Below, one piece after another: positions 1 to 64,000 of a DNA stretch of 64,000 nt. This DNA comes from an uncultured Bifidobacterium sp. (GTDB lineage: Bacteria; Verrucomicrobiota; Verrucomicrobiia; Limisphaerales; JADLHS01). Position numbers and translations under genes: made by a program. The number at the start of each line of letters is the position of its first letter. Positions within the stretch are counted from its first letter, which is position 1. The notes beneath the pieces were generated by a model, which ran no database searches, was not told the DNA's origin, and saw nothing but the letters and a program-made list of their open reading frames with translations. The stretch spans positions 14,025 to 78,024 of the forward strand of contig CAZLOH010000023.1 of assembly GCA_964561105.1 (NCBI GenBank), given 5' to 3'.

Positions 1-364
1 CAAAACCCCTCCCCGGGCCTTGGGCCGCCCCCTGCCCGCCGGATGTGGCCAGCGGTTCAGCAACAACCTTCGCCAGCCGTCGCGTATAGTAGCCGCTCCC
101 ACAACCGATGTCCGCGACGACGTCGCCGGATTTGAGTTTCAACGCCGGCACGAGCAAGTCCGTCCGTTCCTCCTGTTGACGCTCGGGGCGTTCCAGCCAA
201 TCCGCCGCCTCATGCCCCATCACGTGCGCAATCTCCCGGCCCAGATAAAACTTCCCGATGCCATTCGGGTCATGGACTGCGCGCACTTCATAACGCGGCC
301 CGATTGCGGTTGCATTCGTTTCCGCTGCCCCTGTGGAACGAATCGCCAGCAGGCAGATGAACAT
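1..364 (-). CDS. class I SAM-dependent methyltransferase, partial (C-terminus runs off window start)
   Basis: Minus-strand translation from ATG at 362-364 gives MFICLLAIRSTGAAE... then ...DVVADIGCGSGYYTRRLAKVV, the glycine-rich motif I of Rossmann-fold methyltransferases. No stop occurs before position 1. Confidence 0.45.
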   Translation of the reverse strand, partial: MFICLLAIRSTGAAETNATAIGPRYEVRAVHDPNGIGKFYLGREIAHVMGHEAADWLERPERQQEERTDLLVPALKLKSGDVVADIGCGSGYYTRRLAKVVAEPLATSGGQGAAQGPGRGF

Positions 365-437
365 CAGTGAAACGATTCGGGAGGCTGAACGGGTCGGGTT
401 GGCCATCGCAGTTGGCAACGCGGTTCTTAACCGCCCG

Positions 438-866
438 CTATTTCGTTTCTCCCCGCACCAACAGGACGGGAATGTCCGTCTTGTGCCTGACTTCCCGAAT
501 GGTGCTGCCGTGAATGATGTCGCCCAGCAGACGATGGCCATGACTGCCCATCGCGATGAGATCGTACGGCTTGGCTTCCGCCACCTTGAGGATTTCCTGC
601 GGTGGATTACCCAAAGCCAGCAGCGTGTTGGTGGTTAATCCCCGGTCCCGCAGCTTCTGGGCTTCGCCTTCCAGATAGGCGCGGTCCGCCTTCATTTCGT
701 CGGACTCCGCGAGCTTAAGTTGATCGAAATGACGCGCGGCGAAACCATCCGCCACATGCAGCAGCAGCAGCTCCGAGTTCAGCCGGGTGGCCAGTCCGGC
801 AACGTGCGCCAGCAAACTCCGGTCGGCGGGACTGTTCTCCAGGGCAACTAGAATCTTGCGGTACAT
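438..866 (-). CDS. universal stress protein (UspA family)
   Basis: MYRKILVALENSPADRSLL...YDLIAMGSHGH...STIREVRHKTDIPVLLV is a typical Usp alpha/beta fold signature. The start was moved to the internal Met because the longer ORF overlaps the mntH C-terminus. Confidence 0.8.
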   Translation of the reverse strand: MYRKILVALENSPADRSLLAHVAGLATRLNSELLLLHVADGFAARHFDQLKLAESDEMKADRAYLEGEAQKLRDRGLTTNTLLALGNPPQEILKVAEAKPYDLIAMGSHGHRLLGDIIHGSTIREVRHKTDIPVLLVRGETK

Positions 867-873
867 CGCTTCC

Positions 874-2274
874 CTATTCTGGTGACGGCAATCCGAGCGC
901 GCCATAAAACGACTTGAGCACGGAGGCCGGCACGAACGTATCAAACAGCAATTTCACGTTCAGCACAATGATAACCAGCGTCACGGTCCAGCCCAGGAAC
1001 TTGATCCACAGCGGATTCACAAACGCGCCCATCTTGGCCTTCTCGCCCGTGAACCGCATCAGCGGCCAGACTGCGAACCCGAGCTGCATGGACAGCACCA
1101 CCTGGCTGATGACCAGAAGCTGCGTGGTTTTGCTCTCGCCAAAGTAGCCGATGACACAAACCGCCGGCACGATGGCCACCCCGCGCGTGATCGCCCGGCG
1201 AAGCCACGGACGCAGCCGGATGTTCATAAATCCCTCCATGACGATCTGTCCCGCCAGCGTCCCGGTCAGCGTGGAGTTCTGACCCGAGGCCAGCAACGCC
1301 AGGGCAAACAGCACGCTGGCGGCGGTGGCCCCCAACACTCCCGGTAACAATTGGTAGGCGTCCTGGATTTCGGCCACGTCCCGATGACCGGACCAATGAA
1401 ACGCCGTCGCCGACAGCACCAGGATTGCGGCATTGATGAACAGGGCAAACATGAGCGCCACCGTCGAGTCAATTGTGGCGAACTTGATGGCTTCACGTTT
1501 GCCGCCGGCGTCCTGTTCGTATTTGCGCGTCTGCACCACGGACGAGTGCAGGTAGAGATTGTGCGGCATGACGGTGGCGCCGATGATTCCGATGGCGAGA
1601 TAGAGCATTCCCGGATGGGTGAGAATTTCCGGCCGGGGCACAAACCCAAGCACCACGCCGCCGAGGTCGGGCCGGGACAGGAAGAGTTCAATGACAAAGC
1701 AAGTGCCGATGGTGGCAATCAAAGTCACCACCAGCGCTTCCACGTAGCGAAACCCTTTCGCTTGCAGATACAGCACGATCAGCACATCCGCCGCCGTGAT
1801 GATGCACCCCCAAACCAGCGGAATCCCGAATAACAATTGCAGGGCGATGGCCGAACCGACGACCTCCGCCAGATCACAAGCGGCGATCGCGATCTCGCAG
1901 AGAATCCACAAGAACCATACTGTCGGAGTCGAGTAATGATCACGGCAGGCTTGCGCAAGATCGCGGCCGGTGGCCACCCCGAGTTTGACGCTCAAGTGCT
2001 GAAGCAGGATCGCCATCAGATTGGAAATCATGATGACGGAAAGCAGCGTGTAGCCGAATTGCGCGCCGCCCGCGAGATCGGTCGCCCAATTGCCGGGGTC
2101 CATGTAACCAACGGCCACAAGAAAACCGGGGCCGGAGAACGCCCACAGCTTGCGCCAAAAACCGGCGGACTTGGGCACGGCGATGCTCCGATGCACTTCC
2201 GGCAGGCTGGGCGATTGACTTGTGCGCTGCCAACCCGCCGTCGGGTCGGGTTTGGTCGCTTCATCAATCTTCAC
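874..2274 (-). CDS. mntH: Nramp-family divalent metal (Mn2+/Fe2+) transporter
   Basis: 466 aa with a [23 protein letters not shown] motif and many predicted transmembrane segments, typical of MntH/Nramp. Confidence 0.9.
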
Positions 2275-2317
2275 GCGCGCACTTTAGCAGGAGCTGTGTT
2301 TGCAGCAAGTAATAAAG

Positions 2318-2333
2318 TTAGATGCAACTAACA
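2318..2333. promoter_or_regulatory. candidate DtxR/MntR-family operator (GTTAGatgcaaCTAAC palindrome) upstream of mntH
   Basis: Perfect 5-bp inverted arms TTAG/CTAA with a 6-bp spacer, 45-60 bp upstream of the mntH start. This resembles the TTAGG..CCTAA half-sites of DtxR/IdeR/MntR boxes. Confidence 0.3.
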
Positions 2334-2462
2334 CTGATGAACCACCCAACTTCAACTGAGTTCCGAACCAGCCCGCAGCTCGAGATTAACTGAACAGATT
2401 TCTCCATGACTCGCTTCGTTGCCCCGCCCAAAAATCCCGCTGCGTCGTCCGCCGCTTGGAAG

Positions 2463-2488
2463 TTTGGTGTTTGGTGTTTGGTGTTTGG
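2463..2488. repeat. short tandem repeat (TTTGGTG)x3.7 in the mntH/uppP divergent intergenic region
   Basis: tttggtgtttggtgtttggtgtttgg read directly from the sequence. Confidence 0.6.
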
Positions 2489-2623
2489 GACGCAGTGCTT
2501 CATCCGGATTGACACCGGTTCAAACAGCCCGCTCTGCTGCCTTCCGCGTATCTGTGTGACCCGAATTCCACGTAAATTTTTTTGTCACTTGCCAACCGAC
2601 ACCGGTTTCGTGTCTCGTTTGGG

Positions 2624-3403
2624 ATGCCTGACTGGATTGCGGTTGTCATCTTGGGAATCATCGAGGGAGTCACTGAGTTCCTACCGGTTTCCTCCACCGG
2701 CCACCTGTTGCTGGCGGAGCACTGGCTGGGTACGCGCAGCGAACTGTTCAACGTAGTGATCCAATCCGGCGCCGTCGTGGCCGTGCTGGCGGTGTTTGCC
2801 AGTCGCGCCAGGTCGTTGTTGTTTGGCTGGCGCGAGCCAGCGAACCGCGATTATCTGGCCAAACTGGCGGCGGCATTCGTGTTGACCGCCATCGGCGGAC
2901 TCGCTCTGAAAAAGGCCGGATTGAAGTTGCCCGAAGCGGTCGCGCCGATCGCGTGGGCGACGCTCGTCGGCGGCGTGTTGTTTGTGCTTGTGGAATGGTG
3001 GCTCCGCGGACGGAAGTCCACGGAAGCTGTCTCCTGGACCGTCGCGATTGCCGTTGGCCTGTCGCAACTCGTCGCCGTTGCGTTTCCCGGGGCTTCCCGC
3101 TCGGGCACGACCATCCTGATTGCGCTGGTGCTGGGTTTGAGTCGAAGTTCAGCGACCGAGTTTTCGTTCCTGCTCGGCATTCCCACGTTGCTCGCGGCGG
3201 GCGCGAAAGAAACTCTTGACGCGCTGAAGGGTCACGCGCCACACGAACCGTGGACGCTCGTCCTGCTCGGCACCGTCGTCGCGGCAGTGGTGGCGTTTGT
3301 CGTCGTGCGCTGGCTGCTGGGTTACATCCGCCATCACACGTTCACCCCGTTCGGCTGGTATCGCATCGCCGTCGGCCTGGCCATCCTGCTCCTGTTGCGG
3401 TAG
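2624..3403 (+). CDS. uppP: undecaprenyl-diphosphate phosphatase
   Basis: VVILGIIEGVTEFLPVSSTGHLLL is the BacA/UppP N-terminal signature; the protein is a multi-transmembrane protein of ~260 aa. Confidence 0.85.
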   Translation: MPDWIAVVILGIIEGVTEFLPVSSTGHLLLAEHWLGTRSELFNVVIQSGAVVAVLAVFASRARSLLFGWREPANRDYLAKLAAAFVLTAIGGLALKKAGLKLPEAVAPIAWATLVGGVLFVLVEWWLRGRKSTEAVSWTVAIAVGLSQLVAVAFPGASRSGTTILIALVLGLSRSSATEFSFLLGIPTLLAAGAKETLDALKGHAPHEPWTLVLLGTVVAAVVAFVVVRWLLGYIRHHTFTPFGWYRIAVGLAILLLLR

Positions 3404-3407
3404 CTCG

Positions 3408-3977
3408 TTATTTTTCGACCAACGGAATAAAAATCTTCTGTCCGACTTTTAACTTGAGCGGATCAAGGCCCGGGTTCGCCTTCTGGATGAGTTCGGCCGT
3501 CAGCTTGAGGTTTTTCTCCTTGTTATACGCGGAGGCAATGCTGGACAACGTGTCACCGGAGGCAATCGTGTGTTCGATGGCTTTGTCCGGCAGATCTGAA
3601 CGCGAACCGCCGGAACTCGTCCTGGGCGGTGGCGCAACCACCGGTGCCTTGGCGATCTTTTCAATCGCCTTAAGGATGACTTCGCGATCCGTCTTGCGGT
3701 TGTCCTCGACCTCCTGGACCTGCTTGGCCAGGGCGCGCAGGTCTTCCTGGCTCGCGAAGTTGCCCTTCGGCTGGTTTTGAAGCTGTTCGCGCAGAGTCTG
3801 CACCTCGCGCATCAGTGAATCAATCTGCCGTTTTTGATTCGCCTTGTCTTCGAGGAGATCCTGCACGTAACCGTTCAATTGATTGACGCGTTCATTGAGC
3901 GCTGCCACGTCCTGGGCGGGCAACTTGAAGGTCGCCAGCGTGGTCAGCACCGTGAGCCAAAGAAAAATTCGTTTCAT
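3408..3977 (-). CDS. LysM peptidoglycan-binding domain protein with signal peptide and coiled coil
   Basis: N-terminal MKRIFLWLTVLTTLATF signal, a Q/E-rich coiled region, and a C-terminal LysM (HTIASGDTLSSIASAYN...LKVGQKIFIP). Confidence 0.7.
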   Translation of the reverse strand: MKRIFLWLTVLTTLATFKLPAQDVAALNERVNQLNGYVQDLLEDKANQKRQIDSLMREVQTLREQLQNQPKGNFASQEDLRALAKQVQEVEDNRKTDREVILKAIEKIAKAPVVAPPPRTSSGGSRSDLPDKAIEHTIASGDTLSSIASAYNKEKNLKLTAELIQKANPGLDPLKLKVGQKIFIPLVEK

Positions 3978-4116
3978 GTGCCGACAATAAGAAGCCGGCG
4001 AAAAAGGCGCAAGCGAATCGGCGACGAAAATTGGCCGTTGGGTGTGAGACAAAATTCTTCGAGTGGGGTTTTTGGCTGGTTTTTTGAGATGTGGATGCCT
4101 AGTGTGCTAGGCATAC

Positions 4117-5741
4117 ATGAATCAATCCAAGAAAACTCATCTCCTGGAACAGATCGCCGCCATCCCTGCCATGGAGCGGGGCAAACTCTCCCCCCATGCC
4201 TCGGGCCGGCATCAAAAACTCCAATGCTGGCAGGAGGGCAAGAATCACACCCGGCATGTCGCGGCGGACGAACTGCCCGCAGTGGAAGGCGCACTCGCAG
4301 GCTATGCCCAATACCGGCAACTGACCGCGGAGTATGCGGACCTGGTCATCCAGGAAACCCGTCAAAACATCGCGGCCGCAAAAAAAAAGAACTGCTCCCG
4401 CCCCCCGCCCTCCTCGCCCAGGAAGAAGAAATCCAGCAACTGATCGCCCGCTTTGAATCCGGCGAGTTGCAGGGCCAGGGCGTCGCCCAACTGGAAATCC
4501 TGGTGCGGACGGCGGTGTTCAAATCCGCCAACGCCCTGGTCGGTTGGTTGCTGCAGAAAGCGGCGGATCGGGCCGATGCCGGCTATCAGCCCAAAGCCGG
4601 CCAGACTCGCAAGGGGCGGGAAACCATCGGGGTGCAAGGGATATTTGGCCGCTTCCAGCTGGAGCGGGATTACTACTACCACCCCGGCAAGGATCAAGGC
4701 CACCATCCCGCGGATGCCGCCCTGGGTTTGGAAGTGGGCTATACGCCGGCCCTGGCCAAGCTGATCTGTCTGGAGGGGGCCGACGAGCCAACCTACCTGA
4801 AAGCCGAGCGGCATCTGGAGCAGACCGGTGGCATTACGGTTTCGGCGCGGCAAATTCAACGGGTCGTGCAACGCGTCGGCAGCCGTGCGCAACAATGGCA
4901 GGCCCGCGAGCGCCCACCCGGCGAGTGCGACGCGCCGGTCCTGTATGTCAGTGCCGACGGCACGGGCGTGCCGATGACCGCCCCGGAGTTAAAAGGCCGG
5001 CGCGGCAAGCAGGCCGACGGCACGGCCAAGACGCGCCAGGTGTATCTGGGCTGCGTCTTCACCCAGCACCGGAGAGATGAGCACGGCCATCCAGTGCGGG
5101 ACTATGAATCCACGACCTACGTTTCGAGTTTCCAATCCATTGATGAATTCGGGCCGTTGTTGCGGCAGGAAGCCCTGGGCCGCGGGATGGGCAGCGCGGG
5201 CAAGGTGGTGTTGCTGATTGACGGCGCGGCGGGCCTGGAAAACATGGGCCGGCTGTGCTTCAAGGACTGTGTGCAGATCGTGGATTTCTACCACGCGATG
5301 GAACACGCCGGCCACGTGTTGGAGGCGTGGCTGGGCAAAGGCCATCCCGATTATCAGAAGCACTTGCGTCGTTGGGCCAAACGGTTGCTCAAAGACAAGG
5401 TTCAGGCGTTGATTCAGGAGACGCGCCAGCAGTGTGCGGGCACGGCGCAGGAAGCGGCGGTGGAACAGGCCCTGGGATACTTCGTCCGCAACGTGAGCCG
5501 GATGCACTACGGCACGTTCCGGGCGGCGGGCTGGTTCATCGGCTCGGGCGTGGTGGAAGCGGGTTGCAAGACCGTCATTGGGGGGCGGTGCAAACAATCC
5601 GGCATGTTCTGGTCGAAGTCCGGTGCCGAAAACATCCTCGCGCTGCGCTGCCTTCAGAGCAGCCGGAGACTCGAGGACTTCTGGAAATACCGACTCAACC
5701 AACACGCCGCTCGCAACGACGCCCTACCGCTGGCGGCATAA
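4117..5741 (+). CDS. DDE transposase (ISKra4-like), encoded in two frames joined at a slippery site
   Basis: N-terminal part is in frame +1 (MNQSKKTHLLEQIAAIPAMERGKLSPHASGRHQ...). The remainder (...VQIVDFYHAMEHAGHV...GWFIGSGVVEAGCKTVIGGRCKQSGMFWS...) is in the -1 frame from 4389 onward. Motifs FYHAxEH and GSGxxEAxCK are recalled from memory as ISKra4-family features. The combined length of ~542 aa is close to single-ORF family members. Confidence 0.7.
4383..4389 (+). other. A_AAA_AAG slippery heptamer within an A9 run (candidate -1 ribosomal frameshift or transcriptional slippage site)
   Basis: Upstream-frame codons are AAA(4381-83) AAA(4384-86) AAG(4387-89). A -1 slip resumes at GAA 4389 in the downstream transposase frame. 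Confidence 0.5.
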
Positions 5742-5838
5742 TGGAAGAATTTTGTCTCACACCCTTGGCCGTTGCGCTTGGGCGATTGGGGCTGGGGTTG
5801 AAGAACGCACCGGGAGGCTCGGCAACGTGGATTGAAAG

Positions 5839-5914
<76 letters not shown>

Positions 5915-6024
5915 GGGTAACACGGCGAATCATTGAACGAGTTCAATCGTTCGTTGGCAAGGCAATTAGCGCCGGAATTTTTCGTGACACCCCATGTTTG
6001 TTGACTACAATGCCGGCCCTTTGT

Positions 6025-6099
6025 GACCCTATGGTCTAGCGGTTAGGACACCTCCCTTTCACGGAGGTAGCCCGGGTTCGAGTCCCGGTAGGGTCGCCA
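6025..6099 (+). tRNA. tRNA-Glu (anticodon TTC)
   Basis: GACCCTATGGTCTAGCGGTTAGGACACCTCCCTTTCACGGAGGTAGCCCGGGTTCGAGTCCCGGTAGGGTCGCCA has a 7-bp acceptor stem, a T-arm GTTCGAGTC and anticodon loop CTTTCAC. Confidence 0.85.
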
Positions 6100-6274
6100 G
6101 CTTCTTCAACGCCGGGTCACAGCGAATTCTCCAAGGCCGGTCCAAGCGATTGAAAGCACTTCGTTCGTACTCCCGCTCGATCAGTCCGGCAGAGGCGGTT
6201 GAACTTTTTCAGTTCGATCCCATCAGCGGCTACGGCTCGACACCGCCTTCAACGCGATTCGCACTTTGCCGGGG

Positions 6275-6661
6275 TCAGTTACCCTGCCCGTGTGATCGCT
6301 GCCGCACCGCCAGGTAGCGGTCCAATTCGGCGATGTCCTTGAACACCGCCACGCCCGGGAGTGACTTCATGATCTCGAAGACCTCCTGGATTTGCGGCTG
6401 CAGGTTCACGAACGAAGTCTGGCCGCCGCGCTCCTTGAGGGTCTTCCGGGTACTCGAGAACACCCGCAGGCCGGCGCTGCTGATGAATTTCAATTGCGCC
6501 AGGTCAAACACGATGTCTTTGACCGGACCACCCAGCACCGGCGTGAGTTGCTTCTCCAGTTCCGGGGCGGTGGCCGTGTCGAGGCTGCCGGTCAGTTTGA
6601 CCGTGACCGCGCCCGCGCCCTGGCCCGCGATAGCTTTTTGGATTTGAATTTCAAGTGGCAT
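6275..6661 (-). CDS. STAS-domain protein (anti-sigma-factor antagonist, SpoIIAA/RsbV-like)
   Basis: VTVKLTGSLDTATAPELEKQL...IVFDLAQLKFISSAGLRVF is the STAS fold signature, with a conserved Ser in the SSAGL motif. Confidence 0.8.
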   Translation of the reverse strand: MPLEIQIQKAIAGQGAGAVTVKLTGSLDTATAPELEKQLTPVLGGPVKDIVFDLAQLKFISSAGLRVFSSTRKTLKERGGQTSFVNLQPQIQEVFEIMKSLPGVAVFKDIAELDRYLAVRQRSHGQGN

Positions 6662-6798
6662 ACGATTCGGTGATTTGGTTTCCGTGCTTAAATCTTGCTG
6701 GCCAAGGTTATTTCTCCGCCGCCGCCGACACAAGCCGCTTCGTCAGACCGAAATTGCTGCCGCCTCCGCACCGACTGGCGGTCGAGACTCCCAAGTCC

Positions 6799-6870
6799 GT
6801 AGCCGCGGAGGTGACGAGGCGGAGGGTTCTATTCCTTCAAGCGCTTCCGCCTCCTCACGTCGGCGGCTAC
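6799..6870. repeat. palindromic repeat family 2 (24-bp arms around GTAGCCGCCGACGTGAGGAGGCGG), intergenic between the two STAS genes
   Basis: GTAGCCGCGGAGGTGACGAGGCGGAGG (6799-6825) and CCGCCTCCTCACGTCGGCGGCTAC (6847-6870) are imperfect reverse complements with a ~21-nt loop. Confidence 0.6.
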
Positions 6871-6918
6871 ACGGACGGTGGAGTTTTGAAACCGCTGCTT
6901 GTTTGGAGTTGCCCGCCT

Positions 6919-7317
6919 TCACTTCTGCGTGCCGGGCCAGTAGTTCGGACGGGGCCGGGTGGCCAGGTAACGGTCCAGCGCCTCGATGTCCTTGAACACG
7001 CCGATGCCCGGCAGCGACTGGATGATGGCAAACACCTCCTCCACCTGGGGCTGCATATTGATGAACGACGCGTGGCCGCCACCGCGCGCCACCATCTGTT
7101 TGCGGGCCACCTGGAAGATGCGCAAGCCCGCACTGCTGACGAATTTGAGTTCGGCGAGGTCGAACAGCAGATCGTTGACCGGTTTGGCGAGGCACGCCGT
7201 CAACTGGCGGTCCAGTTCCGGGGCGGTCTCGGTGTCCAGACTGCCGGCGAGTTTGATGGTCACCACGCCCGCGTGCCGGGGATCGGTGTTGTTGAGGATT
7301 TCAATGGATAACGGCAT
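6919..7317 (-). CDS. STAS-domain protein (anti-sigma-factor antagonist), paralogue of 6275..6661
   Basis: VTIKLAGSLDTETAPELDRQL...LLFDLAELKFVSSAGLRIF; about 60% identical to the neighbouring STAS gene. Confidence 0.8.
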   Translation of the reverse strand: MPLSIEILNNTDPRHAGVVTIKLAGSLDTETAPELDRQLTACLAKPVNDLLFDLAELKFVSSAGLRIFQVARKQMVARGGGHASFINMQPQVEEVFAIIQSLPGIGVFKDIEALDRYLATRPRPNYWPGTQK

Positions 7318-7350
7318 AGCTTTGGTTGGTTGATGGTGTTGGTTGGCGGT

Positions 7351-8979
7351 TCATTGTTTGACGTCAGCGGCTGGGTGGAGGCGTTTGATCAGGCGCAGGA
7401 CATTCTCATTCCCTTCCCGCGCGTAGTGGATTTCGTCCAGATTGCGACGGACCAGTTCGATGCCCCAACCGCCGGGCAAATCATCATCCTCGGCTTGCGG
7501 CTTGCGCGGCGCGGCGGCGGTGGGATCAAACTCCGGCCCGTCGTCGCGGAGTTCAACGGTAAACAAATCACCGGCGTTTTCGAGGATGACTTGAAATTTC
7601 CTCCCGGAGTCCCGGCGCAGCGCGTGGTTGACAATATTGCTGCCACATTCCTCCAGTGCCAGCGCGAGGTCGAATTTGGTTTGCTCCGGCACGCCCTGCT
7701 GCGCCGCGAATTCTTGCAAGGCTTCGACCCCGCGCATGACTTCCTCCGGCGTGGCGTGCAGTTCCAAATCCATGTAGCCACCGACGTGAAGAGGTGGATT
7801 TGATGCGATGCCGCGCTCCGCCTCCTCACGTCGGCGGCTACCATTGACTTTCAACGTCAGGATAGCGATGTCGTCCGATTGCGGGGCGCCATTCACAAAC
7901 GCCCGGACTTTCTGGAGCAGGCTCGCCGTGATGGCCGGCGCGCCCTGTCCCGTCCAGGTCCCGGCATCCGCCAGCAACCGGTCGTTGCCATAACATTCGT
8001 CCTGCGGATTGAACGCCTCGCTCACGCCGTCCGAATAAAGGATCAACGAATCTCCCGGCCGCAACTCCAGTTCCGTGCGCTCGAACTCCAAGCCGGGTTC
8101 GAATCCCAGCGCCGTGCCGAGGTTCGTCACCGCCCAGGACGGCGCGCCGCCCGTCGGCAAAAGCACCGGGCGACAATGCCCGCCATTGGCGATCGTCAAC
8201 CGTCCCGACTTCGGCTCGAAAACCGCGCACAGAAACGTCACGAACATGCCGGACGGGTTGTCGGCGGAGAGTTCATCATTGAGCCGCGCGAGAATCCGCT
8301 CCGGCTCGGTCAGTTCCCGCGCCAGCAAGCGCGCCAGACTGATCGCCCGCACCATGAACATCGAGGCGGGGATTCCCTTCCCCGAAACATCGCCCAGAAA
8401 AATCACCAGCCGATCCGCCCTCCCTGCGCACACGCCGTAAAGATCCCCGCCCACTTCGCGCGCCGGCTCCAGCACCGCTCCGAAACTCACGCCATAGGCG
8501 TGTTCGAACGGCGCAAAGTCGTGAGGCAACATGCCCATCTGGATTTCCCGGGCGACCCGCAGTTCGCTGGCGATCTGTTCCTTGGCCGCGTCGCTGTAAG
8601 CTTTGGCCTTGAGCAGCGACTTCACACGCGCCTTCACTTCGAGCATGTCGAACGGCTTGGTGAGATAATCGTTCGCGCCCAGCTCGAAGCCACGCGTCTT
8701 GTTCTGCACTTCTTCGAGCGAGGACAAGAACATGATTGGCACTTCCGCCGTCTCCGGCATCGCGCGGAGGCGACGACACACTTCGTAGCCATCCAGCCCC
8801 GGCATCACGATGTCGAGCAACACCAGGTCCGGCGGCATCTTGGCGGCAATCTGCAACGCTGTCTCGCCATTCATTGCGAGACTGAGCTTGTGATCGGCCT
8901 TCAACCCCTCGACGAGGATGTCGAGGTTGGCCTTGGCATCATCCACCAGCAACACGCGGCAGTCGGAAAGCTTTTTCAT
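7351..8979 (-). CDS. response-regulator receiver + PP2C (SpoIIE/RsbU-like) phosphatase + RsbW-like HATPase (anti-sigma kinase) fusion
   Basis: N-terminal REC (VLLVDDAKANLDIL...LLDIVMPGLDGYEV...ANDYLTKP), central PP2C (GGDLYGV...FLGDVSGKGIPAS...ILYSDGVSEA), and C-terminal HATPase_c_2 (ECGSNIVNHA...GGWGIELV). Confidence 0.75.
   Translation of the reverse strand: MKKLSDCRVLLVDDAKANLDILVEGLKADHKLSLAMNGETALQIAAKMPPDLVLLDIVMPGLDGYEVCRRLRAMPETAEVPIMFLSSLEEVQNKTRGFELGANDYLTKPFDMLEVKARVKSLLKAKAYSDAAKEQIASELRVAREIQMGMLPHDFAPFEHAYGVSFGAVLEPAREVGGDLYGVCAGRADRLVIFLGDVSGKGIPASMFMVRAISLARLLARELTEPERILARLNDELSADNPSGMFVTFLCAVFEPKSGRLTIANGGHCRPVLLPTGGAPSWAVTNLGTALGFEPGLEFERTELELRPGDSLILYSDGVSEAFNPQDECYGNDRLLADAGTWTGQGAPAITASLLQKVRAFVNGAPQSDDIAILTLKVNGSRRREEAERGIASNPPLHVGGYMDLELHATPEEVMRGVEALQEFAAQQGVPEQTKFDLALALEECGSNIVNHALRRDSGRKFQVILENAGDLFTVELRDDGPEFDPTAAAPRKPQAEDDDLPGGWGIELVRRNLDEIHYAREGNENVLRLIKRLHPAADVKQ
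7774..7841. repeat. palindromic repeat family 2 copy embedded in frame inside the RsbU-like CDS linker
   Basis: GTAGCCACCGACGTGAAGAGGTGG (7774-7797) and CCGCCTCCTCACGTCGGCGGCTAC (7818-7841) are reverse complements (21/24). The region encodes the linker ...SRRREEAERGIASNPPLHVGGY... between the PP2C and kinase domains. Confidence 0.6.
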
Positions 8980-8996
8980 GCAACAAAAGGCTTTTT

Positions 8997-9194
8997 GAAC
9001 AAGAGGAAACAGAGGAAACGGAGATTCAAACTAGAATCATTCTCCGCTACCTTTGATTGTTCCTGTTGAATTTCTGGTTCCATGTCATTCACAAGTTCAT
9101 GAACAGGAGGAAACGAAGGAAACCGAGTAAAGCCAGACCGAATCTCTCTCGGTGATCTCTGTTTGCTCCTGTTAAATTTCTGGCTCATGTCATC
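8997..9194. repeat. two direct copies of a ~95-bp hairpin-forming repeat (GAACAGGAGGAAACGGAGGAAAC ... TGTTTGCTCCTGTT..TCATGTCAT)
   Basis: Copy 1 at 8997-9090 and copy 2 at 9101-9194. Each has a GGAGGAAAC doublet and a partially complementary downstream arm. Copy 2 ends on the GxxExxY stop codon. Confidence 0.6.
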
Positions 9195-9591
9195 TGTTTG
9201 CTCCCGACAGAATTAACCGGCTGATGCCGTCAGTGACTTTCATTTCATGGAAGTTGACCAGCAAGCCAATAGGAATGTCGAGCAGCTTCATGTAACTGAG
9301 AAGCTTCGCCTTGTGAATTGGTAGAATTTGCGCCACCGCCTTTGCTTCCACCAAAACGCATCCCTCGACCAACATATCGAATCGGAGCGGCTCCTCGCGC
9401 GTGAAGCCTTTGTATTCGATCACCACAATGCGTTGGCTGATACAGTTCAGCCCGCGCAATTCTAGTTCTTTGATCAAACACCACTCGTAGATGGACTCGA
9501 TCAGCCCCGGCCCTTTGTCACGATGCACCTCGATGGCCGCAGCGATGACGGTCTCGGTGAGCCCGGATGATTCTTCAAACAATGGGTGCAT
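9190..9591 (-). CDS. GxxExxY family protein (PD-(D/E)XK-like)
   Basis: 133 aa with ...VIAAAIEVHRDKGPGLIESIYEWCLIKELELRGL...VEAKAV..., the hallmark GxxExxY motif and family size. Confidence 0.75.
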   Translation of the reverse strand: MHPLFEESSGLTETVIAAAIEVHRDKGPGLIESIYEWCLIKELELRGLNCISQRIVVIEYKGFTREEPLRFDMLVEGCVLVEAKAVAQILPIHKAKLLSYMKLLDIPIGLLVNFHEMKVTDGISRLILSGANR

Positions 9592-9598
9592 GGGATTT

Positions 9599-9693
9599 GA
9601 ACAGGAGGAAACGGAGGAAACAGAGAGAGGCCAGGCCGAATTCCTCCGTTTCCTCTGTTCGCTCCTGTTTGATTGCCTTCGTCATGTTGTCCG
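9599..9693. repeat. third copy of the ~95-bp hairpin repeat, between GxxExxY and the sensor kinase 3' end
   Basis: GAACAGGAGGAAACGGAGGAAACAGAGAGAGG..CCTCCGTTTCCTCTGTTCGCTCCTGTTT...CGTCATGTTGTCC; the kinase stop codon (9682-9684) lies inside it. Confidence 0.6.
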
Positions 9694-12600
9694 GAGTTTC
9701 TTCACCGCCTGATCCAGCCGCGCCTGTGCGTCGGCGAATGAGTAACTCTGAACGCTTTTTTCAAACTGCGGCCAGCCATCGCCAGCAAACAACGGACGCA
9801 GCGCGGCCTGATTCGTTTCAAGAAAATCCGCCGCGCTGGGGTCGAACTCCGCGAGCAACCTGGTCAACTGCGCTGCAGCCTCGCGGGATTGCGCGGGATC
9901 CACCGTCGCCGCCGGCGTCGGCGCGGGCGCAGCCGAGGCAGACGCGGCCAAGCCTAACTTCAACGCGGCCACCAACGGACCGAGCGCGGCGGCCGTCTGC
10001 TGCCTGGCTGCGTCCAGTTCGAGCGGCGAGACTTTGCCCCGGATGCCTTTCTCCAACGTGGCAGCGGCGGACTGAATTTGGGTTGCGCCGATGTTGCCGG
10101 CCACGCCCTTGAGCGTGTGCGCCAGCCGTTCGGCGAGCGCGATGTCCCCTTGAGCGAGCGCCTCGGTGATTTGCGTCACCGCCGGCCCCTGTTGCTCGAC
10201 GAACTGCCGCAACAATTTCAGATACAACTTCCGATTGCCAGCCACGCGGGCCAGGCCGTCCTTCGTGTCGAGGCCGGGAATGGTGGCGCAGGTTTCCAAA
10301 CCTGCCGTATCGCCGATTTCCAAATCGGCACTGCGCCGCACAGATGTAGCCGTCGCAGGTTGGGAAACCTGCGATACTGCAGACTTGGAAGTCTGCGCCA
10401 CCGGGGCGGCAGCACCCCCCGTCGCTCCCCTCACCCCGTCCCTCTCCCCATCGGATGGGGAGAGGGTGTCCGCAGGACGGGTGAGGGGCTTGTAAAATCT
10501 GCCCACCGTCTCGAACAGGTTCGCCGGATCAATCGGCTTGGAGATGTGATCGTTCATCCCCGCGGCGAGGCAGCGTTGTTTCTCCTCCATCGTCGCGTGC
10601 GCAGTCATGGCGATGATCGGCAGGTTCGCCAGCCGCGCGTCGGCTCGCAACCTGGCTGTGGCCTGATAGCCGTCCATGACCGGCATCTGCAAATCCATCA
10701 GCACTATATCGAACGGCGGCGGCTGCGGATCCTTGGACAAGATGTCCACGGCTTCACGGCCATTGTTGGCGACCGTGACCGTGGCCCCCGCGCCTTCGAG
10801 CAGTTCAATGGCGATCTGCTGGTTGATCTCGTTGTCTTCGGTAAGCAGGATGCGCGCGCCGCGCAGGCGCGTGGCCGATTCGCCTTCCTTGGTTGTGGCC
10901 ACAGCCTCGCCCGTTTCGGCAAACACGTTCACCAGCGTGTCCACGATCATGGACTTGGTGACGGGCTTGACGAGAAAGCCATCCAACTGCAACCGCTCGG
11001 CCTCCTCGCGGACTTCTTCACGACCAAACGCCGTGACCAGCACAATGTGCGGCGGGTGCTGCAACGTCTCGTCGCCCTTGATGTGGCGACTGGCCTGCAA
11101 CCCATCCATGCCCGGCATCCGCCAGTCCATGAACACAATGTCGTAGGGCTCGGCCGCGTCCCGCTGTTGAACGGAGGCGATGGCTTCCTTGCCCGAGGCG
11201 ACGACATCCACACGCGCCGCGATGCCAACCAGCGGTTCCTGCAGAATCTCCCGGGCAGTGGGATTGTCATCCACGATGAGCACGCGAAGCTTGGCCAGTT
11301 TCTCGGGAACGATCTTGCCCGCCCCGGTTGCGGAACTGACCCCGAGCCAGACCGTGAAATAAAACGTGCTGCCCACGCCGGGTTCGCTTTCGAGCCAGAT
11401 GCGTCCACCCATCAGTTCGACGAGCCGCCGGCTGATGGTCAGCCCCAGGCCCGTGCCGCCGTGCTTCCGGGTCGTGGACATGTCCGCCTGCGTGAACGGT
11501 TCGAATAATTTTCCCGACTGCTCCTTCGTCATGCCGATGCCGGTATCGCGCACGGCAAACTTGAGTTGCACCTTTTCCCCGGTGCGCTCGACCTGTTGAA
11601 TCTCGAGCCGGATTTCGCCCTGCTCGGTGAACTTGACCGCGTTGTTCACGAAATTGGTCAGGATCTGGCCGAGGCGCAGCGGATCGCCGAGGAGGACTTC
11701 GGGAACGCCCGCCGCCGTGTGCGCCAAAAACTCCAGCCCTTTCTCATGCGCCTTCTGCGCGGTGAGCGTGGTGACGCTCGATATAACTTCGTCGAGCTTG
11801 AAGTCCGTCGTCTCGATGTCGAGCTTGCCCGCCTCGATCTTCGAGAAGTCGAGAATGTCATTGATGATGGCGAGCAGGGACGTGCCCGCGTTGTGGACCT
11901 TGCCGACGTAATCGCGCTGCTTGGGCGTGAGTTGAGTCTTCAGCGCGAGGTGCGAGAGGCCGATGATGGCGTTCATCGGCGTGCGGATTTCGTGGCTCAT
12001 GTTCGCGAGGAACATGGACTTCATCTCGGTGGCTTCCTCGGCCTTACCCTTGGCCAGCGCCAGTTCGCGCGCCTGTTCCTGCGTCTGACCCAGCAGCTCC
12101 TGCGTGCGAAGATTCCGCAACAGCACCTCCAGACTCATTGCCGCCACGGGCAATAACTCGTCCAGCAGGGCCTGTTCGCGGCTCGTGAACGTGCGAAAAC
12201 CGGCGACCTCGAGCACGGCCAGCAACGCGTTCGCCGAGGTCAACGGGAACGCCGTGACCTGCGTGGGCGCGGCTCCACCCAGGCCCGAAGCGATGCGCAG
12301 ATAGTCCGGCGGCAGGTCCGTGAGCGTCACCGCCTTGCGTTCCCGCGCGCATTGCCCGACCAATCCATCGCCCGGTTTGAATTCGCCCGCGTCCGCCGGT
12401 TCTTCCGCAAGGCCGTACGTCGCAACACGCGACAGCCGGCCCGCCGCTTCCTCGAACGAATACAAACCGGCCACCCCGCCGCCCAGCGCGGGCATGAGGC
12501 TGACCACCAAACGTTGCCCGAAGTCGGTGAGCGAACTCGCGCCCTGCAACGCGCCGGTGATTTGCCCGGCCGTGGATTTCACCCACCGCTGCTCATCCAT

Positions 12601-13374
12601 CGCCGCCGCGCCCTGCTTCAATATCTCCACCGACCGTGCCAGCCCGCCGGTCTCGTCGGTCGCATCCGTGAAGGGAACTTCCTTGGCGTAATCGCCGGCC
12701 GCGATCGTCTTGACGGAAGCTTCGAGCGCCTGAATCGGCCGGACGATCCGTCGAAAAGTGAAGTAACCCAGGAGGGCGGTCACCAGAATGGCGCTGGAGT
12801 TGGCGACGAGCATTTTCAACCGCGAAGTCGCGATGGTGTCGGTGGTGGCTTTGGCCGCCGCATCGGCGAGTTGCTCATTGTACTGAATCCACTCGCGCGA
12901 AATGTTGCCGGATCGGGAGACGATTTCTCCCATCGAACCGTTGAGCAGGGCCAGCGCCTCCGCTTTTTGGCCCGCGGTTGCCAAGGTCATTACTTGCTTC
13001 GCGGCAGAAACGTAGTCGCGGCTCAATTCTCGGAATTCGTTGAACAATCGGCGGTCCTTCTCATCCGAGATCAAAGTGTCCGCATACAGTTGGTACAACC
13101 GGACGAGTTCGGTTCCGTCGGCATCGAACAGCGCACGCGCTTGAGTCTGTTGGAGTTGATTGGTAGTGAGCACGAAGCTGCGGACGTTGACGCGCAGTTC
13201 GGCAAAGCTCCGGGAGATATTGCCGAGCGCCGCGAGACTCCCAATCTGGGTTTCCGCCACGAACTCGTTGCGCGCTTCGATCTGTGTGAGCTGGTAGCGC
13301 GTGAAGGCGCCCAGGATCAGCAGCGCCACCAGCGGGACAGCCACCAGCAGGGTCAGTCGTTTGGCGATCGTCAT
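9682..13374 (-). CDS. hybrid sensor histidine kinase (TM/HAMP, GAF, HisKA, HATPase, two REC, C-terminal Hpt)
   Basis: [18 protein letters not shown] (H-box), N/G1/G2 boxes (VRDTGIGM...[19 protein letters not shown]), two REC domains (VLIVDDNP...; [12 protein letters not shown]...) and an Hpt region. Confidence 0.85.
10427..10488. repeat. palindromic repeat family 1 (62 bp) inserted in frame in the sensor kinase
   Basis: CCCCTCACCCCGTCCCTCTCCCCATCGGATGGGGAGAGGGTGTCCGCAGGACGGGTGAGGGG is a nested perfect hairpin. It is translated on the minus strand as ...[24 protein letters not shown]... between REC2 and Hpt. Confidence 0.7.
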
Positions 13375-13618
13375 ACCGTAATCCTCAGTTGGTCATGGCT
13401 AAAACAATCTCCGGCCGCTGCACAGCGCGCCGTTCCGGAGGCAGCATAATGACTCCGTCCCCAACTGGGGAGCACAAACACGACGGCGATTCGGGGCACC
13501 CGGCATCACTACGCGCGCTCAAGTTCACCCGGTTGGTTGCCGATTGTCCAACACAACTGCAATCGGATCGCATCCGTCCGCGCCCGCGCGAAGTGATTGC
13601 AAAATTGCACCCTCTCAA

Positions 13619-13834
13619 TAGCCACCGACGTGAGGAAGCGGAAATTCAGGAGTTCAATAGAAGGCGCGCAGGCCGCCTTTCAGCTTGCGCAACGCTTCCG
13701 CGCGCACACGGCGCACTCCCGCGCAGCGGCGGCCACGGCGTCAATCTTCGCGATGGTAGCAGCGAATGTGAGCCCGCTCTGATTTTTCGGGGAGGAAGTT
13801 TGAGCCGACTCACGTCGGCTGCTACCCGGCTCAA
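13619..13834. repeat. repeat family 2 arms in inverted orientation ~170 bp apart
   Basis: TAGCCACCGACGTGAGGAAGCGG at 13619-13641 and GACTCACGTCGGCTGCTAC at 13812-13834. The second arm sits in the loop of the local hairpin GTTTGAGCCG...CGGCTCAAAC. Confidence 0.5.
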
Positions 13835-13852
13835 ACTGCGGCCACGGGAACG
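13833..13852. repeat. 20-bp direct repeat AAACTGCGGCCACGGGAACG (left copy) flanking the R-M island
   Basis: Identical 20-mer occurs again at 16145-16164. Confidence 0.7.
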
Positions 13853-13869
13853 TGCCGCAAGCAACTCGC

Positions 13870-14832
13870 TCAGCTACCTCGTCGTGGTTTCTTGGTCGAG
13901 TGCGTTCGATACGCCGAAGAAGGTTCGTTCATCGCCATGGTTGACTCGATAGGAGTAGGTGGCTTGAGCTCGATTTGGAACTGTGCTTGACCAAATAGCG
14001 ATGTGTTCTCGTTCATGAGTCGTGACGCAGCCAGTTTGCAGTATTCAGTGTCAAGTTCGACACCAATGCTGTTTCGCCCGTGCTTCAGGGAGGCAATCAT
14101 GGTCGTGGCGGTGCCGCAGAACGGGTCCAGCACGGTATCACCTGAAAACGAAAACATCTGAACCAGACGGGAAGCCAGTTCCAATGGAAACGGAGCGGGA
14201 TGCTCCTTGGTTGAGGCTCCGGTAATTGTCCAGAACTGCTGAAACCACTTATCGAACTTGTCTTTGGAAATCATGCTCAAACGGCGCTGGTCTTCCGTCG
14301 GCTTGCGGTAACCGCCCGGTTTGCGTTGCATGAGAATAAACTCAATGTCATTCTTGATGATGGCGTTGGGCTCGTACGGCTTTCCGAGAAATTTTGAGCC
14401 GTTGCTCACCTCATAGCTGGCGTTGGAAATCTTGTGCCAGATAATCGGGTTGAGATTATCAAATCCAAGTTTGCGACATTGCACGCAAATGTCTCCGTGC
14501 AGCGGGACGACGGTGTGGCGTCCATTATTTTCACGTCGGGAAAGACAGACGTCACCCACGACACACACCAGCCGTCCGCCGGGAACGAGAACCCGGAACA
14601 CCGCACGCCACACGCGATTCAACTCCGCAAGAAAACTCTCGTAATCCGCGATGTGACCCATCTGACCGTCGGAATCGTTATAGCGTTTGAGGGTCCAGTA
14701 AGGTGGCGAAGTGACGACGAGGTGGATGGACTCGTCCGCAATGAACGACAGATCGCGCGCGTCCCCTTGCACCAGCCGATGAAGCGTCGGGACGTCATCA
14801 ATGGTTTGCGACGCAGTCCTGGAGTCCTTCAT
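13870..14832 (-). CDS. DNA methyltransferase, beta-class amino-methyltransferase (N4-cytosine or N6-adenine)
   Basis: Motif IV SPPY (LVVTSPPYWTL) lies N-terminal to motif I (VLDPFCGTATT). This is the circularly permuted beta-class order; SPPY is typical of N4C/N6A enzymes. Confidence 0.8.
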   Translation of the reverse strand: MKDSRTASQTIDDVPTLHRLVQGDARDLSFIADESIHLVVTSPPYWTLKRYNDSDGQMGHIADYESFLAELNRVWRAVFRVLVPGGRLVCVVGDVCLSRRENNGRHTVVPLHGDICVQCRKLGFDNLNPIIWHKISNASYEVSNGSKFLGKPYEPNAIIKNDIEFILMQRKPGGYRKPTEDQRRLSMISKDKFDKWFQQFWTITGASTKEHPAPFPLELASRLVQMFSFSGDTVLDPFCGTATTMIASLKHGRNSIGVELDTEYCKLAASRLMNENTSLFGQAQFQIELKPPTPIESTMAMNEPSSAYRTHSTKKPRRGS

Positions 14833-15578
14833 AACTGTTTGATGCGGCCTGAGAACGCCGCAACCTGAGCGACGAGTGAGTTCGCAAATGCCTGAAACGT
14901 GAGGTCGTTCGCCGGTTCTGAGTACACACCCTTCAGTCCTTTTTCGGGATTAGACATGAGAAAGGCAGCGGAATCGTAATGCTTTTCGAGAACCAGTCGT
15001 CGGCAGAAAAGCTCGTAGCGCTTGGCGTAGGACGAATTTCTGAACTCGGGAAACACCTTGAAGTGCGGCTCTTTCACAGCGACGGGCGAAGTGGATCGAG
15101 CGCAGTCCTCGAGGAGAAACAGGTAGCCAATCCACGGGCGCACGGCAGAACCAAAGGCGTTTTCCCGAAACGCCGTCCAGAGATCGAGCGCGCTGCCCAT
15201 TGCTTCCTCAGTGCGATTGTTGAAGTTGTTACCAAACGAAGGACCGACTTGAGATTTTGCTTCAAGCGCGGCCACAAGCTGGCCTTTCACAACGACAATG
15301 AAATCCCATTTCTTGTTTGGGCGGAAGTAGCCCGGAAGTTCCAATGACTGGTCGAAAAATATGTGTGCATGATCAATGCCCGCTTCCATGACGAGCTTTG
15401 TCAGAAGCTCGATAAAGCCATCCATCTGCGCGCCGCCTGTGACTGCGCTTCGCAATCCTTGGTCCGAGCCGCCGGCGTCACGTTGTTTTTGCAACTGGCT
15501 TGAGCGGGTTTTCCAGTAGAAGCGAACGGCTTCTCGGGCGTGCTTCGGCAAATCCGTCAATGTACTTTGATTCGGCAT
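14829..15578 (-). CDS. putative type II restriction endonuclease (size and motif recollection suggest the XhoI/PaeR7I-like family)
   Basis: 249-aa ORF overlaps the MTase start by 4 bp (ATGA). The ...RSAVTGGAQMDGF... segment resembles the XhoI-family signature from memory. No other domain is recognisable. Confidence 0.5.
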   Translation of the reverse strand: MPNQSTLTDLPKHAREAVRFYWKTRSSQLQKQRDAGGSDQGLRSAVTGGAQMDGFIELLTKLVMEAGIDHAHIFFDQSLELPGYFRPNKKWDFIVVVKGQLVAALEAKSQVGPSFGNNFNNRTEEAMGSALDLWTAFRENAFGSAVRPWIGYLFLLEDCARSTSPVAVKEPHFKVFPEFRNSSYAKRYELFCRRLVLEKHYDSAAFLMSNPEKGLKGVYSEPANDLTFQAFANSLVAQVAAFSGRIKQL

Positions 15579-16144
15579 CTACGTACTGAGTCTGACTAAT
15601 GTGGACTTGGTTCGCAAAGCCGAAGTTGCCCGAACCGCGCGCGGGATCAAGCACGCGGAAGGTTCGTATCCGGTCGCGAAATTAGAAGGTGGCGCGCTGC
15701 TTTCAGTCCACACGCATGGCCGAAGGACGCAAAGAGGTGATCGAGAAAAATCTGCGCCTCACCCTTTTCGTCGCCGGTGATGTGTCTGGCGCACCAAGTG
15801 ACGAATTCCTGAAGCATTTCCCGATTCGGCATGGCAGGGTTTTACACGAGGGCGGCGCGGGCGGCAATGACTGCGTTGATGGCGTTACGGGACAACACGA
15901 CGTTTCCCGGAGCGCAACCTTCACGTCGCTTCACGCTGGATGGCAAATGGGACGTGGAAGTGGCGTGAACGCCGCGCTCCGCAGCTCCGTCATGGGCGAC
16001 ATCTTTGTAGGGTGCGATCGTGGATTTTGATTTAGCTCCGTCAGGAACGGCATAGTCCGATGATATCGCGCCTACGGAGCTTTGGCCCATTTCTCGGACT
16101 ATTCTGCAGAGATGTCGCGCCGAACGGCCCTGGGCGAAGCATCA

Positions 16145-16164
16145 AAACTGCGGCCACGGGAACG
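16145..16164. repeat. 20-bp direct repeat AAACTGCGGCCACGGGAACG (right copy)
   Basis: Identical to 13833-13852. Confidence 0.7.
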
Positions 16165-16358
16165 GGTCGAGAACGGGTTCAAGCTGGATGCCGGATGTCA
16201 TTTCGTGCGATAGGGCGGGCCTTGCTCCTTTGCCGAATAAAAGTGCGCCGCATCCGCCTCTGCGTGTTCCGGCAGCGGCTTTCGCAACGGGGCGGGATTC
16301 GGCGGTTCATAAGGCGGATACCCAGGCGATGAGGATGGCCGAATACAATCCTGTGTCA

Positions 16359-16725
16359 TCAGTTCTGCGCGTCGGGATAATGATGGGGCACGCCAGAGGC
16401 GATGACGAGTGAGCCTTTCTCGAAGTTCGCTGCGACTTCGAGGTTCTTGGCGAGGAGTTGGGCGAGCAAATTCTTTTTTGGCGCTGAAGCCGTAGGTGGC
16501 TCGCTTCGTAGAGTAATCTGTCAGGGTAGCTAACTCCCCACTGCCGATGCCACCCCACGGGGCGAGGACGGCAGCATCCGCGAAGCGGTGCAGCGAGACT
16601 GTTGTTCTAACTGTGTCCAGCGCGGCGTGGGCGTCCTTGAGCGGATTCGCGCCGGGCAGTTTGCCGTGCAGATTAAGCTGGAAGATCGCTCGCATTTCAA
16701 AATTCCAAATCACGGCATTTGTCAT
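16359..16725 (-). pseudogene. small hypothetical gene interrupted by a +1 frameshift at an A6/T6 homopolymer (last gene of the NYN-NERD operon)
   Basis: Frame 1 reads MTNAVIWNFEMRAIFQLNLHGKLPGANPL...YGFSAKKEFAR, then low-complexity. A protein-like continuation NLLAQLLAKNLEVAANFEKGSLVIASGVPHHYPDAQN* appears in the +1 frame after the ttttttg run at ~16473-16479. Confidence 0.3.
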
Positions 16726-17590
16726 CGAGTGCTGCGACGATGCGCTGCACCTGGGAGGCTTCTAACTTCGTCCCTTGGCCACGCAAGTACTTCGTGAGAT
16801 AACCGGCATTCATCACCTTTACCGGGAAGTTACCTTTGGTCTCAACATACCAACCGGGAATCGTGACTACTGCTTCGACCAAGACGGATTCCGCCGTGCG
16901 CTTGGATAGGAATTCCGACAGCCAACGAGCATTGCGCTCCGCCTGCGGGATGGTTTCAGCATCATACCCGCGGGGAAAACCCAGCCCTTTGCCATCGTAA
17001 GCGACAACGTGTTCTGGTTTGCCGTTACGGCTCCCGCGCCGGCGCCGGGCCTTGGTTTCAATCACAAATACCCCCCGAACGCCCACTGCAATGTGATCAA
17101 TATTGCCAATCTGCTCCTCTACCAAGTCGTGAAAAATGCGATAGCCTGCGTCAGCAGCCTCGTGCAAAGCCTCGGCCACCGCTTGCTCTCCCCGCAGACC
17201 GAGCCGAACATTGCGCCCTTCATCCAAACTGCGGAAGGCACGTAACACCTGCCACGCTCCCAAGCCTGCCAGCACTGCAAACAGTGCCAGTGCCAACGCC
17301 GACCACGCCGCAGGAACGTTATTGCCCAAAAACAAGCCTAGCGTAAGAGCGCACACTCCACCCGCTAAGCAAAGCGAACACGCCAGGAGAAGTTGGCCCA
17401 AAATCCGGTCCTGTAGGTTCTCAAGCCGGATGCCAAGCGAGTGGCCCGCTGGCCGCAACAGTTTCTCTTGCTGCGGCGGCTTCTCCCGGTGGCTGGCACC
17501 ACGACGCTCGATAAACCAGGCGACCAGGAACACCAGCAGGGGAACAAAGCTGGCAAGCACGATTGAAATGGTTCCAGAATCAAACTTCAT
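16697..17590 (-). CDS. membrane-anchored NERD (nuclease-related domain) protein
   Basis: Two to three N-terminal transmembrane helices are followed by the NERD signature GEQAVAEALHEAADAGYRIFHDL...IDHIAVGVRGVFVIETKA. Confidence 0.75.
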   Translation of the reverse strand: MKFDSGTISIVLASFVPLLVFLVAWFIERRGASHREKPPQQEKLLRPAGHSLGIRLENLQDRILGQLLLACSLCLAGGVCALTLGLFLGNNVPAAWSALALALFAVLAGLGAWQVLRAFRSLDEGRNVRLGLRGEQAVAEALHEAADAGYRIFHDLVEEQIGNIDHIAVGVRGVFVIETKARRRRGSRNGKPEHVVAYDGKGLGFPRGYDAETIPQAERNARWLSEFLSKRTAESVLVEAVVTIPGWYVETKGNFPVKVMNAGYLTKYLRGQGTKLEASQVQRIVAALDDKCRDLEF

Positions 17591-18168
17591 AGGTGGTAAA
17601 AGACTTCGCCATCCGCCCCGATCTCGATGACTTTCTTTGCGACCAACCCTTGGATAGTGCTATGCAGTTCGGCTGGTGTGAGCGCTCTTCCAAACAAAGC
17701 GTGGATTTGTGATTCCAAGGTTGTGCGCTTTTTGGCAAGCGTTACCTGTTTGGACTTAAAGTACGCGATGATGTGATTGACCCGCTCGGCATTTTTCATC
17801 AGCACTGGGACTTCGCAAAAAGCTGCACGCCGGGCGGCGAGCGTGCCGTTGGCTTGGAAATGACCGATCAACGCGTCAAAATCCTTATCTTTGGAGATGA
17901 TGTGAAAATAGCCATGTGCGTCCACTTGCTTTGCCGCGCCAATACACTGCGCGAGCACCAGATCCAAGGCATTCTTACCGCTCCGCCCGGTTTCCACCAA
18001 GTCCACTTGTCCGGCGTACTTGAGCAGCAGCTTTACCAAGGCGACCGGAAGGTTCTTATGCCGTTCACCCAAGACAAACGTTACCTTGACTGGCTTGTTG
18101 GCAATTCGATCCAGATCAATTTCCTGAACATTTTCAAAATCAATGAAGATGTAGTTGGTGCGGGCCAT
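17587..18168 (-). CDS. NYN (LabA-like / PIN-related) ribonuclease-domain protein
   Basis: NYIFIDFENV, SGKNALDLVL and IISKDKDF match the acidic motifs of NYN/LabA domains. A ~70-aa C-terminal extension follows. The gene overlaps the NERD gene by 4 bp. Confidence 0.6.
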   Translation of the reverse strand: MARTNYIFIDFENVQEIDLDRIANKPVKVTFVLGERHKNLPVALVKLLLKYAGQVDLVETGRSGKNALDLVLAQCIGAAKQVDAHGYFHIISKDKDFDALIGHFQANGTLAARRAAFCEVPVLMKNAERVNHIIAYFKSKQVTLAKKRTTLESQIHALFGRALTPAELHSTIQGLVAKKVIEIGADGEVFYHL

Positions 18169-18189
18169 TGGTTCACGTAGCTGTTGGTT

Positions 18190-18207
18190 TGATACAATCC
18201 TCCGTCA
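18190..18207. promoter_or_regulatory. 18-bp motif TGATACAATCCTCCGTCA upstream of the NYN-NERD operon
   Basis: Exact repeat of 19418-19435; lies 22 bp upstream of the NYN start codon on the coding (minus) strand. Confidence 0.35.
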
Positions 18208-18467
18208 TCAAGCTGTGATGGTAATCGCGCGAGGATGGTTCATTACTTTCATCTCAAAATCAAGCATCCTCATGCTGGTTTGACCAACTCCATCCGTTTT
18301 CCGCGGCGGCCATTCCCGCTTCGATAAAAAAACTTCCGTGCATTTCCGCGCCCGTGGTCAAAAAGCTGCCCTGGTCATCAAGCCCGCAATCCATCCGGTC
18401 TGGCACGGTTTTGATTCCTTTGGTGGTGGTTGTCTGGCTGGCGACTAATGATGCGGTCTGGGAGAAT

Positions 18468-18911
18468 TCATCGCGGTGCAACTGGTGACGGTGCGGGCAC
18501 AAGTCCATGTTTAAGCAGGACCGTGTTCAACTTCTCAACATCGGGCGGCCCGCCGACATTCACGATGGTCGCCGCCTCTTCGAAGAAATCCGGGCCGAGG
18601 AGAGCCGGCGTAATGACGGCCAGTGCCTTCACCGCGGCCGGCTTCAGATTGTTGAATCCATGAACCGCTCCGCGCGGAATGAAGCAAGTTTGCCCCGGCC
18701 CGATGTCCACCGCCTTTCCCTCCACCGTGAACGTTAACACGCCTTCCACTCCGTAAATGGTTTCGTCGTATGCCTTGTGATAATGGGGCGCCGGCACCTT
18801 CGCTCCAACCGGCACTGTGAATTCAAACATCGCAACCGCGCCGTTCGTGTCGGCCGCTTCGAGCAGAAATCGGATGCCGATTTGCCCGACGCGGATGATT
18901 TCGGTTTTCAT
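18468..18911 (-). CDS. cupin-domain protein
   Basis: PHYHKAYDETIYGVEGVLTF...PRGAVHGFNN is a two-His/Glu cupin beta-barrel motif. Confidence 0.7.
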   Translation of the reverse strand: MKTEIIRVGQIGIRFLLEAADTNGAVAMFEFTVPVGAKVPAPHYHKAYDETIYGVEGVLTFTVEGKAVDIGPGQTCFIPRGAVHGFNNLKPAAVKALAVITPALLGPDFFEEAATIVNVGGPPDVEKLNTVLLKHGLVPAPSPVAPR

Positions 18912-18922
18912 CCCGGTTCTAC

Positions 18923-19393
18923 TCACTGGAGCGGCGGCCCGACGAACTCGATTCCATATTCCGCCGCGGTGGCCTTCAACGCCTGCAGGGCGTCGTTGGA
19001 TGGCAATCCGGCCGGCTTTGGCAGTTCCAGGCGTTCCGCCGGGCGGCCCATCGCACGCACGAATCGTTCAAAATCCCCGCGTCCGGTAATGGTCAGACAG
19101 CGGCCTCCCTGTGGCGATTCGACCCGGTAAGTGTGCGGCACGCTTTTCGGCGCGAGCACGATGGTGCCGGGGCCGGCCCGCTGTTCCTGGTCCTGGACCT
19201 TCAGACGGTACTCGCCGTCCAGGACGTGGAACAACTCATCCTCGGTGCGATGAAGATGAAAAGGCGGCGAAGAACCATACGGCATCCGATGCTCAAGGAC
19301 CGAGAGGCCATCCGTGCCTTCCGCAGTGGACACACGAATCGTGACCAGCGAGTCGAGAAACCAGAGTGGATTGGCTGAGTCAGGATTGGTCAT
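18923..19393 (-). CDS. cupin-domain protein
   Basis: PPFHLHRTEDELFHVLDGEYRL...PKSVPHTY cupin motifs. Confidence 0.7.
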   Translation of the reverse strand: MTNPDSANPLWFLDSLVTIRVSTAEGTDGLSVLEHRMPYGSSPPFHLHRTEDELFHVLDGEYRLKVQDQEQRAGPGTIVLAPKSVPHTYRVESPQGGRCLTITGRGDFERFVRAMGRPAERLELPKPAGLPSNDALQALKATAAEYGIEFVGPPLQ

Positions 19394-19417
19394 GCGTTTA
19401 CTCCGTCATGTTGGGCC

Positions 19418-19435
19418 TGATACAATCCTCCGTCA
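19418..19435. promoter_or_regulatory. 18-bp motif TGATACAATCCTCCGTCA upstream of the cupin operon
   Basis: Exact repeat of 18190-18207; lies ~25 bp upstream of the cupin start codon. Confidence 0.35.
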
Positions 19436-19597
19436 CCAGTATCTGCGCGTCGAGATAATTCTTGGGCACGCCGGGGGCGGTGACGGTTGGATGCGCACAT
19501 CCAGACTTTCACTGCCGGCGACAATGACAACAACGATTTGCACTTGATCCAACTACACGTCGGTCGGCTTCGAGACGGTCGTATTCGGTGACACCGC

Positions 19598-20824
19598 CTA
19601 CGCCTCGGCCCCGTCAAGTTCCGGCGCGCCGGGCGGCAGTGCGGCGACTCGTCGAGCATAGATTTCAATCCCGGGAAGCGCGGTCAAGCCATGGGCGAAA
19701 ATGCTGACCAACACGGTCATCATCACTGCGTGCTGGATGGTGGACTCCCCCGCGTGCCGGGACTGTTGCTCCAGATAAACCAGACCGAGCACGATGGAGG
19801 CGAGACCGCGCGGGCCGAACCAGCCCATAAACAGCACCGTCGCACGACAGAGGCGCGTGCCCATGAGCGCAACCGCCACCGGCAACATCCGCACGACGGT
19901 GAGACTGAGGATGGCGTAGAGCGCATGCTGCCAGTGGATTTCCGGCCACGCGCGGACCAGCAACTGGCCGAAGAGAAAGAAGACGGAAAGGTTGAACAAC
20001 TGACCCCACTCCTCGGTGAATTCGACGCTGTGGTGGGCGGCACCTTTGAAACCAACCTGCACCGCCAGGCCAGCCACAAAGGCCGCGATGAACATGCTGG
20101 CGCCGACGGCTTCAGAACCAAGCAGAGAGAGCAAAGGCAACGCCAGAACGCCAAGTTGTTGCCCCGATTGGGTCATCCACTTCCGACGCTGCGCCTCCCC
20201 AAGCAGCCAGCCGCCAACCAAGCCAAGACTCCCGCCGACGAAGACCCCAAAGCCCAATTGCTCCACGATGAATCGCGTCAGGCGGGCACGCTCGCCGTCC
20301 ACCCCACCCGCCAGCGCAATGAAAAACAACAGGAACGGCACGGATAAACCGTCGTTCAATCCGGCTTCCACGTTCAGCGCCTGGCGGATTTTCATCGGCA
20401 CCCGCGGACTGCTGACAATGACTTGCCCCAGTCCGGCATCAGTCGGCGCAAGAATGGCGGCGAGGATTCCGGCCTCCCAAATCGAGAGTTGCCGAAAAAC
20501 GAGGAGCGCGACAACCGCCCCCAATAAGAGAGTCAACAGCATACCCGTGCTCAAGAGGCGCACCGGCAGCGCACGAATATTTTTCAAGATACCCAAGCTC
20601 GTGCGACTGGCATCGGCAAAGAGGAGCAGGACCAATCCGATCTCAGCCATAACGAGAAAAATTTCCTGGCCGCCTTCCTGGAGTTTTCGTTCCGGCCACA
20701 CGAATGCCGCCGTCATTCCGGCAACGGTGAATAAGATCGGTGGCGTCACAACCGTTCGAGCCAACCTGCCGGAGATCAGGCTGTGCAGGAATACCACCGT
20801 GATGAAAATGGCGGTGAGGGTCAT
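19598..20824 (-). CDS. cation:proton (Na+/H+) antiporter, CPA1 family
   Basis: 408 aa polytopic protein with ...AILAPTDAGLGQVIV...NVEAGLNDGLSVPF..., typical of NhaP-type exchangers. Confidence 0.75.
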   Translation of the reverse strand: MTLTAIFITVVFLHSLISGRLARTVVTPPILFTVAGMTAAFVWPERKLQEGGQEIFLVMAEIGLVLLLFADASRTSLGILKNIRALPVRLLSTGMLLTLLLGAVVALLVFRQLSIWEAGILAAILAPTDAGLGQVIVSSPRVPMKIRQALNVEAGLNDGLSVPFLLFFIALAGGVDGERARLTRFIVEQLGFGVFVGGSLGLVGGWLLGEAQRRKWMTQSGQQLGVLALPLLSLLGSEAVGASMFIAAFVAGLAVQVGFKGAAHHSVEFTEEWGQLFNLSVFFLFGQLLVRAWPEIHWQHALYAILSLTVVRMLPVAVALMGTRLCRATVLFMGWFGPRGLASIVLGLVYLEQQSRHAGESTIQHAVMMTVLVSIFAHGLTALPGIEIYARRVAALPPGAPELDGAEA

Positions 20825-20999
20825 GCGTTAAAAATTCCCGGCGACAGCCACCACCCGCGCGAACCGGGCGTCTCCCAGCTTGAAGTGGCGAGTCGTCACA
20901 TCCACTCCTTTGTACACCAACCCCGCGGGAAAGCCACGCTCATTCGAGCGACGGACATTGGTTCGGAGCGGCCCGGGAACGGAGCGATCTCAAGCGGGA

Positions 21000-21503
21000 C
21001 TATTTCAAAATTAGTTCCAGATAGACGACGTCGAGCCAACGCCCGAACTTGAAACCGACCTGCTTCAGGCAGCCAACTTCCTGAAAGTGAAATTTCCGAT
21101 GCAGGGCGATGCTGGCGGTTTGTTCCGCGTCCGCGCCCGCGATGATGGCGTGATGACCAAGCTTCCGAGCGCGGCCAATCAACTCCTGCAGCAGCCGCGC
21201 GCCGACGCCGCGCCGGTGATGCTGCGGGTGGAGGTAGATGGAATCCTCCACCGTGCGCCGATATGCCGAGCGCGGGTGGTAGGGCGAAAGCGACCCCCAA
21301 CCGATCACCTGGCCATCCGTCTCGGCGACGATCACCGGATGCAACTCGCCGTGCCGCTCGAACCACTGTCGCCGGGCCTCAATCGCTTCCAGCTCCTCCT
21401 GATAGGTGCAGGTGGAATGTCGGACGTAATGGTTGTAAATGTCGTTGATGGCGACAAGATCGGCGGCGATGGCCGGGCGAATGGAAGTGATGCCGTTCTG
21501 CAT
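21000..21503 (-). CDS. GNAT family N-acetyltransferase (phosphinothricin-acetyltransferase-like)
   Basis: IRPAIAADLVAINDIYNHYV...QHHRRGVGARLLQELI is the acetyl-CoA binding motif (R/Q-x-x-G-x-G/A). Confidence 0.75.
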   Translation of the reverse strand: MQNGITSIRPAIAADLVAINDIYNHYVRHSTCTYQEELEAIEARRQWFERHGELHPVIVAETDGQVIGWGSLSPYHPRSAYRRTVEDSIYLHPQHHRRGVGARLLQELIGRARKLGHHAIIAGADAEQTASIALHRKFHFQEVGCLKQVGFKFGRWLDVVYLELILK

Positions 21504-21811
21504 AACGCGACCGGAGCTTAAACATCCACCCGCCTCCAGCAATCCGGCATTTTCCGTTGGCAACACGCCTCCACCCTCACTCGATGCGACAGGAGAGTAA
21601 TGAAGCTACGCTACTGTTTTTGCAATCCGTATGTCACCTGCCCACGTTCGTTTGTTCAACCGATTGCAATTGGTCACGACCAATTCTTCCGAGTTGCTTG
21701 GATGTGACCGGGCGATGTTCCGGCGTGCTTCCGACGTCCCGTCGGAAGTTTCCCGTTCCGTCGGAGCTGAAGGCGGTCACTAACGACAAGCCGCCGACAG
21801 CACGTTACGGC

Positions 21812-22723
21812 TCACGGCACCAGGACCTTCAATGCCTTTGGCATCACCACAAACTGCGCGGGTGTGTGGCCGATGATCTCGCCATCCGCCTGCACCTCAA
21901 TCGGTGGATTTGCTTCCACCGCGACCGAGCGGGCGTTGAAGTAACGCAGCTTCGGATGTGAAATGCGACCACCCCGGCTCATGCGCCAGATCAGCAGCGC
22001 CGCTGCGCGTCGGCTGACCGTCTCGGCCAGGTTCACGTCCAGCAGACCATCATCCATCCTGGCGCCGGGCGCCAGCCGCATGCCGCCGCCCGAAAGCTCG
22101 GCGTTGCTCGCGCACAGCAGGAGAAAACGGTTTTCCCAACTCTGTCCGTCACAGGTCACGCGCATTTGCGGCGCGCGATATTTCAAAATCGCCCGCAACG
22201 CGCCAACCGGATAGGCCAGCCGCGGGCCAAACACACGTTTCACGCGCAAGGTTACCTGCTTCAATACTTCACCAATGATGCCAACCGAGGCGTACAGCAA
22301 CGAATAGCGAGTGACAACCGCGTCCCGTTCGCGGCACTGGATGCGGATGACGTCAAGATTCTTTGCGCACGTGCCGTTCAGGGCAAGTCGAGCCTGTGCG
22401 AGGTTGCCGATGCCGCAGAGGGTGGCGGTGTCGTTGCCCGTGCCCACCGGCACGATGCCCAGGCGCGTGTCCGCAGCGCCAGACAACAGGATGCCGCTGG
22501 CCACTTCAAACACCAAGCCATCACCGCCCACCGCCACCACGGCGTCACATGCGGTGGCCAATCCTTGCGCCAGTCGAACTGCCGCTCCTGGTTGCGAGGT
22601 GAACTGAACATTTCCCGGTACGCCGCTCAGAGGGAAGCCCGCTTTGAACTTTTCCCACCGCGCCCGGCCGCGCCCGGCACCCGCAGCGGGATTGACGATG
22701 AATCCGATTCGGTCGCCGGTCAT
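21812..22723 (-). CDS. diacylglycerol-kinase-family lipid kinase (YegS/DagK-like)
   Basis: IGFIVNPAAGAGRG...AVVAVGGDGLVFEVA...IVPVGTGNDTA are DAGK catalytic-domain motifs. Confidence 0.8.
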   Translation of the reverse strand: MTGDRIGFIVNPAAGAGRGRARWEKFKAGFPLSGVPGNVQFTSQPGAAVRLAQGLATACDAVVAVGGDGLVFEVASGILLSGAADTRLGIVPVGTGNDTATLCGIGNLAQARLALNGTCAKNLDVIRIQCRERDAVVTRYSLLYASVGIIGEVLKQVTLRVKRVFGPRLAYPVGALRAILKYRAPQMRVTCDGQSWENRFLLLCASNAELSGGGMRLAPGARMDDGLLDVNLAETVSRRAAALLIWRMSRGGRISHPKLRYFNARSVAVEANPPIEVQADGEIIGHTPAQFVVMPKALKVLVP

Positions 22724-23142
22724 ACGCGCTTGAATCGGCTTCCGCTTGCGGCACATCGCCGCATTAGGTCATCCATCAGCTTCGCAATCGCTTGCGACTG
22801 ACCTCCAGATGGTAGGTGGTTGGAAACGGGATGGAACATTCACAGCGGAGTGTAGAAGCCCGGGCGAAACAGTCAACGAAGCGCGCCGTTTCGGGTGCGA
22901 CATCGCCTGCGCACTCGCTCGGCTTGGGGAAGTTGCAGCCCTCGCCGGCCCGTCATTTGCGATCTATGTCTCCGGAAGGGGAACTTGCTGTCCACGATGG
23001 ATTATGTTACGAAAGCAGTATTGCCTGGGGAAAACATCACCGCCGAAGTTTTCGCCAGTTGTTCGAAGATTGGATGCCGGGTGAAGCCCGGCTGGTTAGC
23101 CAGCTTCGAGCGCAGGTTCCGACCGGTTTTGATTACGTGAAC

Positions 23143-25713
23143 ATGACAGCCACCAGTAGAAGCTGGATCGGCCTGCTGACGGCAGGTTGGATGGGAGGAG
23201 TCTCGCCGACACTGGCGGCGACGCACGGCCGAGTTGACTTTCATAAAGACATTGAACCCATCATTCAGGAGTACTGCTATGATTGCCATGGAGACGGGAT
23301 GGACAAGGGACAGGTGGCCTTCGACACATTCAAATCGGACCCGGCCCGCCGCGCCGACCACGGGTTGTGGTGGAAGGCGTTGAAGAATTTGCGCGCGGAC
23401 ATGATGCCGCCGCACAAAAAACCCCAGCCGTCTCTCGAACAAAAGGCGTTGATCGCGCAGTGGATCAAATCCTCAGTCTTTGAGGCTGACCCCAAAAATC
23501 CCGATCCCGGGCGGGTCACGTTGCGCCGGCTCAATCGCGTCGAGTATGCCAACACCATCCGCGATCTCGTCGGTGTGGATTTTGATGCCGTGAACACCTT
23601 TCCACCCGACGACACAGGCGAAGGTTTCGACAACATCGCCGACGTGCTCACGCTGTCACCGATGTTGTTGGAGAAATACCTCGCGGCCGCGGAAAAGATC
23701 ATTTCCCAAGCGGTGCCGACCGAGTCGAAGATCATGCCCGAACAGGTTATCGCCCGGAAAAAATTCCGCGGTGACAACAGCGACTCCGACAGATCGAACC
23801 GGCGGGACGGGTCATTGACGCTATCGTTTTACTCACCCGCCGCCGTCTCGAACGTGTTCCGGGTGGAGCACGCGGGCCGGTACCAACTCAGCGTTGGGCT
23901 GGCCGTGCATGAGAAGTTCGCGGACAATGTAGCCGACTCCAACAAGTGCCGGCTGATTTTCAAGGTGGACGGTCAGGAGCGGATGCGAAAGGAATTCACC
24001 TGGCAAGATCGCAAACCCTATCACTTCAAAATGGAGCAAGATTGGTCGGCCGGAGGGCATGACCTGGCCTTCGAGCTGACGCCGCTGACGCCGAAGGAAA
24101 AACAAACCCGTGCGCTCAAAGTGCAAATCCGTTCGGTAACCGTGCGCGGACCGATGGACCAGCAATACTGGGTGCATCCCCGGAACTACACGAAATTTTT
24201 CCCGAAAGAACCGCCGGCGGAGGCGAAGGGTCGCCGCGCCTACGCGAACAAATTGCTCACGACATTCGCGGAGAAGGCGTTTCGTCGTCCAGTGGACGCC
24301 AAAACCGCGGATCGCCTGACCACCCTGGCCGAAAGCATCTATACCCAGCCAGGTAAAACCTTCGAAGCCGGTGTGGAGCAAGGCATGGTGGCGGTGCTGG
24401 CTTCGCCCCGGTTTCTGTTCCGCGAGGAAGCCATTGAACCGGGCGGCAGTGACGAACCTTATCCGTTGGTGGACGAATACGCCCTGGCCTCGCGACTGTC
24501 TTATTTCCTGTGGTCATCCATGCCCGACCAGGAACTATTCCGGTTGGCGCGCGAAGGCAAACTCAGGCAAAACCAATCCGCGCAGGTTGCCCGCATGTTG
24601 GCGGACCCGCGCTCCGAGGAACTGGTCCGAAACTTCACCGGCCAATGGCTGGAAGCGCGCGACGTCGAATCCCGTCCCATCGAGGCGCAAGCAGTACTCG
24701 CGCTGGAGGAGAAGCCCCACCCCGAAGCGGAACGTCAGCGGCGCCGGTTTCTGGAGTTGGTTAAAAAATCCGATGCCAGCCTGACGCCCGCCGAGAAGCA
24801 GGAACGCGAAGAACTGCGCGCGGCCCGCCGGCAACGACGGCAACAGCCGGCGCGCGCCGAGCTGACGTACGAAGTGCGGCAGGACATGCGCGAAGAAACC
24901 GAGGATTACTTCAATTATGTGTTGCGGGAGGACCGACCGCTGTCCGAACTGCTGGCCAGCGACTACACGTTCCTGAACGAACGGCTCGCCAAGTTTTATG
25001 ACATTCCGGGCGTGACCGGGGACAAAATGCGGCGCGTGACGCTCCCCGCCGGCAGCCCGCGCGGTGGGATTTTGACCCAAGGCACGATGCTGATCGTCAC
25101 GTCGAATCCCACACGCACTTCGCCCGTCAAGCGCGGGGTGTACATCCTCGACAACATCCTGGGGATGCCACCCGCGCCGCCACCACCCAACCTGCCGCCG
25201 CTGGAGGAAGCCGCCAAGGGTTTGACCAATCGTAATCCGTCGTTGCGCGAAACGCTCGCGGCGCATCGCGCGAGTCCATTGTGCAGTTCGTGTCACAACC
25301 GCATGGACCCTTTGGGCCTTGCGCTGGAAAATTTCAACGCGATGGGCATGTGGCGGGACACCGAACACGCGCAGCCCATAGACGCCTCCGGGCAGTTGAT
25401 CACCGGCGAATCCTTCACCAACGTGAATGAGTTCAAGCAAATCCTCGTCCAAAATCACGCAAAAGATTTTTACCGCACCCTGACCGAAAAGCTGCTAACC
25501 TATGCCTTGGGTCGGGGGCTGGATTACCATGACGTGGAGACGGTGGATCAAATTGTCGCCCGCCTCGAAGCGGCCCAGGGCCGGCCCTCGGCATTGTTGG
25601 CGGGGATTATTGAGTCCGCGCCGTTCCAGCGGACCCGGCGGAAGAACGATACGGAGACCAGTCAACCGATGCGCCGCCCGCAGCAAAGGGCGGAGGCGCG
25701 GATCAAGCACTGA
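23143..25713 (+). CDS. PSD1/DUF1549/DUF1553 (Planctomycete cytochrome-C-like) domain protein
   Basis: DYCYDCHGDGMDKGQVAFD (PSCyt motif) and the long DUF1549/DUF1553 architecture. It is immediately followed by a DUF1501 gene, the hallmark pairing in PVC bacteria. Confidence 0.8.
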   Translation: MTATSRSWIGLLTAGWMGGVSPTLAATHGRVDFHKDIEPIIQEYCYDCHGDGMDKGQVAFDTFKSDPARRADHGLWWKALKNLRADMMPPHKKPQPSLEQKALIAQWIKSSVFEADPKNPDPGRVTLRRLNRVEYANTIRDLVGVDFDAVNTFPPDDTGEGFDNIADVLTLSPMLLEKYLAAAEKIISQAVPTESKIMPEQVIARKKFRGDNSDSDRSNRRDGSLTLSFYSPAAVSNVFRVEHAGRYQLSVGLAVHEKFADNVADSNKCRLIFKVDGQERMRKEFTWQDRKPYHFKMEQDWSAGGHDLAFELTPLTPKEKQTRALKVQIRSVTVRGPMDQQYWVHPRNYTKFFPKEPPAEAKGRRAYANKLLTTFAEKAFRRPVDAKTADRLTTLAESIYTQPGKTFEAGVEQGMVAVLASPRFLFREEAIEPGGSDEPYPLVDEYALASRLSYFLWSSMPDQELFRLAREGKLRQNQSAQVARMLADPRSEELVRNFTGQWLEARDVESRPIEAQAVLALEEKPHPEAERQRRRFLELVKKSDASLTPAEKQEREELRAARRQRRQQPARAELTYEVRQDMREETEDYFNYVLREDRPLSELLASDYTFLNERLAKFYDIPGVTGDKMRRVTLPAGSPRGGILTQGTMLIVTSNPTRTSPVKRGVYILDNILGMPPAPPPPNLPPLEEAAKGLTNRNPSLRETLAAHRASPLCSSCHNRMDPLGLALENFNAMGMWRDTEHAQPIDASGQLITGESFTNVNEFKQILVQNHAKDFYRTLTEKLLTYALGRGLDYHDVETVDQIVARLEAAQGRPSALLAGIIESAPFQRTRRKNDTETSQPMRRPQQRAEARIKH

Positions 25714-25728
25714 ACTGAAGAACGAGCC

Positions 25729-27114
25729 ATGAAAAAAAATCACCACCAACGCGCAATCGGTTTCACCCGCCGCCATTTCCTACGCGGGCTGGGGGCCTGC
25801 GTGGCGTTGCCGGCCTTTGAATCGCTGTCTCCGGTTCGATTGCTCGCCGCCGGCGCCAAACCGACTCACTCACTGGCGACGACGGCCACGGGAGCGCCGT
25901 TGCGCACGGCCTTTATTTACTTTCCCAACGGCTCGATTCCGTCCGCTTGGTGGCCGGAGACCGATGGCACGGACTTCAAACTCAATCGCACGATGCAATC
26001 CCTGGCGCCGGTGCGACAACACCTGCAACTGCTGGGTGAGTTGCAACACTTGAACGCCACGGCCGGTCATGACGGCGGCGGCGATCATGCGCGCGCCAAT
26101 GGCACGTTCCTGACCGGGGTGCGCATGAGAAAGAGCGCCACGGACATTCATGCCGGGATTTCGATTGACCAGGTCATGGCGCGAAAACTCCAGGATACCA
26201 TGCGCTTTCCCTCCCTGGAATTGACGTGCGATGCCGGGCGCAACACCGGCGCGTGCGATTCCGGATATTCCTGCGCCTATCAATACAATATCGCCTGGAG
26301 TTCACCGACCACGCCCATGACGCCGGAGGCGAATCCGCGCCAGGTCTTCGAGCGACTCTTCGGCGCCGGCTCTCCCGGCGAACGGGCGGCTGATCTCCAG
26401 CGCCGCCGGCAGGAGCAGCGATCCATCCTGGACTTCATCGTCGAAGATGCGCGCGACATGCAGCGCCGGCTCAACGCGCGAGACAAGGACAAGCTGGACC
26501 AATACTTGACCGGCGTTCGCGAATTGGAGCAACGCATCCAGCAGGCCGAACGCATAGGCGAGGTTAAGGATCCCAATGTCGCGACTCCCGAAGGCATTCC
26601 GCAGAATTATGGCGAGCATATCCAGGTGATGTTTGAAATTCTCACCCTCGCGTTTCAGACCGATTCCACGCGCGTCGCCACCCTCTTGCTGGCCCATGAC
26701 GGGAGCAACAAATCCTTCGCCGAGATCGGAGTCCCGGAAGGCCACCACGACTTGTCCCATCATTCCGGCGATGAAGAGAAGATTCAGAAGTTAATGGAAA
26801 TTGATCAGTGGTATGTGGCGCAGTTCTCCAAATTCCTGCAAAAGCTGGAGACGCTCAAGGACGTGGACGGCCACTCCCTGTTGCACAATTCCATGCTGGT
26901 TTACGGCGGCGGCAATGCCGATGGCAACCGGCACACGCACTTCAACCTGCCCATCATCCTCGCGGGAAATGGCGGCGGCACGTTGACTCCCGGACGTTAC
27001 GTAAAACACGGAGCGGTACCGGCCACGAATCTTTTCCTCAGCATGGCGGACCGGATGGGGCTAACCGGCCTGGAACGCTTCGGCGATTCCACCGGACGGC
27101 TGGCGAACATTTAG
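25729..27114 (+). CDS. DUF1501 (sulfatase-like) protein with Tat signal
   Basis: RRHFLRGLGACVALPAF twin-arginine motif; conserved partner of DUF1549/DUF1553 proteins. Confidence 0.8.
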   Translation: MKKNHHQRAIGFTRRHFLRGLGACVALPAFESLSPVRLLAAGAKPTHSLATTATGAPLRTAFIYFPNGSIPSAWWPETDGTDFKLNRTMQSLAPVRQHLQLLGELQHLNATAGHDGGGDHARANGTFLTGVRMRKSATDIHAGISIDQVMARKLQDTMRFPSLELTCDAGRNTGACDSGYSCAYQYNIAWSSPTTPMTPEANPRQVFERLFGAGSPGERAADLQRRRQEQRSILDFIVEDARDMQRRLNARDKDKLDQYLTGVRELEQRIQQAERIGEVKDPNVATPEGIPQNYGEHIQVMFEILTLAFQTDSTRVATLLLAHDGSNKSFAEIGVPEGHHDLSHHSGDEEKIQKLMEIDQWYVAQFSKFLQKLETLKDVDGHSLLHNSMLVYGGGNADGNRHTHFNLPIILAGNGGGTLTPGRYVKHGAVPATNLFLSMADRMGLTGLERFGDSTGRLANI

Positions 27115-27133
27115 CCTCGGCTCGCGCTCCGCA

Positions 27134-29362
27134 TCACGGTTGCCAGACGGCACGCCAATACTTTCCGATCGCGACCGTCGTCACCGGGTTGGTCACCATG
27201 AGCGTGCCACCGGTGAGCGTGTTGGTGAGTTGTGACGTCCAATCCAACAGATTCGTGGAGGATTGGATCACGTAGCGCACTTCCGATTGCCCCTCCAGTT
27301 GAAACACAAGCTCTCCGGCCGACGCGGAGCGAATCGGAGTAAGGTGCGGTGGCGCGGGTGCAAGCATGAGGAGCGTCATCGAAAGCTTGGGGAAGCTGGC
27401 CGAAAAGCTTGCGCCTGCCACGTTCACCGTGTTGGTCGTGATGTCCTGCGCGGCAGCAGGTCCGTTGGTGCGTGCCGCCTCGTCGTTGGGAATTCCGTAG
27501 AAGCGAACTGCCGCCGTCGAGGAGGGGACAAATCCAGTAAGATTGATTTGCGCGTTCAGATTCGTGACCAGGGATTTGTTCAACACCAACAGAGCCAGCG
27601 AGCCGTTCGCCCGCCGCGCCGCGTAAGCAGACAGCCAGGTATAATCGCTGGTGGCATTGAGGATTTTCTCCCCGGGACGCGCGAACCATTGCATGAGTTT
27701 CGCAGCGTAAAAGGTCGGGTGACGCGTGCTGACGCCGTTGACCATGCCGAGATCGCCATAACTGCGCCAACCGTAAATGGCCGGGTCGAAGAATCCACCC
27801 GTGTCCGTGCCGTTGCGAAAATCCCACCAGATGAATCCCTTGAACTCGGTCTGAAGCAACCGGCCCAGACTGTCGGCGTAATAAAGTCCGTTGACGAGGC
27901 TCGTGGACTGACGGCCCTGGGCGCCAGAATCGGCGTTGTTTTCCGTGACCACCAGTTCGATGCCCGCGCCGCTCGCGCCGAAGTAATCCGAAATCTGTTG
28001 CCGCAAACTGGCGGCATCCCCGGCCCAGTTGTCGGCGGCTTGGAGCAACGTCAGATCGTTGCCCGAGGAGCCGGCCGGGTTGGCGGAATCGGTGTACTCG
28101 GGATAGACATGGTGGATGAGGAAATCCGGTGTCACGCCGAGGTTCTTGAGCGTCGTCAACAGGATCGGCGTCCAGCCGGCGTGCGTCTGCCCGGTGCGCG
28201 GGTTCAGGGCGGGGTGCAGATCATTGAATGAGTTGTGGAAACTGTCTTCACCAGGCACGGCGACGACGCCAATTTTGATGGTTGGATCGGCGGCCTTCAT
28301 TTGCACGAGGTAATCCGCCGCGCGCACGGCGTAAGTGTAGGGATCGTGATCGAACGCGTTGGTGTCGGTTTCCCACAGGCCGTAACACTCGTTGCCAATC
28401 TCCCAATACTTGTAGCCGAGATGATTGGTGAGGTTCGCATGGCGCACCCAGGCCGCCGCTTCGGCCGCGGTGCCGCTGCCGTAATTGACCACGATGGAAG
28501 CCTGCACCCCTGCGTTGGTCGCCACGCGCACCATGTCCGCGAAGGAAGCCTGCCACTGCCAGGTGTTATCGAGCGTGGTGTTGGCGGCCCAATGATATTG
28601 GTCCGACAGCGAGCCGCCCGGCATCCGCACCGTGCGCAGGCCCATTTCCGTGAGCAGCGAACTGGAGGTGGTGTGGTTCGGCGGATCGAGATTGGCGTCC
28701 CACATCGCCAGGTTGACACCGAAGTGCCGCTCATCCGCGACGCCCAGAACTTGTGTGGTTTGGACCGTGACGTTCACCACGGCGGGCGCCGGTTTGGCGG
28801 TGAATTGAATGTCGTCCAGAAAGAACGTCCCGGTCGTGCCGTCGCTGCGCAACTGGATGCTGAACCGGTTGAGGTTGGGCCGGCTCGCAACGCCCAGCAC
28901 ATTCAACGGAATGACAAAATGTTGCCAGGTGTTCGCCGGCAGGCTGCCGGGCAAAGTGTAGGTCGTGCCCACCCCGCCGTTGTATTCGGCATACACCTGC
29001 AACCGCTGCCCACCCGCGCTGCCGCCGTGCGCCCAAAAGTCGAGCGCCGCATACGTGGCGGCATCAAAGTCAGCGTGGTGAAAGGAAGCGGCGTCCCAGG
29101 CGGCCGCCGTGACGCTCATCGAGCGGCTGCCCGAGTGCGTGGGCGAAGGATTGTTCAAATCCCGCGTGGCCCAGCTCCAATCTTGAAATCCGCTCTCCAA
29201 TTTGTCCGCGTAAACCACCAGCGGCGATTGCGCCGACGTCACTGTCAGGGCCGCCGCGAGCAGGCCAAACCCAAGCATGATTCGCGAGGAATGATTCGAG
29301 AGCGTCATGGTCAAAGCATCAGGCGATTCTGCGGAGAGTGCAATGAGCCAAAGCGATTTCAT
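27134..29362 (-). CDS. secreted glycoside hydrolase, clan GH-A-like (family not resolved)
   Basis: Signal peptide, then VRMPGGSLSDQYHW and WEIGNECYG (GNE catalytic acid/base motif of (beta/alpha)8 GH-A enzymes), then a C-terminal beta-rich region. Confidence 0.45.
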   Translation of the reverse strand: MKSLWLIALSAESPDALTMTLSNHSSRIMLGFGLLAAALTVTSAQSPLVVYADKLESGFQDWSWATRDLNNPSPTHSGSRSMSVTAAAWDAASFHHADFDAATYAALDFWAHGGSAGGQRLQVYAEYNGGVGTTYTLPGSLPANTWQHFVIPLNVLGVASRPNLNRFSIQLRSDGTTGTFFLDDIQFTAKPAPAVVNVTVQTTQVLGVADERHFGVNLAMWDANLDPPNHTTSSSLLTEMGLRTVRMPGGSLSDQYHWAANTTLDNTWQWQASFADMVRVATNAGVQASIVVNYGSGTAAEAAAWVRHANLTNHLGYKYWEIGNECYGLWETDTNAFDHDPYTYAVRAADYLVQMKAADPTIKIGVVAVPGEDSFHNSFNDLHPALNPRTGQTHAGWTPILLTTLKNLGVTPDFLIHHVYPEYTDSANPAGSSGNDLTLLQAADNWAGDAASLRQQISDYFGASGAGIELVVTENNADSGAQGRQSTSLVNGLYYADSLGRLLQTEFKGFIWWDFRNGTDTGGFFDPAIYGWRSYGDLGMVNGVSTRHPTFYAAKLMQWFARPGEKILNATSDYTWLSAYAARRANGSLALLVLNKSLVTNLNAQINLTGFVPSSTAAVRFYGIPNDEAARTNGPAAAQDITTNTVNVAGASFSASFPKLSMTLLMLAPAPPHLTPIRSASAGELVFQLEGQSEVRYVIQSSTNLLDWTSQLTNTLTGGTLMVTNPVTTVAIGKYWRAVWQP

Positions 29363-29369
29363 GGACACT

Positions 29370-30047
29370 TCAGCCGCGCGGCCCATTGGGCAACCTTTCA
29401 CCGGCCAGCGGAATGTAGGCAAATTTCGCGATAGCCTGGGCGCGGGAGCACACATGCAGTTTTTCGTAGATGCGACGGATGTAAGTGTTCACCGTCGGCA
29501 GACTGATGCCCAGTTGGTCCGCGATTTCCTTGTAGAGATAACCCTGCGCGAGCAATTGCAACACCTCGCTTTCCCGGGTGGACAAATCCACAGCCGGCGG
29601 CTCGGGAGCGGAAAGCTGATGAAACGCCTTGACCACTTTGCGCGCGATGTTGGCCGTCATCGGCGAACCGCCCGCCTTGATCTCGCGCAAGGCGTTGATC
29701 AAGGTGGCGCGCGGCGTTTGCTTGAGCAGATAACCCGCCGCGCCGGCCTGGAGCGCTTGAAAGATGTGGTCCGAATCCTCGTACACCGTGAGCATCATGA
29801 ACTGCGTTTCCGGCAGGAGCGGTTTGAGCCGGCGGACACATTCGGGGCCGTTGATGCCGGGCAGGTTGATGTCCATGAGCACAATTTCCGGCCGGTGCGC
29901 GGGCATGCCGGCGAGCGCGTCCTCACCCGACCCATGATAGCTCACGCAACGAAAGCCCTCGGCGCGATTGATCCAATCCACCAGGATTTCGCGCGCTTTG
30001 GGGTCGTCCTCGACGATGGCGACTTTGATTGGCACGGGCCTACTCAT
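29370..30047 (-). CDS. two-component response regulator, NarL/LuxR family
   Basis: REC domain (VAIVEDDPKARE...LMDINLPGINGPE) plus LuxR helix-turn-helix (SEVLQLLAQGYLYKEIADQLGISLPTVNTYIRRIYEKL). Confidence 0.85.
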   Translation of the reverse strand: MSRPVPIKVAIVEDDPKAREILVDWINRAEGFRCVSYHGSGEDALAGMPAHRPEIVLMDINLPGINGPECVRRLKPLLPETQFMMLTVYEDSDHIFQALQAGAAGYLLKQTPRATLINALREIKAGGSPMTANIARKVVKAFHQLSAPEPPAVDLSTRESEVLQLLAQGYLYKEIADQLGISLPTVNTYIRRIYEKLHVCSRAQAIAKFAYIPLAGERLPNGPRG

Positions 30048-30220
30048 AACACACGCCCCGCCAGTCTGGTTGTAATGACTTCTGACTACAAGGCGCATGC
30101 GGGTACAGGTGCATGAGCATCGCATCCGGCCTATCGTACTCAATGGACTGAAAGTTTTGGTCCTGTTAGAATTTGCGGACCACGACACTTTGCCATAGCA
30201 ACAATCAACCTGATTCAGCC

Positions 30221-31795
30221 ATGAAAACGCCGAACAAGAATCTTCAACGTCCAAACGAATTGTCTGCTCCCGGACTGAGTCGCCGCGACCTGCTCAAGGG
30301 CGTGGCGGGGCTGACCGCAGCCGCCGCATTGTCTGGCTGCGCCCGGCTCGCGCCAATTACGGGCGACCGAAGTGAACTGATCCGCCGCGAAAATGAGCGG
30401 CCCGGCACGCGGGATTGGATGTTGGAAAACACCCGCATTGATCCGGCGACCCGGTATCGTTGTCCGTGGATAGAAGGCTACTGCTCCCGCACCAGTGTGC
30501 GCGCGGGCGAACGTCTCAGCTTTCACGTCAGCACCAATCCGACCTCGGCTTTCACGTTGGATGTTTATCGCATGGGCTATTACGGCGGTGCGGGAGGTCG
30601 GCACGTGCTGCGGCTGGGGCCGTTGCCCGGGCAGGTTCAACCGGATCCGCCAATCGGTCCGAATCGGTTGCGGGATTGCGATTGGTCCGCGAGCGCAACC
30701 ATCACCATTCCGCATGACTGGGTGAGCGGCGTTTACGTTGGCAAGCTCACGGCTGAACGCGAGCGGCTGCAAAGCTACGTGATCTTCATCGTCCGCGACG
30801 ACCGGCGCGCGCATTTTATTTTCCAATGTTCCGATACGACCTGGCAGGCTTACAATCGCTGGCCCAGCCAATTCGCGCTTTACGACGACGGCAAGGACGA
30901 ATGGTACTGGGGCGGAGGCGTGGACATCAGCTTCAACCGGCCCTATGGCAAATACTGCCAGATCCTAGACGCGCCGCTCTCGACGGGTTCGGGCGAATGG
31001 TTTCTGTGGGAGTTTCCCACCGCCTATTGGATGGAAGCGCAGGGTTATGACGTCACCTACATTTCCAACCTCGACACGCACACGGATCCCCGGGGACTGC
31101 GGCGCGCCAAGGGATTCTTGTCCGTCGGGCACGATGAATACTATTCCCTCGAAATGTTCAATCACCTCCAAACCGCCATCCATGCCGGCTTGAACGTGGC
31201 GTTCTTCTCCGGCGACACCTGCTTTGGCCGGATCAATCCGCGACCGGACCCGCGCGGGAGCGTGAACCGAATTTTCGGTCGCACTGCGGTTTTTGGCCCA
31301 CCCGGCGGCACGCGGGATTTTGTGGCGATCAATTCGCTCCCGCACGAGCGCCCGTACGCCAACGAACTGGTCGGCGCCCAGAGCACCGGGGCCGTGACCG
31401 GCGGGGCGGACTGGGTCTGCTCACGCCCGGACCATTGGATTTTTGAAGGCACGGGCATGAAGCAAGGAGAGAAGATTCCCGGATTGGTGGGCTGGGAGTG
31501 GCACGGCAACCCGGCAAACATTCCGGGTCTGGAAGTCGTTGCCACGGCGCCGACGCAAACCAAGCCGGGCGAATTAAACGGCGGGGTCTATACCGCCACG
31601 GTTTATCCCGGTCCGAGAGGGAACTTCGTGTTCAACGCGGCCACCTGCTGGTGGGCGGATGGTTTGGCGGCGCCACCTGGTTACGTGCGCCCCTCCGTTT
31701 ACACCACTCCGCAAGGTCCCGATCCTCGCGCGCAACGCATCACCGCCAACGTGCTGAATCGGATTGCCGGAATGACGGGTTCGCGATCGGCATGA
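30221..31795 (+). CDS. Tat-exported lipoprotein, function unknown
   Basis: RRDLLKGVAGLTAAAALSGCA combines a Tat motif with an L-S-G-C lipobox; no catalytic motif recognised. Confidence 0.5.
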   Translation: MKTPNKNLQRPNELSAPGLSRRDLLKGVAGLTAAAALSGCARLAPITGDRSELIRRENERPGTRDWMLENTRIDPATRYRCPWIEGYCSRTSVRAGERLSFHVSTNPTSAFTLDVYRMGYYGGAGGRHVLRLGPLPGQVQPDPPIGPNRLRDCDWSASATITIPHDWVSGVYVGKLTAERERLQSYVIFIVRDDRRAHFIFQCSDTTWQAYNRWPSQFALYDDGKDEWYWGGGVDISFNRPYGKYCQILDAPLSTGSGEWFLWEFPTAYWMEAQGYDVTYISNLDTHTDPRGLRRAKGFLSVGHDEYYSLEMFNHLQTAIHAGLNVAFFSGDTCFGRINPRPDPRGSVNRIFGRTAVFGPPGGTRDFVAINSLPHERPYANELVGAQSTGAVTGGADWVCSRPDHWIFEGTGMKQGEKIPGLVGWEWHGNPANIPGLEVVATAPTQTKPGELNGGVYTATVYPGPRGNFVFNAATCWWADGLAAPPGYVRPSVYTTPQGPDPRAQRITANVLNRIAGMTGSRSA

Positions 31796-31893
31796 TCAAG
31801 TCAAACCCGCCAGCGCGACAGCCGGGTGCCACTCAAGCGGGATAATTTGCGTTTGAGTCAGGCGCGACGCCTATCCTACGGGAAGTTGTTCGG

Positions 31894-32751
31894 TCAATTT
31901 ATCCGGACGCTCGTGCGCTCGAGCAACCACTGATAGTCCGTCGGCGGCACTGCCGCGAATCCTCCACCCGCTCCGCCTTTGATGGCCGGGCGAACCGTGT
32001 CCGGCACCACCCAGCGATGCGTCTCGATGTGTCCGTCGGCAAACGACAGGTTCGCGGCTCCGTTGTGATGGGAGGCAGGCAGATTGCCCCACTTGTCCTC
32101 ATTCAACCGGTTCATGAAAAATCCATCGTTCAACGTGTCGGGATGTTCATCCAGAAAAACGAACGTGCCCGAGGGCAGGCGGATTTCCGTTTGCTTGAAA
32201 TACTGCGCGTAATCCGGGTTGAACTTGTTGATCAACACACCCGGATCGCCCACGAGGGAATTCATGGAGTAACTGCGCGTCCGCGGACCGTTCTCCGCCT
32301 GCGCGCGGTCGGACGGGCATTTGAACACCGCCGTCTGAAGGGACAGCATCGGCGTGAGTTTGCCGCTGAGGAGATAGGCGACGTTGGTGTTCTCCTCGGC
32401 CATCCCCCAATCCATGACATTGTTCACCCAGTTCTGACGTTCAGCCCGCGTCTGGTCAATACCATGGTTGTTGACCAGCCAATCGCTGCTGTCATTGGCA
32501 TAAAGACTCCAGGCGAGGGTGAGTTGGCGAATGTTGTTAATGCAACCAATCGCCTGCGCCTTGGTCTTGGCCTTGCTCAGCGCGGGCAACAACAGCGCCG
32601 CGAGCATGGCAATGATCGCAATCACGACCAGCAATTCGATCAGCGTAAACCCGCTGTGCCGCCACGGACGGATCTTCACTCCGGGCATGGTTGCCGATGG
32701 CCTTGGCTCGATCCAGAACCGTCGGAGGTTGAATCGCGCGCAGGTTTTCAA
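31894..32751 (-). CDS. prepilin-type N-terminal cleavage/methylation + DUF1559 protein
   Basis: [23 protein letters not shown] (pilin-like N-terminus) and the C-terminal H-X9-DG motif ([15 protein letters not shown]). Confidence 0.8.
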
Positions 32752-33758
32752 GGGTTGGCTGCCACTTCGGCGCGCGCCCGGTCGAGCACTTCCTTGAGCG
32801 TCACTTCCACGCCGCCGCGTCGTTTACTTTCATCGGCCGCCGCCATGAAGGCGTACAACTCCAGCGTCTCCTCCGGGTTTACCGGCACGATGCGATCGCG
32901 AAACATTTTCACGATCACGACCAGTAGCGGATCGTAGCCATCGTAACTCCCAACGGCGGACTCACCTTTGGTGCCCACGGCTTTGCCGCCGTAACCTTTG
33001 CGATCCGTGTTGTTGGCTTCACGGAAAATTCCCGTCCGGCCATCCTTCCATGTGCCCGTGACCTCGATCTTGCCATCGCCCGTCAGACCGCGCTTGACTG
33101 AGACGCAGCCCGTCCCCATCACGGTGAACAGGGATTCGCAGCCATGCACGCCGTACCAGTACAGGTCCACATGGTGCGGCTCCAATTCCGCGGGGCTGAA
33201 GGTCTCGGCATGGAGCACCTTGCCAATCGCCCCGTTGCGAACGGCCTGGGTATTCTTCCCGTAGCGCAGCGAGGACGCGCAGAACAGCGGCACGTTGGCT
33301 TTCTTGGCCGCCGCGAGGATGCGCACCGTGTCCGCCAGGTCGCCGGCAATGGGCTTGTCCACGAACACCGGCTTGCCCGCCGCCAGCACGGGACGCACCT
33401 GTTCCAGATGCACCCGCCCGTCGTTGGATTCGAGCAAGACCACATCCACCCGCCGCAACAGTTCCTCGATCGAAGGCACGATCTCCACGCCCAGTTCCTT
33501 CACCTTCGCGGTGTATTCCGGCACGCGCTCGGTGCTACTGACAATATCCTTGCTGCCCTGCGGATAGGCGGCCACCACCCTCACCCCCGCGACCAGGGGC
33601 TTGTCCGCCGGATCCTTGGGCCCTTGGTTCAAAGTCTGCGCAAACGCCACGGCGTGGGATGTGTCGAGACCGATGATGCCGGCGCGCAGTGTTTTCGGTT
33701 CTTGCGCGGGCAGAGTGAGCGCGAGGATCAATAGCGGGAGAACAAAGAAAGGTTTCAT
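32748..33758 (-). CDS. Gfo/Idh/MocA family oxidoreductase with signal peptide
   Basis: [16 protein letters not shown]... Rossmann N-terminus and a C-terminal alpha/beta domain typical of the family; N-terminal [18 protein letters not shown] signal. Confidence 0.7.
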
Positions 33759-33871
33759 CAAGTGAGAATAGGTAACGGCGTGCGATTCAATTCTGTCGGT
33801 TATCGTTGACTCGAATTGAAATTGCCGAAGTTCCGCGACCACCGCAAGCGAGGAAACGGCGGGATCAACCT

Positions 33872-34032
33872 GGGTGCGATTGGAAGTGGCGGTCAGGAGC
33901 GCGGCGTTTACGCCGCTTCAACGGCGGAAACACGGGGGCGATTGGCTGTTTCAGACGCACTTCCCGGACGCACCGTGAAGCAGGCTGAAGCCCGCGCCCC
34001 CTTGAGGTTGACGGCCACTTCCAATCGCACCC
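33872..34032. repeat. 24-bp near-perfect inverted repeat flanking 113 bp (MITE-like or structured-RNA candidate)
   Basis: GGGTGCGATTGGAAGTGGCGGTCA (33872-33895) versus TGACGGCCACTTCCAATCGCACCC (34009-34032), 23/24 complementary. The interior contains small hairpins (GCGGCGtttaCGCCGC). Confidence 0.55.
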
Positions 34033-34276
34033 AACGGCCAGGGAAAATGTTCGCCTCTGCGCACCAATCGCTCAAGCAGCCTGCTCAAAACCATCAACCC
34101 CCGGTAGCACGGCTCGCGCTGCGAGCCGTCGCGCCACGTCGAGCGGCGCGCAACGGGTGGAAACGTGCGCCCTCGGTCTTTCGCTTCCGCCCGCTGCACG
34201 CGGGCGGAGTCCTCGCAGCGCGAGAACTTCCACCTCAACGATGATGAGGCAAGACTACCGACGAGCCGGCATCGGT

Positions 34277-34326
34277 TGGTGGGGCGAGGCTCCCGACGAG
34301 CCGACTCGTGCGGACGCTCGCCCCAT
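34277..34326. repeat. palindromic repeat family 3 (TTGGTGGGGCGAGGCT..CTCGYGNGGACGCTCRCCCCA)
   Basis: Shares about 44 of 50 positions with the copy at 41651-41701 (opposite orientation); half-copies occur at 49578-49601 and 49782-49804. Confidence 0.6.
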
Positions 34327-34451
34327 CGCTTGGCCTGAAGGTAAGCGGCCGAATCGTCCACGGGGCCGAAGGCCCGCCAGATGGTAGCCTTGGGTTAATC
34401 GTCAAAGGAATTTGAGCGCGAAGGGGCGGCAACATCACGGGATGAAGCAAG

Positions 34452-35309
34452 TCAACCAAGCGCAAGTCCTCGCGTCCGCACGCGGATCAGCAGATCATTC
34501 AATGCAGCCCGCGTCGAGTTGCCGGGCAACTCGGGCAGTTCGCTCGCGTCATGCGCCGTCTGCAACTCACCGCGCAACCGCCGATACTCGGCTTCGTGGA
34601 AGGCGATGTCTGCGTCTTCGAGTTTGGATTTCTCTGGGCCGGCCAGTTTTCGCGCCACGAGTTCAGGAATGTAAGGCAATCGAAACTCCTCATTCAGCTT
34701 CACAAGGTTGGCTTCGATTTTGCCGGTGCGCATCAGGTGAATCCCCGTGAGCAATACGCGATAGACGTAGAGTAACGGCTTCACCCGTCGCGGGCGCTCT
34801 TTGTCGAACAGCTTCCACTGGGTTTCCGCGAATCCAAAGTAATGGTGCGAGTGATGTCGCGTGATGCAATCGCGCGCAATGGCCTTCAGTTCCGCGTGCT
34901 CCGGCGTGGTGTGGACAATGAGCGGCGAGAAAAGTTGTTCCAACACGTAACCGTTCTTCTTGAGCAGCAGGCCAAAGAACTTGCGCGCATCATGGCTCAC
35001 GATGTCCATCTCCAGCGCCTGTCCCTCACCCGCGGGAGCGGGAGAGGGTGGCGAAGCCGGGTGAGGGTCGTGGGGAGAAATCACCTCTCTGCGCGGAGGA
35101 TCAGGCGGCACAATCATTGACTGCTCGACCGTTTCGTCACGGACATCCAAACCGACGATCCGTTCGAGCGGCAACACATGTGCGCCACGCAGGTCAAAGT
35201 CGGAATCTGGCGACGGAAATCCGTAGAGGTGCGCGCCGCTGATCGTGGCAAACAACAGCGGATACGGCTGCGCCGCCACGATTCGTTGGAGGCGTGGATC
35301 AATGGTCAT
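34452..35309 (-). CDS. Pol-beta-superfamily nucleotidyltransferase (GS-x-YG...D-x-D active-site motif), paralogue 1
   Basis: ISGAHLYGFPSPDSDFDLRGAHV matches the hG[GS]...[DE]x[DE] minimal nucleotidyltransferase motif with a helical C-terminal domain. It resembles the 'predicted nucleotidyltransferase' family (PF10127-like) from memory. Confidence 0.55.
   Translation of the reverse strand: MTIDPRLQRIVAAQPYPLLFATISGAHLYGFPSPDSDFDLRGAHVLPLERIVGLDVRDETVEQSMIVPPDPPRREVISPHDPHPASPPSPAPAGEGQALEMDIVSHDARKFFGLLLKKNGYVLEQLFSPLIVHTTPEHAELKAIARDCITRHHSHHYFGFAETQWKLFDKERPRRVKPLLYVYRVLLTGIHLMRTGKIEANLVKLNEEFRLPYIPELVARKLAGPEKSKLEDADIAFHEAEYRRLRGELQTAHDASELPELPGNSTRAALNDLLIRVRTRGLALG
35021..35073. repeat. 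degenerate family 1 repeat copy in frame inside nucleotidyltransferase paralogue 1
   Basis: CCCTCACCCGCGGGAGCGGGAGAGGGTGGCGAAGCCGGGTGAGGG encodes ...HPASPPSPAPAGEGQ..., an insertion absent from the paralogue at 36157..37176. Confidence 0.45.
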
Positions 35310-35311
35310 CG

Positions 35312-36160
35312 TTACTGGCCCAAGGAAAACTGAATTTCCACGTGGACGTTGTTAAAATCAGGATCATCCAAGTTACCTTTGTGCCGACAAATCAGCCCAC
35401 TTGGTAGCGCATTCATTCGAATCTCCTGACCTTCCGGGATTCGGCCTCCATTTGCCTGAAGTTCGATGAATCGGTTGCACAGATCTATGACAGCCTCTTT
35501 GTAGCTGTCTGGTACATTGTGCAAGCTAAGATCAGGGCGACCGAATTTTCTCAAACCACGGGTGTGAAACCACGTGCCACTGCCAGATTCCTCCTTGGAG
35601 TACACGATTGAGATGTGTCGGTGCATCTTGGGTAATTCGGGATCAAAGAACTCGCTCCGCCACATTGGCCCATCAAAACACTTGAATTGCAACACATCAG
35701 CAACGGCAACTCCCCCATGGTCCATAAAAAACGTGACCATTCCTACACAGTCCCTCAGATAGTTGAGGTTCGCCGGATCGGCTACTTCGCCCTGAATCAC
35801 GAGGCACTCCGGCGACTGCTCGATTCGGGCAAACAGAGTTGGGTCTGATTTCCCAAGTTGTGTCGCAAACTCGCCGTCGGCGAAAGGCAGCGATTGATGT
35901 TTAGTCCGGCTGAATCGTCGCAACTCCACTCCTTGCGGAATTCCCGCAGTGCGATAGGTCGCACCCGAAATCGCTGTGTCGTTGGTGAAAATTCCGTAGA
36001 TGGCATAGCAAACCATGGCGTTGCTGCCGCCAGGCGCGAAGTGGCTACGTTCCCAAGTGTTAAGTGTCGCGTGCATAGATGAAGTCTTTGGCTTGCACCC
36101 GAAAAGAAGTGAAAGCCCAATTGCTGTGACGCAGTATATCGAGAGCCATCGCCTAATCAT
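35312..36160 (-). CDS. lipoprotein, function unknown (middle gene of the nucleotidyltransferase operon)
   Basis: MIRRWLSIYCVTAIGLSLLFGCKPK contains a signal peptide plus lipobox. Its start ATG overlaps the upstream stop (ATGA) and it lies 2 bp from the downstream start. Confidence 0.5.
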   Translation of the reverse strand: MIRRWLSIYCVTAIGLSLLFGCKPKTSSMHATLNTWERSHFAPGGSNAMVCYAIYGIFTNDTAISGATYRTAGIPQGVELRRFSRTKHQSLPFADGEFATQLGKSDPTLFARIEQSPECLVIQGEVADPANLNYLRDCVGMVTFFMDHGGVAVADVLQFKCFDGPMWRSEFFDPELPKMHRHISIVYSKEESGSGTWFHTRGLRKFGRPDLSLHNVPDSYKEAVIDLCNRFIELQANGGRIPEGQEIRMNALPSGLICRHKGNLDDPDFNNVHVEIQFSLGQ

Positions 36161-37176
36161 AAGCAACGACCACCCTTCGCCATCTCCCGCCGCGCTTTGA
36201 TGAGGAAGCGATTCGCCGCTTCGTAGTCGGGGCGTTCGGGTAGTTTGGTTTCGGCCAGGGCACGTTCGAAGTCGCGGTGGAGTTCCTTGCGCCAGGCGTC
36301 CACTTCGGTCCACGCCAGCTCTCCGCGCTTGACGGCCAGCAGTCGTTCACGGTGGGCCTCGATCCGCACGGGCACGCGCGCGTCACGCAGCGTGGCCGCG
36401 CCAGTGAGCAACAAGCGTAGCAAGTGCATCGCGTGTTTCCATTTGATCTGCCCCGCGTTGCGGATGTCTTGCTCGATCTTCTTGAATTGCGACATGGCGT
36501 AGCCGTTGAAGGTCTGAAATATCATCTGGGATAGAAACCGATCCCGAATGGCCAGCAGTTCCGTTGCAAGGGGAGTCTGCTTCTCAACGAGCGGCGAGTA
36601 GAGGCATTCGAGGATGTTGGGATTTGCCTTCAGTGCCATCGTCAGAAACTTCTGCAACTCCCAGTAGCAGCTCTGCGCGGCGTTGTCCTCGAATTGCTCG
36701 GGCATGCCGAAGAGCGACCATTGCAGGTCGGCGGGCGCGAGGTAAATGCCGCGCAAATCCGTGTCGGATTCATCTGTGTCCAGCCCATACGCGCGCGAGC
36801 CGACGATGCACCGGTAAATGATGAACTGCTCCAATTCAAAACCCGGCGACGCGTTCACACCGGGCAGGCGGTCTTTGAAGTGTTTAAGCACATCAAGCTG
36901 GTCGTGCGTGAGCGAGGCTTCGAATCCATCCGGAAAGCGAACGAGAAAGTGACTTTCCGCCTCGCTGGCGGGAGTGCGTGTCACCACACCCACCGCGCCG
37001 CGCGGATGCACGAGCGAGTTGTTCGTGCCGCGCACTTCAACAAGTGCGACAACCTGCGTGCCCGCAAAAACGTTGTTGGGCTGGTGTGACATCCGCGCAA
37101 ACGGTAGCCGGTCACCGGAAGCGAATCCAGCCGGGTGTGTCGCCCCTTCAGGGCTGGAACTTTCTTGATTCGTCAC
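36157..37176 (-). CDS. Pol-beta-superfamily nucleotidyltransferase, paralogue 2, with ~105-aa N-terminal extension
   Basis: CIVGSRAYGLDTDESDTDLRGIY shares the active-site motif and C-terminal helical region with 34452..35309. Confidence 0.55.
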   Translation of the reverse strand: MTNQESSSPEGATHPAGFASGDRLPFARMSHQPNNVFAGTQVVALVEVRGTNNSLVHPRGAVGVVTRTPASEAESHFLVRFPDGFEASLTHDQLDVLKHFKDRLPGVNASPGFELEQFIIYRCIVGSRAYGLDTDESDTDLRGIYLAPADLQWSLFGMPEQFEDNAAQSCYWELQKFLTMALKANPNILECLYSPLVEKQTPLATELLAIRDRFLSQMIFQTFNGYAMSQFKKIEQDIRNAGQIKWKHAMHLLRLLLTGAATLRDARVPVRIEAHRERLLAVKRGELAWTEVDAWRKELHRDFERALAETKLPERPDYEAANRFLIKARREMAKGGRCL

Positions 37177-37264
37177 CCAGGGCGTCGCTTCGCTTGCCTG
37201 GGCTATTCACCTCTCGGGCTTTCAGCCCTTGAAGATTGAGCCAACTGATGTTGGCTGTTGCGTG

Positions 37265-37546
37265 TTAGGCCAACTCCACCTTGAGCTTGCGGCCCAATGC
37301 GAGTGCGGCGCGCTCCAAAAGCTGAAGCGTCACCGGCGTTTCATCCTCGGCAAACAACTGATCGAGCGTCGAGCGGCTGGTTTTCATGCGGCTGGCGAGT
37401 TTCGCGCGGGAGATGCGTCGGCGTTTCATCTCCTGTTCAATCTGCCAGGTCACAACGCGACGGAGCGCACCCGCTTCACATTCCGCGAGCAAGCCCTCCC
37501 CTTGCAGGAAGTCGTCGAAGTTTGAGCCGATGTGCGCCTTCTTCAT
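37265..37546 (-). CDS. XRE-family helix-turn-helix protein (HigA-antitoxin-like)
   Basis: ...QIEQEMKRRRISRAKLASRMKTSRSTLDQLF... is a typical Cro/C1-type HTH; 93 aa. Confidence 0.65.
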   Translation of the reverse strand: MKKAHIGSNFDDFLQGEGLLAECEAGALRRVVTWQIEQEMKRRRISRAKLASRMKTSRSTLDQLFAEDETPVTLQLLERAALALGRKLKVELA

Positions 37547-37770
37547 GCGGCCATCGGGCGAGAGTGCAGGCGTTCTTTGCCTGTCGCGGGCCGGACCTGG
37601 TTCGCCTCCACAGTCACGACATCGGCGGTGTGCCCGTCGAGCGTGAAGAATTCCACCTCGTAGGCTTTGCCGTCCTCATAGACGTGGACGACCGTGCCCA
37701 CGTCGCCGGCCACAAGCCCGTGCGCCGGGAGCGATGCCGTCAGAACGACTCGATTGTGCTCTTTGATCAT
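37543..37770 (-). CDS. DUF4926 family protein
   Basis: 75 aa, VVLTASLPAHGLVAGDVGTVVHVYEDGKAYEVEF matches the DUF4926 signature as I recall it. It overlaps the XRE gene by 4 bp. Confidence 0.55.
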   Translation of the reverse strand: MIKEHNRVVLTASLPAHGLVAGDVGTVVHVYEDGKAYEVEFFTLDGHTADVVTVEANQVRPATGKERLHSRPMAA

Positions 37771-37784
37771 ACTCGTCTATCTCG

Positions 37785-38117
37785 TTATGCCGGATACGCG
37801 GTGACCAGTCGCGGGTTAGTCCGGCCACGGTCAATGATCCAAACTATCCGCACCAGTGGCGATTTGCCGGACGGCGTTTCCAGCGCAGCGTCGAGAACAT
37901 ACTTCAGTCCGTGCGAAGTTTCCATGAGTTGAACCACTTCGCCGCCCAAGGCCGCTCGGCGAAAAGCTTTGGCCAGCGTTTCCCAGTCGTCCCAGCGGAA
38001 GCCGAACGCTTCAAGGAATTCAGCTTTTCCATTGTTGTCGGGATGTGCGGCGTTGAGCAAGTAGTTCGTGAGTTTTTCCCGTTGAACCAGAGCTTTGTCT
38101 GCGTTTGGGAGTTTCAC
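37785..38117 (-). CDS. DUF6883 family protein
   Basis: 110 aa, KLTNYLLNAAHPDNNGKAEFLEAFGF...GLKYVLDAALETPSGKSPLVRIVWII fits the DUF6883 pattern, which is commonly adjacent to DUF4926 genes. Confidence 0.5.
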   Translation of the reverse strand: MKLPNADKALVQREKLTNYLLNAAHPDNNGKAEFLEAFGFRWDDWETLAKAFRRAALGGEVVQLMETSHGLKYVLDAALETPSGKSPLVRIVWIIDRGRTNPRLVTAYPA

Positions 38118-38130
38118 GCGATTGAAGTTT

Positions 38131-38154
38131 GAGCCTCGTTGCCTCGGCTGCTAC
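38131..38154. repeat. repeat family 2 single arm (GAGCCTCGTTGCCTCGGCTGCTAC) between the trpE stop and the DUF6883 start
   Basis: Shares the CGGCTGCTAC core and preceding GTTTGAGCC with copies at 13801-13834 and 56008-56031. Confidence 0.45.
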
Positions 38155-39719
38155 AGGGTTTTCGCAAACGTCTCCGCCAATGCCACGGCTTTGAGCATGG
38201 CTTTGCTCTTGTTCACCGTTTCCTGGAATTCGGCTTCCGGCTCGGAGTCGTTCACCCAGCCGCCGCCGGCTTGCACGTAGGCCTGGCCGTCCTTGAGCAG
38301 CGCGGTGCGGATGGTGATGCACGTGTCCAGATTGCCGTTGAAACTGAAGTAACCCACGCAACCGGCATACGGCCCGCGGGTCGTGCCTTCGAGTTCGGAG
38401 ATGATCTGCATGGCGCGAATCTTCGGCGCGCCGCTCACCGTGCCCGCCGGAAACGTCGCGCGCATCAGGTCGTAGGGCGTTTTGCCGGCGGACAGTTTCC
38501 CCTCCACGCTCGACACGATGTGCATCACGTGGCTGTAACGCTCGATGATCATCAGGTCCTTTACCTGCACGCTGCCGAAATCGCACACACGCCCGATGTC
38601 GTTGCGCGCGAGGTCCACGAGCATGACGTGTTCGGCGCGTTCCTTCGGGTCGGCGAGCAGTTCCTTTTCCAACGCGGCGTCCTCGTCCGCCGTTTTGCCG
38701 CGACGCCGCGTGCCGGCAATGGGCCGGATCTCCACCTTGTTGTCCTCGCAACGCACGTGAATTTCCGGCGACGCACCGACGAGCGAAAAGCCATCGAGTT
38801 CGAGCAGAAACATGTAGGGCGAGGGATTCACCGAACGCGCGGCGCGGTAAACGTCCACCGGCGAGGCCTTGGTCTCGACGCTGAAGCGTTGCGAGCCGAC
38901 GACCTGGATGATGTCGCCGGCGGTGATGAATTTTTTGGAAGCCTGCACATTCGCCAAGAATGTTTCCTTGGCTACGTTTGAGGCAAATGGGACGGATGGG
39001 ACTTCAGATGGGACTGATACGGGCGTGTGCTCCAAGGGTTGTTCGAGCAACGAAAGCAGGCGTTCGATTTCCTCAACCGCCGTCTCATACGATTCCGTCG
39101 GGCTGGCGGCTTCGTCAATGGCGGCGTTGACGAGCACGGTGATGGTCTGCGCGACGCGATCGAACACGAGCAATTGATCCGCAACGATGAAATACATCGC
39201 GGGCGTGCCCAGTTCGTCGTGCGGCGGGCGCGGGACAACGGGTTCGACGTCGTGGATGAATTCGTAACCGATGAAGCCCACCGCACCGCCCGTGAAACGG
39301 GGCAAGCCGGGCAGCGTGACGGGACAGTATTTCTTCATCACGCGCTCGACGACTTCGAGGCCATCGCGGACGCCCCTCACCCCGTCCCTCTCCCCATCGG
39401 ATGGGGAGAGGGTGTCCGAAGGACGGGTGAGGGGTTTTCCTGCGACTTCAAACTTCTCTACGACTCTTCCGCCTTCGATCACCTCCACCTTGCTGCCGGT
39501 CTGCTTGATGACTGCCCGCGGATTGCAACCCACGAACGAGTAGCGCCCGAGATGTTCGCCGCCTTCCACGGATTCAAAGAGGAAGGATTCGCCCTGGCCG
39601 CGGATTTTGCGATAAGCCGAGAGTGGCGTTTCGATGTCGGCGAGGATGCGGCTGGTGACGGGGATCAGGTTGCCCTGCCCCGCCAGTTTCAGGAATTCAT
39701 CAAGGGACGGCGAAATCAT
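38151..39719 (-). CDS. trpE: anthranilate synthase component I
   Basis: Chorismate-binding C-terminal motifs (...[19 protein letters not shown]...[23 protein letters not shown]...) are present. Confidence 0.9.
39373..39434. repeat. palindromic repeat family 1 (62 bp) inserted in frame in trpE
   Basis: CCCCTCACCCCGTCCCTCTCCCCATCGGATGGGGAGAGGGTGTCCGAAGGACGGGTGAGGGG is 61/62 identical to the kinase copy. It is translated as ...[24 protein letters not shown]... in the TrpE N-terminal region. Confidence 0.7.
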
Positions 39720-39762
39720 GCGGGCGACATGTTACGGACGCCGTGCCGCTTCACAAACCGAT

Positions 39763-40377
39763 TTAGTAAACCTCGAAAACGCCCGGAGCAACCTGTCGTA
39801 CGGTGGCCGTCCGGGCCAATCTCTCACGGAAAGCTACCTGAGCTTGCGTCTCCACGGGTGTCGAAACGACAAAGAGCGAATAGCTGGGATGCCGTCGGTA
39901 GCCAGGAAACACCCGAAACAGGACCGCGTTCGTGACCAGACCGGGATGGACTTCAATCAGAAACGGCCTGAGCCGGGCGATGGAGGCCGGCAAAACAAGG
40001 TTGGTGGTGTTACCAAAAAGCCGAACGGGTGTTGTCGGCGCATTGGTGGCCGCAAGCATCGCGGCATCAGCGGCCAGTCGTTCCCATCCGCCTCCTTGTT
40101 CGACGCGTTGAAAGACTGCGTTGCGGTGAGTTCGTCGCTCCAACCACGCTGGCGGCCACGATCTCACCACGCTCCAGAAACCATGCCAGCCGAGATAGCC
40201 GAGCAGCAGCGTCAAGATGAAGCCGGAGCGAATCAATGGACGTCGGTTGTCCTCAAGACTTCGATTCGCCACCCTTTCACCCAAGCGCCGCGAAATTCTC
40301 CGGGCGAGCAGGTGGATCAGCCAAACCACCACTCCTATTGTTACCAGTGCGGTGAGGATCAGCTTGATTGAATCCAT
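39763..40377 (-). CDS. hypothetical protein with N-terminal transmembrane helix
   Basis: ORF with N-terminal hydrophobic segment (LILTALVTIGVVVWLIHLL); no recognised domain. Confidence 0.4.
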   Translation of the reverse strand: MDSIKLILTALVTIGVVVWLIHLLARRISRRLGERVANRSLEDNRRPLIRSGFILTLLLGYLGWHGFWSVVRSWPPAWLERRTHRNAVFQRVEQGGGWERLAADAAMLAATNAPTTPVRLFGNTTNLVLPASIARLRPFLIEVHPGLVTNAVLFRVFPGYRRHPSYSLFVVSTPVETQAQVAFRERLARTATVRQVAPGVFEVY

Positions 40378-40410
40378 GGCGTTCCAACCGACGACGACCG
40401 CGCGTCATTT

Positions 40411-40977
40411 TCACTCAAACGGTGGCTGCGGATCAGGCAATTGTCCACCAAGATCGCGCCGCCGCCGCCGGCTTCGCCAGATGGAAAGCAGCGTGAAAAC
40501 GATCACCGCCGTGGCGTAGGCGATGATGCCCATGCCGATGCCGATGGGAATGATCCAGCCACCGCTGAAGATGACCAGCGCGAGGCCGACGATCGCGGTC
40601 AGCAGGGTGTTGCCCGCCAGACAAAACAGGTAGAGGGCAATGCGCGTCTCGGACATCCGTTGCCCGTGCCAATCGCGATACAGGTCCTCGCCCATCGTGC
40701 GCATGAGCCAGGCGGATTGGAAGTTGCGGGCCGCCACCAGCACGCTGGCCGTGCTGACCACGATGGCCGAGAGCGGCCACGCGGCCAGCGACAACACCAG
40801 CACGAGGTTCACCACCGCGCCCCATTTCCAGCCGAGCCATTTCGCGATGGGATTGCCCTCAAGCACCAGATGCGGCGTGGCCACCCAGGTGCTGAGGAAA
40901 TCGGCGCCACGCGACAACGCCAGAACCGCGAGCATGATGAGATACTCGCGGCTGGCAAAAGGAACGGAATCGTCCAT
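40411..40977 (-). CDS. integral membrane protein, function unknown
   Basis: Five or more hydrophobic segments and a C-terminal RSRRRRRD; no catalytic motif. Confidence 0.45.
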   Translation of the reverse strand: MDDSVPFASREYLIMLAVLALSRGADFLSTWVATPHLVLEGNPIAKWLGWKWGAVVNLVLVLSLAAWPLSAIVVSTASVLVAARNFQSAWLMRTMGEDLYRDWHGQRMSETRIALYLFCLAGNTLLTAIVGLALVIFSGGWIIPIGIGMGIIAYATAVIVFTLLSIWRSRRRRRDLGGQLPDPQPPFE

Positions 40978-41180
40978 TGGGAATCCTTAGCCTCAAAGAG
41001 GCACAAAAGGCGCATAAAAGCCTCTGGCCGAAAGCGCGGCACTGTAGGCGACAGCCGTTTTGCCAAAGACATGCGTTTCGAGAATATTTGAAGACATCAT
41101 GGATTCCGGGCAAGCTGTGGATCGCAACCCGCACTGCGTTCTTTGTGCCCCTTGTGCCTTTTTGTGGCCATGTTCGCGGC

Positions 41181-41570
41181 TCACTTCTTTTTGTACATCT
41201 GCTCCGGCGTGAGCAATCGCGGTTCAGTGATCTTGAACATCTTGCCCTTGCCCTCAACGGAGCGGAAGAAACAGGATTGGTAACCCTCGTGACAGGCCGG
41301 CCCGTTTTGTTCGACTTGAATCAACAGACAGTCGCCGTCGCAATCGAATGCGACGTCTTTCACAGTCTGCGTGTTGCCGCTCTCTTCGCCCTTCATCCAG
41401 AATTTTTGGCGCGAGCGGCTCCAGAAGTGCGTTTTGCCCGTCTCAATGGTTCTCTCCAAGGACGCGCGATTCATCCACGCCATCATCAACACGCGCCCGG
41501 TCTTCTGCTCCTGCACGATGGCTGGGATCAGTCCGGCCGCATCCAATTTCAATTTGTCGTAAAAACTCAT
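41181..41570 (-). CDS. hisI: phosphoribosyl-AMP cyclohydrolase
   Basis: [29 protein letters not shown]...[26 protein letters not shown] is the HisI signature. Confidence 0.9.
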
Positions 41571-41650
41571 ACCGGTTTCAACGCAAAGACGCTAAGACGC
41601 AGAGGCGCAAAGAGCGAGGAAATTTGGCGGTGGGCCGGTTCCCACTTCCG

Positions 41651-41701
41651 GTGGGGTGAGCGTCCTCGCGAGCTGGCTCGTCAGCAGCCTCGCCCCACCA
41701 A
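41651..41701. repeat. palindromic repeat family 3 copy (reverse orientation) between hisI and the DMT gene
   Basis: Reverse complement TTGGTGGGGCGAGGCTGCTGACGAGCCAGCTCGCGAGGACGCTCACCCCAC aligns with 34277-34326. Confidence 0.6.
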
Positions 41702-41730
41702 ATTGGCCCTCTGGTCAGCCTCTCCGCGAT

Positions 41731-42087
41731 TCAATCTTTCGGTAAAAACGTGAAGGCCACCGCCGCGAGGATGCACACGAACGCCGCCAGATGATTCCAA
41801 CGGATGCGCTCGCCCAGATAAAACATGGCGAAACCGCAGAATACCGTCAGCGTGATCACTTCCTGGAGGATCTTGAGTTGCGTCGCCGAATAAACCGAGC
41901 TGCCCCAGCGATTGGCCGGCACCTGGAAAATGTATTCAAAGAACGCGATGCCCCAACTGGCGAAGAGGACCACGAGCAATGGTTTGCTCTTGTATTTCAA
42001 ATGGCCGTACCACGCGAAAGTCATGAAGATGTTCGAGCAGGTCAGCAGCACGATGGGCAGCCAGCGGGATTGGGTGAGGTCATTCAT
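41731..42087 (-). CDS. DMT-superfamily small membrane protein (DUF486-like)
   Basis: 118 aa with four transmembrane segments, similar to short EamA-like half-transporters. Confidence 0.55.
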
Positions 42088-42857
42088 AGACGAACAGGAA
42101 TCTTCTGCTCCGCCAAAAACTGCTTCACATCACCCACCGTGTATTCGCCGAAATGGAAAATGCTCGCGGCGAGGACGGCATCGGCCTTGCCTGCGAGCAA
42201 CACCTCGGCCAGGTGCTCGAGTTTGCCGGCGCCACCGCTGGCCACCACGGGCACGCCCACCGATTCGCTGACGTGGCGCGTGATCACGAGATCGAAGCCG
42301 GCCTTGGTACCGTCGGCATCAATTGAGTTCAACACGATTTCGCCCGCGCCGAGGGACACGGCCCGTTTGGCCCAGTCCACCGCATCGAAGCCGGTGGATT
42401 TGCGGCCGCCGTGCGAAAAAACTTCCCATTTGTCCGGCGCGACCCGCTTGGCGTCAATCGAAACGACAATACATTGGCTGCCGAATTTTTCCGCGCCTTC
42501 GCGAATGAGTTCGGGCCGGGCCAGTGCGCTGGAGTTGATGCTGATCTTGTCCGCGCCCGCGCGCAGCATCGTGTACATGTCGTCCACCGATTTAATGCCG
42601 CCGCCCACGGTGAGCGGCATGAAGCACTGGTCCGCCGCGCGCTCAATCACCTCCACCATCGTGCCGCGTCCGTGCGCGGTGGCGGTAATGTCGAAGAAGA
42701 CCATTTCATCCGCGCCCTGTTCGTTGTAACGCAGCGCCAGCTCCACGGGATCACCGACATTGCGCAGGCCGCCCTGCTCGGCGACACCGAACTGGACGCC
42801 GCGGGTGACCTGTCCGTCGTGAACGTCGAGGCACGGAATGACTCGTTTGGCCATCAT
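42084..42857 (-). CDS. hisF: imidazole glycerol phosphate synthase cyclase subunit
   Basis: [19 protein letters not shown]...[10 protein letters not shown]...[12 protein letters not shown] is the HisF TIM-barrel signature. The longer upstream-extended ORF was rejected. Confidence 0.9.
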
Positions 42858-43266
42858 GGCGGGATATTGAAACGGCACGCGGCGGTCGAAGCAACCTATT
42901 TGCAGTCGAGGCGGGCGCCGGAGCTGTCTCACTTGAAACTCCCGGCATCGTTCTCGCTGACGCGAGGAAGCGGAGAGCACTGTCACACACACAAAAGTCC
43001 ACCTCGTGACCTCGGCGGCTACCAGCGGCAGGATCATGGCGGGTTTCAGTTTCCAAGCTTGGATGCGTGTCTGAACAATGCACCGGGATTGGAGCACCAA
43101 TCTCCAACCCGACGCGCGGCGGTTGGCGGGCAAGCTCGTGCCGGATCGGAGATCGGCGCTCCCGGTTGAGGTTTTGCGAATCGGGCACGCGCGCCCGATT
43201 CACCTGACACCTGGGAGAATCGTGGGGCTTGGAAAGTGAGCAAGGCTCCGGCATAGTTCGCGGCCA

Positions 43267-44151
43267 ATGCAATTGATTCGTGACATCTACGCAACGAAAC
43301 GCGCGGCGGGCCAGCCCGTGATCTCGTTTGAATTTTTCCCGCCCAAGACCGACGAGGGCGACAAGGCGTTGCTGGAAAAACACATTCCGGCGCTCCTACA
43401 GTCGAAGCCGGACTTTTGCTCCGTGACCTACGGTGCGGGTGGGAGCACGCGCGAGAAAACGCTGATGATTGTGGACCGCATCCAGCGTGAGCACCACCTG
43501 ACCGCACTCGCGCACCTCACCTGCGTCAATCACACGCGCGAGCAAGTGGGCGAGTTGTTGCAAAAGATCAAGGCCGTCGGCTGCCGGAATATTCTGGCCT
43601 TGCGCGGCGATCCGCCGGGCGGCGCGGAGTTTCAAGTCACGCCGGGCGGCTTCGAGTATTCGTCGCAGTTGGTGCAATTCATTCGCACGCAGGGCGGGCT
43701 GGGGATTGGCGTGGCTGGGTTTCCGGAAGGCCACATCGCCTGCAAGCAAGGCAAGCACGCGGACTGGCAGCATTTGCAGGAGAAGATTGCGGCCGGCGCG
43801 GACTTCGTGATCACGCAACTGTTCTTCGACAACGCGGACTACTTCGAGTTCCGCGATCACCTGACCCGGCGCGGGGTGAACGTGCCCTTGGTGCCGGGCG
43901 TGCTCGCCATTTTAAGCGCGACCGCCGTCAAGCGATTCACGCAACTTTGCGGAGCGAAAATTCCTCCGCTCCTGGCGGCGAAACTGGAGGCGCTGGGCAC
44001 TGATGACGCCGCCGCCGCGGAGTTCGGCGTCGAATACGCCACACGACAATGCGAGGAACTGCTGAAGGCCGGGGTGCCGGGATTGCATTTCTACACACTG
44101 AACAAAGCCGCCTCGACGGTGCGGGTACTGAAAAATCTCGGACTGGCCTGA
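43267..44151 (+). CDS. metF: methylenetetrahydrofolate reductase
   Basis: ISFEFFPPKTDEG...CSVTYGAGGSTRE...NILALRGDPP is the MetF signature. Confidence 0.9.
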   Translation: MQLIRDIYATKRAAGQPVISFEFFPPKTDEGDKALLEKHIPALLQSKPDFCSVTYGAGGSTREKTLMIVDRIQREHHLTALAHLTCVNHTREQVGELLQKIKAVGCRNILALRGDPPGGAEFQVTPGGFEYSSQLVQFIRTQGGLGIGVAGFPEGHIACKQGKHADWQHLQEKIAAGADFVITQLFFDNADYFEFRDHLTRRGVNVPLVPGVLAILSATAVKRFTQLCGAKIPPLLAAKLEALGTDDAAAAEFGVEYATRQCEELLKAGVPGLHFYTLNKAASTVRVLKNLGLA

Positions 44152-44175
44152 CCGCAACCCGGCCGCAAAGCCGGC

Positions 44176-47100
44176 TTACTCATCCCCGTTGGTGGCGTTA
44201 CCCCGCCGTCCCCAGCGCTGTTGTTTCTCGGGCAAGCTGGAATCCACCTTCACGTAGTAAGTGCCTTCGCCAAAGAGTTCGTTGGCGGCCCGCTCCAATT
44301 CCAGTGAGGGATTAACGGAATACCGCTCGTGAACTTCCACGAAAACCACCTCGCCGCCGGGCTGAACAAAGCACAGGAACAGCGCACACCGGCCCGGGTG
44401 CGCGGCCACCAGGTCCCGGATTTTCTCGATGCTTTCCGGCTTCAAATGGGCCGTGTGCAGCCGTAAATGAACCTGCTTGGTAAATTTTCGTGGCGCCTCT
44501 TCGAGCGGGAAAATGTCCTGCGGGAAAATCTTCGGCTGGTCCTCGCTGATACTCACTTCGCCGATGACCATGAGCGCCTTGTTCAGTTCGAGCAATGGCC
44601 GGAACTTGTCGTAGTTCTCGTTCATCACCAGGATTGAAACCGAGCCTTCGAGGTCTTCCAGCGTCACCATTGAATAGGGTTTGCCGGATTTTTTTGAGAT
44701 GCTGTGTTGCGCGGCGGCGACCAATCCGCCGATGCGCGTCAGGCTGCGATTCGGCAAATCGGCGAGCTTGGACGTGGTGGCAAGAGAATACTTTTCCAGG
44801 ATGGAGGCGAAGGGCGTGAGCGGGTGGCCGGTGACGTAGAAGCCGAGCAGTTCCTTTTCGTGGGCGAGCAATTCGTGTTGCGGCCATTCCGGCAGGGAAG
44901 AAATCGCCTCGGGCATCACGGCGGTGGCCTCTTCGGCGAGCACGTCAAAGAGCGAGCTTTGACCTTTTTGCCGGTCGGAAACAATGCTGGCCGCCCGCGC
45001 CAGGGTGCGTTCAATCTGGGCGAACAGCGTCGCGCGGTTCTGGCCGAACCCATCGCATGCGCCCGCCTTGATGAGGGCCTCCAGCGTCTTGCGCGTCACC
45101 GCGCGACCATCCACGCGTTCGCACAGATCCGCCAACGAAGTGAATTTCCCGCCTTCGTCGCGGGCCTTGAGCATTACTTGGACAGCGGCCTCGCCCACGC
45201 CCTTGATCGCCGCCAGACCAAAGCGGATGACCCTGCCTTCCCGGGCCGGCGCGAAAAACAATTGGCTCTCGTTCACATCCGGCGCGAGCACCTCCACCCC
45301 CATCGTCCGCGCCTCGGCAACAAACAACGCGAGCTTTGCGGTGTCGCTCATGTCATTGGTCATCATCGCGCAGAGGAACTCGACCGGAAAATTCGCCTTC
45401 AGATACGCGGTCTGATACGCGACGATGGCGTAGGCGGCCGCGTGGGATTTGTTGAAACCGTAGCCGGCAAACTTCTCCAGCAAATCGAAGATCTGATTCG
45501 CCTTCGCCTTCGGGATCCTGTTTTTCTCCAGGCAGCCTTTGACGAAGATGTCGCGATGCTTCTGCATCTCCTCGACCTTCTTCTTGCCCATGGCGCGGCG
45601 CAGCAAGTCCGCGCCGCCGAGCGTGTAACCGCCAAGGATCTGCGCGGCCTGCATCACCTGTTCCTGGTAGATCAGGATGCCGTACGTTTCCCGGGCCACG
45701 GGTTCGAGCAGCGGATGTTCATATTCCACCTTCACCTCGCCGTGTCGCCGCTTGATGAATTCCGGAATCAAATCCATCGGGCCGGGGCGATACAATGCCA
45801 CGAGCGCGGTGATGTGCTCCACGCTGGCGATTTGAAACTTCCGGCACAGGTCGCGCATCCCGCCGGATTCCAACTGGAAAATGCCCAGCGTGTTCGCCTT
45901 GTTCAGCAGGTCGTAGGTCTTCGCATCGTCGAGCGGCAAGCGGTCCACATCCACGATGATGCCCTTGGTCTGCTTCACCATCTCGCAGGTGTTGCGGATG
46001 ACGGTGAGCGTCTTCAACCCGAGAAAGTCCATCTTCAACAGGCCGAGTTCACCCACCGGATTCATCGCGTATTGCGTGACGATCGCGCCGTTGTCGTCAG
46101 CCTTGAGCGGCAATAGATTCACCAGTGGCTGATCGCCGATGACCACGCCTGCCGCGTGAACACTCGCGTTGCGCGTGAGGTCTTCCAGGATCAGCGCGGT
46201 GTCAATCAACTCGCGGGTCGTCTCCTCGCTCTCGTAGGCCTGCTTGAGTTCCGGCGATTGCTTGAGCGCCTTCTCCAGCGTCATCTTGAGATCCGCCGGA
46301 ATCATCTTTGCCAGCCGGTCACATTCGCCGTAGCTCAAACCCATCACGCGGCCGACATCGCGCACGACTGATTTCGCGCCCATCGTGCCGAAGGTGATGA
46401 TCTGCGCGACTGAATCGTTGCCGTATTTCCGGCGCACGTATTCAATCACGTCCGCCCGGCGATCGTCGGCAAAATCAATGTCAATGTCCGGCGGATTGAC
46501 GCGCTCGGGGTTCAAAAACCGCTCGAAGAGCAGCCCGTAGCGGATCGGATCCACGTTCGCAATTTCCAGCAGATAAGTGACCAGCGATCCGGCCGCACTG
46601 CCGCGCGCCACACACGCGATGCCTTTGCTGCGGCCGTAACGGATGAAATCACCGACGATGAGGAAGTAGCTGATGAACCCGGTTTTCTCGATGACCGCAA
46701 GCTCGAGCTGCAGGCGATCAAGGACGGCCTTGATGGCCTCCGCCTCGTTGGGATGCTTGGGATCGAACGTGGGCAACCGGCCCGGGTCGTCCACCTTTTC
46801 CACGATAAATTCCTTGCCTTCCGCCCGGGCGTGAATGGTGTAGCGCGTGAACAGCCCCTCGGCGAGCCATTGCCGAAGGAAACCCTCGCGGGTGAAATGT
46901 TCCGGCGGATGAAACACCGGATAGTGCAGCGTCTTGAAATCAAACTCCACGTTGCACTGCTCCGCCACTTCCAGCGTATTGGTCACCGCCTCGGGGATTT
47001 CCGCGAAGCGCGCCTTCATTTCTTCCGCCGAACGCAGATAGAACTGCTCCGGCACGTAGCCCGCGCTCATGCGCTTGGGGTCGCTCAACAGCGTTTGCGT

Positions 47101-47787
47101 GCCGATGCACACCAGGCAGTCGTGCGCGTGCGAATGGCTCTTCTCGATGTAATGCACGTCGTTCGTCGCCACACATTTCAGCCCAAACTCCTTGGCCCAC
47201 CGGATAAGATGCTGGTTGACCTTGGCCTGTTCCGGCACGCCGTGGTTCTGGAGTTCGAGATAAAAATTCTCCGCGCCGAGTGTCTGCTTGAACCAGTCCG
47301 TGACCTCGCGCGCCTGTGCCAAATGATCCTTCGCAATCGCCTGTGGAATCTCGCTGGCGAGACAGCCGGACAGGGCGATCAGCCCTTCCTTGTGCGCGGT
47401 GAGGATTTCCTTGTCAATGCGCGGCTTGTAATAATAGCCCTCGAGATGCGCGGCGGTCGTCAGCCGGACGAGATTCTTGTAGCCGGCCTCATCCTTCGCC
47501 AGCAGCACGAGGTGGTTGTAAACATCCTTGCCGCCGGTGGAGGATTTCTTTTCGAGCCGGCTGCCCGGCGCCACGTACACCTCGCAGCCGATGATGGGTT
47601 TGATGCCTTTCTCGCGGGCCTCCTTGTAGAAATCCACCACGCCGTGCATTGCGCCATGATCCGTGATCGCCAGGGCGGGAAACTTCAGCTCGTGCGCCTT
47701 CGCGGTCAGCCGGTCCAAACGACAAGCGCCATCGAGCAGGGAATACTCGGTGTGCAGATGTAAGTGGACAAAGTCAACATGCGACAT
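44176..47787 (-). CDS. dnaE: DNA polymerase III alpha subunit
   Basis: PHP domain N-terminus (FVHLHLHTEYSLLDGA), polymerase core, and OB-fold C-terminus; ~1200 aa. Confidence 0.95.
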   Translation of the reverse strand: MSHVDFVHLHLHTEYSLLDGACRLDRLTAKAHELKFPALAITDHGAMHGVVDFYKEAREKGIKPIIGCEVYVAPGSRLEKKSSTGGKDVYNHLVLLAKDEAGYKNLVRLTTAAHLEGYYYKPRIDKEILTAHKEGLIALSGCLASEIPQAIAKDHLAQAREVTDWFKQTLGAENFYLELQNHGVPEQAKVNQHLIRWAKEFGLKCVATNDVHYIEKSHSHAHDCLVCIGTQTLLSDPKRMSAGYVPEQFYLRSAEEMKARFAEIPEAVTNTLEVAEQCNVEFDFKTLHYPVFHPPEHFTREGFLRQWLAEGLFTRYTIHARAEGKEFIVEKVDDPGRLPTFDPKHPNEAEAIKAVLDRLQLELAVIEKTGFISYFLIVGDFIRYGRSKGIACVARGSAAGSLVTYLLEIANVDPIRYGLLFERFLNPERVNPPDIDIDFADDRRADVIEYVRRKYGNDSVAQIITFGTMGAKSVVRDVGRVMGLSYGECDRLAKMIPADLKMTLEKALKQSPELKQAYESEETTRELIDTALILEDLTRNASVHAAGVVIGDQPLVNLLPLKADDNGAIVTQYAMNPVGELGLLKMDFLGLKTLTVIRNTCEMVKQTKGIIVDVDRLPLDDAKTYDLLNKANTLGIFQLESGGMRDLCRKFQIASVEHITALVALYRPGPMDLIPEFIKRRHGEVKVEYEHPLLEPVARETYGILIYQEQVMQAAQILGGYTLGGADLLRRAMGKKKVEEMQKHRDIFVKGCLEKNRIPKAKANQIFDLLEKFAGYGFNKSHAAAYAIVAYQTAYLKANFPVEFLCAMMTNDMSDTAKLALFVAEARTMGVEVLAPDVNESQLFFAPAREGRVIRFGLAAIKGVGEAAVQVMLKARDEGGKFTSLADLCERVDGRAVTRKTLEALIKAGACDGFGQNRATLFAQIERTLARAASIVSDRQKGQSSLFDVLAEEATAVMPEAISSLPEWPQHELLAHEKELLGFYVTGHPLTPFASILEKYSLATTSKLADLPNRSLTRIGGLVAAAQHSISKKSGKPYSMVTLEDLEGSVSILVMNENYDKFRPLLELNKALMVIGEVSISEDQPKIFPQDIFPLEEAPRKFTKQVHLRLHTAHLKPESIEKIRDLVAAHPGRCALFLCFVQPGGEVVFVEVHERYSVNPSLELERAANELFGEGTYYVKVDSSLPEKQQRWGRRGNATNGDE

Positions 47788-47870
47788 GGCGGACAATTTA
47801 CCCCGCAGCACGAAGCCCGCGCAAGGAAGGGATGTTCACCAGCCCAAACAATCCGTGAATCACGACCGTC

Positions 47871-48794
47871 TCAGCGCGCCGGCCGCGTCACGGACACGAA
47901 CGGTTTCAACCGTTGCAACGTCACCGGGCCAATGCCCGGCACCTGTTCGAGATCGTCAACGGACCGGTACGGGCGGTGGGCGATGATGCGTTCGGCCAGT
48001 TTGGGCCCGACTCCCGGCAGTTGCCGCAACTCCTCGAGCGTCGCCCCGTTCACCTCCACCAACACCGGCGTGGCCGGAGCCGGTTTGCTGGAGGTGGTCG
48101 TCACCGGTTTCTCCTCGCCTCCGCGCGGAAACGCCGTCTCGTCCCAGATCCCGCGCTTTTCCGCGCGCGCGTCGAGTTCCAGATTCTTGAGTCGGTTGAC
48201 AAAAGTGGTGGATCGCAGACCGTCCGGCAAGTTTGCCCGCACGCCATAAATGCGAGCCCAACCGTTCGCCACCAGCGCCTCGGCCAGATTGGTGCCGGTC
48301 ACGAGCGCCACCCCATAGAACCGGGCCAGACTGCTGCGCCCCATCGCATTTTGCCAGCGGGTGAGAATCGTGAAATTACGCCCCGCGAGCCGTTCCCGCG
48401 TGAATCGCGCCGCCATCAGCCCGGCGCGCGGCACACTATCGGGTGCAATCCCAAAATACTCCGCCTGATCCTGAATCCGATCCTTCAGCGTGGCATCGCT
48501 CTCCGGCGTATCCACAAAGTACAGGCGGAAAATATATTCGCGCTCCCGGTGAACGACATGAAAGCTGTCGCCGTCCAGCAGCGCGTTGGTCAGCAGCCGG
48601 CAACCATCGAGCACTTCCCATTTGGCTTCCGGCCGATCTCCGGTCCGGCGCGTTTGCGCGAATCCACAAATTGCCTGCGCGCCGAGTGCCACTGCCAAAA
48701 CCAGGTTCAACCAATGCCGGATCTCACCGCCATAGGCCCAAGACCGGATCAATCCGGCCCGCCGGCGATTTGCAATCAACGCTGCGTGCATCAC
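47871..48794 (-). CDS. thermonuclease (SNase)-like domain fused to ComEA-type helix-hairpin-helix DNA-binding region
   Basis: SNase-like core (DGDSFHVV...FRLYFVDTPE...) and C-terminal ...LEELRQLPGVGPKLAERIIAHRPY...LEQVPGIGPVTLQRL (tandem HhH). Confidence 0.6.
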   Translation of the reverse strand: MMHAALIANRRRAGLIRSWAYGGEIRHWLNLVLAVALGAQAICGFAQTRRTGDRPEAKWEVLDGCRLLTNALLDGDSFHVVHREREYIFRLYFVDTPESDATLKDRIQDQAEYFGIAPDSVPRAGLMAARFTRERLAGRNFTILTRWQNAMGRSSLARFYGVALVTGTNLAEALVANGWARIYGVRANLPDGLRSTTFVNRLKNLELDARAEKRGIWDETAFPRGGEEKPVTTTSSKPAPATPVLVEVNGATLEELRQLPGVGPKLAERIIAHRPYRSVDDLEQVPGIGPVTLQRLKPFVSVTRPAR

Positions 48795-49059
48795 ACGGAC
48801 AGGTTAACCCGTTTGCCAACGCGTGCAAGCTACGCGCGCCGCCCGGAGACTTCTTCGGAACTGGAAGGACCGGCAAAAGGATCGGTTTGAGCTTTGTGAA
48901 AACCCGCGCTGCATGCAGCGGTACTACGGTCTTTCCAACCACGCCGCCACCATTACTCACCGCCCGCCGCCACGCGGGCGGATTGGCGGCACGATCACAC
49001 TCTTACCGCAAGCGACGCCCTCTTCGCGTCTCAGCCCTTCCCAATCCTTTGGTGAATTG

Positions 49060-49476
49060 TCAGACATTCTCCTCCTTTTTTCGCAGAAGAACCAAGGCAA
49101 CTCCGGCTGCAACCACGAAGAAACTCAACTGAACCAAGGGGCGAATGGGCCAAAAATTTTCACGAAACTCGCTGGCCGATTTCCAGCCCAGGAGGTGCAG
49201 CGCCACAAAAAGCAACGGCGAGAATACTCCGATCGCTGTCGAGACTCCGATGATGTTCCTCCATGTTTCCGAACGAAACGCGAGTTTGCGATAACCGATC
49301 CAAAACACCCCGTACGGCATAAAACGATAAAGCGCGTCCGCTGCAATTCGCATGAACGGAGGATAAACTGCAACCCCTTCTGCCGAAGCCATGCTGGGCA
49401 GGAAAAAGGTTCCAAAGCTATAAAAACATTGGATGACTACGCCGATGATTATTGAGGTCACGGCCAGTTGCTTCAT
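49060..49476 (-). CDS. small integral membrane protein, function unknown
   Basis: 138 aa with four hydrophobic segments. Confidence 0.4.
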   Translation of the reverse strand: MKQLAVTSIIIGVVIQCFYSFGTFFLPSMASAEGVAVYPPFMRIAADALYRFMPYGVFWIGYRKLAFRSETWRNIIGVSTAIGVFSPLLFVALHLLGWKSASEFRENFWPIRPLVQLSFFVVAAGVALVLLRKKEENV

Positions 49477-49577
49477 GGCTTCGCGCAGTGTATCCCGCAG
49501 GTCACCGCGAGCAAGCGTGACGTTTTGAACGGCGGACGCGGCGGGCGCGGCGAAGAGGCGTTGATGAGATTACAGCA

Positions 49578-49804
49578 GCTCGCGAGGACGCTCGCCCCAC
49601 CGATGCGCGAATTCCGAAGTCCGAGAGCCGAAAGAAATCCGAAGTCTGAAGGCCGAATGACTACCCTTCGCCTGACAGCCTTCCGAACTTGGTCCATCGC
49701 CGCCACGAACCACTTCGGATTTCGGAGCTCGGGCTTCTTTCGGATTTCGGAGATTCGGATTTCGGATTCAACAAGCGGTCGGCTCGCGAGGACGCTCGCC
49801 CCAC
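49578..49804. repeat. repeat cluster: two family 3 half-copies (GCTCGCGAGGACGCTCGCCCCAC) bracketing a hairpin-rich interior with TCGGATTTCGGA-type microsatellite
   Basis: Direct repeats at 49578-49601 and 49782-49804. Between them ccgaagtccgagagccgaaagaaatccgaagtc opposes cttcggatttcggag...ttcggatttcggagattcggatttcgg. Confidence 0.6.
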
Positions 49805-49888
49805 GGGCGGAGTTCCAAGTTCCAAGTTGCAGGTTTGCGCCGACAGGACAGCGGCCCGGTGGACGATGCGATACTGGCTCAGGCCGGG

Positions 49889-50605
49889 CTATGATTCAGG
49901 TGGAATAATGTTTTCATCGCTGGGCGTGTTCTGCCAGCCCGAGGCCAGTTCCTGCCTCAGTTCCGCAGTCAGGCCAAGTCCCTTCTCCAGAAAGACAACT
50001 CCTTCGATACAGCGCAACTGGCTGAACCACTCTTCCCACCCCGCGGCGCGCAATTCCGCGTAAGGAACGGCATGGGGCTGGCCGACGAGAAACAGCAACA
50101 ACTGGCTGCATCCGTCCTCGTCCAGGTGCATCCACTGCCGCGCCTCGCGCCACAGATTCCACGACCCCGAGATCAGGCGCGGTCCGCTGAGGAGAATATC
50201 CGCGATCATGTTGGCCGACGCCCCGGGATAACGGAGCATGAAGGCCAGCCCGCCCAGGACGCCCGCGCGTGCCTGCAATGATGGGGCAGAGACGTAATCG
50301 TCCTGGGGATAATCACCCCAATACCACGGACTCGTTCGCAAGTGCTGAACAAACAGCAGCACCACAAACACTCCGCTCACCACCAGCCGCCATTTGTGTG
50401 AGAGCTGGAGTTTCCCGCCAAACGTCAGTTCGGAAATCGCGGACACGCCCTGGAATCCAAACCACACAATGGCGTAGGTGAACCAAAACGTGAGGAACAA
50501 CACAACGAGACCGGCAAGCAAGACTCCGACGGCAAGCAGCAGGCGCGCCGCAGCGCCGGAGGATTTCTTGCGCTTCAACCACTGCTTGATCGTGTCGGCA
50601 GTCAT
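49889..50605 (-). CDS. membrane protein, function unknown
   Basis: Three N-terminal transmembrane segments then a soluble domain; no motif recognised. Confidence 0.4.
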   Translation of the reverse strand: MTADTIKQWLKRKKSSGAAARLLLAVGVLLAGLVVLFLTFWFTYAIVWFGFQGVSAISELTFGGKLQLSHKWRLVVSGVFVVLLFVQHLRTSPWYWGDYPQDDYVSAPSLQARAGVLGGLAFMLRYPGASANMIADILLSGPRLISGSWNLWREARQWMHLDEDGCSQLLLFLVGQPHAVPYAELRAAGWEEWFSQLRCIEGVVFLEKGLGLTAELRQELASGWQNTPSDENIIPPES

Positions 50606-50870
50606 CTGCGGAGTCTAACTCTGCCGCGACAGGTTCACCGTCGGGACTGTCCCGTCAGGCACGGCGCGGTTTGGTGTTCGGCGGGGAAAATCTTACCTGT
50701 CGGCCAACAGCGACGGTTTTGCCGCAGCCCGCCACCGCGACAAACACGGGTTGCCTTTTGCCACGAGGTTCGATCGTCCGCACGGTTGTCCATGCCTCTG
50801 CCGGCCGGAGCGTGCTTCCGATGAGCAGGCGGACAGCGCAGCCGGATGCGATTTCAACTCCGACTCCCGA

Positions 50871-52394
50871 TCATCCTTTCGCGTCGTCGCCTTTACCCAT
50901 GGCGTTTTTCAGCGCGGGAACTTGTTCGAGCAGCTTCTCGAATTTCACACCGGTCAAACTCTCCAGCACTGGCGGGAGTTGCGCGATGATCTGCGTGACG
51001 TCGCCGGTCAACTTGCTCGCGCCGCCACCAATGCCGCCGCCGGAATTGATGATGACCATCTTCTCCATCTTGGCCAGCGGCTCGCTGATCCGCGCCGCGA
51101 TGTCCGGCATGACGCGGACGAGCAATTCGATGACGGCGGCTTCGTTGTATTGCTTGAAGGATTCGGCCTTGGCTTCCATCGCGGAGGCGGTGGCTTTACC
51201 CTGAGCTTCGATGACCGCGGCCTCGGCCAGACCGCGCGCCTTGTTGGCCTCGGCCTCGGCGATACCAGTCGCTTTCGCCACATCAGCGGTGGCAAAACCT
51301 TTGGCCTTGGCGGCGGAGGCCGCACCGGCGGCCTCAGTCTCAAGCTGGAACTTGGTGGCATTGGCCAGGGTTTCCACCTTGTATCGTTCGGCGTCCGCGG
51401 GTTTCTGCACGTTGGCTTCCAGCTCGCGTTGTTTGCGAAGTATTTCCTGTTGCTGCAACTCGATCTGCTTTTGCTTGGCGACAATTTCCACCTGGACTTC
51501 TTCCGCCTTCACCAACTGGCCGGTCTTGTATTTCTGCAAATCGTAGGCGAGATCGGCCTCGGCTTTCTTCTGATTCACCGTGGCCTGGTAGCCCGCGACA
51601 TTGGTCTGATAATCGCGTTGCGCTTCGGCAATTTTCGAATCCGCGGCGAACTTGGCTTCCTGACCGGCCTGCGTGGCCTGGGAGGATTTGATCATGGCAT
51701 CGCGGTCGGCCTCGGCCTGGGCAATCTGGGCATCGCGTTTTACCTGCGCAATGCGCGGCTTGCCCAGTGCGTCGAGGTAACCCTGGGCATCGCGAATGTC
51801 GCGAATGGTGAAGCTGACAATGCCCAGCCCCATGTTCTGCATGTCCGTGGCGGCCACTTCCTGCACCTTCGAGGCGAAGGCGTCCCGGTTCTGATAAATC
51901 TCCTCCACGGTCATGGTCCCGAGAATGGCGCGCAGGTGACCTTCCAGGGTTTGCATGGCCACGTTTTTAACTTCGTCGGTGGGTTTGCTCAGAAATTGTT
52001 CGGCCGCCGTGGCGATGGAGATGTCGTCGCCTTTGATTTTCACCTGGGCGACGCCGTCCACTTTCACCGGTACACCTTTGCTCGTGTAAACCTCCGGCGT
52101 CTGCACATCAATGGTCATCAATTCCAGCGACAGGATGTCCACCTTTTCGAGGATCGGCACGACGAAGGTGCCGCCCCCCTTCTTGATGCGGAAACCGCGC
52201 GTGCCGACGGCGCCGTTGAGGTCCGTGTATTTGTGTTTCATGCCGGACGCCACCAGCACTTCGTTGGGGCCGACCTTGGTGTAGCGGCTCATCACGGCCA
52301 CAAAGACCAGCAGGACGACCACACCCAGAGCCACCGCTGCCACGATGACGATGGGACCGCTGAAAATGCCGGCAAAGAGAGGAGTCGGGTTCAT
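50871..52394 (-). CDS. flotillin-like SPFH/band-7 protein
   Basis: N-terminal transmembrane helix, SPFH domain, then long A/E/Q-rich flotillin coiled coil (AQAEADRDAMIKSSQATQAGQEAKF...). Confidence 0.8.
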   Translation of the reverse strand: MNPTPLFAGIFSGPIVIVAAVALGVVVLLVFVAVMSRYTKVGPNEVLVASGMKHKYTDLNGAVGTRGFRIKKGGGTFVVPILEKVDILSLELMTIDVQTPEVYTSKGVPVKVDGVAQVKIKGDDISIATAAEQFLSKPTDEVKNVAMQTLEGHLRAILGTMTVEEIYQNRDAFASKVQEVAATDMQNMGLGIVSFTIRDIRDAQGYLDALGKPRIAQVKRDAQIAQAEADRDAMIKSSQATQAGQEAKFAADSKIAEAQRDYQTNVAGYQATVNQKKAEADLAYDLQKYKTGQLVKAEEVQVEIVAKQKQIELQQQEILRKQRELEANVQKPADAERYKVETLANATKFQLETEAAGAASAAKAKGFATADVAKATGIAEAEANKARGLAEAAVIEAQGKATASAMEAKAESFKQYNEAAVIELLVRVMPDIAARISEPLAKMEKMVIINSGGGIGGGASKLTGDVTQIIAQLPPVLESLTGVKFEKLLEQVPALKNAMGKGDDAKG

Positions 52395-52406
52395 AGACTT
52401 ATGGGT

Positions 52407-52985
52407 TCAGGATTGGGGTGAGTTGGTTTTGGTTGTGACGTAAAATTGCGAGCCGACGATGCGCGTGATACGGACCTCGCTGCCGCTACCGACGGGCGCG
52501 CCGGTTTCCTCACGCGCCGGGGCGGTGTAACGGCTGCCCGCCTGGACGTAGGCGATTTCGCCCACGGCATTCGCCGGGATCGGCGTGATCACCGTGGCCG
52601 GCTGGCCGATGAGTGTTGCCACCCGCGATTCACTGGAGCTGTCCGAAGCCCGCACGAGTTTTCCCAGGGCGCTGACCATGGTCCCGGCCACAAACACGGC
52701 GCAGACGACGGACAACCCCGCGCTGACGACTGGTGATTTGGTGGCCTCGAACTGGCTGAAAATCAGGCCGAACGCGCCGAACGCCGCGACAAAGGCCGCC
52801 ATCACGATCGGACTGAAGAAGGACACGCCCGGCGAATCGCTGCTGTCCGCGCCGGCTTCCGCGTGACCGCCACTCCCACCCACGTGGCCGTGGTCGCCTC
52901 CGCCAAAATGCCCGAGCACCGCGGAGCCGAGCACAAACACAAAGCCCACGACCAGACAGAACAGGTAAACGAGAAAGGCGCTCAT
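52407..52985 (-). CDS. NfeD-family membrane protein (flotillin partner)
   Basis: Transmembrane segments plus a C-terminal OB-fold beta-rich region; it sits immediately downstream of the flotillin gene, as is typical. Confidence 0.65.
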   Translation of the reverse strand: MSAFLVYLFCLVVGFVFVLGSAVLGHFGGGDHGHVGGSGGHAEAGADSSDSPGVSFFSPIVMAAFVAAFGAFGLIFSQFEATKSPVVSAGLSVVCAVFVAGTMVSALGKLVRASDSSSESRVATLIGQPATVITPIPANAVGEIAYVQAGSRYTAPAREETGAPVGSGSEVRITRIVGSQFYVTTKTNSPQS

Positions 52986-53390
52986 GATTCAAGGACGTTG
53001 AGCGAGGCCACCACCAGGTTGCGTCGGCGAGTGGATGCGACTCCGGGAAACAGAGTTCGCACGACCGGGTTGCTGGTGTGACTGGACATGGTTCCTCGCG
53101 GATTAGGTTGCCCGCTCAGTAAAAGGACAACCCTCGACTCTAGCAAGCAGGAAACGAACAAGGTTGCTTTGACCGCGCATGACCGGAGGTCGAGTTCTGC
53201 AATCGGCAAGTTGGCGTTCATCTTCTGCGCGGTCATTAAACGACGAAACCACGGATTGCGCTTCTATAATCTGCCGAAGTGATTGGAACGTGACGGTCAA
53301 GCGCAGGTTGACCATTCGCCGGCCGTTGATTCGCCCCCTGCCCCGGCATGAATTCTTTGCCATCGCCCGTCCTCCGTCTATCTTCCCCTG

Positions 53391-55898
53391 ATGAATCTGT
53401 TCGCGCGCCGAAGCCTGATGCTGATGGGCGTCATGGGCTTGAGCGCGTGCGAGCCAGATTCCACCGGAAAGCCAAACCGCATCAGCCCCGTGAATACCAA
53501 CGCACCTGCCACCTACCAGCACACCAACCACCTCGCCTCGGAAAAATCGCCCTACCTGCTCCAGCACGCGCACAATCCGGTGGACTGGTTCGCCTGGGGC
53601 GATGCGGCCTTTGCCAAGGCGCGCCGGGAAAACAAACCGATCTTCCTCAGCATCGGTTATTCGACCTGCCATTGGTGTCATGTGATGGAACGGGAGTCGT
53701 TCGAGGACGAAAAGGTCGGCGCGTTCCTCAACGAGCACTTCGTCAGCATCAAGGTGGACCGCGAGGAGCGACCGGACGTGGACAAGATTTACATGACGTT
53801 CGTGCAATCCACGACCGGCGGCGGCGGCTGGCCGTTGAATGTCTTCCTCACGCCGGACCGCAAACCGTTCTTTGGCGGCACGTATTTTCCGCCGGACGAT
53901 CGTTACGGGCGCGGCAGTTTTCTCTCCGTGCTCCAACAAGTCGCCTCCGTCTGGCGCGAACGCGGGTCAGAAGTCGCCGCGTCCGCCGACGAAATTCAGT
54001 CCCGGCTCGAACTCGCCACGAGCGCCACCAACACTTCCAGCCAGGCGCTCTCGCCGGAAATGCTGCGCCAGGCCGGATTGCTCTTCAAGGAAGCCTACGA
54101 TCCCCGGAACGGCGGTTTCGGCGGCGCACCCAAGTTTCCCCAACCCAGCATGCCCGCGCTCCTGCTGCGCTACGCCCAACGGTTCAATGACGCCGAAGCG
54201 CAGCAGATGGTGTTGAACACCTGCGATCACATGGCCGCCGGTGGGATTCACGATCAACTCAGCGGCGGTTTCGCGCGTTACTCCGTGGACGCCCAATGGC
54301 TCGTGCCGCACTTCGAGAAAATGCTCTACGACAACGCGCAACTCGCGCAGTTGTATCTCGACGCCTATCTCGTCAGCGGCGACACGCGACAGGCCGAGGT
54401 GGTGAGGGACATTCTGGACTACGTCCTGCGCGACATGACGCATCCGGACGGTGGTTTCTATTCCGCCGAAGACGCCGACAGCGAAGGGCAGGAAGGAAAG
54501 TTCTACTGCTGGACGCACGACGAATTGTCCAAACTGCTTTCGCCCGAGGAATTCAACGTGGCCGCGCGCTACTACGGCATCACGAAGGCCGGAAACTTCG
54601 TGGATCACAGCCATCCAACGCCGTTGACGGGGCAGAATGTTTTGAGTGTGGCCGTGCCCCTCACCCGGTCTTCGACCACCCTCTCCCCATCCAATGGGGA
54701 GAGGGAGAAGCGTCCGCCATCGCGCGACAAATCACAGACTGAAGTTGCGACTGCCGCTGCCGCAAAACCCGACAACGCCCGATTGCTGTCCCCTCTCCCT
54801 TTCGGAAGGGGAGAGGGTCAGGGTGAGGGGCTTTTGTCCGGTGACTACGCTCTCCTCGCCTCGGCCAAATCCAAAATGCTCGCTGCGCGCGCTCAGCGCA
54901 TCCGCCCGCACCTGGACGACAAGATTCTCGCTTCTTGGAACGGGCTGATGCTCGGTGCGTTTGCGCGCGCGTACGCCGTACTCGGCGACGAGCAGTATCT
55001 GACCGCAGCCGAAAGGAATTTGAAGTTCATTCGCGAGAAGCTCTGGGTTGAATCATCCGCCCTCACCCCAACCCTCCCCCCCGAGGAGAGGGAGAAACAT
55101 TCCCCGCGTTCTGGCGCAACCCCGACTGCCGACAGTTCAGCACACTCACACCAATCTGCGAGCGCCCAACGGCTGTCCCCTCTCCCCGGGGGAGAGGGTC
55201 AGGGTGAGGGGAAGCGAGCCATCGGAACTCTTTATCACCGCTGGCGTGATGGCGAACGGGACAACGTGCAACTTCTCGAAGCCTACGCCTGTCAACTCGA
55301 CGGCGTCCTCCAGCTTTACGAAGCCACACTTGATCCCAAACATCTCGACTTCGCCCTCGCGCTCGCGGAAACGATGATCGCCAAATTTTACGACGCCGAG
55401 CATGGCGGCTTCTGGCAAAGCGCCGCCGGCACATCGGATTTGATCCTCCGCGTGAAGGACGACTACGACGGCGCCGAACCTTCCGGCAACTCCGTCGCCA
55501 CCCTCGCGCTGTTGAAACTAGCCGCCATCACCGATCGCGCGGATTTCCGGAAGCCCGCCGAAGCCACGCTGCGCTTGTTCTCCACCCGGTTGGAAAAAAC
55601 GCCCCAGGCCGTGCCCTACCTGATGCTCGCATTGGATTTTTCACTGGAAGAACCACGCCGCGTGGTCATCGCCGGCGCCCCGCGATCCGACAAAGCCAAA
55701 GAATTGATTCACGCCGCACATTCGGTTTACCAGCCGGACAAGGTCGTGCTGGGTAATACCGGCGCGGTGGAGGAATTCGCCCACACGTTGCCCGCGAAAG
55801 ATGGCCCGGTGGTTTATCTTTGCACGGGTCAAGCCTGCCAGCCGCCGACGAGCGATCCGCAAACCGTCCGCCGACAACTGAATTCAAAGTCAGAATAA
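53391..55898 (+). CDS. thioredoxin-domain (DUF255/YyaL-like) protein with six-hairpin (N-acylglucosamine-epimerase-like) C-terminal domain, expanded by in-frame repeat insertions
   Basis: [44 protein letters not shown] is the DUF255 thioredoxin-like signature. The protein is 835 aa, versus ~690 typical for the family. Confidence 0.8.
54657..55210. repeat. four in-frame copies of palindromic repeat family 1 within the DUF255 gene
   Basis: Copies at 54657-54712 (..[12 protein letters not shown]..), 54790-54830 (..[15 protein letters not shown]..), 55060-55094 (..[11 protein letters not shown]..) and 55177-55210 (..[13 protein letters not shown]..). Each contains a CCCCTCTCCC..GGGGAGAGGG hairpin core. 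Confidence 0.65.
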
Positions 55899-55946
55899 TG
55901 GGGTCAGAATGATGTTTCGATTATTCTGACCCCATCATTCTGACCC
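55889..55946. repeat. ~60-bp interleaved-palindrome repeat, copy 1 (overlaps the DUF255 stop)
   Basis: GTCAGAATAATGGGGTCAGAATGATGTTTCGATTATTCTGACCCCATCATTCTGACCC is self-complementary; a near-identical copy lies at 56080-56147. Confidence 0.6.
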
Positions 55947-55960
55947 AACTTCGCGGCGCG

Positions 55961-56031
55961 ATAGCAGCCAACGTAAGGAGGCTCATTCTATGGGGACAAG
56001 GAAGTCAGAGCCTCCTTACGTCGGCTGCTAC
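55961..56031. repeat. palindromic repeat family 2 copy (arms ATAGCAGCCAACGTAAGGAGGCTC / GAGCCTCCTTACGTCGGCTGCTAC)
   Basis: Arms at 55961-55984 and 56008-56031 are reverse complements (22/24) with a 23-nt loop. Confidence 0.6.
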
Positions 56032-56079
56032 GGTTTTTCCCTGGAAAAGAGAAGGTCGTCCTCCGCAACCGAGTTCAAG

Positions 56080-56147
56080 GTCAGAATAATGGGATCAGAA
56101 TTATGTTCCGATGATTCTGCCAACATCATTCTGACCCGGCCTCAGTG
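56080..56147. repeat. ~60-bp interleaved-palindrome repeat, copy 2 (overlaps the 3' end of 56126..57877)
   Basis: GTCAGAATAATGGGATCAGAATTATGTTCCGATGATTCTGCCAACATCATTCTGACCC. Confidence 0.6.
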
Positions 56148-57877
56148 CGTGGGTTTGTCCACACCCAGTCGCCCTTTGTGGCGTCCAGAGATCGTTCCTT
56201 ATCTGTCTTCCTACCCAGTTGGCCACCATCGTCAGTCAGATTCCAGCCCACGGAGTAGAGGATATACCCGCCTTCCGGGGTGACGCGGTATCGCAGCGGT
56301 TTGCCGTCCATCACATCGTTCGGAATCCGCTGGATGAACGTGGGCTGGAGGGCCGCCAGTGAATCGGGATATTTGCCGTTCGCCAACCGATAACGCTCGA
56401 GTGCGCACGCAACCTGCCCGGCGTCCACGTAGGTCTGCATGCGCGCGGTTTTTTGAATGGCTTTGGACAGCGAAGGGAATAGCAACGCGGCGAATAGCTT
56501 GTAGGGATGAAATCGCTCACTACCGAGGGCTTCCGTGGCTGCCTCCAGTTGCTGGACGTAATCTGGCAGGACACGATGCGATTTTTCGTCCACAGCGGGC
56601 AGCGAGTAGTTCTGGTGCAGTTGCGATAGGGTCAACATGTTTTGATAAAACCATCCACTCGGGATCAAGGAAACGATCGGGCTTGGCCGCAAACCATACG
56701 GGAACAGCTCGGCGGGATTGAACCAAGGGCCTTGGCGGCGAGCAAAGTCCAGGTCGGAAGTGCTGAAGGCCCGTTCGCCACGCATGGCGCGTTTGTATTC
56801 CGCGAGCAGATTGATCGAAGCCAGATAGGTTTCCATTTCCGTCAATTGCGCCTCGCTCCAAGCATGACGCGCCAGACCTTCCCGAACCGTTTGCAAGTTG
56901 ACCCCGAGGGTTGCGATCCGCACCAGATGATCAACCAGGATGGGTTCGTCGCGAATGGCATCGGAGAGGCGAAACGCCAGCTTCAAATCGTCAAATGCTT
57001 TCCCGCTCTGGTCGGACGCCAGTTCGGCGGTGGCTCGGAGATGAAGCAATTGACACAGGGGCTTTATCGCCCCGAGATGCGGCAGCAGGATTTCAGTGGC
57101 TGGTTCGTAATCGTAGTCAATAGGAAATCGCGCGTCGGGCCGTTCCGCCGCCGCGGTTTGTAATCCGGCCAGGTCGGCGTCGAATTTTCCGAGCGCGACC
57201 AGGATATCGCTGGCCGGCGAGCCTGGTGCGGTCGGTTGGGGATAATTCGTATTGCCCCGATAGAATTCCCGGCAGGCTGCGAGATTGGCGAGCGCACCCG
57301 TTTCCAGGTTTCCCAAGGAGAGTTTTTTCTTCTCACTGGGGACCGCAATGTCCGCCCGCACGCTTATGAGGTGCTGGTAAGCGTTGGTGTCCCGCCAAAC
57401 AATGCCGTTGGTGGTTCGCACGAATTCGAGCGCGGATTTCAGCAAAGGTGCGAGCGCAAAGTTCTTTTCATCCGGCACGGGCGGCGGCGCAAGTTTCGCG
57501 ATGCTGAATTGCTCTCCTTTGGCCTCCCATTCCCGCCGATGTTGGTCCCAAGCCCGTTTCCCGCGCCAGTCTTCCTCGGCGTAGAACAAGGCGATAAGCG
57601 TGGTGACACAGGCGACGCCAAACAAGAAGCGTCGGAGATGTCGCCAGCAACACAACCAGCGCACGAGCCGAAGCAACCCCAGCACGCAGAGCGTCGTCAC
57701 GGTGGCGATGATCACCGCGGACACGGCCAAACTGTCGGTGCTGCCCGGTTCATTCGCGAGTAAGGCCCGGCCGAAAACCGCGACAAAAAGCACGAAGGCG
57801 AGGATCACAAACCAACCCAGCCATTTATATTTGCCGGCAAGCGGTTGGCGCCAATGCTTTCGTGGGTTGTCATTCAT
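56126..57877 (-). CDS. membrane-anchored hypothetical protein (583 aa), co-oriented with the ECF sigma/anti-sigma pair
   Basis: Two N-terminal transmembrane helices then a large soluble domain of unknown function. Confidence 0.5.
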   Translation of the reverse strand: MNDNPRKHWRQPLAGKYKWLGWFVILAFVLFVAVFGRALLANEPGSTDSLAVSAVIIATVTTLCVLGLLRLVRWLCCWRHLRRFLFGVACVTTLIALFYAEEDWRGKRAWDQHRREWEAKGEQFSIAKLAPPPVPDEKNFALAPLLKSALEFVRTTNGIVWRDTNAYQHLISVRADIAVPSEKKKLSLGNLETGALANLAACREFYRGNTNYPQPTAPGSPASDILVALGKFDADLAGLQTAAAERPDARFPIDYDYEPATEILLPHLGAIKPLCQLLHLRATAELASDQSGKAFDDLKLAFRLSDAIRDEPILVDHLVRIATLGVNLQTVREGLARHAWSEAQLTEMETYLASINLLAEYKRAMRGERAFSTSDLDFARRQGPWFNPAELFPYGLRPSPIVSLIPSGWFYQNMLTLSQLHQNYSLPAVDEKSHRVLPDYVQQLEAATEALGSERFHPYKLFAALLFPSLSKAIQKTARMQTYVDAGQVACALERYRLANGKYPDSLAALQPTFIQRIPNDVMDGKPLRYRVTPEGGYILYSVGWNLTDDGGQLGRKTDKERSLDATKGDWVWTNPRTEAGSE

Positions 57878-57882
57878 AGGAG

Positions 57883-58326
57883 TCAGGCGGTGAAAAATTT
57901 ATCGCGGCGCCGGCTCTGCGGTGGCAAGGCCGCCGGTTTGGGCCAGGCGGCGGCGGACTTCGTGGTCGCGCCGACCAGTTCCACGAACAACTCCTCCTGT
58001 TGCCGCAACAGCCGGCGCACCTCCGCCGACGGGGGCACGGACTGCCTTGCGATTCTTTGCGGCGCCGTATCGCGCGCGGCAAAATTCAAGCCGAGAATGA
58101 CCACCCACACCGCCGCCAACGCGCCCCAGGCTCGCGGGGCGGGCCACAGGAGTCCGGCCAGTCGCGATCGAAGCGTTTGATACCACGAGACAGTTGCCAC
58201 CAGCGCGGGCTGACGCCGTTCAACCGCGCGGGCGGCCTGCCGGAGAATGTCCTCCCGCCACCCGGCCGGAACTGGTTTCAGCGGCTGGTGACGGAGGCGG
58301 TCTTCCAATGGAGAATCGTGATTCAT
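57883..58326 (-). CDS. putative anti-sigma factor (single transmembrane helix)
   Basis: 147 aa with a central transmembrane segment; overlaps the ECF sigma gene by 4 bp. Confidence 0.5.
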   Translation of the reverse strand: MNHDSPLEDRLRHQPLKPVPAGWREDILRQAARAVERRQPALVATVSWYQTLRSRLAGLLWPAPRAWGALAAVWVVILGLNFAARDTAPQRIARQSVPPSAEVRRLLRQQEELFVELVGATTKSAAAWPKPAALPPQSRRRDKFFTA

Positions 58327-58829
58327 TTGATCTCGTCATAAAGGGGACGCAGCCGGGCGCGCAATTTGTCTAGCCCGTAACGGTAGCGGCTGGCAGCGGT
58401 GTTCAGAGGAATCTCCAACGTGGCGGCGATTTCGTCGAAGGTCAGTCCGGCCCAGAGTTTGAGATGAACCACGGCGCGCTGGTCGGGCGGCAGTTCGCCG
58501 AGCGCGGAGGCGAGTTCCCGTCGGAAAGCCGTTCCGTCCGGGTCGTTCGTTGGCGCGAAGGCAGAAATCTGTTCCGCGCCAAGCCGTTCATGAAGTTTTT
58601 CCCGAGCGCCACGGCGACGCATCAGATCAATGGCGGCGTTATGCGCGAGGCGCAGGAGGAAGGCGCGTTTGTCACGGGCGGCATCGTGCAGGTCCGGCTG
58701 GCGGGCGAGCTTGACGAAAATTTCCTGCAGCACATCACGCGTGTCCGCCTCGCTGCGGGTGAAATTCAGCAGGAAGGCGAACAACGCCTGGGCGTGGTCG
58801 TCGTAGAGCTGTTCGAGTTCACTGGCCAT
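58323..58829 (-). CDS. RNA polymerase sigma-70 factor, ECF subfamily
   Basis: Region 2 (...DVLQEIFVKLARQ...) and region 4 (LPPDQRAVVHLKLWAGLTFDEIAATLEIPLNTAASRYRYGLDKLR). Confidence 0.85.
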   Translation of the reverse strand: MASELEQLYDDHAQALFAFLLNFTRSEADTRDVLQEIFVKLARQPDLHDAARDKRAFLLRLAHNAAIDLMRRRGAREKLHERLGAEQISAFAPTNDPDGTAFRRELASALGELPPDQRAVVHLKLWAGLTFDEIAATLEIPLNTAASRYRYGLDKLRARLRPLYDEIK

Positions 58830-59340
58830 CGGCTGATTTGGTTAATGACGCGCGCGGCCGCGAGATTTGTCTAGCCAACAATGTTGCCAAGCGACCAGGA
58901 ACCGGCGGTGATTCTATCCGGCATCCCGTCGCGCTCGCGCGGTTGAGGCGGTTCCTGCCGCCCCGACCATGCAGCGCGGCGCGGCGCTTTCCGTTGCATC
59001 ACCGTCATTCTGACCGGTCAGCCGTCTCGTCGTCACGCTGCGCAAGCCCGGCAGGGACGCAGGCGATCGGCGGGTGGATTTCATTAACGCCCCGCTTCAG
59101 TGAGAGCTTCTCACAGCCTCAACCTTCCGCGAACCGCTTCAGCGGTTTTGGCGGGCCGACTCAAGCCGCTGAAGCGGTTCGATCTCCAGACCGACGTTGG
59201 TTCATCACATGTTTATGTGGCGAAACCCGAGGCGCCGGAGGTTGACTTTGCGCACGCAAACTGGTCGCCTCTGGGCAGCATTTCCACCCAGGAATTTAGT
59301 CGCAAAAACCGGCTTTGAACTTATGTGTCGCCCGTCAACC

Positions 59341-60138
59341 ATGCGTCACCCGGCTGCCGAATCCGGCCGGCCCACATTCCGTGCGGGCTTCACGTTGATC
59401 GAGCTGCTGGTCGTGATAGCGATCATTGCGATCCTGGCCGCGATGCTGTTGCCGGCGCTGGCGAAGGCCAAGGAAAAAGCCAGGCGCATCAACTGCCTGA
59501 GCAATCTCCGGCAGATGGGGCTGGGCAATTTCATGTATGCCCAGGACAACAACGGGGTGTTGAGCGGTGTGTCCCGGAGTTATTACGACGACAACCTGAA
59601 CTGGATGTATTTGAGCTACGCCAGGAATCCGAACCTTTTCGTCTGCCCCAGCACCCGCAACCGTGTGCGGGCGGACAAGGTGGCGGCGAACGGCGAATTG
59701 TTCGACCTCCAGGTGCTCGCGCCGGACAAGAATTCCATCGGTTACAGCTACGAGAATTTTTGCTGGTGGCGAAAACTCTCGAGTGGTTCGCCCGAACAGA
59801 CCGACGGCACTACGGGCGTCCAGCAACGCAAAACCGAGGCGCGGGTGCAGAGCCGCGCCCACACCAAGTCGGTGGACGGCCTGGGATTGAAAGGCACCAC
59901 CCCCGGCCCGAGCCAGACCTGGCTCACGTTGGATGGCGACAACCTGTTCTTTGCCCAAAACAATCCCACCTTGTATCCGAATGACTATCCCAGCGTGGAC
60001 GACAATCACGGCGTGGACGGGGCGAACGCCAATTTCTGCGATGGCCACGCCCAATGGGTGCGGGAGAAGGGGAAGTATTATCTCACGCTCCGGGAACTCT
60101 CCCAGGATGAGGGTTTCGCCGTGAAACACGTTCAGTAA
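59341..60138 (+). CDS. prepilin-type N-terminal cleavage/methylation + DUF1559 protein
   Basis: [23 protein letters not shown] and C-terminal FCDGHAQWV (H-X9-DG-like). Confidence 0.8.
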
Positions 60139-60206
60139 ATCCCCATGCACCAGCGTCAACCATTTGATTCAAAACTCCGTTCAGCAAACTCAACTCGCAC
60201 CAAACT

Positions 60207-63200
60207 ATGAATCCCAACTCGACCTTCCGAATCCACTTAGCGTTGCTCACCGCGCTCGCCCTGGCTGGCTCCGCGCGCGCCGTCCCCTATGCGACCTGCC
60301 TGACGAATGACGCAGGCACGGTTTCCTTCCGCCTGAATGAAAACGCCGACAACGTGAAGATTATTTCCAGCGGCGGAACCGTCACCAACGACCTCGGCCC
60401 GGGCGTGAAGGGCTTGACGGTGCAGAGCCTCGGCCTCGCGCCGGGCAACTTCAAGGTGATGGTCACGCGCTCGGCGGCGGGTGGTTACACGCAATCCAGC
60501 GATGACGCGTTCCAGGACAACGGCGTCTATGTGAACAAATTCGAGCAAGCGCGCGGGATCGCGGTGAATCGGAATCCCGCCTCGCCCGCTTTCGGTCGCA
60601 TCTACGTGGCGAATGCGCGTGGCCAGGCCGACACTTCCACTCCTTCCGGAAACCCGTTGGTCCGCACTTGTTACCAGGGCATCTACATGTTGAACGCCGA
60701 CGATACGGCCGCACTGGACACCGGGGAATTGCCCCGCACAGCCGGTCTGCCGCTGACTCCCGGGGACACCGCCTCACCCACGCGCCTGACGGTTGGCAAG
60801 GATGACGATCAGCTGTACCTGAGCGATTGGTCCGACCCAAGCGGCGGGCTGTGGGTCACTGACCCCGACGTAACCACCGGAATCAACGTGTTGGATGGCA
60901 TCGGGGATTTGAGCATGGGTTCGACCACGCACGGCAGTGTGGCGGGCGCGTGGGTCGAAGGCACGGCCGCGAGCAATTTGAAAGTGTTCACCACCGATGA
61001 AGACCTGACCCCGGGCAACAGCCTTTGGCGTTACGATATTGGCAGCACCGCCCTGCCCTTCACCGGCCCGCCGACGTTGGTGGGTTCGCCGACGATTGCG
61101 GTCAGCCAGGTCATGGATGTGGTCCGCGGCGGATCGAGCAACTATTTATATCTGACCCAGCGTCGCTCGGCCGGCACAGAAGCGAACATTTATGTCTTCA
61201 CGGAGGACGGCACGTTCATCACGAACTCATTGCTGGCCACCCGGGAATTCATGGGCAACGTCACTAACGTGGACCTGCTGCGCGAAGTGCTGGCGGCGGA
61301 CATCTCGCCGGATGGCAACACGCTGGCGTTGTTGCGCGCCAACGTGACCCCGACGGTCCTGCTCGTGCCGTTGACCAACGGGGTGTTCAACCTCGCAGCC
61401 ATGAGCGGCTTCAACATCGGTTCGACGAGCGTGAACAATCGCGACATCGCTTACGACGCGGCCGGCAATCTCTACGTGGTCAATACCTCTGTCGAATGGA
61501 TGCGGATTTTTTCCAAAGGCGGCTCCACCATTGCCACCAGCGGCACGGACGGCACGTTTGAAATCACCGTGCCGCCCGTCCTGATCAGCGCAGCGGCCAG
61601 CACGGCGGCGGCCGATGAGGCGGGCCCCGTGAACGGCCGGTTCACCCTCACCCGCGCGGGCGACAACTCCAGCGCGTTGACGGTGAATTACACGATGAGC
61701 GGCACGGCGGCCAATGGCACCGATTACTCCGCGCTGCCCGGCAGCGTGACCTTCCTGCCCGGCACCATTGCCACCAACATTGACGTGATCGTCACGGATG
61801 ACACCGAAGCGGAGTTCACCGAGACGGCCGTGTTGACGCTGGCGTCCGGGACGGGTTATGGCATCGGCACGGCCAGCGCCACCGTCGCCATCGCCGACAA
61901 TGAACCGACCGAGATCGCCTTCACCACCGGCACAACCAATGAACTGCTGGAGAGCTACGCGCCGTCCAAAGCGACGTTGCAACTGGCCCGCCGGGGATTG
62001 ATCGGCGCGCCCGTGGCCATCCAGCTCGCGTATGCCGGCACAGCGACGCGCGGCGCGGACTTTGACGGCCCGCTCAACGTGAATCTGGCCGCCAACGAGG
62101 TGTTCACCAACCTGACCCTGACACCCATCAACGACCAAATCTATGAAGGCAACGAACTCGCCGTCGTCAGTGTGGCATCCGGAAGCTACACCCTTGGCGT
62201 GACGAATCCGGCTTACGTGGCGGTGGTGGACGACGAATACCCGGCCGGCACCGTGCTCTTCACCGACGACTTCAACAGCGATGACAGCAGCAATCGCTGG
62301 GCGCTGAACCTGGCCGACCCCACCTCCGATTTCGTGGAGTTCAACTGGGATTACAGCCAGGTGGGAATTCCCGCGGCCCCCGGCACCACCGATGGCAGCA
62401 CGCGCGGCTTGCGGTTGCAATGCGGCAATGCCGTCCTGCAACTCGACGGCTTGAGCCTCTCGCCGCTCGGCGGAAATTTCACCGGCGATTACCGGCTCAA
62501 GTTTGACATGTGGATCAACTACAACGGTCCGATGCCGGATGGCGGCCCGGGCTCCACCCAGAACTTCGACGTCGGCGTCGGCACGACGGGCGATCAGGCC
62601 GTGTGGTTCAATGGCGCTTTTGCCGATGGCATCTGGTTCACCGCCACCGGCGACGGCGCGGATGGAGACGCCGACGGCGACTACACCGCGTTTGCCGGCA
62701 CCGCCGAATTAAAAGATGACACCGGGTTCTACGCGGCCGGCGTCGGCACGGGACCGAACACGGGCCTGCGCAACGCCTCGCATCCCTTCTACGCCCGCTG
62801 GGGTGGCCAGCCGGCACCGGCGGCGCAACTCGCGCTTTATCCCAATCAAACCGGCGTCGCCAATGCCGGGAACGCCGGCATGGCCTGGCATACGGTGGTC
62901 ATTACCAAGGCCGCCGACACGGTCAAGTGGCAGATGGATGGCGTGACGATCTGCACCGTGACCAACGACCCGGGCACGTTGTCCACGAATGTCTTCGTGG
63001 GTTACCAGGACAAATTTGCCAGCGGCAGCGTGTCCGACGTGCCGGAGATGTCCTTTGGGCTGGTGGACAATCTCAAGGTGGAAACCTTTACCTCGGCGCC
63101 CATTCAGATGGCGAACCTGCAAATTGTGGGCGGCAATGTGGTCATCCTGTTTTCGGGACCGGCGGAAACCGTGGCGGCCAACTTCAAGCTCCAGAGCTCC

Positions 63201-63323
63201 GCCACGGTGAACGGCCCGTTCACCGACGACAATTCAGCCACCCTCACGGATCTCGAGGCCGGGCAGTTCAAAGCCACGACGGCGGTCAACGGCAACACGC
63301 GCTTTTACCGGATCAAATTCTAG
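60207..63323 (+). CDS. large secreted protein with beta-propeller-like N-terminal region and multiple Calx-beta domains
   Basis: Signal peptide plus repeated ...NGRFTLTRAGDNSSALTVNYTMSGTAANGTDYSALPGSVTFLPG... blocks characteristic of Calx-beta. Confidence 0.65.
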   Translation: MNPNSTFRIHLALLTALALAGSARAVPYATCLTNDAGTVSFRLNENADNVKIISSGGTVTNDLGPGVKGLTVQSLGLAPGNFKVMVTRSAAGGYTQSSDDAFQDNGVYVNKFEQARGIAVNRNPASPAFGRIYVANARGQADTSTPSGNPLVRTCYQGIYMLNADDTAALDTGELPRTAGLPLTPGDTASPTRLTVGKDDDQLYLSDWSDPSGGLWVTDPDVTTGINVLDGIGDLSMGSTTHGSVAGAWVEGTAASNLKVFTTDEDLTPGNSLWRYDIGSTALPFTGPPTLVGSPTIAVSQVMDVVRGGSSNYLYLTQRRSAGTEANIYVFTEDGTFITNSLLATREFMGNVTNVDLLREVLAADISPDGNTLALLRANVTPTVLLVPLTNGVFNLAAMSGFNIGSTSVNNRDIAYDAAGNLYVVNTSVEWMRIFSKGGSTIATSGTDGTFEITVPPVLISAAASTAAADEAGPVNGRFTLTRAGDNSSALTVNYTMSGTAANGTDYSALPGSVTFLPGTIATNIDVIVTDDTEAEFTETAVLTLASGTGYGIGTASATVAIADNEPTEIAFTTGTTNELLESYAPSKATLQLARRGLIGAPVAIQLAYAGTATRGADFDGPLNVNLAANEVFTNLTLTPINDQIYEGNELAVVSVASGSYTLGVTNPAYVAVVDDEYPAGTVLFTDDFNSDDSSNRWALNLADPTSDFVEFNWDYSQVGIPAAPGTTDGSTRGLRLQCGNAVLQLDGLSLSPLGGNFTGDYRLKFDMWINYNGPMPDGGPGSTQNFDVGVGTTGDQAVWFNGAFADGIWFTATGDGADGDADGDYTAFAGTAELKDDTGFYAAGVGTGPNTGLRNASHPFYARWGGQPAPAAQLALYPNQTGVANAGNAGMAWHTVVITKAADTVKWQMDGVTICTVTNDPGTLSTNVFVGYQDKFASGSVSDVPEMSFGLVDNLKVETFTSAPIQMANLQIVGGNVVILFSGPAETVAANFKLQSSATVNGPFTDDNSATLTDLEAGQFKATTAVNGNTRFYRIKF

Positions 63324-63386
63324 GACGACGCGCGACCCCGGATAAGCGCTTAGCAGGCGCATCCCGGTTTCCGGCCGGTGGTGCTA

Positions 63387-64000
63387 GTCGCGCTGCGACC
63401 AGCCCGTCCGCGCCGAGCGGACAGAATCGGGCGGGCGGGACATTCCGACGCGCTGCTTCGCACAGTGCGCGAAGTTCCACGCTCGAAGTTGGCGCACTTT
63501 GCAGTGCCGCCTCCCAACTTCGTTGCGTGCGCCGAAGATTTTTCCGGAGCGCGACTGTGTGCGCAGCACCAGCCGCAGCACATTCGAACGTCGAGTTGTG
63601 TTTCCTCTCCCCAACCGTTCTATTAAGGCGTAGCTGCTGCGGCTGGCTTTAGCCCAGCCGCGCTTGGGTCGCGGTTCTGTCGCGCTGCCAGCCCGTTCGC
63701 ACCGAGCGGTCAAAATCGGGCGGGCGGGATGTTCCGACACTCCTCGCAGCGCGAGGAGTTCCACCGCTCGTAGCTGGCACACTTTGCAGTGCTATCTCCC
63801 AACTTCGTTGTGTGCGCCGAAGATCTTTCCGGAGCGCGGCTGTGTGCGCAGCACCAGCCGCAGCACATTCGAGAAACCGCCCGCGCTGCGGCTGAGTCTT
63901 CGACCACAGCCGCGCTCCATGGGTCGCGGTTCTGTCGCGCTGCGACCAGCCCGTTCGCACCGAGCGGTCAAAATCGGGCGGGCGGGATGTTCCGACACTC
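63387..64000. repeat. tandem array (at least 2.3 copies, runs off window end) of a ~255-290-bp unit
   Basis: Units begin GTCGCGCTGC(GA)CCAGCCCGT.CGC.CCGAGCGG.CA.AATCGGGCGGGCGGGA at 63387, 63679 and 63934. A conserved ~210-bp core is followed by a variable 40-75-bp segment. Confidence 0.8.

Follow-up and report, generated by a model that had tools for sequence, protein, structure and literature searches.

The window, the whole 64,000-nucleotide stretch of DNA analysed here, carries a complete insertion sequence whose transposase is divided between two reading frames at a run of nine adenines (A9). The element, its ends and its genes are arranged as follows:

4031 to 4039, unstranded: left copy of the 9-bp target-site duplication TTGGCCGTT, same letters as 5765 to 5773
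4040 to 5764, plus strand: complete insertion sequence of the ISKra4 family, 1725 bp, assigned from its repeats and target duplication, the NF033572 match and three assemblies
4040 to 4060, plus strand: left terminal inverted repeat, 21 bp, GGGTGTGAGACAAAATTCTTC, with identical termini present in relatives
4117 to 4443, plus strand: orfA, 108 aa, an N-terminal module from the list of open reading frames, with weak DUF6788 similarity
4380 to 4388, plus strand: A9 run, the recoding site, at which RNA polymerase may slip, its length conserved in relatives
4383 to 4389, plus strand: A_AAA_AAG heptamer, in phase with the orfA codons, a possible site of -1 ribosomal slippage
4389 to 5741, plus strand: orfB portion in the -1 frame, 450 codons and a stop, a linker followed by an ISKra4 DDE-type catalytic region (NF033572)
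5744 to 5764, minus strand: right terminal inverted repeat, perfect reverse complement of 4040 to 4060
5765 to 5773, unstranded: right copy of the target-site duplication TTGGCCGTT, same letters as 4031 to 4039

The inverted repeats of the element are 21 bp long, perfect and begin with GGG; the repeat matches the window at only these two places, where chance predicts 0, and 9-bp target duplications also flank relatives of the element. Three sequencing runs, assembled independently, contain the same insertion at the same site with 0 mismatches and A9 in each, so the insertion with its A9 is not an assembly error. A sigma-70 promoter scan of the element returned no matches. A nominal 635-aa open reading frame at 3834 to 5741 is an artefact, as the -1 frame stays open by chance through the left repeat into the flank.

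The earlier note's assignment of the element to ISKra4 is borne out by the NCBIfam model NF033572, which scores the transposase at 248.8 bits, above the cutoff of 205. The match spans residues 140-518 of the fused protein, equivalent to model positions 38-421 of 422; the start of the model maps near fused residue 103, and OrfA is an extra module outside the family model. Fused residues 88-102 form a linker with low model confidence, and the catalytic region, modelled with mixed confidence, contains acidic residues that are invariant in 27 aligned sequences, for instance D281, D369, D390 and E481. In length (1725 bp), GGG ends and 9-bp duplication the element fits the ISKra4-group rows tabulated by Guerillot 2014 (PMC3942029), which list DR = 9 and ends in ...CCC. 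Annotated transposases of that group are single ORFs of 440-461 aa in the same source, whereas in the window the transposase is divided between one ORF in frame 0 and another in frame -1, and OrfB alone is about as long as a complete transposase of that group. As such, the fusion of about 542 aa anticipated in the earlier note is restored (541 aa), but it is not, as that note had it, of the usual ISKra4 size. A tblastn search against plasmids recovered distant ISKra4 genes only, all lacking OrfA; their annotated transposases are 24-28.5% identical to that of the window, and two unannotated cyanobacterial plasmid matches comprise one intact 457-aa single ORF and one degraded copy. Single-ORF proteins of about 545 aa are derived fusions inside the clade of the window element.

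OrfA itself is more difficult to place. Pfam PF20586 scores 15.4 bits on the OrfA of the window and 36.8 bits on that of the relative P0073 (cutoff 27.2), and all 15 members listed of its 90% cluster of 35 are 108 aa long. The predicted model has a helix, a three-stranded sheet and a long helix (mean pLDDT 85.5); compared with the PDB it gives no significant match, with all E-values >0.1 and a weak likeness to Sac7d-/AP2-like sheet-plus-helix binders. OrfA alone may act as a DNA-binding regulator.

At the frame junction, positions 4370-4400 read TCGCGGCCGC AAAAAAAAA G AACTGC, with the nine adenines at 4380-4388 and the following G at 4389. The orfA codons across the run are GCA AAA AAA AAG AAC, which places A_AAA_AAG (4383-4389) in X_XXY_YYZ phase; letters, codon phase and the 0/-1 frame relation are thus exactly those claimed previously. 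The frame with the catalytic part lies at -1 relative to orfA and ends at 5741, and orfA itself stops at 4441-4443, 53 nt past the run. Reading base 4389 twice yields a 541-aa fusion, ...NIAAAKKK|ELLPPPALLAQEEE..., with the OrfA-OrfB junction peptide ...NIAAAKKKELLPPPALLAQEEEIQQLIAR. On its own the motif is statistically unremarkable. The A9 run is the only homopolymer of at least nine bases in the window; under a dinucleotide-preserving model about 0.7 runs of nine or more A or T would be expected there, and AAAAAAG is found 4 times when both strands are counted, fewer than the roughly 8.8 expected. Its significance rests on its place at the frame junction and on its conservation in relatives.

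This conservation is extensive. Among 62 non-redundant relatives, whose identity to the window is 30-93% in the orfA part and 60-92% in the orfB part, 54 carry orfB in the -1 frame at an A-run, so that the comparison with orthologues proposed earlier finds both the two-frame arrangement and the run retained. The run is A9 in 46 of these 54, A8 in seven and A5G in one; none has A6 or A7, though the heptamer requires just A6G. The base 3' of the run is G in 46 relatives and C in the other 8, seven elements have lost the terminal G while keeping A9, and A_AAA_AAG is intact in 6/7 A8 variants; 53/54 have an A-rich heptamer in phase. The three positions upstream of A6G are all A in 46/54 and the nearest two are A in 53/54. 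Specifically, the base that takes the run to nine is A in 46/54, compared with 6.5% A at fourfold or comparable degenerate sites of the same genes, and the codon ahead of the lysine codons ends in A regardless of the residue it encodes (GCA, TCA, TTA, CTA, GTA or ATA). Lysine codons elsewhere in these genes are AAA in just 51% of cases. Seven to ten codons past the run lies a conserved LLAQEEEIQQL motif (consensus LLAQ(E/D)(E/Q)EIQQL), and in 35 of 53 split elements no start codon occurs between the orfB-frame stop and this motif, which means that entry into orfB must there take place at the run.

The exceptions are informative as well. Single-frame relatives, which have A10 or linker indels, are scattered, derived single tips, whereas the split state spans the whole tree; the fused A10 forms are L006, L067 and P0070, and three A8 variants that are out of register (L010, L039 and L065) are likewise all single tips. 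The earlier note had named single-frame orthologues with A8 or A10 as a refutation of recoding, and taken literally a minority of that kind exists in L006, L067 and P0070; because these are scattered derived tips, that yardstick was too strict, and recoding still stands. Metagenome contigs gave no matches to an exact-flank pattern with free run length, and a relaxed pattern gave mostly chance matches together with two true relatives, both A8G and both at -1.

RNA folding gives no stimulator on either side of the run. Downstream of it, the 70 nt of 53 relatives are less structured than the gene background (-16.1 vs -21.1 kcal/mol, p=1e-7), the downstream 40 nt are likewise significantly less structured, and the corresponding stretch of the window has the weakest fold anywhere in the gene (-4.2 kcal/mol). 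The stimulatory hairpin or pseudoknot that the earlier note suggested looking for by folding can therefore be rejected, given a z of 0.11 for the 91-nt fold in the window and below-background structure in the relatives. Upstream, the 40 nt preceding the run in the same 53 elements show no more folding than the genes do elsewhere (median percentile 0.46, p=0.53), which rules out a Roseiflexus-like hairpin, for which GC-rich stems such as CCCGCCAG-CAA-CTGGCGGG can be picked out by eye in several relatives. By eye, no GGAGG-like element resembling a Shine-Dalgarno enhancer is seen upstream in the window (CATCGCGGCCGC).

Split elements are functional and have recently transposed. Near-identical A9G copies occupy different sites, five in one metagenome-assembled genome (MAG) and six in another, most with distinct 9-bp duplications, and the A10 lineage P0070 occupies six different insertion sites, from which it follows that the product of a "+1 A" event is active. 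With dN/dS of 0.09-0.26 for orfB at dS 0.12-1.15 and of 0.01-0.44 for orfA among the relatives, both ORFs are, judging by their substitution patterns, under purifying selection. In some elements orfB and the right end are 94-100% identical while orfA and the left end are only about 45-55% identical, with the identity break at the run. Conceivably, although this is rather unlikely, the A9G tract doubles as a recombination seam at which lineages swap orfA and orfB modules; if so, DNA-recognition and catalytic modules would be reshuffled at the recoding site.

The comparisons support reading the A9G tract of this active ISKra4-family element as a site of programmed recoding. The most likely account, in which we place moderate confidence, has RNA-polymerase slippage as the main route, with ribosomal slippage possibly contributing. 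Standard expression would yield OrfA alone (108 aa), ending 53 nt past the run, while a minority of expression events would enter the -1 frame at the run and give the 541-aa OrfA-OrfB transposase. For this, RNA polymerase would add one untemplated A, and the resulting A10 mRNA would be decoded without any shift; ribosomes slipping by -1 on the heptamer A_AAA_AAG may add to the fused product. The rarity of the frame switch would in turn keep transposase, and hence transposition, low. Which machine slips, and with what efficiency, is something we infer: the added A and the ribosomal -1 shift give an identical 541-aa protein, so the product cannot reveal the mechanism, and codon phase cannot discriminate the two routes because any A-run of at least eight necessarily holds an in-phase slippery heptamer. 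Polymerase slippage is favoured because all nine adenines are constrained, not the heptamer alone, and because a stimulatory structure is lacking. Transcriptional slippage, named second in the earlier note, thereby moves up to being at least as likely as the ribosomal route.

Purely ribosomal -1 frameshifting on A_AAA_AAG, in which two lysine tRNAs re-pair and the extra adenines are incidental or enhance slippage, is a serious competitor, albeit the less probable one. The heptamer is in phase with orfA, its terminal G is kept in 46/54 relatives and the full heptamer survives in 6/7 A8 variants, but A6G would suffice for this route, yet three further upstream adenines are present in 46/54, the outermost against a 6.5% background, and 7 of the 8 elements without the terminal G are still A9. 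Longer A-runs might also raise ribosomal slippage, as reports of ribosomes sliding on poly(A) suggest. In E. coli few heptamers slip more efficiently than A_AAA_AAG, and IS1 frameshifts without an established stimulator, but motif-to-background ratios in the absence of a stimulator are only 2.1-10 in E. coli (PMC4066793), and the region downstream of the site studied here, significantly less structured than elsewhere in the gene, contains no hairpin or pseudoknot. AAG accounts for about half of the lysine codons in these genes, which suggests that the hosts carry tRNA-Lys(CUU), a tRNA that in E. coli lowers slippage on AAG; the tRNA genes in the window are tRNA-Phe and tRNA-Glu only. Published rules of thumb point in opposite directions. 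A conserved run of 9 or 8 adenines combined with a conserved orfA/orfB organisation has been taken as a sign of purposeful transcriptional slippage (Baranov 2005, PMC1088944), and the 46 A9 and 7 A8 relatives of 54 correspond to the pattern described there, namely conserved runs of 8-9 or more A/T in overlapping ORFs. Orthologues with both +1 and -1 arrangements, on the other hand, are held to indicate transcriptional realignment and a uniform direction ribosomal frameshifting (Antonov 2013, PMC3711429); here the direction is nearly uniform, with 54 elements at -1 and 3 out of register, rather than mixed, which speaks for the ribosome.

Explanations at the level of DNA fare considerably worse. 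Phase variation, with A9 as the OFF state and the fused, active gene arising in a few cells whose run has slipped to A10 during replication, could draw on the hypermutability of homopolymers (PMC3711429), on the existence of the fused A10 forms L006 and L067, on the spread of P0070 to many sites and on the out-of-register A8 variants, which show that run length does mutate. An A10 parent would, however, give A10 daughters, yet 5/5 and 6/6 copies in the two MAGs are A9G; A9 persists across lineages at dS of about 1, run-length variants are single scattered tips instead of a balanced polymorphism, and A9 was read in all three independent assemblies of the window insertion, all of which makes this scenario improbable. 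Even less credible is an ordinary inactivating frameshift, in a decaying pseudogene or in a broken copy that intact ones mobilise in trans. A9 runs are prone to indels, public gene calls give two separate hypothetical proteins and single-ORF relatives exist, but the same arrangement recurs without other disruptions in 54/62 diverged relatives, both ORFs show strong purifying selection, fused forms are derived single tips within a tree that is split throughout, and neither the inverted repeats nor the target duplication of the window element contains a mismatch. The simple inactivating indel that the earlier note kept as an alternative is accordingly rejected by conservation, selection and multicopy split copies, and these same observations, including the copies' own target duplications, sustain its proposal of a recoding site that joins OrfA to the catalytic OrfB and would throttle transposition. 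A systematic homopolymer miscall as the source of the split state is unlikely, given three independent and many short-read assemblies.

Several known systems resemble the element in part. The closest by family is the ISMich2 group of the ISKra4 family (p-MULT 4 Mutator-like), which has two ORFs and a conserved -1 frameshift (Guerillot 2014, PMC3942029); transposase family and two-ORF -1 arrangement (54/62 here) agree, in a comparison with the published description only. The main text of that study reports no ISKra4 family from Verrucomicrobia, where the window element sits, and does not describe for ISMich2 the slip motif, A9 conservation or absence of structure found here; its authors took the mechanism to be translational, in favour of the ribosomal route, whereas polymerase slippage is favoured here. 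The insertion sequences of Baranov 2005 and Thermus thermophilus dnaX (PMC1088944) likewise conserve nine, sometimes eight, adenines, and in those elements one added A joins orfA to orfB with no structure required. Those insertion sequences come from Deinococcus, Nostoc, Mesorhizobium, Streptococcus and Sulfolobus and do not include ISKra4; compared with them, the window run also ends in an optimal ribosomal heptamer, and slippage at it is a candidate event. IS1 uses A_AAA_AAC, and IS911, IS3 and IS150 of the IS3 family use A_AAA_AAG to make an OrfAB transposase at low efficiency, which limits transposition (PMC5009743, PMC4066793). The window element shares with these and with E. coli dnaX an in-phase heptamer and an OrfA that ends soon after the site. 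IS3-family and dnaX sites, however, depend on a hairpin or pseudoknot downstream, in many cases together with a Shine-Dalgarno-like element upstream; the window site has no such downstream structure and, by eye, no such upstream element, and constraint here reaches nine adenines, beyond the heptamer. Finally, a Roseiflexus insertion sequence also makes its transposase through polymerase realignment at a short slippery motif, as proposed here; slippage there takes place at T5C5 and needs a nascent-RNA hairpin directly 5' of the motif (Atkins 2016, PMC5009743), whereas the GC-rich sequence upstream of A9 shows no more structure than other parts of the same genes.

Conserved -1 frameshifting in the ISMich2 group, as described in PMC3942029, and A9 slippage in insertion sequences (PMC1088944) were thus already known, and the finding in the window leaves the understanding of how insertion sequences limit their own transposition unchanged. 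What appears to be new, from the sequences compared here, is such control in an unannotated branch of the ISKra4 family. Public resources list the OrfA cluster (35 members) and the OrfB cluster (233) as unrelated hypothetical proteins, and the pair would be better recorded as a single transposase of the ISKra4 family that includes a programmed shift. The clade also constitutes a natural data set of more than 50 diverged lineages, together with A10, A8, A9C and linker-indel variants, in which run length and heptamer identity vary separately, making it well suited to apportioning polymerase and ribosomal slippage.

The transposase gene lies within an intact insertion sequence of the ISKra4 family, whose ends are perfect inverted repeats of 21 bp (GGGTGTGAGACAAAATTCTTC, matched twice in the window versus 0 times expected). 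On either side lies a direct repeat of 9 bp, TTGGCCGTT (4031-4039 and 5765-5773).

4040-5764: intact insertion sequence, 1725 bp, with inverted repeats and direct repeat
4117-4443, plus strand: orfA, starting with ATG, 108 aa
ending at 5741, plus strand: catalytic orfB part, in the -1 frame relative to orfA

Read directly from the window, 4372-4395 is GCGGCCGC-AAAAAAAAA-G-AACTGC, with nine A's at 4380-4388 and a G at 4389. The orfA codons over the run are GCA AAA AAA AAG AAC, which places A_AAA_AAG (4383-4389) in X_XXY_YYZ phase, and the catalytic frame, at -1, continues to 5741. The in-phase slippery heptamer that an earlier note placed at the frame junction is thereby confirmed, as is its expectation that a -1 slip restores a protein of ~542 aa: reading base 4389 twice gives a 541-aa fusion, OrfAB (...NIAAAKKK followed by ELLPPPALLAQEEE...). 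A 635-aa "ORF" at 3834-5741 in a mechanical ORF list was rejected as the product of the -1 frame staying open upstream by chance. Assembly error was likewise rejected as the source of the run, since independent assemblies of three sequencing runs agree, each recovering the insertion with identical flanks, A9 and 0 mismatches. The motif by itself is statistically unremarkable: under a dinucleotide-preserving model, ~0.7 runs of at least nine A or T are expected per window, and there are 4 occurrences of AAAAAAG versus ~8.8 expected. It is position and conservation that carry the weight. Apart from this run, the window has a single long stretch of A's, A8 at 25732-25739; it belongs to the first codons of a 461-aa ORF (ATG AAA AAA AAT...), whose frame is undisrupted and ordinary.

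A scan limited to a single genome from each species yielded 80 related loci, mainly from Verrucomicrobiota MAGs, in which both halves were placed by tblastn and the junctions then read. Identity to the window is 30-93% for the orfA part and 60-92% for the orfB part. Both run and two-frame layout proved conserved, with orfB in the -1 frame at 54 of 62 non-redundant junctions. These 54 carry A9 (46), A8 (7) or A5G (one), the next base being G (46) or C (8), and in most of them orfA stops 49-56 nt past the run. Protein searches reflect the same split: the best 120 matches comprise 106 orfB-only and 14 full-length proteins, and among the matches listed all those at 80% identity or above are orfB-only, the full-length ones lying at 67-75%. 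The window's OrfA falls in a 90% cluster of 35 (108 aa in 15/15 of the members listed) and its OrfB in one of 233 (424 aa in 12/15 of those listed); the source names given for members of both are all "hypothetical protein".

The earlier note had offered a simple inactivating indel as an alternative and single-frame A8 or A10 copies as its sign. Such copies exist, namely L006, L067 and the P0070 protein lineage, all A10 and thus the genomic counterpart of a transcript with one added A. They do not refute recoding: a distance tree built from the orfB part shows the split state (mostly A9) over its whole breadth, and each deviant is a lone tip nested within split relatives. The split state is therefore ancestral and has been maintained, with fusions arising repeatedly. 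Further deviants have A7 (L001) or A8 out of register (L010, L039, L065). Seventeen split-versus-split comparisons gave dN/dS of 0.09-0.26 for orfB (dS 0.12-1.15) and 0.01-0.44 for orfA. One MAG holds five A9G copies (at least 99.9% identical) and a second holds six (99.7-100%), all at different sites and most with their own 9-bp target duplications; clean duplications also surround L002, L004, L008, L009, L010, L014 and L016. By these signatures, the split elements are alive. With a tree-wide split state, purifying selection and multiplying split copies, the inactivating indel is effectively ruled out. In the MAG MFD05512, two of three copies (L008-L010) are A9G; L010 is A8G and out of register, with an orfB part 100% identical to that of L009, and represents either a mutant produced very recently by replication slippage or a miscalled homopolymer in the assembly of that MAG.

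Entry into the orfB frame also points to the run. A strongly conserved motif, LLAQ(E/D)(E/Q)EIQQL, follows 7-10 codons past it, and 35 of 53 split elements lack any ATG, GTG or TTG from the upstream stop of the orfB frame to this motif (in 5 of the 35 the frame opens with a TAA overlapping the run's first A), so the conserved peptide is reachable only by frame entry at the run. We regard the run as very probably a programmed recoding site. A DNA-level switch between A9 and A10 is argued against as the normal mode, since the copies of an A10 parent stay A10 and multicopy families within single genomes are uniformly A9G.

As both remaining routes, ribosomal and transcriptional, yield the same protein, sequence analysis cannot decide between them. 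A downstream stimulatory hairpin or pseudoknot, the fold check proposed in the earlier note, did not emerge: the 91 nt after the site in the window fold no more stably than shuffled sequences (z=0.11), and across 53 relatives the 40 and the 70 nt that follow the run have significantly less structure than background (-16.1 versus -21.1 kcal/mol for 70 nt, p=1e-7), the latter being the gene's least structured stretch in the window. Upstream, 40 nt fold ordinarily in the 53 relatives (median percentile 0.46 versus same-gene windows, p=0.53). By these predictions, stimulatory RNA structure is absent. The heptamer needs six A's, and selection extends beyond it: the three positions upstream are all A in 46/54 junctions and the nearest two in 53/54, the outermost being the third base of an Ala, Ser, Leu, Val or Ile codon, depending on lineage. 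In the same genes, A occupies 6.5% of fourfold-degenerate sites (n=14,543) and 51% of Lys codons are AAA. Seven elements retain A9 with the terminal G changed to C. Baranov et al. 2005 (PMC1088944) take a length-conserved run of 9/8 A's with conserved overlapping ORFs as purposeful transcriptional slippage, and by this criterion the length-conserved A9/A8 and conserved overlap seen here indicate transcriptional slippage. Given programmed recoding, a polymerase-dominated or mixed mechanism would thus be the reading we lean towards. Purely ribosomal -1 frameshifting would be a possible but rather doubtful reading: the terminal G is conserved too, 6/7 A8 variants keep a perfect heptamer, and the shift direction is near-uniform, a mark of ribosomal frameshifting according to Antonov et al. 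2013 (PMC3711429), yet the constrained A's outside the heptamer, the seven elements that keep A9 without its G and the unstructured flanks on either side speak against it.

Against the NCBIfam ISKra4 transposase model, OrfAB scores 248.8 bits (cutoff 205) over fused residues 140-518 (model positions 38-421 of 422), so the family model starts about ten residues past the shift site. Alignments to annotated plasmid-borne ISKra4 transposases begin at residue 106 with at most 28.5% identity, and the table of Guerillot et al. 2014 (PMC3942029) gives 440-461 aa for the ISKra4 group. Together, these indicate that OrfB alone has normal family size and that OrfA is an additional N-terminal module; ~542 aa is not, as previously claimed, the size of single-ORF ISKra4 relatives, those tabulated being OrfB-sized. 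In the structure model, the run-encoded KKK (residues 89-91) opens a low-confidence linker (88-102), predicted to join a confidently folded N-terminal domain to the remainder. OrfA modelled alone (pLDDT 85.5) forms a helix, a three-stranded sheet and a long helix; it weakly resembles DUF6788 (one relative exceeds the Pfam threshold), and its model had no significant match among solved structures. Within the window's orfA (4117-4443), seven residues are missing around residues 26-33, a beta-hairpin region, as in its cluster at 90% identity or above, and GRH replaces a near-invariant GPY motif. The module is a divergent variant, yet under purifying selection.

The run also marks an identity break in three pairs of elements (L018/L024, L052/L057 and L071/L073), with 83-94% nucleotide identity on the orfB/right side and 36-56% on the orfA/left. 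Between L018 and L024, which share a MAG (runs at L018:3252-3260 and L024:330-338, the counterpart of window 4380-4389), 30-nt windows rise from 47-57% up to the run to 97-100% just past it (means 42.7% upstream and 93.6% downstream). A control pair, the window and L002, has no break. This pattern suggests that orfA and orfB modules have been exchanged at the recoding site; a more rapidly evolving orfA, assembly chimeras or other assembly artefacts are possible sources.

The element's surroundings include three genes:

3408-3977, minus strand: LysM-domain protein gene, probable start MKRIFLWLTVL...
5839-5914, minus strand: tRNA-Phe(GAA), 75 bp from the element
6025-6099: tRNA-Glu(UUC), just beyond tRNA-Phe

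The element sits ~60 bp upstream of the LysM gene's probable start, and the insertion may affect that gene's expression. Target duplications in this clade often resemble -35 boxes (TTGGCCGTT, TTGAATCGG, ccTTGATTc, acCTTGACT, ctcTTGATT are examples), as in the window (4031-4039/5765-5773) and around L016, L020, L022, L041 and L049. They recall the insertion near or upstream of sigma-A promoters described for ISKra4-group elements in Guerillot et al. 2014 (PMC3942029); a simple scan called no sigma-70-like promoter in the window region.

The clade is a currently unannotated example of an already known type of system. In Guerillot et al. 2014 (PMC3942029), which defined the p-MULT 4 (ISKra4) lineages, the ISKra4 group has the 9-bp duplication and GGG ends also seen in the present clade, and all ISMich2-group elements have the two-ORF feature found here, with a conserved -1 frameshift read there as programmed translational. 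Insertion sequences with conserved A9/A8 runs and transcriptional slippage are established (Baranov 2005, PMC1088944), and a 2016 recoding review names IS1, IS3, IS5 and IS630 as frameshifting families (PMC5009743). What is new here is that the conserved unit is the full A9 and that stimulators are absent. P0070, a single in-frame 547-aa ORF (L082-L087) indexed in 52 blocks of a public collection, occupies six different insertion sites in contigs read from different samples, so its fused product is an active transposase, and the lineage resembles a constitutively fused variant that is actively expanding. Three further single-ORF lineages, L081 (P0005), L088 (P0016) and L035, retain A9G, their frames being joined by an independent indel or an extra base within or next to the linker. 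Here a slip at the run would cut the transposase short rather than complete it, and the switch logic would be inverted.

Follow-up and report, generated by a model that had tools for sequence, protein, structure and literature searches.

Why should the same 62-nt palindrome lie in frame inside unrelated genes, and what kind of element is it? The question comes from a 64,000-nt stretch of DNA (the window, here meaning the whole stretch analysed) from a soil lineage of Verrucomicrobiota. A first-pass annotation had marked two near-identical copies of a nested perfect hairpin there, both read in a common frame, one in a kinase interdomain linker and one in the N-terminal region of TrpE. It had added degenerate in-frame copies in two further genes, and had compared the whole to the selfish Rickettsia palindromic elements (RPEs). 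The copies and their placement were confirmed. Copy 1 (10427-10488) and copy 2 (39373-39434), both on the + strand, are identical at 61/62 positions and have a G+C content of about 74% (46 of 62 bases). A degenerate pattern for the 62-mer matches each of them with 0 mismatches and has no match in 100 shuffles.

We computed the fold of the 62-mer with ViennaRNA, which gives the Watson-Crick structure only. A 10-bp outer stem, formed by CCCCTCACCC (block 1, 10427-10436, + strand) and GGGTGAGGGG (block 4, 10479-10488, + strand), encloses a 12-bp central hairpin, CCCTCTCCCCAT-CGG-ATGGGGAGAGGG (blocks 2 and 3, 10440-10466), and a 4-bp mini-hairpin, GTCC-GMA-GGAC. Every base pair in these stems is perfect, as first described, but the shape is a three-way junction rather than a nested hairpin. 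The mini-hairpin (GTCC-GCA-GGAC at 10468-10478 on the + strand of copy 1) lies within a 12-nt linker and is closed by a GNA triloop; the middle base of this triloop, element position 47, is the single difference between the copies (C at 10473, A at 39419, giving the loop GAA in copy 2). The predicted free energy as DNA is -27.5/-28.6 kcal/mol (z about -6), and as RNA -47/-48 kcal/mol. One segment, GGGGAGAGGGACGGGGTGAGGGG, is a formal G-quadruplex motif; the hairpin is better by more than 30 kcal/mol (RNA, G4 allowed), and we therefore dropped that reading. An Rfam scan of the 64-kb window returned two tRNAs above threshold and no family matching the 62-mer. Isolated DNA mini-hairpins of the d(GCGAAGC) type, with a GNA triloop, were reportedly found by Hirao and colleagues in the 1990s to be unusually stable and to occur at phage origins and promoters. 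The linker of our element resembles them in its C-G-closed GAA or GCA triloop on a 3-5-bp stem, and one subfamily (TGGCGAAGCC) contains GCGAAGC exactly. Here, however, the mini-hairpin belongs to a dispersed repeat and is predicted from sequence, whereas the stability is known for isolated hairpins only.

The blocks of the 62-mer, CCCTCTCCCC / GGGGAGAGGG / GGGTGAGGGG, are the ones published for the BoxC / PIT / TM repeat. They follow one another on each strand as pyrimidine block CCCTCTCCCC, loop, purine block GGGGAGAGGG, linker and third-strand block GGGTGAGGGG, and in both copies they are exact on both strands: pyrimidine CCCTCTCCC(C), purine (G)GGGAGAGGG, third strand GGGTGAGGG(G). The element is thus a "double" triplex motif, in which two motifs, one per strand, share a single central hairpin: blocks 2 and 3 are common to both, block 4 is the third-strand block of the + strand motif, and the complement of block 1 is that of the - strand motif. 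All 10 third-strand positions allow class II purine-motif triads (G.G-C, A.A-T or T.A-T), by a sequence criterion only. In the - strand motif both the hairpin loop (AT/AT pairs counted) and the ACG linker are 3 nt long, inside the 1-6 nt loop range (ITxF) used in the motif definition of PMC4666352. The linker of the + strand motif, at 12 nt, is longer than this range and folds as the mini-hairpin, which would juxtapose the blocks. Judged by these blocks, the 62-mer is a palindromic version of BoxC / PIT / TM, a known, very widespread and G/C-rich bacterial repeat with the potential for intrastrand triplexes (the PIT of its name).

The BoxC / PIT / TMECO literature runs from Bachellier et al. 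in the 1990s through Hoyne & Maher (2000) to Holder et al. (2015). Our element shares with these repeats the core CCCTCTCCC(C) - loop - (G)GGGAGAGGG - 3-nt linker - GGGTGAGGGG, a multi-copy distribution over many phyla, frequent inverted pairs, stems more conserved than loops, and locally variable sequence nearby; the means of spreading is not known for either. BoxC / PIT / TM has been recorded in over 260 genomes; its E. coli copies are without exception intergenic, and K-12 has 23 TMECO/BoxC sequences with these blocks (Table 1, PMC4666352). Location differs: 23/23 E. coli copies are intergenic and 7/7 sites in the window lie within translated genes. Intergenic location is a property described for the E. 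coli copies, however, and not part of the motif definition. The architecture also differs: the 62-nt palindrome places two opposite-strand motifs on one hairpin, whereas E. coli pairs consist of two separate hairpins with third-strand blocks facing each other, and a GNA mini-hairpin of 10-16 nt stands here in place of one 3-nt linker of the E. coli type. Read from sequence, the E. coli type A linker TTA puts stops in 2/3 of the G-strand frames, while the ACG and mini-hairpin linkers contain none. PMC4666352 detected no stable triplex in vivo when the motif was in a double-stranded context, so the triplex as such may be irrelevant.

We located seven triplex-motif sites in the 64-kb window, all of them intragenic and in host ORFs with Pfam support. 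The ORFs that contain copies 1 and 2 are intact and run on the - strand, so that the + strand 62-mer is antisense to them; both copies are read in a common frame as a 21-aa peptide, PLTRP(A/S).... The first host is a hybrid histidine kinase (9682..13374, - strand; 4HB_MCP-HAMP-GAF-HisKA-HATPase-2xREC-linker-Hpt by Pfam), in which the element occupies the linker between the second receiver domain and Hpt, directly after FYKP. Several kinase homologues carry the same peptide after FYKP, and one (P0254) is without the element and keeps the neighbouring repeat; the closest homologues found for the kinase C-terminus are about 67% identical, so the comparison there is one of homologues rather than of strict orthologues. 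The second host is anthranilate synthase component I (TrpE; 38151..39719, - strand), with the element at residues 96-116 in the Pfam domain Anth_synt_I_N. A degenerate copy with a TGGCGAAGCC-type linker lies at 35017..35067 (+ strand) in an RlaP-family gene (34452..35309, - strand); it is read in frame as PHPASPPSPAPAGEG, in a frame unlike that of copies 1 and 2. The third host gene in our list encodes a thioredoxin-domain DUF255/YyaL (SSP411-like) protein (53391..55898, + strand) of 835 aa, compared with about 690-720 aa for orthologues without inserts. It contains two inverted pairs of single motifs, both in frame. The pair in loop 1 (54657..54831; 54658-54705 on the - strand and 54791-54829 on the + strand) has its third-strand blocks outermost, and that in loop 2 (55060..55212; 55060-55092, -, and 55178-55210, +) is more degenerate.

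Because four of the six frames of the element are stop-free, the use of the same frame in both genes carries little weight; we rejected it as a sign of peptide selection, its chance probability being about 1 in 4. Frame 1 of either strand ends in GGG-TGA-GGG and is absent among 360 homologues, in which frames 0 and 2 are both seen. A literature search on the encoded peptides turned up nothing relevant. The DNA is held more constant than the host gene: element identity is 61/62, versus 83.3% for the host gene and 63% for its four-fold sites (P=1.6e-4 and 1.5e-11). This high identity could stem from recent re-insertion rather than from constraint or conversion. In copies from other genomes the stem of the mini-hairpin covaries (UA 5, CG 4, GC 4) and changes in the pairs that close loops are compensatory; the triplex blocks do not vary. 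Identical element DNA also occurs at intergenic positions.

The trpE locus shows the element in filled, empty and replaced states. In TrpE orthologues at 74-80% identity the loop is minimal, F-x-[IV]-G-[KR]-D-V-K-DGL, and has a 3-residue tip; the window TrpE is exactly 63 nt longer there, which makes the element an insertion there, as the first-pass annotation had proposed, and not an ancestral linker. In the N-terminal domain the element sits at a beta-hairpin tip, and this loop is the sole internal indel site among 120 orthologues, 49 of which have the short form; so does the sequence of the M. tuberculosis TrpE structure. An AlphaFold2 model of TrpE predicts the insert as coil between two strands; with a shallow alignment, in which no sequence falls below 82% identity, and a pLDDT of 47, we did not use it for fold search or 3D mapping. 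Orthologues at 83-93% identity bear the element at the same position, which goes only part of the way towards the ancestral linker that the first-pass annotation had named as the refuting case: equally close ones have nothing or unrelated repeats there. Among close relatives this loop may contain the sense-oriented element, a reversed subfamily of 60 nt, versions shifted in frame (LSHPMGGGRGEG) whose DNA is retained, or one of at least five unrelated palindromic repeats. The trpE orthologue DNA came from seven homologues and one metagenome scan, and the window TrpE itself has no exact match in the assembly index. A protein NJ tree scatters the loop types; we set this aside as proof of independent insertions, as the tree is poorly resolved (83-100% identity) and recombination is likely. 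A single old insertion with later homologous recombination between strains would also account for the shared position and the likeness of the junctions. The pattern seen in TrpE recurs at the two YyaL loops and in the kinase linker.

The element is a multi-copy repeat at the DNA level. We searched for the BoxC-type pattern CCCCTCACCC-N-CCCTCTCCCC-N-GGGGAGAGGG and obtained at least 120 loci in genome_contigs and at least 120 in viral_contigs; the taxa among the matches listed include Enterobacteriaceae, Pseudomonas/Stutzerimonas, Rhizobiales, Dyella, Acidobacteriota, Planctomycetota and Verrucomicrobiota. The suggestion that the copies belong to a large family was sound. An ORF spans the motif site at 13/17 loci in Verrucomicrobiota and Planctomycetota versus 19/93 elsewhere (P=1.4e-5), a spanning ORF being one with at least 80 codons on each side of the motif and serving as a proxy for a gene in G+C-rich DNA. 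Pfam domains flank the insert on both sides in ABC transporter, Ser/Thr kinase, UvrB, HrpB and LigA proteins of other Verrucomicrobiota and Planctomycetota. The element is thus inserted in protein-coding genes in this lineage and, more widely, in these two phyla.

The comparison with RPEs stands in part. Palindromes in frame in unrelated housekeeping genes, where they add a peptide at tolerated positions, and also between genes, are described for RPEs (Ogata et al. 2000; reviewed in PMC10969869). Our element likewise sits in frame in TrpE, YyaL, kinase and RlaP genes here and in the five protein classes just named elsewhere, at loops and linkers and as a large family, so its behaviour resembles theirs. 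This is a likeness in behaviour and not in sequence or membership: the core consists of BoxC / PIT / TM blocks, and the peptide changes with orientation and frameshift, a distinction drawn from the descriptions of RPEs. In RPE families it is the encoded peptide that is conserved, whereas here the peptide varies and the DNA stays. RPEs measure some 100-150 bp, are rich in A+T and are not known outside Rickettsia and relatives, in contrast to the 62-bp, G+C-rich element with its triplex-motif blocks and pan-bacterial core. REP, BIME and REPIN sequences are likewise short, G+C-rich, imperfect palindromes with many copies, frequent inverted pairs and no target duplication, recognised as single-strand hairpins. 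REPs, however, are extragenic by definition and have a conserved GTAG head; our element lacks that head and is intragenic, and no transposase domain appears among the 14 window proteins scanned (the window is annotated in part), so that the element does not fit the definition of REP / REPIN-RAYT. Intragenic MITEs (ERIC, Nezha and other cyanobacterial families, Coxiella QMITE) are also small non-autonomous repeats with occasional in-frame ORF fusions, but they have TIRs and a target-site duplication (TSD), derive from IS elements, and are usually A+T-rich and mostly intergenic (PMC10969869). The definition of a DDE-transposase-derived MITE does not fit either: terminal inverted blocks are present, but neither copy has a flanking direct repeat.

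That the element is selfish and mobile is inferred. Neither the TrpE nor the kinase junctions show a TSD (TrpE gains a net 63 nt, 62 + 1), and the comparisons made at the trpE loop junctions revealed no transposition event. At one filled intergenic site (L204, 8435-8494), syntenic empty sites have spacers too diverged for a TSD to be read and contain other repeats. A classical transposon-derived element, either a MITE or a REP/REPIN with its own RAYT (Y1), would account for the 10-bp terminal inverted repeats, the many copies in both orientations and the longer composites with inverted blocks at their ends (54657-54831), which are MITE-like; the hairpin architecture and lack of a TSD would even fit HUH/Y1-type single-strand transposition. 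We nevertheless regard this origin as doubtful, if a real possibility. To the missing TSD, GTAG head and transposase domain may be added the core blocks, near-identical from Enterobacteriaceae to Verrucomicrobiota, whereas REP/RAYT pairs are lineage-specific. E. coli BoxC, moreover, has no reported link with mobile elements (PMC4666352).

Selection offers two other accounts. The structure might be useful in place, either as an mRNA hairpin of -48 kcal/mol that paces translation and folding at domain boundaries or stabilises the mRNA, or as a DNA structure that, as a hotspot of recombination or variation, diversifies surface loops. Compensatory changes that maintain the structure, conservation above that of the gene, the positions at domain boundaries and loops, hypervariability of the TrpE and YyaL loops precisely at repeat sites, and an association of the triplex motif with local genomic instability (PMC4666352) all point that way. 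We give a host-selected cis-element little credence, however: many close orthologues work without the insert, some copies are visibly decaying (P0004, 55/62; the RlaP copy; 55060-55092), and earlier work, as cited by PMC4666352, detected neither promoter nor terminator activity for PIT elements, nor any effect of theirs in vivo. Purifying selection alone would also leave copies at loops. The other account, in which selection has kept the 21-aa segment as an ancient module of linkers or loops and the DNA palindrome is incidental, is very improbable and largely refuted. The same peptide does recur in TrpE down to 83% identity and after FYKP in kinase homologues. Against this stand the short loop of more distant TrpE proteins, the empty or replaced loops of equally close ones, the different peptides that both orientations and frameshifts yield from conserved DNA, the intergenic copies, and DNA more conserved than the synonymous sites of the host gene. 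The relatives compared are metagenome assemblies throughout, and repeats are classic break and join points, so that chimeric joins could mimic in-frame insertions. We can all but dismiss such an assembly or binning artefact, because homologous sequence and Pfam domains lie on either side within unbroken ORFs, the length gained is exactly divisible by three, and the same filled site occurs in independent assemblies from JGI, ENA and NCBI (for P0004, 24 carrying contigs drawn from 37 index blocks).

Taken as a whole, the 62-mer is probably a compact palindromic member of BoxC / PIT / TM that inserts in genes, encodes a passenger peptide and is copied in a hairpin-dependent manner. In the copies that survive, the added length is divisible by three, the frame is one of the four free of stops, and the position is a surface loop or a linker between domains, which makes the Pro/Ser/Gly/Asp/Glu/Arg-rich peptide a passenger rather than a selected module. 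Copies may multiply and be homogenised by a single-strand, hairpin-dependent process without target duplication; the candidates are a trans-acting HUH/Y1-type transposase or, alternatively, gene conversion with template switching where forks stall. A structured repeat already in place may make its site fragile, so that other repeat families re-use or overwrite it, which would yield the "landing-pad" loops of TrpE and YyaL.

A bolder version, which we think unlikely, is that structured palindromic repeats, the triplex-motif family among them, colonise Verrucomicrobiota and Planctomycetota coding sequences at a near random rate and that at least six unrelated families swap in shared landing-pad loops. 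The pads, equally speculative, would be the TrpE hairpin tip, the two YyaL loops and the REC-Hpt linker, entered in both orientations. Such a pattern would imply structure-targeted insertion or cassette exchange (into an existing hairpin, or by break repair at it) together with gene conversion, by which copies would stay near-identical. If true, loop length in these phyla would evolve mainly through repeat turnover, and behind the constancy of the triplex blocks across bacteria would stand a constraint from three-way pairing or a universal host factor.

Returning to the reading of the 62-mer as a BoxC / PIT / TM member, about 30 years of work on these repeats have described them as intergenic and brought to light neither a function nor a way of spreading. 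What appears to be new here, on sequence grounds, is a compact palindromic form read inside essential genes (TrpE; in relatives UvrB, LigA and a kinase activation segment). The roughly 21 residues added at surface loops and linkers are junk-like, and the copies amount to a natural assay of protein sites that tolerate such an addition. Filled, empty and replaced alleles at one codon could be used, with strain-level genomes, to reveal the insertion mechanism, and the contrast between invariant triplex blocks and covarying hairpins tests whether the triplex register, not the hairpin alone, is maintained. For annotation, the "LSPSDGER…" and "SPLPxGEGxGEG" segments, which are very common among protein predictions from Verrucomicrobiota and Planctomycetota, derive from repeats and are not domains.

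The 62-mer, CCCCTCACCCCGTCCCTCTCCCCATCGGATGGGGAGAGGGTGTCCG(C/A)AGGACGGGTGAGGGG, occurs at positions 10427-10488 and 39373-39434, and its pattern had no match among 100 dinucleotide-preserving shuffles. The first-pass annotation had reported near-identical copies in a sensor kinase and trpE, which we confirmed: they differ in a single base (10473 C versus 39419 A, the middle of a mini-hairpin GNA triloop), and both lie in long ORFs in the same frame. The nested perfect hairpin that it described is perfectly paired throughout but not nested, as each copy folds as ssDNA into a three-way structure in which a 10-bp outer stem surrounds a 12-bp hairpin and a 4-bp mini-hairpin. Folding energies are -27.5/-28.6 kcal/mol for DNA (z ~ -6) and -47/-48 kcal/mol for RNA. 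The triplex motif is complete on both strands, with the canonical 3-nt linker ACG on the - strand and a 12-nt linker, itself a hairpin, on the + strand; the 62-mer is therefore a palindromic 'double' motif with one common central hairpin. All third-strand bases are triad-compatible by sequence. We conclude that the element is a genuine, non-random feature.

The blocks of the element are those of E. coli 'BoxC', later named 'PIT', and 'TM(ECO)' in Holder et al. 2015 (example, CCCTCTCCCTGAGGGAGAGGGTTAGGGTGAGGGG; PMC4666352). As a single strand, this repeat forms a class II purine-motif intrastrand triplex in vitro, without a stable triplex in vivo; it lacks promoter or terminator activity, is associated with locally raised sequence rearrangement, and has no known mobility mechanism (PMC4666352). 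The G/C-rich triplex motif occurs in >260 genomes (PMC4666352). The pattern CCCCTCACCC-N(1-16)-CCCTCTCCCC-N(3-9)-GGGGAGAGGG matched at least 120 loci when each species was represented by a single genome, the matches listed including Enterobacteriaceae, Leclercia, Klebsiella, Stutzerimonas, Pseudomonas, Dyella, many Rhizobiales, Azospirillum, Acidobacteriota, Planctomycetota, and Verrucomicrobiota. The same pattern was seen in at least 120 IMG/VR stretches (L208-L327) from viral or proviral contigs, whose provirus calls may include host flank; in E. coli, BoxC is reported as not found on phages, plasmids, or transposons (PMC4666352). The proposed likeness to Rickettsia palindromic elements holds for behavior, namely in-frame residence in unrelated genes, but not for identity: by sequence and architecture, the element is one of the BoxC/PIT/TM repeats. 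The 23 BoxC copies of E. coli K-12 are all intergenic, with five pairs inverted (PMC4666352), whereas the window copies are intragenic and translated.

Both 62-mers are antisense to the + strand, within long - strand ORFs, and share one reading frame, PLTRP(A/S) followed by 15 residues. One host is a hybrid histidine kinase (9682..13374, -) with 4HB_MCP, HAMP, GAF, HisKA, HATPase_c, two receivers, and Hpt, and its copy falls in the stretch between residue 957, where the last receiver ends, and residue 1054, where Hpt begins. The other is TrpE (38151..39719, -), whose Anth_synt_I_N match takes 168 residues for a 140-position profile. A relaxed scan of the window yielded seven motif sites including the 62-mers, all seven intragenic, and thereby recovered the degenerate copies previously suggested for two further genes: one at 35017-35067 in the RlaP-family gene (34452..35309, -), in a frame different from that of the 62-mers, and inverted pairs at 54657-54831 and 55060-55212 in the DUF255/YyaL gene (53391..55898, +).

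Across all retrieved DNA there were 18 distinct double-motif copies, spread over Verrucomicrobiota, Acidobacteriota, and a single gammaproteobacterial MAG. Their long linker always forms a 3-5-bp stem with a loop of GAA, GCA, or similar (GTCC-GMA-GGAC, GCCC-GAA-GGGC, GGCC-GAA-GGCC, GGC-GAA-GCC, and GGCG-TCT-CGCC, for example). One subfamily carries exactly GCGAAGC, the sequence of the classical ultra-stable DNA mini-hairpin. In the alignment of these copies, three of four mini-hairpin pairs vary on both sides (one as UA 5, CG 4, GC 4), two loop-proximal pairs of the central hairpin covary too, and the triplex blocks show almost no variation. The covariation score was matched by 1 of 500 shuffles and exceeded every slid control. 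Invariant blocks with covarying accessory stems would fit either a constraint from three-way pairing (Watson-Crick plus Hoogsteen) or blocks that are recognized by their sequence.

The TrpE peptide could be an ancestral linker or an insertion. Among the 120 closest TrpE proteins (83-100% identity; Verrucomicrobiota, 'Pedosphaera sp.'), the sole internal length variation falls at query residues 93-115. This loop is 11 residues long in 49 proteins, holds the element in sense orientation in 8, and holds a sense element with a frameshifted peptide, such as LSHPMGGGRGEG, in 4; automatic classification assigned to 8 a related element in opposite orientation, but among these 8 is P0108, which reads in sense. 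In still other proteins, the loop carries one of at least five repeat peptides unrelated to the element (GRAGSPLPAA…SDAPYQ; RDALPRVQADQQVGPT; RRTGVAPVS…DRRDACPT; RSAPVPGAA…AAGTAALH; …ETGAP); these occupants are palindromes at the DNA level too, that of L122 (RSAAVSAAAG…AAAGIAALH) belonging to the family of the window repeat array at 63.4-64.0 kb. Aligned orthologue DNA shows that relatives at 74-80% identity have a minimal loop, …F-x-[IV]-G-[KR]-D-V-K-DGL, compared with which the window has exactly +63 nt; no direct repeats flank the element in this comparison. Elements in the opposite orientation make up a subfamily of 60 nt; their linker, TGGCGAAGCC, is also found in the RlaP copy of the window, so this form is not a simple flip. 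The element at the TrpE loop is thus an insertion, not ancestry. The element also fills this loop in TrpE of another Verrucomicrobia MAG (L120). In the closest metagenome orthologue (L121 3470-5766, 90% identity), the loop holds a decayed opposite-orientation element, and the 521-residue TrpE match extends over 2297 nt, which suggests that the gene contains ~730 nt of additional DNA at some point. An AlphaFold model (pLDDT 47) gave no 3D placement of the loops.

In YyaL, two loops behave like the one in TrpE: they read …NVLSV-QS-NVPAADQS-LLA… and …KLW-DAKSK-TLYHRW… in minimal orthologues, and in others they carry motif pairs, single double-motifs, or different repeats. The REC-Hpt linker is typically ~45-52 residues in the kinase family versus 92 in the window. 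Kinase homologue P0254 has a neighboring repeat (peptide segments of 11 and 10 residues) without the 62-mer, and homologues P0243 and P0299 have an opposite-orientation element directly after FYKP/FYRP. A second palindromic repeat, unrelated to the 62-mer and ~25 nt from it, lies in frame in the same linker (10282-10402, ~121 nt; arms 10282-10329 and 10355-10402, 79% complementary); it encodes a 39-residue stretch, and the same peptide occurs at the same place in P0254 and P0291.

The 62-mer has four open frames out of six, frame 1 of either strand ending in GGG-TGA-GGG. No frames but 0 (LSPSDGER-type) and 2 (PLPxGxGEG-type) were seen in 360 homologues. Every net insert length is a multiple of three. 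The codons are thus read, not bypassed. What is conserved is not the peptide. Between the window and the homologue P0012, the element is 61/62 identical versus 83.3% for the remaining trpE (P=1.6e-4) and 63% for four-fold sites (P=1.5e-11). The P0113 element is 56/62 identical versus 76.8% for the gene, with a compensated AT..AT -> GC..GC change at the hairpin top, and the P0004 copy is decaying (55/62 versus 88.4%). Either the copies are refreshed time and again, whether through re-insertion or through conversion from other copies, or the structure is selected.

All comparisons were based on metagenome assemblies. Seven TrpE loci with real gene calls (137 kb, 90% coding) have intergenic copies at three sites, plus genic copies. 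For the 120 genome loci listed, ORFs served as a proxy for genes: a motif counted as spanned when an ORF reached at least 80 codons beyond it in both directions. Motif sites were spanned in 7/9 Verrucomicrobiota, 6/8 Planctomycetota, 0/10 Acidobacteriota, and 19/83 from all other phyla (P=1.4e-5 for the first two versus the rest, among loci listed), and 60-73% of random sites in the same loci were spanned. The hosts themselves are real genes: an ABC transporter, a Ser/Thr kinase, UvrB, HrpB, and LigA all have Pfam domains flanking or surrounding the insert, and in the kinase the insert follows the DFG motif of the kinase domain. An in-frame double motif in a Verrucomicrobiia Ser/Thr protein kinase (L048 922-970; …ITDFGLAKRLVEQPLTRPSGPLSPSEGERDGMRGPAAASHDLTLTGQVLGSPNFMPPE…) lies between DFG and the P+1/APE region, in the activation segment. 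The 21.6-kb locus of a close relative (L204) has four copies (coordinates include 7667-7725, 8435-8494, and 18569-18615): two intergenic ones flanking hisI (PRA-CH), one in TrpE, and one in an ORF of 150 aa that matches Chorismate_bind weakly and may be a trpE-like gene fragment.

The window holds further repeats. The TCCGCCTCCTCACGTCGGCGGCTAC family (7817-7841; also 6846, 13801, 42998, and 56007) lies in frame in a response-regulator phosphatase (7351..8979), where 7817-7841 encodes …RRREEAE…PPLHVGGY… in the linker from SpoIIE (whose last residue is 378) to HATPase_c_2 (whose first is 408); peptides of this type also occur in YyaL loop 1 of orthologues P0128 and P0154, in UvrB (L055), and in HrpB (L060). 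The palindrome GGAGCGCGGCTG…CAGCCGCGCTCC is part of an array of ~289-nt units (63387-63996; families D2 and D5), which lies downstream of a gene for a Calx-beta protein. A G+C-rich dispersed family (GGTGGGGCGAGGCTCCCGACGAGCC…) occurs in direct and inverted orientation at 34276-34328, 41649-41701, 49576-49602, and 49782-49804, and at 55875-56137, starting at the 3' end of the YyaL gene, a repeat with many GGGTCAGAATGATG-type palindromes is present in two copies separated by 191 nt. Divergent tRNA genes (5842-5914, -; 6025-6096, +) are the sole Rfam matches in the window.

Relative to the published descriptions that we found, four features of this repeat family are new: its intragenic, translated location; its compact palindromic form with a GNA mini-hairpin; its shared 'landing-pad' loops; and its conservation exceeding that of the host gene.

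Follow-up and report, generated by a model that had tools for sequence, protein, structure and literature searches.

The genes described here sit in a small, low-GC defense islet within the 64,000-nucleotide stretch of DNA that we analyzed (the window), and GC content drops across the island. The features of the islet, by position in the window, are as follows.

13639-13857, minus strand: MmeI tail relic (FPWPQ ... VRRVRAEALRKLKGGLRAFY*), just downstream of the methylase; direct repeat D5
13870-14832, minus strand: N4/N6 DNA methyltransferase gene (Pfam N6_N4_Mtase, E = 2.2e-40; PADLOC MTase_II, E = 1.5e-64)
14829-15578, minus strand: XhoI-family type II restriction endonuclease gene (Pfam XhoI, E = 1.3e-89; PADLOC REase_II, E = 2.5e-95)
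15586-15681, minus strand: relic of MmeI-family methyltransferase motif I (LDPARGSGNF), found by tblastn
15965-16180, minus strand: MmeI tail relic with the FPWPQ motif and the insert that follows it (tblastn with P0267 residues 23 to 94, 56% identity, E = 1.8e-16)
16201-16662, minus strand: MmeI-family C-terminal tail relic, a pseudogene of a type IIG restriction-modification (R-M) enzyme (the "third ORF")
16666-16725, minus strand: 5' stub of an ASCH-like gene, ~20 codons, found by tblastn with a 101-amino-acid (aa) ORF of the related locus L003
16697-17590, minus strand: gene for a transmembrane (TM) NERD nuclease, 297 aa (gene 2; Pfam NERD, PF08378, E = 3.5e-15)
17587-18168, minus strand: gene for a PIN7-family protein, 193 aa (gene 1; Pfam PIN7, PF18475)
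18173-18235, minus strand: MmeI C-terminal relic (..SSRDYHHSLMTEDCIKPTAT*) with a stop codon 4 nt ahead of the PIN7 ATG; repeat family D1
18468-19393, minus strand: two cupin-domain genes (Pfam Cupin_2, E = 1e-15 and 2e-14)
19398-19487, minus strand: MmeI C-terminal relic (TVTAPGVPKNYLDAQILVTEDCIRPNMTE*) with a stop codon 4 nt ahead of the cupin operon ATG

The methyltransferase and XhoI-type endonuclease genes overlap by 4 bp and lie 1.1 kb from the PIN7-NERD genes, in agreement with the original prediction that this pair stands next to an R-M system. The defense-island setting proposed there also held, in the form of a small low-GC islet, but the decayed MmeI-family locus had been overlooked.

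Gene 1 had been described as encoding a NYN-type predicted RNase with acidic motifs and a C-terminal extension, and both features were present. Its product matched the PIN7 family over the whole Pfam model (E = 1.9e-19; 70.6 bits against a cutoff of 34; model positions 1 to 103 of 103), PF18475 was present in all close homologs, and the acidic residues D10, E12, D69, D94, and D98 (in IDFENV, GKNALD, and SKDKDFD) were invariant across 40 homologs. The protein has the three-layer alpha/beta fold and the conserved acidic cluster of the NYN/PIN-like superfamily; the nuclease fold spans residues ~1 to 125, and the C-terminal extension (~126 to 193) folds as a winged helix. An HMM check of the NYN assignment thus supported a PIN-like fold family, PIN7, but the score against the LabA-like NYN family itself fell below threshold (PF01936; 16.9 bits against a cutoff of 24.2; E = 0.0096), and gene 1 belongs to a family separate from the MARF1, LabA-like, and YacP (Rae1) NYN RNases of the PIN clan. 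Its C-terminal domain, a further difference from these RNases, is a winged helix of generic type rather than an established LOTUS/OST-HTH domain. A profile search of PDB sequences with PIN7 returned only a chance-level match to CodY. Gene 1 probably encodes a cytosolic, metal-dependent NYN/PIN-like nuclease with a winged helix, which is probably an endoribonuclease. An NYN-like nuclease with an HTH-type domain, in or attached to a restriction-like defense locus, is common to gene 1 and HEC-09, a candidate defense protein with a MARF1-like NYN domain that gave no protection in assays (Payne et al., bioRxiv 10.1101/2024.01.29.577857); HEC-09, unlike gene 1, is a single gene with the HTH at the N terminus and the NYN domain at the C terminus.

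The NERD protein anchored by two or three N-terminal TM helices that had been proposed for gene 2 was confirmed by an HMM match above threshold and by three hydrophobic segments (residues ~7 to 27, 64 to 88, and 94 to 116). The D...ExK motif (D165, E178, and K180) of this PD-(D/E)xK domain was invariant in 46 homologs, the loop EKPPQxEKLLRPxGxSL is invariant and, like the PD-(D/E)xK domain, is placed in the cytosol, and the AF2 model of the protein has a pLDDT of 89. As predicted from sequence, the gene 2 product is a three-pass inner-membrane protein with a cytosolic C-terminal NERD (PD-(D/E)xK) domain, a putative nuclease. It has no helicase domain and so is not of the NERD-UvrD/Nhi-like type, in which NERD is fused to an SF1 helicase. 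NERD proteins validated in defense include that of HEC-02, which combines an ABC ATPase with NERD (Payne et al., bioRxiv 10.1101/2024.01.29.577857), and the RNA endonuclease ZwsA (bioRxiv 10.64898/2026.04.06.716636). Gene 2 shares the NERD domain, its (D/E)xK signature, and a defense-island context with both, as well as with NERD-UvrD (PADLOC C3a187/Nhi-like) and the N-terminal NERD of PglW, but is distinguished from them by the absence of an ATPase, helicase, kinase, or S4 domain and by its three N-terminal TM helices, its invariant cytosolic loop, and its PIN7 partner. Neither PIN7, NERD, nor the third ORF matched PADLOC-DB v2.0.0 at E ≤ 0.1, and the literature that we searched held no description of a PIN7-NERD pair, consistent with the pairing not having been recognized earlier as a named defense system.

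Three genes coupled by ATGA overlaps had been proposed. Such a 4-bp overlap does join the PIN7 stop to the NERD start (17587-17590), but not NERD to the third ORF, which is no operon gene: an ATG comes at 16695 after the NERD stop (16699-16697), or else the longer ORF, whose start is at 16725, overlaps NERD by 29 nt. The coupled unit is therefore two genes, not a three-gene operon. The third ORF had been described as a small ORF broken at a homopolymer; the break is there, in the A6 run at 16474-16479, but the sequence is an ASCH-like stub followed by an MmeI tail pseudogene. With the 101-aa ORF of L003 as a tblastn query, only residues 1 to 20 were matched, at the stub, and the DNA similarity of the window to L003 and L084 stops ~30 nt past the NERD stop. 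In relatives, the ASCH-like gene is intact (91 to 105 aa) beside TM-NERD; its ASCH assignment is weak (Pfam E = 0.004 to 0.01), and a profile search of PDB sequences with it gave no match. The MmeI part carries two compensating frameshifts, +1 in the A6 run and -1 near 16363. Once merged across them, the ORF had more than 200 protein matches, several with MmeI_TRD or MmeI_C (by Pfam on the homologs), and tblastn with P0257 aligned to 16201-16662 at E = 8e-23, with the middle segment in another frame. It does not have the N-terminal, helicase-spacer, MTase, TRD, and C-terminal domains of a full-length MmeI type IIG enzyme. We also considered that the third ORF might be a frameshifted ASCH-like gene, and this was ruled out, as similarity to L003 ends ~20 codons in and the remainder matches MmeI tails.

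Like the third ORF, the 18-bp repeat discussed below and several other fragments are homologous to the MmeI_TRD/MmeI_C tails of MmeI-family type IIG enzymes. MmeI material in the window amounts to eroded, frameshifted C-terminal tail fragments and one motif I fragment, with no functional MmeI gene, whereas relatives have a full-length gene just upstream of the cassette. The motif I relic was recovered with the MmeI protein of locus L122 (tblastn, E = 2.6e-4) and with a local MmeI HMM (E = 2e-4), and the tail relic at 13639-13857 is 77 to 81% identical to P0257 and P0267 over 26 aa (tblastn). The MmeI protein of L003 had no significant match in the window because the relics there derive from another MmeI subfamily. 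In one MmeI copy, the core seems to have given way to the XhoI-type R-M pair. As a separate observation, the ORF at 15647-15832 resembles an MmeI N terminus by eye, a likeness that no tool supported.

The 18-bp motif said to be shared with the neighboring operon is a true exact repeat, with copies at 18190-18207 and 19418-19435, inside the relics at 18173-18235 and 19398-19487, respectively; ~0.04 exact matches of this length would be expected by chance. It was the regulatory sense of the motif that did not stand. The repeat codes for TEDCI, with which the MmeI tail ends, and the PIN7 genes of other organisms lack it upstream, which rules out a promoter, operator, or ribosome-binding site, and a simple sigma-70 scan at the motif found no minus-strand promoter. 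The repeat is thus MmeI coding debris rather than a regulatory element. Three repeat copies enclose the cupin and PIN7-NERD pairs, and a copy of the MmeI stop codon lies 4 nt ahead of the start of each of these cassettes.

The PIN7 and TM-NERD genes could also be independent single-gene modules, stacked by repeated accretion of cassettes at the MmeI 3' end, with their overlap a product of compaction. The same MmeI tail relics flank the cupin pair, which is probably functionally unrelated to the PIN7-NERD pair, and therefore unrelated cassettes do gather at this site. PIN7 is also a large family (~3,400 clusters at 50% identity) made up mostly of single-gene-sized proteins. Against independent modules stands the ATGA coupling, which at least four further loci retain: in L003, L167, L172, and L173, NERD comes after PIN7 with an identical 4-bp overlap, and in L084, which is cut at its 5' end, the 3' part of PIN7 lies 6 nt upstream of NERD. 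Only a small Verrucomicrobial lineage has the exact arrangement of the window, there placed after an MmeI gene. The order in the closest relatives is an intact MmeI-type gene, a 197-aa gene, PIN7, TM-NERD, and the ASCH-like gene; the pair in the window can therefore be read as an accessory cassette that formerly shared an operon with an MmeI-type enzyme and has since been orphaned. Wherever an ASCH-containing locus has enough sequence for this to be checked, TM-NERD has a full MmeI gene upstream. The 197-aa gene of L003 and the 220-aa gene of L122 have no detectable similarity to each other. Close PIN7 relatives (69 to 74% identity) without NERD also occur (L004 to L006 and L168 to L171).

To place this pair in a wider context, we sampled 80 PIN7 loci with 108 immediate same-strand neighbors (62 upstream and 46 downstream). 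NERD was the commonest Pfam family beside PIN7, accounting for 14 of the 108 neighbors (12 of 62 upstream and 2 of 46 downstream; approximate Fisher p ~1.6e-12, with phylogenetic non-independence ignored), and every other family occurred at most three times. NERD-UvrD fusions, which stand beside PIN7 homologs in L026, L034, and L040, account for three of the upstream matches, and other neighbors include the PD-(D/E)xK nucleases Shedu SduA, DUF2726, and Mrr. Across ~1.1 Mb of PIN7-flanking DNA, almost all NERD matches (local HMM) were immediately adjacent to PIN7, and 13 of 19 members of one PIN7 clade have a NERD or other PD-(D/E)xK nuclease directly upstream. TM-NERD relatives sit on the upstream side of PIN7 in L017 and L019 and on its downstream side in L047. 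This NERD-specific enrichment, spread over at least four architectures, both gene orders, and two phyla, also argues against independent modules. Yet a NERD or other PD-(D/E)xK neighbor is found in only ~20 to 25% of PIN7 loci, with ~75% having no nuclease neighbor and being flanked by unrelated, often housekeeping, genes, and just 1 of 80 TM-NERD loci has PIN7. Since each family mostly occurs without the other, each of PIN7 and TM-NERD is an autonomous module, and the pair is not a conserved two-gene system in which most genomes with either gene have both. The expected co-conservation of the pair is partial: PIN7 is nonrandomly linked to NERD-type nucleases, and the pairing is facultative, not obligate. 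That the two genes are independent modules remains a serious contender, though we consider it less likely than a functional pairing. Searches of plasmid and phage collections found only distant PIN7 homologs, in uninformative backbone regions, and NCBIfam and PHROGs searches gave nothing useful.

PIN-fold proteins are the classic toxins of toxin-antitoxin systems (VapC), and the PIN7-NERD genes form a small, tightly coupled pair with a patchy, mobile-like distribution. They might thus be an addiction cassette that stabilizes the island, one nuclease being a growth-arresting toxin that the other protein neutralizes. In a VapBC locus, a PIN toxin of ~130 aa has the gene of a small antitoxin immediately before it; gene 1 has no antitoxin-like ORF upstream, the 300 bp before it contain an MmeI relic, and its product combines an NYN-type fold with a winged helix. 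Moreover, both proteins have complete catalytic motifs, and each gene usually occurs without the other, which an obligate pair of toxin and neutralizer would not tolerate. An addiction role is accordingly very unlikely. Nor do we favor a housekeeping function, in which NERD would process DNA taken up in transformation or serve in nucleic acid turnover while the NYN protein acts in RNA processing like Rae1/YacP. Some PIN7 homologs do stand among housekeeping genes, but even close relatives show a sporadic distribution, the GC content of the island is low, housekeeping synteny is not conserved, and the genes are repeatedly adjacent to R-M, Shedu, and other defense genes; PADLOC matches among PIN7 neighbors include NERD+UvrD, SduA, PD-T4-1, PDC-S36, PDC-S43, and R-M components. 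Such a role is very improbable.

The reading that best fits the locus as a whole, to which we give a probability of about one-half, is that of a decayed MmeI islet that keeps an accessory operon of two defense nucleases. The region from 13.4 to 19.5 kb would be a small, horizontally acquired defense islet, the remains of an MmeI-family type IIG R-M locus in which the XhoI-type R-M pair and the PIN7-NERD operon are the intact survivors. PIN7-NERD is plausibly a facultative defense-island nuclease pair whose proteins, presumably coexpressed through the ATGA overlap, may act as second-line effectors that degrade nucleic acids: the NERD nuclease would be placed at the membrane, the entry point of foreign nucleic acid, and the NYN-winged-helix protein would cleave RNA after a trigger. 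The two proteins can probably cooperate, although cooperation, substrates, trigger, and defense function are all inferred. The cassette could itself be decaying, given that it has lost the MmeI and ASCH-like genes. More speculatively, PIN7 with a swappable PD-(D/E)xK partner, which can be a short NERD, TM-NERD, NERD-UvrD, DUF2726, Mrr, or Shedu-type nuclease, might constitute a widespread, unnamed two-gene antiphage system, used in Verrucomicrobia as an MmeI accessory operon, with the conserved MmeI 3' end as a recombination anchor for stacking and exchanging defense cassettes; we regard this broader proposal as doubtful.

NERD and PIN/NYN nucleases are already known as components of defense islands, and the case made here is one of bioinformatic association. 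If active, the pair would add a defense module that combines two distinct nuclease folds, one being tethered to the membrane, and would provide a first functional handle on the large, uncharacterized PIN7 family. The locus is an example of how accessory defense genes can pile up directly behind MmeI-type genes, and the start of a cassette 4 nt past a copy of the MmeI stop could serve as a "guilt by attachment" signal for new defense genes. In L003, the cassette has the MmeI gene upstream and is followed by ThiF and Multi_ubiq genes.

Two minus-strand genes in the window, overlapping by 4 bases (ATGA), encode a PIN7 protein and a NERD nuclease with three transmembrane segments (TM-NERD). They lie near a XhoI-type restriction-modification (R-M) pair and among eroded fragments of a gene of the MmeI family of type IIG R-M enzymes, as follows.

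17587-18168, minus strand: 193-aa ORF (PIN7, gene 1)
16697-17590, minus strand: 297-aa ORF (TM-NERD, gene 2)
13870-15578, minus strand: XhoI-type R-M pair
19487-19398: MmeI fragment
18235-18173: MmeI fragment
16180-15965: MmeI fragment
15681-15586: MmeI fragment with MTase motif I (E = 2.6e-4)
13857-13639: MmeI fragment

The GC content of the region (~13.4 to 19.5 kb) is 54 to 57%, versus ~60 to 63% in its surroundings; its flanks carry PSD/DUF1552-type genes, and two Logan runs contain contigs identical to the window's. The DNA derives from a metagenomic organism that is Verrucomicrobiota-like. An 82-aa ORF upstream of PIN7 (18260-18508, minus strand), called in Logan contigs, is probably spurious because a search for a family match found none and it overlaps the end of a cupin gene.

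The original prediction of a NYN-type RNase with a C-terminal extension held for gene 1 at the level of the fold, but the formal family is PIN7 (PF18475; E = 1.9e-19, full model covered), and NYN (PF01936) scored 16.9 bits, under its cutoff of 24.2. Across 40 homologues (56 to 83% identity, almost all 193 aa long), D10 and E12 (IDFENV), D69 (NALD), and S92, D94, and D98 (SKDKDFD) were invariant. The AlphaFold2 model had a pLDDT of 88, and a Foldseek search of it against the PDB gave no significant whole-chain match. The PIN7 family comprises 3,379 clusters (50% identity, E ≤ 1e-3), mostly of proteins of 190 to 260 aa. Distant homologues (25 to 33% identity), annotated "PIN domain-containing protein," also occur in plasmid records H2 to H20 (e.g., NZ_CP033968.1, NZ_AP018396.1, and NC_003905.1), which are large conjugative plasmids of Cupriavidus, Providencia, Klebsiella, and E. 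coli; DUF2726 and H-NS genes lie near them.

Gene 2 proved to be a membrane-anchored NERD protein, as predicted (Pfam NERD, E = 3.5e-15), with three N-terminal hydrophobic segments (~7-27, 64-88, and 94-116) that were modeled as long helices (pLDDT 89). By the positive-inside rule, the NERD domain should be cytoplasmic. Invariant across 46 homologues were D165, E178, and K180 (IDH...IETKA) and the motif EKPPQxEKLLRPxGxSL (residues 36 to 52), which lies in the cytosolic loop joining TM1 to TM2. Because this loop motif persists even in relatives of 30% identity (RRPAGYSLQE in loci L017 and L019), the membrane part is likely more than an anchor. Neither protein had a useful match among PADLOC, NCBIfam, and PHROG families.

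To assess co-conservation, we examined PIN7 neighborhoods in 80 genome loci that a GTDB scan had yielded, plus L003, a 437-kb JGI contig. NERD was the top Pfam family among immediate same-strand neighbors (12/62 upstream, 2/46 downstream), every other family occurring at most three times; local-HMM NERD matches across ~1.1 Mb of flanks nearly all adjoined PIN7 (approximate Fisher test ignoring phylogeny, p = 1.6e-12). The partners were short NERDs (212 to 235 aa, 28 to 41 bp upstream, in Verrucomicrobiales), NERD-UvrD fusions (L026, L034, and L040), TM-NERD relatives (upstream in L017 and L019, downstream in L003 and L047), a NERD with a zinc ribbon (L053, a Sulfurovaceae genome), and DUF2726, Mrr, and Shedu SduA nucleases. 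On a neighbor-joining tree, 13 of the 19 members of one PIN7 clade had a NERD or similar nuclease partner, and the window's own clade mostly had none. Among close relatives, a 4-bp-overlapping NERD was present with proteins P0003 (80% identity) and P0005 (78%) and absent with P0011 (74%) and L004 to L006 (69%). Starting instead from TM-NERD (80 metagenome loci, 39 to 85% identity), we found PIN7 beside it only in L084. Collectively, the association is therefore real and recurrent, with NERD enriched next to PIN7, but facultative. An ASCH-like gene was present in 14 of these 80 loci, commoner as a partner than PIN7, and every such locus with sufficient upstream DNA had a full MmeI-type gene upstream. 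Seven metagenome loci (L099, L102, L117, L121 to L123, and L129) share the order MmeI-type enzyme, variable gene, ~93-aa ASCH-like gene, TM-NERD. The window's exact arrangement is that of a small lineage, where the cassette trails an MmeI gene.

PADLOC matches among PIN7 neighbors included NERD+UvrD (C3a187), SduA, PD-T4-1, PDC-S36, PDC-S43, HNH, and R-M components, and in L003 the cassette is preceded by an MmeI gene. Beside the PIN7-NERD-ASCH cassette of this contig, at 10272-13649, are ThiF (E1-like), Multi_ubiq, and DUF1883 genes, the first two downstream of the cassette, which may form a ubiquitin-like defense module. Some PIN7 homologues are surrounded by ordinary metabolic genes; we give little weight to a housekeeping role and likewise to a toxin-antitoxin-like cassette. 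NERD nucleases have been validated in defense in HEC-02 (ABC ATPase plus NERD; Payne et al. 2024, bioRxiv 10.1101/2024.01.29.577857) and ZwsA (2026 preprint, bioRxiv 10.64898/2026.04.06.716636), although in architectures other than TM-NERD. The MARF1-like NYN candidate HEC-09, whose domain order is opposite to that of the window's PIN7 protein, was inactive in the assays of Payne et al. 2024 (bioRxiv 10.1101/2024.01.29.577857). The literature that was searched contained no work on PF18475, on a pairing of NERD and NYN, or on NERD together with MmeI. We put at about 0.5 the probability that the pair is defense related and able to cooperate. As co-expressed nucleases in accessory or second-line defense, TM-NERD would be a PD-(D/E)xK nuclease tethered to the membrane with its active site facing the cytoplasm, and PIN7 an RNase of the NYN type, located in the cytosol and bearing a winged-helix domain. 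By bioinformatics, the original observation is partly confirmed and its interpretation partly supported.

An 18-bp motif, TGACGGAGGATTGTATCA, had been reported as shared with a neighboring operon. The repeat is real, with exact copies at 18190-18207 and 19418-19435 (~0.04 chance matches expected) and a degenerate third at 16337-16363, but it is coding sequence: translated, it gives (V/M)TEDCI, with which the MmeI tail ends. We rejected a regulatory role because of this coding and because the PIN7 genes of other organisms lack the motif upstream. At both exact copies, the relic ORF stop codon lies 4 nt ahead of the next ATG, that of PIN7 (18168) or of the cupin operon (19393). Three direct copies of the last MmeI-family codons (19398-19487, 18173-18235, and 16337-16407) bracket the pair of cupin-domain genes and the PIN7-NERD pair. 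This spacing and bracketing suggest serial stacking of cassettes at the 3' end of an MmeI gene, we infer through tail-duplicating recombination. L172 has the same layout (MmeI 3' end, 197-aa gene, 28-aa tail relic, PIN7, then NERD). L142, with TM-NERD (373-1263) between two MmeI C-terminal tail copies (2-346 and 1333-1581; 81% and 57% identical to protein P0267), is a clean example of the window's tail duplication. That PIN7 and NERD are independent modules, merely stacked, is a doubtful but appreciable alternative to a cooperating defense pair.

The third small ORF of the predicted operon (16201-16725, minus strand) does have a frame break, but it is an ASCH-like start followed by an MmeI tail and not an operon gene. 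Its first ~20 codons (16725-16666) match the start of a 91- to 105-aa gene, intact beside TM-NERD in L003, L167, and about a dozen metagenome loci, whose sole match is a weak one to ASCH (E = 0.004 to 0.01); the resemblance ends ~30 nt beyond the NERD stop. Searching with the remainder (16662-16201), after frames were merged across an A6 run (16474-16479), returned >200 proteins, several with Pfam MmeI_TRD and MmeI_C, whose alignment is to the C-terminal tail typical of the MmeI family of type IIG enzymes (ELPGANPLKDAHAALD...YGFSAKKDLLAQLLALN...PGVPKNYPDAKKLVTEDCIKP). Two frameshifts in the window's copy, +1 within the A-run and -1 near 16363, leave a 175-aa ORF open by accident. It looks as if the core of one MmeI copy was replaced by the XhoI-type R-M pair. 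That pair is flanked, in correct gene order, by a relic of the MmeI methylase motif I (within 15586-15832) and by an MmeI "FPWPQ...VRRVRAEALRKLKGGLRAFY" relic (13639-13857). In several metagenomes, MmeI tail relics have two in-frame insertions, of 13 aa (TVRTTVSLHRFAD) and about 22 aa (APWGGIGSGELATLTDYSTKRA), within the conserved DAHAALD-AAVL-AAYGF motif (window 16483-16617; P0242 to P0252), and all four combinations of presence and absence were seen.

Follow-up and report, generated by a model that had tools for sequence, protein, structure and literature searches.

What kind of element is the tandem array that follows a Calx-beta gene at the end of a 64-kb stretch of bacterial DNA (64,000 nucleotides, hereafter the window)? 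The initial annotation had noticed that substitutions between the units preserve hairpin pairing, and had taken the units for a possible array of structured-RNA genes. We conclude instead that the array very probably consists of REP/REPIN-type palindromic repeats clustered in tandem in the genome of a member of the Limisphaerales (Verrucomicrobiota); it would thus be a bacterial repeat cluster of an ordinary, already described sort and not a new RNA gene family.

Results

The array and its assembly

The array consists of three head-to-tail units, which start at about 63357, 63665 and 63923 and have periods of 289 and 258 bp. The third is truncated by the end of the window at 64000 and the array runs off it, in agreement with the initial count of at least 2.3 tandem units that follow the Calx-beta gene and continue past the window. 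A 63-nt block occurs three times, at 63387, 63676 and 63934 (start-to-start distances of 289 and 258), there are two copies of a 108-nt block, at 63480 and 63765 (identity 92%), and the inter-unit junction TGGGTCGCGGTTCTGTCGCGCTGC, which joins element C to the following element A, is 100% the same at 63665 and 63920. By blastn, the identity of units 1 and 2 is 85% over 209 nt, and that of units 2 and 3 is 96% over 81 nt. Within the 64 kb, the core motifs occur only in the array, and they had zero matches in shuffled sequences. Tandem Repeats Finder reported no repeat in the array because the units differ by too many indels.

The Calx-beta gene (60207..63323, + strand, from the ORF list; 1038 aa; Pfam PF03160, E 7.9e-16) ends 33 nt before the array begins, and homologues of its protein place the organism in Limisphaerales/Verrucomicrobiota. 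An identical 1038-aa gene was found on an independent Logan contig of 8.2 kb (L001, SRR11845633), which ends 96 nt past the stop codon, 33 nt into unit 1, and is identical in sequence up to there. Extension into the neighbouring sequence, which had been proposed as a check, thus confirmed the junction between the gene and unit 1 independently but stopped within that unit. The locus marks a breakpoint of short-read assemblies for this organism, whose other contigs in public data, reached via neighbouring proteins, are all short.

These breaks are what one might expect if the tandem order were an assembly artefact, with dispersed copies mis-joined or expanded and the assembly graph branching 33 nt into unit 1. 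We consider this very unlikely. The units are not identical and carry several indels, which excludes that a single copy was simply collapsed or expanded, a concern that the initial annotation had raised itself; the junction of the gene with unit 1 is independently confirmed, and REPINs are known to form tandem clusters naturally (PMC3116915).

Neither of the two longest ORFs of the array was on record in an exact protein look-up. The pattern GCGGNCANAATCGGGCGGGCGGGA, common to all three units, had 0 matches in genome and metagenome contig collections, and blastn of the array against plasmid and phage collections gave no match. Furthermore, no copy of the unit was found at 34 loci encoding Calx-beta homologues; at the closest homologous locus (L002, 54% identity), ordinary genes lie downstream and nothing is tandem, an absence that may hint indirectly at mobility.

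The array is neither coding nor CRISPR

No protein-coding signal was detected in the array. Every frame contains stops, GC is 0.60-0.70 at all three codon positions, compared with a GC3 of 0.72-0.82 and a GC2 of 0.42-0.50 in the neighbouring genes, and a six-frame protein search of the array returned no relatives, so that the initial statement that no ORF is conserved across units proved right.

Tandem domain repeats of 85-96 aa could have been suspected from the period of 258-289 bp, which matches Ig-like or Calx-beta domains in size. Likewise, a conserved "core" followed by a variable "tail", as the units had first been described, superficially recalls the repeat and spacer of a CRISPR-like array. 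The probability that we give to either of them is negligible, as the frames, the GC profile, the periods, the protein search and the nature of the tail exclude them. The period differences are not multiples of three. CRISPR arrays have direct repeats of 24-48 nt with unique spacers of similar size, whereas here the repeated part is ~210 nt long, and on this point the first reading had been right to set CRISPR aside. Of the core-and-tail description, the repetition is real, but the "tail" is no spacer: a long hairpin (inverted repeats I1 and I8) has its 5' arm in the "core", and the "tail" supplies its loop and 3' arm.

Each unit joins two dispersed palindromic elements

Each unit is a composite of a 5' part of ~175 bp and a 3' part of 90-120 bp, which correspond to two dispersed palindromic elements. 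The 5' part of unit 1 (element A+B, 63357..63533, + strand) is the most complete REPIN-like copy of the array. It carries the outer end GGCGCATCC, a GGTGG tag, the hairpins H1, H2 and H4, the motif TTCCAC and a right flank ending in GTGCGCC. H1, the left REP (63383..63403, + strand; family helix 2), reads GCTAGTCGC-GCT-GCGACCAGC; H2 (63406..63422, + strand; family helix 3) reads GTCCGC-GCCGA-GCGGAC and is degenerate in units 2 and 3; H4, a variant right REP (63456..63474, + strand; repeat family D4, family helix 5 in the model R1 described below), reads CTTCGCAC-AGT-GCGCGAAG. Element A+B of unit 2 (63665..63818, + strand; alignments A2 and A4) has no GGTGG tag and an H1 shortened by 3 nt, and its H4 (63740..63758, + strand), CTCCTCGC-AGC-GCGAGGAG followed by TTCCAC, has the canonical core of the family. 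Unit 3 (63923..64000, + strand; repeat families D1 and D3) has also lost the tag.

Element A+B aligns over ~180 nt with single-copy elements on three metagenome contigs (L128:5575-5757, L092 and L088; alignment A4), the outer ends GGCGCATC... and ...GTGCGCC included. A 19-base motif, CTCGCAGCGCGAGNNNTTCCAC, matches at least 120 JGI metagenome contigs, where our rough estimate from uniform composition would predict only a handful by chance, and the 22-nt motif of the unit 2 H4 recurs in at least 120 metagenome contigs and at 34212-34233 of the window. Within single soil metagenomes the family copies are numerous, near-identical and placed between genes, with five intergenic copies in 13.5 kb of contig L126.

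One architecture recurs in most of the matches listed. On the left side, a GGTGG tag is followed by H1 (stem, TCGC-GCT-GCGA, stem) and H2 (GCCCGC-N5-GCGGGC); then come a variable stretch of 30-50 nt and, on the right side, H3 (GCGCCGC-N5-GCGGCGC), H4 (stem, TCGC-AGC-GCGA, stem) and TTCCACC. Alignments A5 and A6 and the pair counts show that H4 is the reverse complement of H1 at a distance of 80-110 nt and that GGTGG/CCACC closes the doublet, to which units 1 and 2 align. The family architecture therefore has a palindromic unit twice, in inverted orientation, and two further hairpins between the copies, which makes four hairpins in all. At the tag position (pair 7-148 in 27 copies), GGTGG is found in 21/27 and GGTAG in 6/27, the canonical tag being GTAG. 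Compared with this architecture, the array copies are degenerate: H3 is deleted in them (alignment A4), the tag is kept only in unit 1, and the H4 of unit 1 deviates from a TCGC-AGC-GCGA core that is otherwise invariant.

We built a covariance model, R1, from 27 metagenome copies only (alignment A6) and ran it on the window. It matched unit 1 at 63374-63484 (+ strand, 60.9 bits, E 2.6e-11), unit 2 at 63667-63768 (+ strand, 32.5 bits, E 3e-5) and unit 3 at 63923-63999 (19.8 bits, E 0.015). Its best match was a solo, complete four-hairpin member at 34100..34237 on the - strand (109.9 bits, E 1e-21; alignments A2 and A5). This copy of ~138 nt is intergenic, lies beside other palindromic repeats, carries the tag GGTAG and has CTCGCAGCGCGAG-NNN-TTCCAC at one end and the reverse complement at the other. 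Alignment A2 matches it to the 5' half of the unit, and a low-stringency comparison of the units with the window matched the unit 2 hairpin to 34210-34234. All copies in the window, namely the solo copy and the three units, are intergenic, as expected of an imperfect palindrome repeated mainly outside genes. The model also matched 48892-49002 with 20.5 bits; we rejected this stretch as a family member, as it has only an H2-like GC hairpin.

The 3' part of the units is a long hairpin, element C. In unit 1 (63546..63664; inverted repeat I8) it is imperfect, with an outer stem AGCGCGACTG/CAGCCGCGCT, an inner stem CCAGCCGCAGCA/TGCTGCGGCTGG and a loop of 54 nt; in unit 2 (63831..63918; inverted repeat I1, and seen in the folds) its arms of 34 nt have a complementarity of 82% and the loop is 20 nt. 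Its general form is GGAGCGCGGCTGTG..CCAGCCGCAGC-loop-GCTGCGGCTGG..CACAGCCGCGCTCC. Element C belongs to a second family, unrelated to the REPIN-like element. Single copies of it occur in three metagenome contigs (L111, L071 and L118; alignment A3). In L111, 60 nt separate it from an A element, and the relative orientation of the two is opposite to that in the window, which indicates that elements A and C are independent and co-occurring.

The first family flanks RAYT transposase genes

Contig L126 encodes, at 2505-2978, a protein of 157 aa that matches the NCBIfam model NF047646, "REP-associated tyrosine transposase" (RAYT), with 97.2 bits (cutoff 80; E 7.7e-28). It is homologous to E. coli TnpArep (PDB 4ER8, E 1.2e-13), in an alignment that brings the HUH and Y-x-x-NPV motifs into register, and matches Pfam Y1_Tnp weakly; a Pfam scan of the ORFs around it (a 366-aa ORF that contains the RAYT, and three others) gave no match. 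Matches of the model R1 flank the gene at 2286-2421 and 2981-3117. A second RAYT, 78% identical to the first, is encoded on contig L116 and is flanked in the same manner, at 1972-2098 and 2563-2675. No RAYT gene was found in the 64-kb window, and the transposase link therefore holds for the family, not for this genome.

Pairing is conserved across the family

The H4 hairpins of units 1 and 2, in which the pair-preserving changes had first been noticed, each have 8 bp and a 3-nt loop and show 6 differences over 19 nt (ungapped). Two are double changes that preserve pairing, C-G to T-A and T-A to G-C; a single change turns G-C into an A x C mismatch on the + strand, equivalent to G.U on the - strand, and one difference sits in the loop. 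The flagged hairpin thus behaves as described, but other helices are broken between units: the pairing of H2 (GTCCGC/GCGGAC in unit 1) is lost in units 2 and 3 (GTTCGC/GCGGTC), and the helix CGAAGTTGG/CCAACTTCG of unit 1 has two mismatches in unit 2.

Covariation statistics are not possible within 2.3 units and became so only once relatives had been found. Across 27-31 related elements (alignments A5 and A6), 96-97% of the cells are paired, compared with 22-50% in slid controls. Double changes occur at 13 pairs, and 0/500 shuffles reach the observed values. In addition, the free triplets that flank the searched core are fully complementary in 84/118 matches listed, against ~30 expected from shuffles, and the complementary triplets are of 9 types among the matches listed. 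The covariation analysis that had been named as a check was therefore passed by the family. Covariation cannot, however, separate an RNA hairpin from a single-stranded-DNA hairpin. The claim that selection acts on RNA structure and not on protein stands insofar as the array is non-coding and its pairing conserved; the part that specifies RNA does not follow.

Folding of the units pointed to one strand in the array. Unit 2 folds better than shuffled sequences on both strands (z -4.6) and unit 1 on the - strand (z -4.1). The - strand is stabler by 6-14 kcal/mol in both whole-unit folds and forms a hairpin with a GCAA loop; at 3/3 positions of the array, an A x C mismatch of the + strand becomes G.U on it. 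The stabler folds and the G.U positions would also fit an RNA or a single strand read from the - strand. Family-wide, G.U and A.C were counted at ~14 and 9, with no clear strand bias. We give little weight to the strand inference because the hint of the array is absent from these family counts.

Could each unit nevertheless encode a multi-hairpin small RNA whose folding is under selection? The fold scores, the covarying hairpins and the features of the - strand speak for it. Against it, Rfam matches in the window at gathering score were only two tRNAs elsewhere, and at E <= 10 the array, the solo copy and seven related loci gave only sub-threshold, miRNA-like hairpin matches at chance level, so that the Rfam search that had been proposed as a check offered no family. 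A scan of 63000-64000 for sigma-70-type promoters and intrinsic terminators found no site resembling either. The closest homologous locus is devoid of the array, several helices are broken between units, the strand bias is missing from the family, and the modules are dispersed, near-identical, multi-copy and found on either side of transposase genes, which is the pattern of mobile DNA. The array thus has neither an Rfam relative, nor transcription signals of its own in the scanned interval, nor conservation at its locus, and we regard an array of small-RNA genes, the main proposal of the initial annotation, as very unlikely.

Discussion

The tandem REP/REPIN-type cluster that we favour accounts for the structure of the units as follows. 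Each unit consists of a decayed element of ~175 bp, whose core is an inverted REP doublet with inner hairpins, i.e. the architecture of a REPIN, and of a second, unrelated long-hairpin element. REPINs are non-autonomous elements mobilised as single-stranded DNA by the HUH tyrosine transposase RAYT. Both elements would have landed side by side in the intergenic stretch that follows the Calx-beta gene. Unequal recombination or replication slippage would then have duplicated the composite head-to-tail, together with its junction, at least twice. Since units 2 and 3 share an identical junction and both lack the tag, we infer that the composite was duplicated and not inserted separately each time. 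Both element types are found dispersed as single copies elsewhere, and members of the first family do flank RAYT genes.

Several possibilities may be proposed for the conservation of pairing. The elements may work as folded single strands, the substrate of RAYT, or they may act as hairpins at the 3' end of an RNA. Additionally, quasi-palindromes may correct themselves by template switching within the hairpin. The units of the array, with no H3, the tag lost from units 2 and 3 and a variant H4 in unit 1, are degenerate and may perhaps be immobile now.

A selfish origin followed by co-option by the host would be compatible with the repeat cluster. In enterobacteria, REP and BIME sequences have been reported to block 3'-5' exonucleases or read-through. 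The stacked hairpins at the 3' end of the Calx-beta mRNA, or of a convergent transcript, might do the same here: no canonical terminator separates the stop codon from the array, which starts 33 nt further on, and copies that no longer have the features recognised by the transposase can still form hairpins. In addition, most REPs are sited downstream of genes, and a role as RNA elements has been suggested for many of them (Di Nocera et al. 2013, PMC3733652). However, the RNA in the sense of the gene, from the + strand, has the less stable fold, and the homologous gene at L002 is not followed by any such array. We therefore see co-option as conceivable but rather doubtful; a host-level role, for instance as a barrier or stabiliser at the 3' end of a transcript, is one that we infer only.

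A further, speculative combination is that the four-hairpin, mostly GGTGG-tagged family and its RAYT lineage are a hitherto undescribed REPIN-RAYT system in Verrucomicrobiota from soil and freshwater and that the array is an exapted higher-order structure of this system, not debris. We hold it to be unlikely as a whole. In its exapted form, the array could be a multi-hairpin RNA read from the - strand; alternatively, it could abut a RAYT gene of this genome's own just past the window, like the three RAYT-adjacent clusters of P. fluorescens SBW25.

The tandem REPIN-type cluster has close counterparts among known systems. REPINs were defined as inverted REP doublets that form hairpins, with compensatory changes on both hairpin sides (Bertels & Rainey 2011, PMC3116915). 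In Pseudomonas fluorescens SBW25, ordered clusters consist of near-identical REPINs in tandem with their flanking sequence, some tandem arrays alternate two REP types, and three clusters adjoin RAYT genes (PMC3116915). The family described here resembles the SBW25 REPINs in its hairpin-forming inverted doublets, its compensatory changes and its position on either side of a RAYT gene, which is single-copy in SBW25. The array, in turn, resembles the ordered clusters, as an element and its flanking sequence are reiterated head-to-tail and two repeat types alternate. It differs from SBW25 in the host phylum (Verrucomicrobiota, Limisphaerales), the longer unit of 258-289 bp and the window of 64 kb that has no RAYT. 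Its other differences, which set it apart from the published descriptions (PMC3116915 and PMC3733652), are the two extra inner hairpins that make a four-hairpin doublet, the mostly GGTGG tag, the pairing of a REPIN with an unrelated long-hairpin element, and the decay of its copies.

Similar considerations apply to the BIMEs of E. coli, which are clusters of alternating palindromic units, intergenic and downstream of genes, as is the array; the transposase that the family flanks on L126 is, as stated above, a homologue of TnpArep. BIMEs are known to bind IHF, gyrase or Pol I. Unlike them, with their REPs of ~40 nt and short linkers, the array has units several times longer that combine two unrelated families. 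MITEs are also short, non-autonomous and dispersed, and their terminal inverted repeats let them fold into a long hairpin; they depend on a DDE transposase that acts on these repeats, whereas the enzyme associated with the present family is an HUH Y1 transposase that acts on single-stranded hairpins.

The nearest precedent by phylum is found in the GTAG-tagged REPs. In Di Nocera et al. (2013, PMC3733652), these are described as stem-loop repeats with a 5' tetranucleotide tag that are predominantly located downstream of genes, form head-head dimers with structured spacers of 20-100 bp, build clusters in which dimers are repeated along with the adjoining DNA, and occur in Verrucomicrobia, being abundant in Opitutus terrae. 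At this level of description, the family shares the tagged stem-loops, the dimers with structured spacers, the clusters and the occurrence in Verrucomicrobia, and differs in that GTAG is the minority tag (6/27).

Altogether, these findings document a REPIN-like family whose four-hairpin doublet is unusual, together with its RAYT, in metagenome contigs of presumably Verrucomicrobiota type, and one locus at which a REPIN-like element was amplified in tandem, together with a second palindromic element. To our knowledge, REPIN-RAYT systems have been little described in Verrucomicrobiota. The findings also provide a useful caution for genome scans: compensatory substitutions in a repeated hairpin are insufficient to call an RNA gene, because REP/REPIN elements give the same signature.

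Palindromes of several families accumulate at other places as well. Similar multi-family pile-ups are found in contig L092, and the window itself holds at least three other REP-like palindrome families.

Other dispersed repeats in the window

Several palindrome families are dispersed through the window besides the four-hairpin REPIN-like element of the array. One separate family, CCCTCTCCCC-ATCGGAT-GGGGAGAGGG, has copies at 10440, 39386, 54679, 54791 and 55178, which are frequently nested inside CCCCTCACCCC...GGGGTGAGGGG. We found the same family at 490-540 and 1100-1150 of L092, a metagenome contig carrying a single-copy relative of the array element. Since this sequence family is present in both, it suggests that the window organism and the source of L092 are related hosts. 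A GTAG-tagged, REP-like family, GTAGC(C/A)GCCGACGTGAGGAGGCGGA, occurs at 6846, 7817, 13801, 42998 and 56007, together with inverted partners, and is distinct from the REPIN-like family of the array. Palindromes of the form GGTGGGG(C/T)GAGCGTCCTCGCGAGC are likewise dispersed (41649-41701, 49576-49602, 49782-49807 and 34276-34328).

The gap between two minus-strand genes at 33843-34451 is dense in palindromic repeats. It holds a 25-nt inverted repeat (33871-33895 / 34009-34033, 96% complementarity) and, at 34100-34237, the solo REPIN-like element with its four hairpins; the GGTGGGGCGAG...CTCGCCCCA palindrome family is represented there by a copy at 34276-34328. Directly upstream of this repeat cluster, a sub-threshold match to the Rfam Acido-Lenti-1 RNA was observed at 34362-34408 (-), with 24.2 bits vs a gathering score of 37 (E 0.0034).

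Longer repeats were also present. An 87-nt inverted repeat pairs 32566-32652 with 59386-59472 at 82% complementarity; because the second arm falls within the 5' portion of the prepilin-type N_methyl gene (59341-60138), this repeat probably represents a paralogous gene on the opposite strand. A pair of AT-richer 72-nt direct repeats (86%) lies within 55875-56137, each holding the near-perfect hairpin GTCAGAATAATGGGGTCAGAATGAT / ATTATTCTGACCCCATCATTCTGAC. Two divergent tRNA genes, at 5842-5914 (-) and 6025-6096 (+), are adjoined by a 119-nt direct repeat (6309-6427 / 6962-7080, 75% identity, spacing 653).

A distant RAYT and independent assemblies

At 17328-17594 (-) of L035, a Verrucomicrobiota MAG locus that encodes a homologue of the Calx-beta protein, we identified a RAYT-like protein (REP-associated tyrosine transposase) that is more distant, with 37% identity to the RAYT of L126, a metagenome contig where family members flank the gene. 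No four-hairpin family member was found near the L035 gene, and its product therefore presumably serves another REP family.

The Logan contig with the identical Calx-beta gene (L001, SRR11845633) terminates exactly inside array unit 1, its positions 8196-8239 corresponding to 63376-63419 of the window. Identical sigma-factor and N_methyl proteins place the same organism in SRR11845619, SRR11845634, SRR36080960, SRR36080963 and JGI 3300009870 as well. In every case it is on contigs shorter than 9 kb.
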